The position numbers and the translations under genes were made by a program. 15,357 bases of DNA from Bdellovibrionia bacterium (lineage in GTDB: Bacteria > Bdellovibrionota > UBA1018): NCBI GenBank assembly GCA_045805065.1, contig JBJMMA010000177.1, forward strand, positions 1 through 15,357. Direction: 5' to 3'. Below are positions 1 through 15,357 of the stretch, in pieces (position 1 is the first letter of the stretch; each line of letters starts with the position of its first letter). The notes under the pieces were generated by a model. The model was not told where the DNA came from. It did not search any database and saw nothing but the letters and a program-made list of their open reading frames with translations.

Positions 1-362
1 AGAAGGACTTCCTGGTGGTTGATGCCGCAATGAACGATCTTTTAAGACCATCTCTTTATGGCAGCTATCACGACATTGTTCCGGTGGCGAAACCCGGCAA
101 GCGTGAAAAACCTCGAAAAGCAGATGTCGTTGGACCTGTTTGCGAAACTGGCGATTGTTTTGCATCGGACCGCAAGCTGGGCGCAGCGTTAGGTTCGGGC
201 GATCTGTTGGCAATTCTCTCGGCTGGAGCTTATGGCTTCACGATGTCGAGCAATTACAATAGTCGACCAAGACCTCCCGAAGTGCTTCTTGATCGAGGAA
301 AGATTCGGTTGATTCGTGACCGTGAAACTTATGATGATCTGCTCCGCGGGGAGCAGCTCTAA
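1..362 (+). CDS. lysA: Diaminopimelate decarboxylase, C-terminal part (truncated by window edge)
   Basis: Frame is open from the window start. Motifs DAAMNDLLRPSLY, VGPVCETGD (catalytic Cys) and AGAYGFTMSSNYNSRPRP are typical of LysA. Adjacent to dapA/dapB. Confidence 0.95.
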   Translation, partial: KDFLVVDAAMNDLLRPSLYGSYHDIVPVAKPGKREKPRKADVVGPVCETGDCFASDRKLGAALGSGDLLAILSAGAYGFTMSSNYNSRPRPPEVLLDRGKIRLIRDRETYDDLLRGEQL

Positions 363-423
363 ACGGCCGAGATATATATGACCAGCACGGGCGAAGCCGG
401 TGCGAGATTATAAGGAGAAAGCT

Positions 424-1323
424 ATGCGTGGTGTCTATACTGCTTTGATCACCCCATTTGATTCGTCCAACCGACTGGATCTGGCTGCATTCAAAAAAAT
501 TCTCCTGGATCAAAAAGCTGCAGGCGTTGCGGGCGTGGTTCCGTGCGGCACAACCGGTGAAACTCCAACCTTGAGCGTGGACGAGAAAAAAACGCTGATC
601 ACAACCGCCCTTGAGACTCTCAAAGGCTCAGGCGTTCAGGTCGTTGCGGGAACCGGAAGCAACAGCACTCAAGAAACCATTGAGTTCTCCAAGTGGGCAT
701 CAAGCCAAGGCGTCGATGGAATTCTGGTCGTGACTCCTTATTACAATAAGCCGTCACAAGCTGGACTTGAGGCGCACTTCCGCGCGGTCGCTGATGCCGT
801 TCAGTGCGAAGTCATGCTTTACAACGTTCCGGGCCGTACCGGTGTTTCGATTGCCGCGCCAACCGCAGCAAAGCTTGCGTCGCACCCAAGGATCCGCTCT
901 CTGAAAGAGGCGACCGGAAACGTGGCTTATACGAGCGAGATCATCGACTCCCTGAAAGCCCACAGCGCAAGTCTTGATATTTTGTCAGGGGATGACGCAA
1001 CTTACCTCCCCCTTCTTTGCGTGGGCGCAACGGGCGTGGTCTCGGTGGCAAGCAACTTGTTTCCTCGCGCCATGGTCGCCATCCAAAAAGCGATGGATCA
1101 GGGAAATCACCGTGAGGCACAAGCCATTCACCAGCGCTTCTATCCCTTGTTTCGTGATCTTTTCGTTGACTCCAATCCAGTGCCGATCAAATACGCCATG
1201 GAATATGTCGGCTTTTGCAGCTCGCGCGTTCGCGCCCCGCTTGCACCGCTTTCGACGGCAAACACTGACATCTTGCGTGCAAGCCTCGCAAAGTGTGGCG
1301 TAACGGAAGGGGCCAGACTGTGA
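424..1323 (+). CDS. dapA: 4-hydroxy-tetrahydrodipicolinate synthase
   Basis: GTTGE, PYYNKP, YNVPGRT, Schiff-base Lys in SLKEATG, SGDD and NPVPIK motifs. ATG 424 is preceded by the SD AAGGAG (412-417), so it is preferred over the ORF-track GTG at 400. Confidence 0.96.
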   Translation: MRGVYTALITPFDSSNRLDLAAFKKILLDQKAAGVAGVVPCGTTGETPTLSVDEKKTLITTALETLKGSGVQVVAGTGSNSTQETIEFSKWASSQGVDGILVVTPYYNKPSQAGLEAHFRAVADAVQCEVMLYNVPGRTGVSIAAPTAAKLASHPRIRSLKEATGNVAYTSEIIDSLKAHSASLDILSGDDATYLPLLCVGATGVVSVASNLFPRAMVAIQKAMDQGNHREAQAIHQRFYPLFRDLFVDSNPVPIKYAMEYVGFCSSRVRAPLAPLSTANTDILRASLAKCGVTEGARL

Positions 1324-2039
1324 TCTCAGTTGGAATTCTGGGATCCAATGGCCGCATGGGTCGCTGGGTCTCCCAACTTATCGCCTCTGATTATTCCTCC
1401 CGGACAAAGCTTGCCGCGCAAGCTCACCGGGGAACCTGGCTTGAGCCCCTTCTTTCAGCCGATGCCGTGATTGATTTCTCATCCCCTGAAGGATCCGTAC
1501 AGCTCGCCGAGCTTGCGTTAAAAAAGGGGGACTCGCTTCCGGTCTTCATCATCGGAAGCACCGGTTGGAAACCCGAGCAGCTCAAGACGATTGAAGCCTT
1601 GGCCGCAAAAACTCCCGTGGTTCTCTCATTTAATTTTTCGACGGGAATTTTAGCTCTTCAACGCATGCTCAAGACCTTTGCTCCCCTTTTAACGCAGCTC
1701 GGATATCAGCCTGTGATGGTCGAAACTCATCATCAGCATAAAAAAGACGCCCCAAGTGGAACGGCTATCATGCTGAACCGGGCCATCGAAGGATCCGCGG
1801 AAATCGGTCCTGTCCAAACCCATAGCATTCGCTCAGGCGAGGTCATCGGTGATCATGAAGTCACCTTTTATGGTGCTGCTGAGCGACTGGTTCTTGGGCA
1901 TATGGCTCAAGACCGATCCGTTTTTGCTCGCGGTGCGCTGGATGCGGCGATCTGGGCAGCCTCACGCCGGGAAGAACTCTCTTCGATCAAAACGATCATT
2001 TCCATGGATCGCTACTTTGACGAATTGATTCGGAACTAA
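1320..2039 (+). CDS. dapB: 4-hydroxy-tetrahydrodipicolinate reductase
   Basis: GSNGRMG Rossmann motif, IDFSSPE, IGSTG, ETHHQHKKDAPSGTA and DRSVFARGA. GTG 1320 overlaps the dapA stop (GTGA), suggesting translational coupling. Confidence 0.94.
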   Translation: MISVGILGSNGRMGRWVSQLIASDYSSRTKLAAQAHRGTWLEPLLSADAVIDFSSPEGSVQLAELALKKGDSLPVFIIGSTGWKPEQLKTIEALAAKTPVVLSFNFSTGILALQRMLKTFAPLLTQLGYQPVMVETHHQHKKDAPSGTAIMLNRAIEGSAEIGPVQTHSIRSGEVIGDHEVTFYGAAERLVLGHMAQDRSVFARGALDAAIWAASRREELSSIKTIISMDRYFDELIRN

Positions 2040-2067
2040 ACGCGGCGTTCCAAAATCACAAAACCGG

Positions 2068-2097
2068 TTGCGCTAGACTTCCTCTCGTCGGTATAAC
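2068..2097 (+). promoter_or_regulatory. Putative sigma70-type promoter for etfBA
   Basis: TTGCGC (2068-2073), 18-nt spacer, TATAAC (2092-2097), in the dapB-etfB gap. Confidence 0.35.
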
Positions 2098-2181
2098 GGA
2101 TCGACTAGCAGGCGCTCTGGCGCTTACCTTCAGGCATTCGCGACTAGTTCTAGCGTGCAATGCTAAAACAGGAGATTTTTC

Positions 2182-2955
2182 ATGAACGTTTATGTCTGCA
2201 TCAAACAGGTTCCGGACACGGAAACCAAGATTAAGCTGAATGGTGACAGCTCCGCGATCGACGCAACCGGCGTGAAATGGATCATGTCGCCTTACGATGA
2301 GTTTGCAGTCGAAGAAGCGCTTCGCCTCAAAGAAAAGAACGCAGGAAGCACGGTTACCGTGATCTCCGCTGGCCCGGCTCGCGTGGTCGAAACGATCCGC
2401 ACGGCTCTCGCCATGGGCGCTGACAACGGCATCCACATTGAGCTTCCAGAAACTGCCGATAACAACATGGCTGCAAAAGCCTTGGCCGGCGCTCTCAAGA
2501 AAGAAGCAAAAGTCGACATCGTGTTCTCCGGCAAGGAAGCAATCGATGATGGCGCAGCTCAGGTCAGCCAACTGGCGTCTGAATACTTCGGCATGCCTTG
2601 CGTGACAGTAGTTGCGGCTGCTGAGTACAGCGCAACGGGCGTGAAGTGCAAGCGCGAGATCGAAGGCGGCGCTTTCGAAATGATCGAAGCTTCAATGCCT
2701 GTCTGGATCGCAGCTCAAAAAGGCATGAACGAGCCTCGTTACGCCTCTCTTCCAAACATCATGAAGGCCAAGAAGAAAGAAGTGAAAGCCCTCAAGATGG
2801 CAGACGTTGGCGTCAGCGAAGCTGATCAGAAGATTCGTTACAAGAACCTCCAATTGCCTCCTCCTAAGCAAGCAGGAAAGAAGATTGCTGGCGATCCAGC
2901 AACTCAGGCTAAGGAACTGGTTCGTCTCCTTCACGAAGAAGCAAAGGTGGTGTGA
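2182..2955 (+). CDS. etfB: Electron transfer flavoprotein beta subunit
   Basis: VCIKQVPDTE, SPYDEFAVEEA, ALAMGAD, GKEAIDD and NEPRYASLPNIMKAKKK motifs. SD AGGAG upstream. Confidence 0.96.
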   Translation: MNVYVCIKQVPDTETKIKLNGDSSAIDATGVKWIMSPYDEFAVEEALRLKEKNAGSTVTVISAGPARVVETIRTALAMGADNGIHIELPETADNNMAAKALAGALKKEAKVDIVFSGKEAIDDGAAQVSQLASEYFGMPCVTVVAAAEYSATGVKCKREIEGGAFEMIEASMPVWIAAQKGMNEPRYASLPNIMKAKKKEVKALKMADVGVSEADQKIRYKNLQLPPPKQAGKKIAGDPATQAKELVRLLHEEAKVV

Positions 2956-2957
2956 TC

Positions 2958-3926
2958 ATGGCTAAAGTATTCGTCGTCGCAGAACATCGGGACGGACGTC
3001 TCAAGAAATCCACTTTCGAGCTTCTTGGAGCATCCTCTGCTGCAGGAAACGAAACGCACGCAATTCTCCTGGGAGATGGCGTTTCGGATCTCGCAAAAGA
3101 ACTTGGCCAATATGGCGCTCAAAAAGTGCACATGGCTCAAGACGCAGCTTTGAAGCTCTACTCTGCTGAAGCCTACACCAAGGCAGTCGTTCAGATTGCC
3201 AAGGCAGGCGGCGCGGAAGTCATTCTCGCAAGCCACACCCCAACGGGTCGTGACTTCATGCCACGCGTGGCAGCTCAAATGAACGTGGGCCTTGCAAGCG
3301 ATTGCACGCAACTCTCGTTTGACGGTGGAAAGATCAAAGCACGTCGCCCTGTCTACTCTGGCAAGGCAACGGCTGAAGTCGAGTTCATCGGAAGCGGCCC
3401 TCAAATGGCGACCGTTCGCGCCAATGCTTTGGGAATTCCAAAAGCTGACGCATCCAAGTCCGCTGAAGTCATCAATGCAACCGTGGATCTGGGCGGCCTC
3501 AAGACCAAGGTTCTCGAAGTCATCAAAGGAAACAGCGCACGTCCAGACGTGACTGAAGCCTCGATCGTCGTCTCTGGCGGTCGTTCTTTGAAGAGCGCAG
3601 ACAACTTCAAGATGCTTGAAGACCTGGCTGACGTTCTCGGAGCTGCTGTGGGCGCATCTCGCGCTGCAGTGGACTCGGGCTTCCGCCCGCATCGCGACCA
3701 AGTCGGTCAAACCGGTAAAGTGGTTTCTCCAACCCTTTACATGGCGTTTGGCATCAGTGGCGCGATTCAGCATTTGGCTGGCATGCGCACCTCCAAGGTG
3801 ATCGTTGCCGTGAACTCTGATGCTGATGCTCCGATCTTCCAGCTCGCTGATTATGGCGTCGTGGGCGATCTTTTCGCGATCGTTCCGCTGCTCAAAGACG
3901 AGTTCAAGAAGATCAAGGAACACTGA
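2958..3926 (+). CDS. etfA: Electron transfer flavoprotein alpha subunit
   Basis: VVSGGRSL, AVGASRAAVD, QVGQTGKVVSP, GISGAIQHLAGM and DAPIFQLADYGVVGD FAD-binding motifs. ATG lies 2 nt after the etfB stop. Confidence 0.96.
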   Translation: MAKVFVVAEHRDGRLKKSTFELLGASSAAGNETHAILLGDGVSDLAKELGQYGAQKVHMAQDAALKLYSAEAYTKAVVQIAKAGGAEVILASHTPTGRDFMPRVAAQMNVGLASDCTQLSFDGGKIKARRPVYSGKATAEVEFIGSGPQMATVRANALGIPKADASKSAEVINATVDLGGLKTKVLEVIKGNSARPDVTEASIVVSGGRSLKSADNFKMLEDLADVLGAAVGASRAAVDSGFRPHRDQVGQTGKVVSPTLYMAFGISGAIQHLAGMRTSKVIVAVNSDADAPIFQLADYGVVGDLFAIVPLLKDEFKKIKEH

Positions 3927-3945
3927 TCGTTTCTTCAGGAATATC

Positions 3946-3987
3946 AAAGGCCTCGCGATCCTCTGGGTCGCGAGGCCTTTTTGTTTT
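3946..3987 (+). terminator. Rho-independent terminator of etfBA
   Basis: AAAGGCCTCGCGATCC-tct-GGGTCGCGAGGCCTTT hairpin (one G-U pair) followed by TTGTTTT. Confidence 0.9.
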
Positions 3988-4021
3988 CACGCCTGCCTTC
4001 TAATTTTTTAAACAGTCTTCA

Positions 4022-4049
4022 TTAAGTTTCTGCACAATTAGCTCGATAC
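4022..4049 (+). promoter_or_regulatory. Possible sigma28 (FliA)-like promoter for the MCP gene
   Basis: TTAAGTTT-N12-CTCGATAC compared with the consensus TAAAGTTT-N11-GCCGATAA, upstream of a chemoreceptor gene. The spacer is one nt long and the leader would be very short. Confidence 0.35.
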
Positions 4050-4062
4050 GAGAGCTAAGGTA

Positions 4063-5697
4063 ATGCGTGTGAAGATATCCATAAAGCGAACAATTGGAAC
4101 GGTGATCAGTGCTGCGTTTGGTGGAATTATCGCAACGATGATTCTCTCAAGCGTCTTATCTATCCAGCAGTTGAACAAAATCAGTCGCGAAAACGTTCGG
4201 TTTGCAGAGGCCTGGCTACCGGCCGTGTCCAAGATCGGTCAGATCAGTCACGACATCACTGACTTCCGCCGGCTTCATTTGGAGATGCTCGAAAGCTTGG
4301 ACGAAAAAACCGCGAATACCTATGCCGAAGATATCGATTCTGTCGGCCAGAGCCTCTTTATCTACATCAAAGGCATCGACTCTCTTGTCACAACCGAGAA
4401 AGACCGAAAAACATTTGAGCGCTTTTCAGCTGCCTGGGAAGCGGCGTCTGCCGAGCATATAAAGGTTTTAGAGCAGTTCAAAGCCAAGCATCCAGATCAG
4501 GCCAAAGCACTTCTTTCTGGAAAAGCCCTTGAGTCCTATAAAGCCGCACAAGATGCGCTCCAGGAATTAGCCAGCTCCCAGCTTGACGGCGGCATTGCGG
4601 GAAGCGCTCACATCGTAAGTCTTTGCAGATCCGCTGGCCTGTTGATCTGGATTGTTTTGGGATTTGCGGCAGTCGGTGCCTGCGTCGCAGCTTTCCTGAT
4701 ATCACGTTGGACGCGGAAACGATTGGAACAAATCAGCGTGCTTTTGGACGAGAAAGCCGGCTCGATGGGCAAAATCTCAGCCCAATTGCTTAAAACAGGC
4801 AAAGGGCTCATTGAGTCTTCCTCATTATCCAACCATGCCCTCTCCCGCGCAGCCGCAAGCTCAGAGCAAATCTCTGCAATGGCTGGAAAAACTTCAGACT
4901 ATGCTCGAACCTCCAAGGAATCCGCGCTGACTAGCCAGTCGAGTGTCGATCAGCTCTCTCAGATGGTGAGAGCATTGACTGCAAACCTTAAGGAAGTGGG
5001 CCAGAAAAGCGGGCTCATTAATGAACGGGTTAAAGCTGGAAACGATGAAGTCTCCAAGGTCATTGAGATGATTCGTGAGATCGAGCAAAAGACCAAAGTG
5101 ATTAACGACATTGTCTTTCAAACGCGACTTCTTTCCTTCAACGCATCTGTTGAGGCCGCTCGCGCAGGTGAGCATGGAAAAGGCTTCGCTGTGGTTGCTG
5201 AAGAAATCGGGAATCTTGCCAGCATGAGCGGCAAGGCGGCCGGTGAGATTTCAGAACTTCTGGGCAGCCGCATTGTTCAGGTCAGCGATATTGTCGAACG
5301 GACTCAGACGGGAGTGGCTCAACTGGTGAGCGATTCTCAGCAAAGTGTTGATCAAGGAACGTCATTGGTTAAAAATTTGACGCCAGTCCTTGAGACCGTG
5401 ATCAACCATGTGGGCGGCATGGTGAGCGTGGCCGAGCAGATCGCGCTTGCAAGCGAAGAGCAGGTCAAAGGCATTGTTGAGATCAAACAAAGCATCTCGG
5501 ACATCCAGACGACCGCTCAAGCCACTGAAAATGCTGCAACTGAATCCGAAGGGATCTCAAAGGATCTTTTTGACCACGTGGAAAGCATGGGAGACGCCGT
5601 CCATTCGCTCAATCAACTGGTGAGCGGAAAAAAGAAGGAGGCTGCTGTCTCGGTGTCCGAGCCAGAGCCTCCTATGTCTCAGCCATTAGCTGCTTAA
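4063..5697 (+). CDS. Methyl-accepting chemotaxis protein with two TM helices and a periplasmic four-helix-bundle (4HB_MCP-like) sensor
   Basis: N-terminal [13 protein letters not shown] helical sensor start, second TM ([21 protein letters not shown]) and signalling hairpin [44 protein letters not shown]. Confidence 0.95.
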
Positions 5698-5705
5698 TTT
5701 AAAAC

Positions 5706-6026
5706 TTATTTGCAGTCGGTTTGATCTTTGAAGGTGCCAACGTCCTGGCCATCAAACTTCGCGGATACTGACTTCATGGCAAGCTCGCGCTTACGCTTGA
5801 TCTTTGAGCCAGCCGTTGCCATTTCCTTGCACTTGTCTGCGCTATCCGCTGGCTTAGTCTCCACGGTTGGGTCGCCTTTAGGATTCGACGCGGATTTGTA
5901 AGGCGCGAAAGCTTTGTCTTCCTTGCCTGCGCATGCTTCGCGGTGCGTAGTCATTTCGCATGAGCCCGCATAAGCTGCGGCGCCGATAAGATTCAGAACG
6001 AGTGCGCAAATTACTGTCTTTTTCAT
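5706..6026 (-). CDS. Small secreted hypothetical protein with four mature-region cysteines
   Basis: Signal peptide MKKTVICALVLNLIGAAAYA. SD-like GGAAGGA upstream of GTG 6029/ATG 6026. Fills the gap between the MCP and the oxidoreductase. Confidence 0.85.
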   Translation of the reverse strand: MKKTVICALVLNLIGAAAYAGSCEMTTHREACAGKEDKAFAPYKSASNPKGDPTVETKPADSADKCKEMATAGSKIKRKRELAMKSVSAKFDGQDVGTFKDQTDCK

Positions 6027-6213
6027 CACTTTTTCCTTCCTGGAAGTTTTGAATAGTGGATTAGCTCGGTCGAGACGGCCTCGCAGCTACACTTATGCCG
6101 AGGCGGCTTCGCCGCTACGCTTACAAGGATAACCCCTCGCTTCAAACGAGCGCAATTTATGTTTTAGGAACTGGGCGATTTTGTTGTAGGATTTGAGCCA
6201 CGAGGATCGGTTC

Positions 6214-8193
6214 ATGACCTGGCAAACACCACTGTTTTTGATCGTAGCAGCAGCCGCTTTTGGAATCTCCGGATACAAGTTTTCGCAGCTTGTTAAGCTG
6301 ATGAAAGCGCATCAAGGCAAATCCACGGATCGGCTTAACAATATTCCTGATCGCATTTGGATGGTGGTGAAAAACGTCCTCGGCCAGAATGCTGTTCTCC
6401 GCAAGCGAATCATCGGTACAGCGCACGCGACGATCTTCTGGGGCTTCATCATCATTACGATCGGAACCCTGGAGCAATTCGTTTCCACGCTTTATGAGCC
6501 AGCCACTTTCGAATTCATCGGCCAGGCTCCTTACCATGCGCTGGTTTTCATCCAGGACATCCTGACCTTCGCTGTTTTGCTGGCCGTCTTTGTCGCTGCT
6601 TATCGCCGCTATGTGGTTCGTCCAGCGGGCGTTGGCAAGTCGCGCGACGCTGGCTTCGTTCTGCTTTTCACCGGATCGCTCATGGTTGCGATCTTCTTGA
6701 TGAACGCTTTTGGCATCTTGGGCCGCCATCCTGAGTTTGCGAGCGCAATGCCGATCTCCCGTCATCTTGCAAACATGCTCAGTGGAATGAACTTGAGCGA
6801 TGCCGGTTACACGAACCTCTCCACTTTCTGGAAGTGGGTTCACATGGCGATCGTCCTTGGATTTGCGGTTTACATCCCAAGCTCCAAGCATCTTCACATC
6901 ATTGCTGCGGGCCCTAATACTTTCCTCAAGACCCTGGATCGCGAAAAGGGCATGACGCCGATCAACTTTGAGGACGAATCCCTTCAGCAATACGGCGCCG
7001 CAAAAGTGACGGACATGAGCTGGAAGGCCGCCCTGGACTATTACTCCTGCACCGAGTGTGGACGCTGCCAGGACCTCTGCCCGGCGTACAACACGCAAAA
7101 GCCTCTGTCTCCGAAGCAGTTGGTCTTGGATCTCAAGCACAACCTCTTTAACAATAAAGAGAAGATCCTGGCCGGAAAGATCGACGAAGTTTCTCATGTC
7201 GTTGATGAGAACGTGACCGAAGACGTGATCTGGGCCTGCACCAGCTGCCGCGCATGCGAGATTGCATGCCCTGTCTTCATTGAGCAGGTCGATAAGATTT
7301 ACGACATCCGCCGCAATCTGGTGATGATGGAATCTCGCTTCCCAGCCGAGGTGCAAACCGTTTTCAAGAACATGGAAACGAACGCATCTCCTTGGGCGTT
7401 CTCCGCATCCGATCGCGCAAACTGGGCCGAAGGCCTTTCTGTGAAGACGATGGCCGAGAACCCAGGCGTGGACGTACTTCTCTGGGTGGGTTGCGCAGGC
7501 TCTTATGATGATCGCAACAAAAAGGTTCTCAGAGCTTTCGTCAACATTCTCAAGAAGGCTGAAGTCAAATTCGCGATTCTTGGAAACGAAGAGCAATGCA
7601 CCGGCGATCCAGCTCGCCGTATCGGTAACGAGTATCTCTATCAGACCCTGGCTAAGGCCAACATTGAGACGCTCAATCGTTACAATGTGAAGCAAATCGT
7701 GACGGCATGCCCTCACTGCTTCAACACGATCAAGAACGAGTACAAGGACTTTGGTGGCGAGTACCAGGTTTTCCACCACTCCCAATTCATCGCGAAACTC
7801 ATCAGCGAGGGCCGCGTGAAACCCACGAAGCCTGTGGATGAGACGATCACCTTCCACGACAGCTGCTACTTGGGCCGTTGGAACAACATTTATGAACAGC
7901 CTCGCGCCGTTCTCAATGCGCTTCCAGCCGCACGAACTGTGGAGATGAAAGCCAACCACGACCAAAGCATGTGCTGCGGCGCTGGCGGTGGACGCATGTG
8001 GATGGAAGAGAAGATCGGTAAGCGCGTGAACGTCACTCGCACCGAGCAGGCTCTCGACACTCACGCGGGCGTGGTCGCATCATCCTGCCCATTCTGCATG
8101 ACTATGCTCACCGATGGTGTGAAGACCAAGGACATGCAAGACAAAGTGAAGGTCATGGACATCGCTGAGCTCATTGATCAAGCGACTCCGTAA
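6214..8193 (+). CDS. Membrane-bound Fe-S oxidoreductase, FadF/HdrD-like (ETF:menaquinone oxidoreductase type)
   Basis: N-terminal multi-TM domain with His motifs (AHATIFWGF, WVHM, KHLHI). Two ferredoxin motifs (CTECGRCQDLCP, CTSCRACEIACP) and two CCG domains (GCAGSY..CTG..CPHC; HDSC..CCG..CPFC). ATG 6214 follows GAGGA. Confidence 0.92.
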   Translation: MTWQTPLFLIVAAAAFGISGYKFSQLVKLMKAHQGKSTDRLNNIPDRIWMVVKNVLGQNAVLRKRIIGTAHATIFWGFIIITIGTLEQFVSTLYEPATFEFIGQAPYHALVFIQDILTFAVLLAVFVAAYRRYVVRPAGVGKSRDAGFVLLFTGSLMVAIFLMNAFGILGRHPEFASAMPISRHLANMLSGMNLSDAGYTNLSTFWKWVHMAIVLGFAVYIPSSKHLHIIAAGPNTFLKTLDREKGMTPINFEDESLQQYGAAKVTDMSWKAALDYYSCTECGRCQDLCPAYNTQKPLSPKQLVLDLKHNLFNNKEKILAGKIDEVSHVVDENVTEDVIWACTSCRACEIACPVFIEQVDKIYDIRRNLVMMESRFPAEVQTVFKNMETNASPWAFSASDRANWAEGLSVKTMAENPGVDVLLWVGCAGSYDDRNKKVLRAFVNILKKAEVKFAILGNEEQCTGDPARRIGNEYLYQTLAKANIETLNRYNVKQIVTACPHCFNTIKNEYKDFGGEYQVFHHSQFIAKLISEGRVKPTKPVDETITFHDSCYLGRWNNIYEQPRAVLNALPAARTVEMKANHDQSMCCGAGGGRMWMEEKIGKRVNVTRTEQALDTHAGVVASSCPFCMTMLTDGVKTKDMQDKVKVMDIAELIDQATP

Positions 8194-8206
8194 TTCTTAA
8201 AATCAC

Positions 8207-8250
8207 AAAGGGCCGTGACGCGGTTTCAGCGTCACGGCCCTTTTTTTATT
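8207..8250 (+). terminator. Rho-independent terminator
   Basis: Perfect 15-bp stem AAAGGGCCGTGACGC / GCGTCACGGCCCTTT with a 7-nt loop, followed by a T run. Confidence 0.93.
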
Positions 8251-8272
8251 TGTTTAATGACGTAGGGTCGAC

Positions 8273-8329
8273 TGACCTCTCAGTAGACAGGTGTCTAAAC
8301 TTTGGACAGTCACGTCTACAGCATTGTCA
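8273..8329. promoter_or_regulatory. Three tandem TGTC-N9-GACA-like palindromes (putative upstream activator sites)
   Basis: TGACCTCTCAGTAGACA (8273-8289), TGTCTAAACTTTGGACA (8292-8308) and CGTCTACAGCATTGTCA (8313-8329), about 70-125 bp upstream of a sigma54-like promoter. Confidence 0.55.
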
Positions 8330-8396
8330 CTCAAACTTTCGCTTAAGTCGGCGTGGCTAAAGCGCATTTCTCTGCCAACTCACTTTTTGTAGGCAC

Positions 8397-8412
8397 AGGC
8401 ACGCCGGCTGCA
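8397..8412 (+). promoter_or_regulatory. Sigma54 (RpoN) -24/-12 promoter
   Basis: AGGCACGCCGGCTGCA has exact GG-N10-GC spacing and matches the consensus TGGCACG-N4-TTGCA well. Confidence 0.65.
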
Positions 8413-8485
8413 AACCTGTGTCGCGGGCGCAACACTGCACGTGCCTTCGATTGCCCAGAATAAACCTGAAAGTGAGTTAAGTAGT

Positions 8486-9124
8486 ATGAAGAAGTTCGGT
8501 ATGATGCTCATGTCCGCAGCGTTGATGCTCTCAAGCATGTCCGCAATGGCAATGCGAATTGATTTCAACGGCGGTGAGTACCGCCTTCCAGAGTGCGGCG
8601 GCACCATTGAAGCCAAGGGCGGTGAGCTTGAGGCGTTCCTCAGCGGAAGCCAAGCCAATCAAATGAATCTCATCATTCGCGGCTCGCGCGAGTGCTCGAA
8701 CTTCATCATCGAAAACACGGACCATGAGTACAAGCTTGAAGAAGGTCGAAATGGCCGTGGCGGAAGCTACTCCATTACGGCAGACAAGCTTCATATGGGC
8801 TGGAATCAGGTCAATTTGACGGTTCGCTCAAATTCCGGAAAGCACTCCGATGACGTCAGCATTTGGGTGAACGTAGTTCGCGGCCACGACAGCAATAGCG
8901 GCGGCGCTCGCCGTTGCTCCGATGAAGCAGAATCTGCTGCTCGCGATCGCTACCTGGACCAATACGGCTCACGTGCAAAGAGCGCGGATGCTGACTTCGA
9001 TCGCGTTTCAAACAGCGGAAACTACGTCTATGACGTTTCTGTCCGCGGTCGCGCAGGCTCGGTTCACTATGAAACCGTGATGCGTCCAGACTGCTCCCTC
9101 GCATCGAAGCCTAGCTCCCACTAA
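8486..9124 (+). CDS. Secreted hypothetical protein (beta-rich N-terminal domain plus small Cys-bounded C-terminal domain)
   Basis: Signal peptide MKKFGMMLMSAALMLSSMSAMA from ATG 8486, four Cys, and a hairpin immediately downstream. Confidence 0.85.
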   Translation: MKKFGMMLMSAALMLSSMSAMAMRIDFNGGEYRLPECGGTIEAKGGELEAFLSGSQANQMNLIIRGSRECSNFIIENTDHEYKLEEGRNGRGGSYSITADKLHMGWNQVNLTVRSNSGKHSDDVSIWVNVVRGHDSNSGGARRCSDEAESAARDRYLDQYGSRAKSADADFDRVSNSGNYVYDVSVRGRAGSVHYETVMRPDCSLASKPSSH

Positions 9125-9148
9125 GCCACGATTCAATAATTGAACGAT

Positions 9149-9199
9149 AAACAAACAACAGTCTGCCTGGCTAGGCTCGGGCGACTGTTGTTTGCGTTT
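9149..9199 (+). terminator. Stem-loop or probable terminator after the secreted-protein gene
   Basis: CAAACAACAGTC (9152-9163) pairs perfectly with GACTGTTGTTTG (9183-9194) around a GC-rich inner stem. Confidence 0.6.
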
Positions 9200-9244
9200 A
9201 AGAAAGTGCCGTTTTTGTGCGGTTTTTGTCGATTATTACTCATC

Positions 9245-9261
9245 TGTCTAAAGCTTGAACA
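9245..9261. promoter_or_regulatory. Second copy of the TGTC-N9-GACA-like palindrome
   Basis: TGTCTAAAGCTTGAACA is 14/17 identical to 8292-8308. A related TGTC-N8-GACA lies at 9270-9285. Confidence 0.5.
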
Positions 9262-9334
9262 GTCTCTTCTGTCCTGCCTTCGACAACCCAGCGAATCGTT
9301 TGGAGCCCTTCTGTCACCGGGACCTGTAATTGAA

Positions 9335-9350
9335 TGGCATAAATTTTGGA
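9335..9350 (+). promoter_or_regulatory. Sigma54-like promoter with variant -12 box
   Basis: TGGCATAAATTTTGGA has a good -24 box (TGGCA) and GG instead of GC at -12, about 90 bp downstream of the palindrome. Confidence 0.45.
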
Positions 9351-9416
9351 CATAGCGACGTCGGACTGCCGCACTCTGTCCGCAGAGTTGCGCGGTTCAA
9401 AAGAGGTTTTAATTTC

Positions 9417-10025
9417 ATGAATACCGTACGCGTTGTTTTAGCGATCCTTTATAGTGCAGCTTTGATCTTTTCGCTGACCCGCTGTAGTCCCAATGCTTCA
9501 AGCATTGATAAGGCGGTTTTGCGAAGCCTTCATCAGCAAACCGGCATTACAGATACCGGCAGCCGAAACGGCATCAACGTCGATGCAAACGGCTCGCTCA
9601 AACAGCCCACGCTCAAGTATCATTTCGTGAAAGGGAAAGAGCTTCGAAAGCAGAAGGACGTCGCCTCAGATAAGGGCGAAGTTCGCGTTCGGTTAACTTC
9701 CAATGAGAATGGCAATGGAAGCCTGGACGAGTTTTTGGCCAAGGGCGAGGCGGAATTTGCTCTCGACCCATCTTTACGGCTCTATCCTGCTGATGTTTGG
9801 ATTCAGCTCGCTTCTGACGACCTGATTGAACAAGCAGTAAGCGAGCATTGCTCGATCCTGGTCGAACCTTCCCGGGAAGGTTTCTGGCGTATCAGTTTGC
9901 GGGACACGGCTGAGTGCAGAGCCAGGGAAGAGATCCTTGCGCACTCTTCAGAGGTTTTAGTCTCTTTCCGCGCAAAGGATCTCTTTCATCTGGTGGATTC
10001 TGTCTCAGCTTCTGATGCGCCTTAA
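9417..10025 (+). CDS. Exported hypothetical protein, possible lipoprotein
   Basis: ATG 9417 follows AGAGG. The hydrophobic leader MNTVRVVLAILYSAALIFSLTRC ends in Cys (atypical lipobox). Confidence 0.75.
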   Translation: MNTVRVVLAILYSAALIFSLTRCSPNASSIDKAVLRSLHQQTGITDTGSRNGINVDANGSLKQPTLKYHFVKGKELRKQKDVASDKGEVRVRLTSNENGNGSLDEFLAKGEAEFALDPSLRLYPADVWIQLASDDLIEQAVSEHCSILVEPSREGFWRISLRDTAECRAREEILAHSSEVLVSFRAKDLFHLVDSVSASDAP

Positions 10026-10041
10026 AGAGCGCGATTCAGAC

Positions 10042-10230
10042 TCAACCGCGCTGTTCGGCTGGAAGAAAATCTTTGTGAGCCGCAATGAAGCGCTTGAGTG
10101 CCGTGTTGGTCAACTCAGACTTCGTCAGTTTGGAGTGTTTTTCCATCGCAGCGAGCTTCTCGGCGACTTCTTTTTCAACTTCAACTTCAACCTTTGCAGT
10201 TGGGCCGACCATTTTGTAATCGTCACGCAT
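10042..10230 (-). CDS. Small ribbon-helix-helix (CopG/MetJ/Arc-like) protein
   Basis: Alternating beta strand KVEVEVE, helix KEVAEKLAAMEKHS, then TKSELTNTALKRFI (SE-L-x-x-AL pattern). Strong SD AAGGAG. Confidence 0.7.
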   Translation of the reverse strand: MRDDYKMVGPTAKVEVEVEKEVAEKLAAMEKHSKLTKSELTNTALKRFIAAHKDFLPAEQRG

Positions 10231-10263
10231 AAATCATCTCCTTAGTCAGGTTCTCCAATCCTA

Positions 10264-11199
10264 TCATGAGAGAGAACGTCCTCGCAGCAGATCTTTAACA
10301 ACTCCGTACATGACTTGAGGGAGAGCTTCGAGCTCGGGCACTTCTCGCAGTGCGCCATTCCCCTTTTGAGCAAGTTCCCGGCAAAGCTGAAGGCTTGCCC
10401 TCTCCTTACCCATTTTCATCACCACCAGATGGGAGAAGCGCGGCGCAAGATACGCTGGATCTCGGCCTGCCGTATACTTCCCATCGGTTAAAAGAACCGT
10501 GGATGGAGGCCTTCCTTGATGCCCAAGGTCAACCGAACGTGCAAGCTTGAGCGCGGCAATCATTCCATCCTCTAAATGGGTGTACCCTTGCGCAGGGACA
10601 TCTAAGAAGCGCTCAACGAGTTGTTGAAGGGAAATGCGCTCGTTGGGTCGCTTTAGAATCTGCGCGGCATTCTCAAACGCTACAATTCCAACCGGATCAT
10701 CCGGGAACTGGAGCAAAACAACGGCGAGAGCCACGGCAGTCAACGCTAGCTTTTCTCCCGTCATCGAAAGACTCGTATCAACGGTAATAACGAGCGGCTG
10801 TTTCCTTGGAACCCGGTAAGTCATCCAGACATCCGCACCCGTGAGTGGGTAATCACCGACGTTGAGGCCCGCCACACTGGCTATAGCCAGGGGTGAGTTC
10901 TCAAACGTCTCATCGAGCTCAAAATCAGGTTGCTCCGCATCTCCAGGAAGCTCATCCCAGGGAACGTTTCTGGTTTCAGATGGATGAACGACCGAGCCCA
11001 GGATTTCCTGAGCCTTATCAAGAATGGCTTGAGCAGACAGACGCCTTAGATGGCCAATTCGCTGGCTCATCGAAGGACGCGCCTTGAGTTCGTGATACCG
11101 AATCGCAACATCCCATGAGCTTGCGTTACTCAGATCGTCCGGAAGATCATTGATATCCAAGCTCATGGAAGATCCAAAAGCCTCGGGCGGCAAAAACAT
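10264..11199 (-). CDS. von Willebrand factor A (vWA) domain protein, CoxE/ChlD-C-terminus-like; possibly translated only as the C-terminal part of a frameshift fusion
   Basis: Intact MIDAS motif (VDTSLS, GYTH, LLTDG). The reading frame is open upstream of ATG 11199 back to a TGA at about 11322, overlapping the end of the AAA gene. Confidence 0.88.
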   Translation of the reverse strand: MFLPPEAFGSSMSLDINDLPDDLSNASSWDVAIRYHELKARPSMSQRIGHLRRLSAQAILDKAQEILGSVVHPSETRNVPWDELPGDAEQPDFELDETFENSPLAIASVAGLNVGDYPLTGADVWMTYRVPRKQPLVITVDTSLSMTGEKLALTAVALAVVLLQFPDDPVGIVAFENAAQILKRPNERISLQQLVERFLDVPAQGYTHLEDGMIAALKLARSVDLGHQGRPPSTVLLTDGKYTAGRDPAYLAPRFSHLVVMKMGKERASLQLCRELAQKGNGALREVPELEALPQVMYGVVKDLLRGRSLS

Positions 11200-11285
11200 C
11201 GGTGTTGCGCTCTGAAAGCTCTGCTCCCCCGGCGAAAAGATGCTTTTAAACGAGCTCTTCTGAGCTTGCTCTTGAGGTGCCTGGT

Positions 11286-12236
11286 CTATGGCTTTTTTTT
11301 TACGCCTGGCGAGGAAAGCTCATCCAAAACAGAGCGGGCCCATTCTTTGAGGGTGCTTTCAAGCTCAGAGCGGGCTTCGCGAGCCGACTCCGTTTCATGC
11401 TCCATCTCGATACGAGTTGGCAGAGCAAGAATGACAGCTTTCAAGAATGCCTCTTCAAGGCTCATTCCCTGGCGCAAGAAGACAGCACCAATTTCAGCCA
11501 CGCTGAGCGCAGCACGGACCGAAGCACCCCGGCGGATCTTTGAATGTTCACGGGTCATGCGCGCAATGCGAACCGCTGCAAGCGCAAGGGACTTCTCGTC
11601 TGATCCCTTGGGCTCAATCCGCTCGGAAACGATCTGCAGCTCTTCTTCTTCAGTCTGATAGTCGAGAACGACTAGCTCAAAGCGATCTAGAATCGCTTCG
11701 CTCAAATGAGAGGTTGCGACGAATTCTTTTGGATTTTGAGTCGCGATGACCAGAAATCCATCTTTTGCGCGAATCTCGCCCAAACGTGGAACCAAAATCA
11801 TGCGCTCATCAATTGCGGGAAGAAGGATGTTTTGGACACCTTCAGGAAGGCGATTAAGCTCGTTAATGAAAAGAATGCCACCTTCTTGCATGGCCTCAAC
11901 GAGAGGGCCTGGCACGAACGCTTCTTTTCCAAATCCCTTTTTGATGACCGTGGGTGGATCAAACCAGCCCGAAAGTTTTTGTTCGGAGTAGCGGCTATCG
12001 CCGTCGACACGAAAAACCGGAATCCCAAGCTCTTGAGTGACCGCGAGCGCCAGATGCGTTTTGCCGACTCCGACAGGGCCCTCAAGCAAGACGTTACGCT
12101 TGGCTTTCAAGCACGCGCGCACTTGTGAGAGCTCATCGGTTCTACCGAATAAACGTCCCGGACCGCCGTTATTTTTGGCGGCAAGCTTGTTTCCGTTAGC
12201 AGGTTTGGCTGAAGGAGTTTTACCTTTTGAGCTCAT
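11286..12236 (-). CDS. MoxR/CoxD-like AAA+ ATPase (AAA_5 type)
   Basis: LFGRTDEL, Walker A GPVGVGKT, Walker B variant ILFINELNR, IATQNP (sensor I), LSEAILDRF (Arg finger) and GASVRA (sensor II). Confidence 0.92.
   Translation of the reverse strand: MSSKGKTPSAKPANGNKLAAKNNGGPGRLFGRTDELSQVRACLKAKRNVLLEGPVGVGKTHLALAVTQELGIPVFRVDGDSRYSEQKLSGWFDPPTVIKKGFGKEAFVPGPLVEAMQEGGILFINELNRLPEGVQNILLPAIDERMILVPRLGEIRAKDGFLVIATQNPKEFVATSHLSEAILDRFELVVLDYQTEEEELQIVSERIEPKGSDEKSLALAAVRIARMTREHSKIRRGASVRAALSVAEIGAVFLRQGMSLEEAFLKAVILALPTRIEMEHETESAREARSELESTLKEWARSVLDELSSPGVKKKP
11292..11301 (-). other. Slippery site (A9G, containing A_AAA_AAG) joining the AAA+ frame to the vWA frame by a -1 shift
   Basis: The minus strand reads GGC GTA AAA AAA AAG CCA TAG. 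The -1 frame continues GCC ATA GAC CAG ... ACA CCG ATG(11199) with no stop. Confidence 0.65.
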
Positions 12237-12265
12237 TTTAGTTTTAGCTAATGCGTTTCTAAGCC

Positions 12266-13246
12266 TTAGACTCTTGCTGCCGTCTTCTTTTTAGCTTTGG
12301 CTTTAGCTTTAGCCTTCGCTTTAGATACTGCTTTCGCTTGAGCCTTACTCTTTACTGCTTTTACCAAAGCCTTGGCGACCTTTGCCTTTTGCTTCGGCAA
12401 TGTCTTTGCTTTCATTTTAGGCTTAACAGAGTTTGATTCTTTTTTCTCAGATTTTACCGGCAAGCTGGCCTTTTGGCCTCCGGCTTGACGCCTCATAAAC
12501 TCATCATAGATGTAGCTTGCGACGTCCGATGGCTTCGTACCCACTCCAAAGCCAGCATCAAAGCCGCACTCAAGCGCCATAGGGTGCGTCACGCGGGGGC
12601 CACCGCCCACAAAGATAAACTGATCGCGAAGGCCCTTCTTTTCAGCCATCACCATGAGGTCTTTCAGGTCCTTGATGTGAATATTGTGCTGATCGACGAC
12701 TTTAGAGACCAGGATCGCATCGGCCTTTTCTTCAACGGCCATTCTGAGCAAGTCCTCGTTCTGAACCTGCGCGCCCAGGTTTTTAGCGTCGATCCATTGA
12801 TAGCGCTCCAGGCCGTAATCTCCAGCAAAGCCCTTCATGTTAATGATCGCGTCGATTCCCACGGTATGAGCGTCGTATCCCGTGCATGCGCCCAATATCT
12901 TGAGCTTACGTCCGATGTTCTTTGCGATCAGCTCATCAATCTCATCGCGAGAGCGCTTCTTGGAGTCGACCTTGATCACCTTGATCTCGGTAAAATCCAC
13001 GGTGTGCTTCATGTTCCCGTAAATCACAAAAAGCGCAAAGCCATCGCCCGCTTTTTCCATCGTGGCGACTTTGATCTTTTCGAGCCCCATTTTCTGCGCA
13101 AGCTGCACGGCCGCTTCACGAGCCTCCGGAGATGGCTCAACAGGAAGAGTGAACGCGACCTGAATCGTGCCATCGTCCATGATATCGCCGTAAGGGCGAA
13201 GCTTCTTCAGATTAACTACTTTTTCTTTCGAGGTTGCTGTGGACAT
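12266..13246 (-). CDS. kamE: D-lysine/beta-lysine 5,6-aminomutase beta subunit (AdoCbl-binding) with Lys/Ala-rich C-terminal tail
   Basis: N-terminal RPYGDIMDDGTIQVAFTLPV dimerisation domain, cobalamin motif DAHTVG, PLP Lys in NMKG, GLERY, GGPR and GFDAGFG. Confidence 0.95.
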   Translation of the reverse strand: MSTATSKEKVVNLKKLRPYGDIMDDGTIQVAFTLPVEPSPEAREAAVQLAQKMGLEKIKVATMEKAGDGFALFVIYGNMKHTVDFTEIKVIKVDSKKRSRDEIDELIAKNIGRKLKILGACTGYDAHTVGIDAIINMKGFAGDYGLERYQWIDAKNLGAQVQNEDLLRMAVEEKADAILVSKVVDQHNIHIKDLKDLMVMAEKKGLRDQFIFVGGGPRVTHPMALECGFDAGFGVGTKPSDVASYIYDEFMRRQAGGQKASLPVKSEKKESNSVKPKMKAKTLPKQKAKVAKALVKAVKSKAQAKAVSKAKAKAKAKAKKKTAARV

Positions 13247-13265
13247 CGATCAGTTCCCTTAAAAA

Positions 13266-14840
13266 TTATAGAAGCTCAAAGAATGGATTGAGATAGTCGT
13301 TTCCACGCGGGATGACGCCCTCAAGGCCCTTGCCGCCATTTTCAGTACGTTTCACTTCGGCAAACGCTTTTTCTTCGATGGCTTTTGGAAGACCCTTCTT
13401 GTCGATCATCTCAAGATGCTTGAGCGTATCGTCGAGGACTTTCTTGGCCCAGTTCTCGATCATGCCGTTTGGCTTGAAAGTGATCTCGCTTCCAAGCTCC
13501 TTGGCGCCGTTGAAAATATACTTGGCGTTCTTGATGCTCATCCAGCGATCTTGAAGAAGCGGAGTGTGCATGGCTTCGGTAGCCATTCCAAGAAGCTGAA
13601 TGGTCTGACCCGTGAGTACTCCCACGAAATTAAACATCGCATCCATCAAGTGACTGTAGAAAATGTCACCGCACTTAAATCGCGTTGGCGGCATGAACTT
13701 GATCGGGGATTTTGGAAAGATATCGCGAGTCATCTGAGCGCGCGCGATCTCAAGCAAGAACACGTTTGGATGCTCTGGATCCATTTCCTGCGCGTGTCCA
13801 AGTCCCATGAGGTCTTGAGTCATCTTGGCGTTCAGGGCAAAGCGTTCATTGATGAATTGAGAGGCCAGAACTTGATGACCGTTCTCAATCGCATCTGCCG
13901 TCGTCAGATAGTTGTCTTCGCCCGTATGAATGACGATGCGAGAAAGCGCGATGATTCGACGGGAGAAATGCTGGTCGATCAGCGTGCGTTTCATATTGAT
14001 GTCGCGAAAAAGAATTCCGTACATCGCGTCGTTGAGCAAGAAGTCGAGACGCTCCATCGCGCCCAAGGCTGCGATCTCGGGCATACAAAGACCCGAACAG
14101 TAGTTCGTCAGGCGGATATATCGGCCTAAGCGTTTGCTTTCTTCATCAAGCGCCGCACGCATGATGCGGAAGTTTTCTTGAGTTGCGTAAGTGCCGCCAA
14201 AGCCTTCGGTCGTTGCGCCATGGGGAACGAAATCAAGAAGCGATTGCGCTGTACTGCGAATCACAGCAATCGCATCAGCTCCGGCTTGAGCTGCTGCCTT
14301 TGCCTGAATCACGTCATCATAGATGTTGCCGGTAGCAACGATGACGTAAAGGAGCGGGCCATTCTTTCCTTCAGCATCGAAGGGGTCGCGCGTTTCATTT
14401 CTCAAAGCATCGCGACGCTCACGCTGCTCGATCAGGTTTTGAACGGCCTTTTTGCAAAGCTCTTGGGCCATGGCTTTCACTTCGCTCTCGGATGCGCGCG
14501 GAAGCTTGATGAGCTGGATCTTGCGCTTGGCTACTTCTGTCGCAAGCTCCGAGGCAGGCATTTTCTTTTGGATCATGCCGTTGACGAACCAATGAAGAGC
14601 GCCGCGATCAAGCACGCCTTCTTTACGAAGGTCTTCAACGATGATGTTTACTTCCGGAAACCATTGGCCGCCGTGTTGAACAGCGCCCTCGATGCCCAGG
14701 AGGCGAAGTGTTGCTCGCTCGATGGCAACCGTGGTGTGTGCCTGAATCATCTCTTCAACCGGGCGAGAAACGCGTTCAGCGATCTCGCGGCAGCGAGCGA
14801 TGATTTTTGGATCCAAAGACTGGTTTGATAAATGTGCCAT
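13266..14840 (-). CDS. kamD: Lysine 5,6-aminomutase alpha subunit (TIM barrel)
   Basis: HTTVAIERATLRLLGI, YVIVATGNIYDD, AVIRSTAQSLLDFVP, GFGGTYATQENFRIMR, NYCSGLCMPEIA, TGEDNYLTTADA, KFMPPT, EAMHTP and GGKGLEGV. Confidence 0.96.
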   Translation of the reverse strand: MAHLSNQSLDPKIIARCREIAERVSRPVEEMIQAHTTVAIERATLRLLGIEGAVQHGGQWFPEVNIIVEDLRKEGVLDRGALHWFVNGMIQKKMPASELATEVAKRKIQLIKLPRASESEVKAMAQELCKKAVQNLIEQRERRDALRNETRDPFDAEGKNGPLLYVIVATGNIYDDVIQAKAAAQAGADAIAVIRSTAQSLLDFVPHGATTEGFGGTYATQENFRIMRAALDEESKRLGRYIRLTNYCSGLCMPEIAALGAMERLDFLLNDAMYGILFRDINMKRTLIDQHFSRRIIALSRIVIHTGEDNYLTTADAIENGHQVLASQFINERFALNAKMTQDLMGLGHAQEMDPEHPNVFLLEIARAQMTRDIFPKSPIKFMPPTRFKCGDIFYSHLMDAMFNFVGVLTGQTIQLLGMATEAMHTPLLQDRWMSIKNAKYIFNGAKELGSEITFKPNGMIENWAKKVLDDTLKHLEMIDKKGLPKAIEEKAFAEVKRTENGGKGLEGVIPRGNDYLNPFFELL

Positions 14841-14951
14841 GATCGTAACCCCAAACTAATTCGTGAAACTTACTTAGGGGAACATCTTGCGGCTTGCGCC
14901 GTCAAGGTCCTTTCAAGCTTCATCTCATGAGCCTTAATAGCTCAGCTTTGA

Positions 14952-15357
14952 TTAGGAATAGTTTTGCGTGAAAAAGCGCATCAACTCCGGGCTCTCCCGG
15001 AGAAGATCAAGCGATAGTTCCGCATGGCCTTCAGTATAGCCGTTTCCGATGCGAAGATCTACGTCAGCGCCCACGCCTTCAGCACCCAGTGCTGCGCGAG
15101 TAAAGCTTGTGGCCATGCTGAAGAAGTAGACGATCCCTTTGCCTTTGGCGCTCAGAATTGAGGCCATTTCGGTTTCAGGAATATTGGCGACGTTAATGAC
15201 AACGTCTCCCATCTGACCCTTCGTTGCGTTCCAGACTTTATCCATCACCTGCACCGCATTGCGGGCGTCTGCTTGGATCACCTCATCGACAAATGGAAGC
15301 GCGCTGAGCCGCTCGACGGCTTCTTTGGAATAATCAATTGCAACCGTTCTGACGCCA
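14952..15357 (-). CDS. kdd: L-erythro-3,5-diaminohexanoate dehydrogenase, C-terminal part (truncated by window edge)
   Basis: Frame is open to the window edge. NIPETEMASIL, YFFSMATSFTRAALGAEGVG and IGNGYTEGHA match the Kdd C-terminus. Lies upstream of kamDE. Confidence 0.9.
   Translation of the reverse strand, partial: GVRTVAIDYSKEAVERLSALPFVDEVIQADARNAVQVMDKVWNATKGQMGDVVINVANIPETEMASILSAKGKGIVYFFSMATSFTRAALGAEGVGADVDLRIGNGYTEGHAELSLDLLRESPELMRFFTQNYS

Follow-up and report, generated by a model that had tools for sequence, protein, structure and literature searches.

Genes and reading frames of the locus

The genes described here lie on the minus strand of the window, a stretch of 15,357 nucleotides of DNA from a Bdellovibrionia bacterium (contig JBJMMA010000177.1). 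The first operon gene shown is kamD (13266..14840), coding for the alpha subunit of lysine 5,6-aminomutase (Lys-AminoMut_A, 761.8 bits; NF052384, 762.5 against a cut-off of 600), and this is followed by kamE (12266..13246), coding for the B12-binding beta subunit (OAM_dimer and B12-binding domains; NF052385, 343.6 against a cut-off of 280). Both exceed the NCBIfam equivalog cut-offs and lie directly upstream of a gene for an AAA+ ATPase, after which come a vWA half and, directly downstream, a conserved 62-aa ORF (10042..10230) with AAGGAG preceding its ATG and only a weak VapB_antitoxin-like match (E 0.028). With kamD and kamE as neighbours, neither CobN nor ChlH was found among the 18 ORFs of the window that were scanned (62–666 aa, the longest included).

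The AAA+ ORF (11286-12236) codes for 316 aa, the proposed short product. It matches the Pfam AAA_5 model with 83.6 bits (cut-off 22) and carries a Walker A motif, GPVGVGKT, at 12057-12080. A canonical Walker B motif (hhhhDE) was sought in the AAA family and NE was found instead of DE, with N125-E126 (INE) invariant across the family here and LDE in midasin. The closest solved relatives of the AAA domain are midasin (4.5e-42) and NorQ (4.3e-17), and in the structure-database ranking midasin, NorQ, CbbQ and CobS all come ahead of BchI. The original prediction had labelled the system MoxR/CoxD-type, which is roughly right; the domain itself is AAA_5, closest to midasin and NorQ.

The vWA half (10264..11199) matches VWA_2 (36.1 bits) and VWA (26.5 bits) and contains a MIDAS motif, DTSLS, at 10765-10779. 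Residues D172, S174, S176, T238 and D270 are invariant in 36 sequences, and the structure model (pLDDT 88.6) resembles the VWA domain of NorD (9qh6_G, E 7.6e-9) and the MIDAS domain of Rea1 (6qt8). The locus thus holds both a MoxR-class AAA_5 ATPase and an adjacent MIDAS-bearing vWA partner.

The AAA+ ORF ends in GGC GTA AAA AAA AAG CCA TAG. The proposed slippage site is the run of nine A's at 11293..11301, with G next at 11292, and an in-phase heptamer A_AAA_AAG (11292-11298) is embedded in it; the zero-frame stop TAG lies at 11288-11286, one codon past the AAG. The vWA ORF sits in the -1 frame relative to the AAA+ ORF. A TGA at 11322-11320 closes the upstream side of this frame, which is open from 11319 onward, and both frames are open over an overlap of 11286..11319, bounded by the TGA (-1) and the TAG (zero). 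A shift at any point within this overlap would join the AAA+ and vWA halves. Counted from the run, 329 codons are open upstream and 342 downstream.

From 11292 to 11200 the -1 frame reads 31 codons, AIDQAPQEQAQKSSFKSIFSPGEQSFQSATP, which lead straight into an ATG at 11199. No ATG, GTG or TTG was found in the -1 frame between the A9 run and 11199, and the sole SD-like string, GGGGGAG, ends 24 nt upstream of that ATG. This linker (11200..11292), judged by its reading frame, would be translated only after a frame shift. It includes FKSIF, an instance of an [FY]xSxF motif conserved among relatives, and disorder is predicted for the region (pLDDT about 50 for residues 1-50 of the structure model). 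Linker and vWA half together would make up the C-terminal 342 aa of a product of ~657 aa. The nine A's and G, the TAG, the -1 vWA frame, its closure by TGA and the start-less linker had all been described in the original prediction, correctly in every detail that was checked.

Runs of this kind are rare in the genome. Only eight A/T runs of 9 occur in its 4.22 Mb, with none longer, and among the eight only the run at 11293..11301 bridges two long open frames, a feature that exceeds chance. KKK tripeptides occur 160 times in 1820 long ORFs and just one of the 160 is encoded as A+AAAAAAAA[AG]; this is presumably the AAA+/vWA site, whose 316-codon ORF fits the pattern.

Frame relation and poly-A run in related loci

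The comparative set consisted of 87 distinct related loci holding both an AAA and a vWA half, including 68 distinct split loci; the loci are mutually related and all counts below overstate the number of independent events. In 63 of the 87 the vWA half was in -1 and the overlap contained an A run, and the same arrangement was seen in every relative of the same family or order with both halves (18/18). By vWA frame, the 68 split loci comprised 63 in -1, four in +1 and one (L053) in frame 0, whose sequence contains N's. L053 was left out, as were L037 (A9, vWA in +1, open only from +70, probably through a second indel) and L100, which is listed as +1 with its best vWA match upstream of the ATPase. 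The -1 loci with an A run span several phyla and are labelled both bacterial and archaeal. Their runs are A9 in 37 loci, A10 in 23, A11 in one and A7 in two GC-rich loci (L054, L058), the last being short for efficient polymerase slippage. The pair follows kamDE in 43 of the 63 loci and is accompanied by a homologue of the 62-aa ORF in 28; we infer that the AAA-vWA machine serves the adjacent B12-dependent lysine 5,6-aminomutase.

Plain in-frame fusions made up 19 of the 87 loci, all labelled archaeal, and 12 of the 30 best matches were 563–711 aa long. In-frame fusions of the same family exist, and the joined protein is therefore a natural form. Both arrangements foreseen for homologues, a slippery run at the AAA stop with the vWA in -1 and in-frame fusion, were thus recovered; independent conserved vWA starts were not seen and the slippery motif was kept.

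A MoxR-type ATPase and its vWA partner are usually encoded by separate genes, and the window does carry an ATG at 11199 from which the vWA half could start by reinitiation or from a weak ribosome-binding site, leaving the A run as a conserved KKK tail. The in-frame fused relatives P0005 and P0008 also carry KKK at the run position. This arrangement of two ordinary genes is scarcely credible, however, given how the start and the frame behave across the loci. Between the run and the point where homology begins, 26 of the 63 loci offer no ATG, GTG or TTG in the vWA frame and 40 offer no ATG; the column of the ATG at 11199 is Met in just 3 of the 36 sequences aligned. Motifs upstream of that Met column are conserved in the alignment of the 36, and the ATG has no well-spaced SD. 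The start-less linker shows amino-acid conservation. The -1 relation is kept in 63 of the 68 distinct split loci despite 44 different linker lengths (39–225 nt) in the 63, and KKK elsewhere in the genome avoids A runs.

An error in the assembly, the true sequence being A10 in a plain fused gene, is the least probable of the explanations weighed here. Homopolymers are error-prone on some platforms and the window comes from a metagenome-type assembly of 262 contigs, but 63 distinct assemblies, drawn from many projects, would all have to contain such an error, at A9 and at A10, and always with the vWA half left in -1. Two low-depth contigs (11119-11314 and 11287-11588) cross the run with nine T's and no gap. 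These probably derive from the source study and are not independent, and none of the aligned contigs spans the run with flanks of 31 nt on either side; as the read check proposed in the original prediction (A9 against A10), this is weak evidence. No A10 was seen in the contigs reaching the run (depth about 3, one soil study, four DNA runs). A search for sequencing runs containing the locus returned these four DNA runs, from a soil study that is probably the source, and no RNA run.

Homopolymer tracts are classic contingency loci, and the split and fused forms could in principle be alternating states of the DNA (A9 split, A10 fused) or mark a decaying or recently inactivated gene. L101, with 97% identity to P0005, has an in-frame A10 (GTA AAA AAA AAA GAG), and L082 and L091 show other combinations of length and frame. 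We nevertheless consider phase variation or decay very unlikely. None of the 68 distinct split loci is in frame, L101 is the sole in-frame case among all loci with an A run, and the near-identical pairs L028/L031 and L012/L048 share A9 throughout. Contigs aligned on the run show no length variants (depth about 3, one study), and both halves are under protein-level constraint at 50–95% identity with the MIDAS intact. The conservation, the start-less vWA frames and the Met column (3/36) together therefore make assembly error, two genes and a pseudogene very unlikely.

Proposed polymerase slippage or ribosomal frameshifting at the run

Programmed recoding of one kind or the other, yielding two products from one locus, is highly probable. 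The original prediction had proposed -1 recoding, by frameshift or slippage, into a 316-aa AAA+ protein and a fusion of ~657 aa, and the comparison supports it (63 of 87 loci in -1, 26 of 63 start-less). The AAA+ and vWA frames would form one recoded gene. Most transcripts or ribosomes would keep the DNA-encoded frame and stop one codon past the A run to give the 316-aa AAA_5 ATPase, and a fraction would continue in the -1 frame to give the long protein, made up of 315 ATPase residues, about 50 residues of disordered linker, a helical/beta region and the MIDAS-bearing vWA domain.

For the shift itself we favour transcriptional slippage, at about even odds, over -1 ribosomal frameshifting, which is a plausible though less likely source of the same products. 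In slippage, the nascent RNA would realign on the template at A9 and RNA polymerase would add one extra A, giving an mRNA that reads GTA AAA AAA AAA GCC ATA GAC (V K K K A I D). In frameshifting the mRNA would be unaltered; the two Lys tRNAs, on AAA (P site) and AAG (A site), would each slip back one base on A_AAA_AAG and decoding would go on with GCC ATA GAC. The ribosomal slip would give an identical protein and may contribute, and the junction peptide ...VKKK/AIDQAPQEQAQK would be the same under both mechanisms.

Several features of the loci are as expected of a ribosomal site. An in-phase X_XXY_YYZ heptamer is present in all 63 of the -1 loci and is A_AAA_AAG in 44, although run phase cannot separate the mechanisms, since such a heptamer occurs in phase in every run of 7 or more A's. 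The run is followed by G in 53 of the 63, though the long-form residue that it encodes varies (A, D, E, V, G), as would be expected under selection for a dnaX-type heptamer. The zero-frame stop lies at most 4 nt past the run in 40 of the 63, and L054 and L058 keep the -1 relation with only A7. The closest published case, the A_AAA_AAR site of Mg-chelatase/chlD, is described as ribosomal frameshifting (PMC3711429, PMC9227772, PMC5009743).

The length of the run argues the other way. A heptamer needs 6–7 A's, yet 61 of the 63 loci keep 9–11 and use rare codons to do so. The pattern TTA, CTA or GTA AAA AAA AAG occurs in 24 of the 63, the ninth A being the wobble base of a rare codon (TTA and CTA account for 5% and 3% of Leu codons in this genome, GTA for 8% of Val and AAA for 43% of Lys), and the GC-rich relatives L114 and L119 retain GTA AAA AAA AAG. 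This points to nucleotide-level selection for a run of at least nine A's, beyond the 7-nt heptamer. According to PMC5009743, slippage in vivo is efficient on runs of 9 A or T. The frame and length signature as a whole (A9–A11 in 61 of the 63 loci, A7 in two) suggests polymerase slippage rather than ribosomal frameshifting.

The exceptional loci bear on the same choice. In L082 (A11) and L091 (A10) the vWA half is in +1, which does not fit a -1 slip, and the A10 of L101 is exactly what one added A would give; judged from their frames, these +1 and in-frame arrangements would be hard to reach by -1 ribosomal slipping.

Stimulatory elements were sought around the run in the 63 loci, and neither a conserved downstream structure nor an enrichment of SD-like strings was found to support frameshifting. 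For the 60 nt downstream the median z was -0.14 (6 of 63 below -2), and for a wider fold it was -0.31 (4 of 63 below -2; control, 2 of 63). An SD-like 4-mer stood upstream in 13 of 63 loci against 12 of 63 in the control window. A long-range stem enclosing the run in the window (z -2.18) was dropped as a candidate; it shows no conservation over the 63 loci, and a ribosome positioned on the run would cover its 5' arm. A tRNA-Lys(CUU) gene is present in the genome, the one tRNA gene call on which the tRNA argument for slippage rests; by the reasoning of PMC5009743, this tRNA should hold AAG firmly and so count against frameshifting. No tRNA-Lys(UUU) gene turned up in the assembly, which is 94% complete.

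From these observations we infer that the locus yields both proteins, that the slip is made by polymerase and not by the ribosome, and that short and long forms share one AAA+ ring. A much wider proposal, to which we attach a low probability, would see in the locus an ancient, cross-domain poly-A device of "one gene, two subunits" in a mini-midasin family (one AAA_5 module and a tethered MIDAS domain), the frequency of slippage setting how many ring subunits bear an adaptor. In Bdellovibrionota the mixed ring would then represent a novel type of ATP-dependent reactivase or cofactor-exchange chaperone acting on a B12 radical enzyme, lysine 5,6-aminomutase, and nucleotide pools or the speed of transcription might alter the ratio between the two forms.

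If the recoding is confirmed, this would be a second separate AAA+/vWA family using it to obtain two subunits from one locus; the known cellular examples are dnaX, chlD and a handful of others. Confirmation would also offer a way to study how MoxR-type rings and vWA adaptors are balanced in number, and an approach to an uncharacterised helper of a B12-dependent aminomutase. For annotation, such loci are called as two genes, the vWA half is given an arbitrary start or none, and the tethered ATPase-adaptor would be missed.

Comparison with known recoded genes and ATPase-vWA machines

The nearest parallel is chlD, or 'magnesium chelatase' (Antonov et al. 2013, PMC3711429; Kuznetsov et al. 2022, PMC9227772), where an AAA+ frame likewise stops just past an A-rich A_AAA_AAR site and a -1 shift adds a linker and a vWA/MIDAS domain. 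Both systems also have homologues fused in frame, and annotation usually splits the locus into two neighbouring genes. Shifting at the Mg-chelatase/chlD A_AAA_AAR site reaches up to 63% in E. coli reporters (PMC3711429, PMC5009743). The present family shares with chlD an A-rich site at the ATPase/linker boundary with the downstream half in -1 (63 of 87 loci), and a C-terminal vWA domain with MIDAS after a linker (VWA_2; DxSxS, T and D invariant in 36 sequences).

The two differ in the ATPase, which is AAA_5 here and not ChlI/BchI. The BchD-ChlD/cobaltochelatase models scored below cut-off (TIGR02442, 36.0 bits against 779.45; TIGR02031, 32.2 bits against 499.55), and Pfam Mg_chelatase reached 22.3 bits, its match limited to 25 P-loop residues and no stretch passing. 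Nothing in the genome exceeds the chelatase cut-offs, the window giving 34.7 and 24.7 bits against 37.5 for another MoxR paralogue. Among chelatase structures the AAA domain matched BchI at 3e-5 and ChlI at 8e-4, far weaker than its match to midasin. On these profile and structure matches the ATPase is AAA_5 (midasin/NorQ-like) and not ChlI/ChlD. The run here is also 9–11 A's long and the neighbours are kamDE, not cobN or chlH. The chlD signals are said to include downstream structures (PMC9227772), in contrast to the 63 loci, over which no conserved downstream RNA structure was found.

Thermus thermophilus dnaX resembles the locus in that, as PMC5009743 describes it, a 9-nt homopolymer lets the polymerase add A's and gives a short and a long protein; an A/T homopolymer of about nine or more at the frame junction is likewise present here as A9–A11 in 61 of the 63 loci. 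As in Thermus, this organism would have separate tRNAs for AAA and AAG, and the same review gives the second Lys tRNA as a likely reason for polymerase slippage in Thermus dnaX. There the DNA encodes the long form and the short one arises by slippage, the reverse of what is proposed for the present locus; L101 has the Thermus-like layout, and the protein family differs. E. coli dnaX, in the same review (PMC5009743), has the identical in-phase A_AAA_AAG with a zero- or shifted-frame stop close by. The locus lacks the upstream SD-like element and downstream hairpin of E. coli dnaX, has a tRNA-Lys(CUU) in place of a single AAG-weak tRNA-Lys, and carries a run of at least nine A's.

NorQ and NorD are separate genes. 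In this and other MoxR-vWA pairs (PDB 9qh4-9qhg), as at the locus, an AAA_5 ATPase works with a vWA/MIDAS partner and is operon-linked to a presumed client; here, by contrast, the partner has no start of its own and would be tethered by the proposed recoding, and the client would be a B12 aminomutase, not nitric oxide reductase. Midasin/Rea1 (PDB 6or5, 6qt8) shares the order of AAA_5 module(s), long linker and C-terminal MIDAS domain. It carries six AAA modules in one chain of 4,700–4,900 residues and acts in eukaryotic ribosome assembly, whereas the locus has one module per chain, with NE rather than DE in Walker B. Poly-A recoding of the AAA-vWA locus is very probably the known chlD trick in a different ATPase family, beside a vitamin-B12 lysine aminomutase.

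The ATPase-vWA junction and its A run

The AAA+ ATPase ORF (316 aa; 11286-12236, minus strand) ends in GGC GTA AAA AAA AAG CCA TAG, with nine A's (11301-11293, minus) followed by a G at 11292 and the stop TAG at 11288-11286 (minus). The vWA ORF (10264-11199, minus) lies in the -1 frame relative to the ATPase (zero) frame. As the -1 frame is closed by a TGA at 11322-11320 and open from 11319 (minus), a shift would join the two frames within a 34-nt overlap. From 11292 the -1 frame continues for 31 codons (AIDQAPQEQAQKSSFKSIFSPGEQSFQSATP) into the ATG at 11199, with no ATG, GTG or TTG in this frame between the A run and that ATG, and the sole SD-like string before the ATG ends 24 nt 5' of it. 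The original prediction had described this junction (ORF end, A9 plus G, -1 vWA frame, TGA and start-less linker), and the minus-strand sequence confirmed the description. The comparative sequence data lend good support to the proposal that a one-base slip at the A run would let one locus give two proteins; the predicted long product of 657 aa consists of 315 residues in the ATPase frame and 342 in the -1 frame and is identical whether polymerase or ribosome slips.

The A9 run at the junction is no chance feature. Only eight A/T runs of nine, and none longer, occur in the 4.22-Mb genome, and the window's run alone bridges two long open frames. Among 160 KKK tripeptides in the 1820 long ORFs of the genome, one is coded by A+AAAAAAAA[AG], presumably the junction itself. 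The only G/C run of nine (G000:C26:2126-2134) lies where, on the minus strand, open frames of 371 and 498 codons meet, with an ATG immediately after, and probably represents a G-rich ribosome-binding region where two genes overlap.

Frame and A run in homologous loci

Homologous loci were collected by a search of 41 genomes from the same family and order (L001-L020), a profile search that took one genome for each species (L021-L100) and a search of metagenomes with a fused homologue as query (L101-L123). Removal from L001-L100 of nine duplicates and of four loci truncated by the contig end, without a vWA half, left 87 distinct loci with both halves. The original prediction had proposed asking whether homologous AAA/vWA pairs keep a slippery run with the vWA in -1 or are in-frame fusions, and both arrangements were found. 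The vWA half was in the -1 frame in 63 of the 87 loci, every one with an A run within the overlap (A9 in 37, A10 in 23, A11 in one, A7 in two), and 19 lacked an A run and were simply fused in frame, their assemblies all bearing the labels Thermoplasmata/Thermoplasmatota, Methanobacteriota or Euryarchaeota; the remaining loci were four '+1' cases and one containing N's. The frame relation was kept although the spacing between the A run and the first vWA homology varied over 44 different values (39-225 nt). The junction observation is real and strongly conserved: an assembly error at the homopolymer would need repeating in 63 distinct assemblies, with both A9 and A10, and always leaving -1, and the few low-depth contigs across the window's run, probably from the source study, show nine T's, none of them bridging it with 31 nt on both sides.

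Independent translation of the vWA gene is contradicted by the missing starts, with no ATG, GTG or TTG between run and homology in 26 of the 63 loci and no ATG in 40, and by the poor conservation of the window's Met (ATG 11199), which is M in only 3 of 36 aligned -1 products. The same 36 products share a motif, [FY]xSxF, in the start-less linker 5' of this Met as well as xF[LF]PPE around it, and conservation of the start-less part indicates that the linker is translated and would be reachable only from the ATPase frame.

At the nucleotide level, the zero-frame patterns at the run in the 63 loci were GAA, CAA, TTA, CTA or GTA followed by AAA AAA AAG, plus a few others, and in 24 the ninth A stood at the wobble position of TTA, CTA or GTA. 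These are rare codons in the window's genome (TTA 5% and CTA 3% of Leu, GTA 8% of Val), where AAA is also the minor Lys codon (43%). Such wobble-A codons, together with the retention of GTA AAA AAA AAG in two GC-rich metagenomic relatives (L114, L119), indicate that the run itself is under selection, more than a Lys-rich tail.

The family was also bimodal among 1.84 billion representative proteins: of the best 30 matches, 17 were 205-339 aa and 12, the in-frame fusions, were 563-711 aa; several fusions have KKK at the junction. In a maximum-likelihood tree from a quick search, covering 84 ATPase halves (rows L053, L077 and L095 left out), 18 fused rows formed one clade (SH-aLRT 99) and all other deep branches were A-run forms. 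Two A-run rows labelled archaeal adjoin the fused clade (L082, Hadarchaeota; L099, Methanobacteriota), and A-run rows elsewhere include the labels Myxococcota, WWE3 and Acidobacteriota. No ancestral state was assigned because the midpoint root is for drawing only.

Other settings of run and frame occur in L101, L082 and L091. A metagenomic relative 97% identical to P0005, a fused representative protein, has A10 in frame (L101:2319-2328; GTA AAA AAA AAA GAG). Its long form is DNA-encoded and a -1 slip would give a truncated ATPase with a stop 12 codons on, the mirror, Thermus-dnaX-like layout. The vWA half is in +1 in L082 (A11, TGA directly after the run) and L091 (labelled Acidobacteria, A10); joining the halves there would take the loss of one A or the gain of two, and these may be genuine alternative settings or MAG homopolymer errors. 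DNA-level phase variation of run length is unlikely, as L101 alone among loci with an A run is in frame and run length is equal within the near-identical pairs L028/L031 and L012/L048.

Possible polymerase or ribosome slippage

One A added at A9 would give A10 and an in-frame ATPase-vWA reading, the same sequence state as L101, and we favour transcriptional slippage as the source of the shift, at about even odds. This reading is favoured by run length, with 9-11 A's kept in 61 of the 63 loci where a ribosomal heptamer needs 6-7, and by the lack of stimulators: downstream RNA structure was not enriched (median z -0.14; 6/63 below -2), nor was an upstream SD-like element (13/63 against 12/63 in the control) or the wider fold around the run (median z -0.31, 63 loci). 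It is also favoured by variants unlike a -1 slip (L082, L091, L101) and by a tRNA-Lys(CUU) encoded in the window's genome; PMC5009743 gives a tRNA-Lys for AAG as a likely reason why Thermus dnaX slips at the polymerase on a run of nine, and states that runs of nine slip efficiently in vivo. A -1 ribosomal frameshift at A_AAA_AAG is possible, though we hold it with some doubt. Three observations speak against transcriptional slippage: 44 of the 63 loci close the run with A_AAA_AAG in phase, a G follows the run in 53 although the encoded residue varies, and two GC-rich loci have A7 only. Slippage and frameshifting may act together. In the window, the 30 nt on the 5' side of the run pair with sequence 65-95 nt 3' of it (11200-11340, minus; MFE -46.7 kcal/mol, z -2.18); this long-range stem was rejected as a stimulator, being not conserved in relatives.

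Predicted products, neighbouring genes and known systems

The ATPase half is an AAA_5 protein (Pfam, 83.6 bits) with Walker A GPVGVGKT. Its nearest solved structures by sequence are midasin AAA modules (E 4.5e-42) and NorQ (4.3e-17), then CbbQ and CobS, with BchI (3e-5) and ChlI (8e-4) far below midasin and NorQ. In Walker B, INE (11860-11874, minus; I124-N125-E126) replaces the usual DE; N125 and E126 do not vary among 22 family members, whereas the aligned midasin modules have LDE. The downstream half is a vWA domain with an intact MIDAS motif (D172, S174, S176, T238 and D270 invariant among 36 sequences). AlphaFold2 modelled the 342-aa -1 product with confidence (pLDDT 88.6, pTM 0.80), giving about 50 disordered N-terminal residues, the linker, before a folded body that Foldseek placed among vWA domains, e.g., NorD VWA (9qh6_G, 7.6e-9) and the Rea1 MIDAS domain (6qt8, 1.3e-8).

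Directly upstream of the ATPase ORF are kamD and kamE (lysine 5,6-aminomutase alpha and beta), both above NCBIfam equivalog cut-offs. Among the 63 -1 loci, 43 had kamE upstream (of the other 20, nine had <700 nt of upstream sequence and eleven had at least 1.4 kb and no kamE); none of the 19 fused loci had it nearby. This linkage suggests that the ATPase-vWA pair could be a helper or reactivase of the aminomutase. Directly after the vWA gene, a 62-aa ORF (10042-10230, minus) with a good SD is conserved in 28 of the 63 loci; it belongs to no Pfam family, and its matches are weak, one VapB-antitoxin-like (E 0.028) and one to the NCBIfam LexA-regulated protein model PRK11675 (E 0.0094). Its small product may bind DNA or act as a partner protein within the operon. 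A 635-aa open frame without a Pfam match (6157-8064, minus), antisense to a 666-aa Fe-S/CCG-domain gene (6193-8193, plus), is most likely a shadow ORF. At 3-3926 (plus) are a lysA-like decarboxylase C-terminus, dapA and dapB, then electron-transfer flavoprotein beta and alpha; with kamDE, genes of lysine synthesis and breakdown therefore lie within one 15-kb stretch.

The same logic is known from frameshifted chlD ('magnesium chelatase'), for which PMC3711429, PMC5009743 and PMC9227772 describe an A_AAA_AAR site, a short ATPase, a long ATPase-vWA protein made by a -1 shift, and fused homologues elsewhere. Membership of the chlD family was rejected for the window's gene, which scored 32-36 bits with the BchD-ChlD and putative cobaltochelatase models against cut-offs of 499-779, no better than another MoxR paralogue in the same genome; no cobN or chlH lies near the locus. 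The chlD signals are described with downstream structure, whereas the window's family is without it. Literature searches, together with PMC3711429, PMC5009743 and the supplements covered, gave no description of recoding in an AAA_5/MoxR-type gene or beside an aminomutase. The locus would be a variant of the known chlD recoding logic, here in an AAA_5 gene beside an aminomutase.
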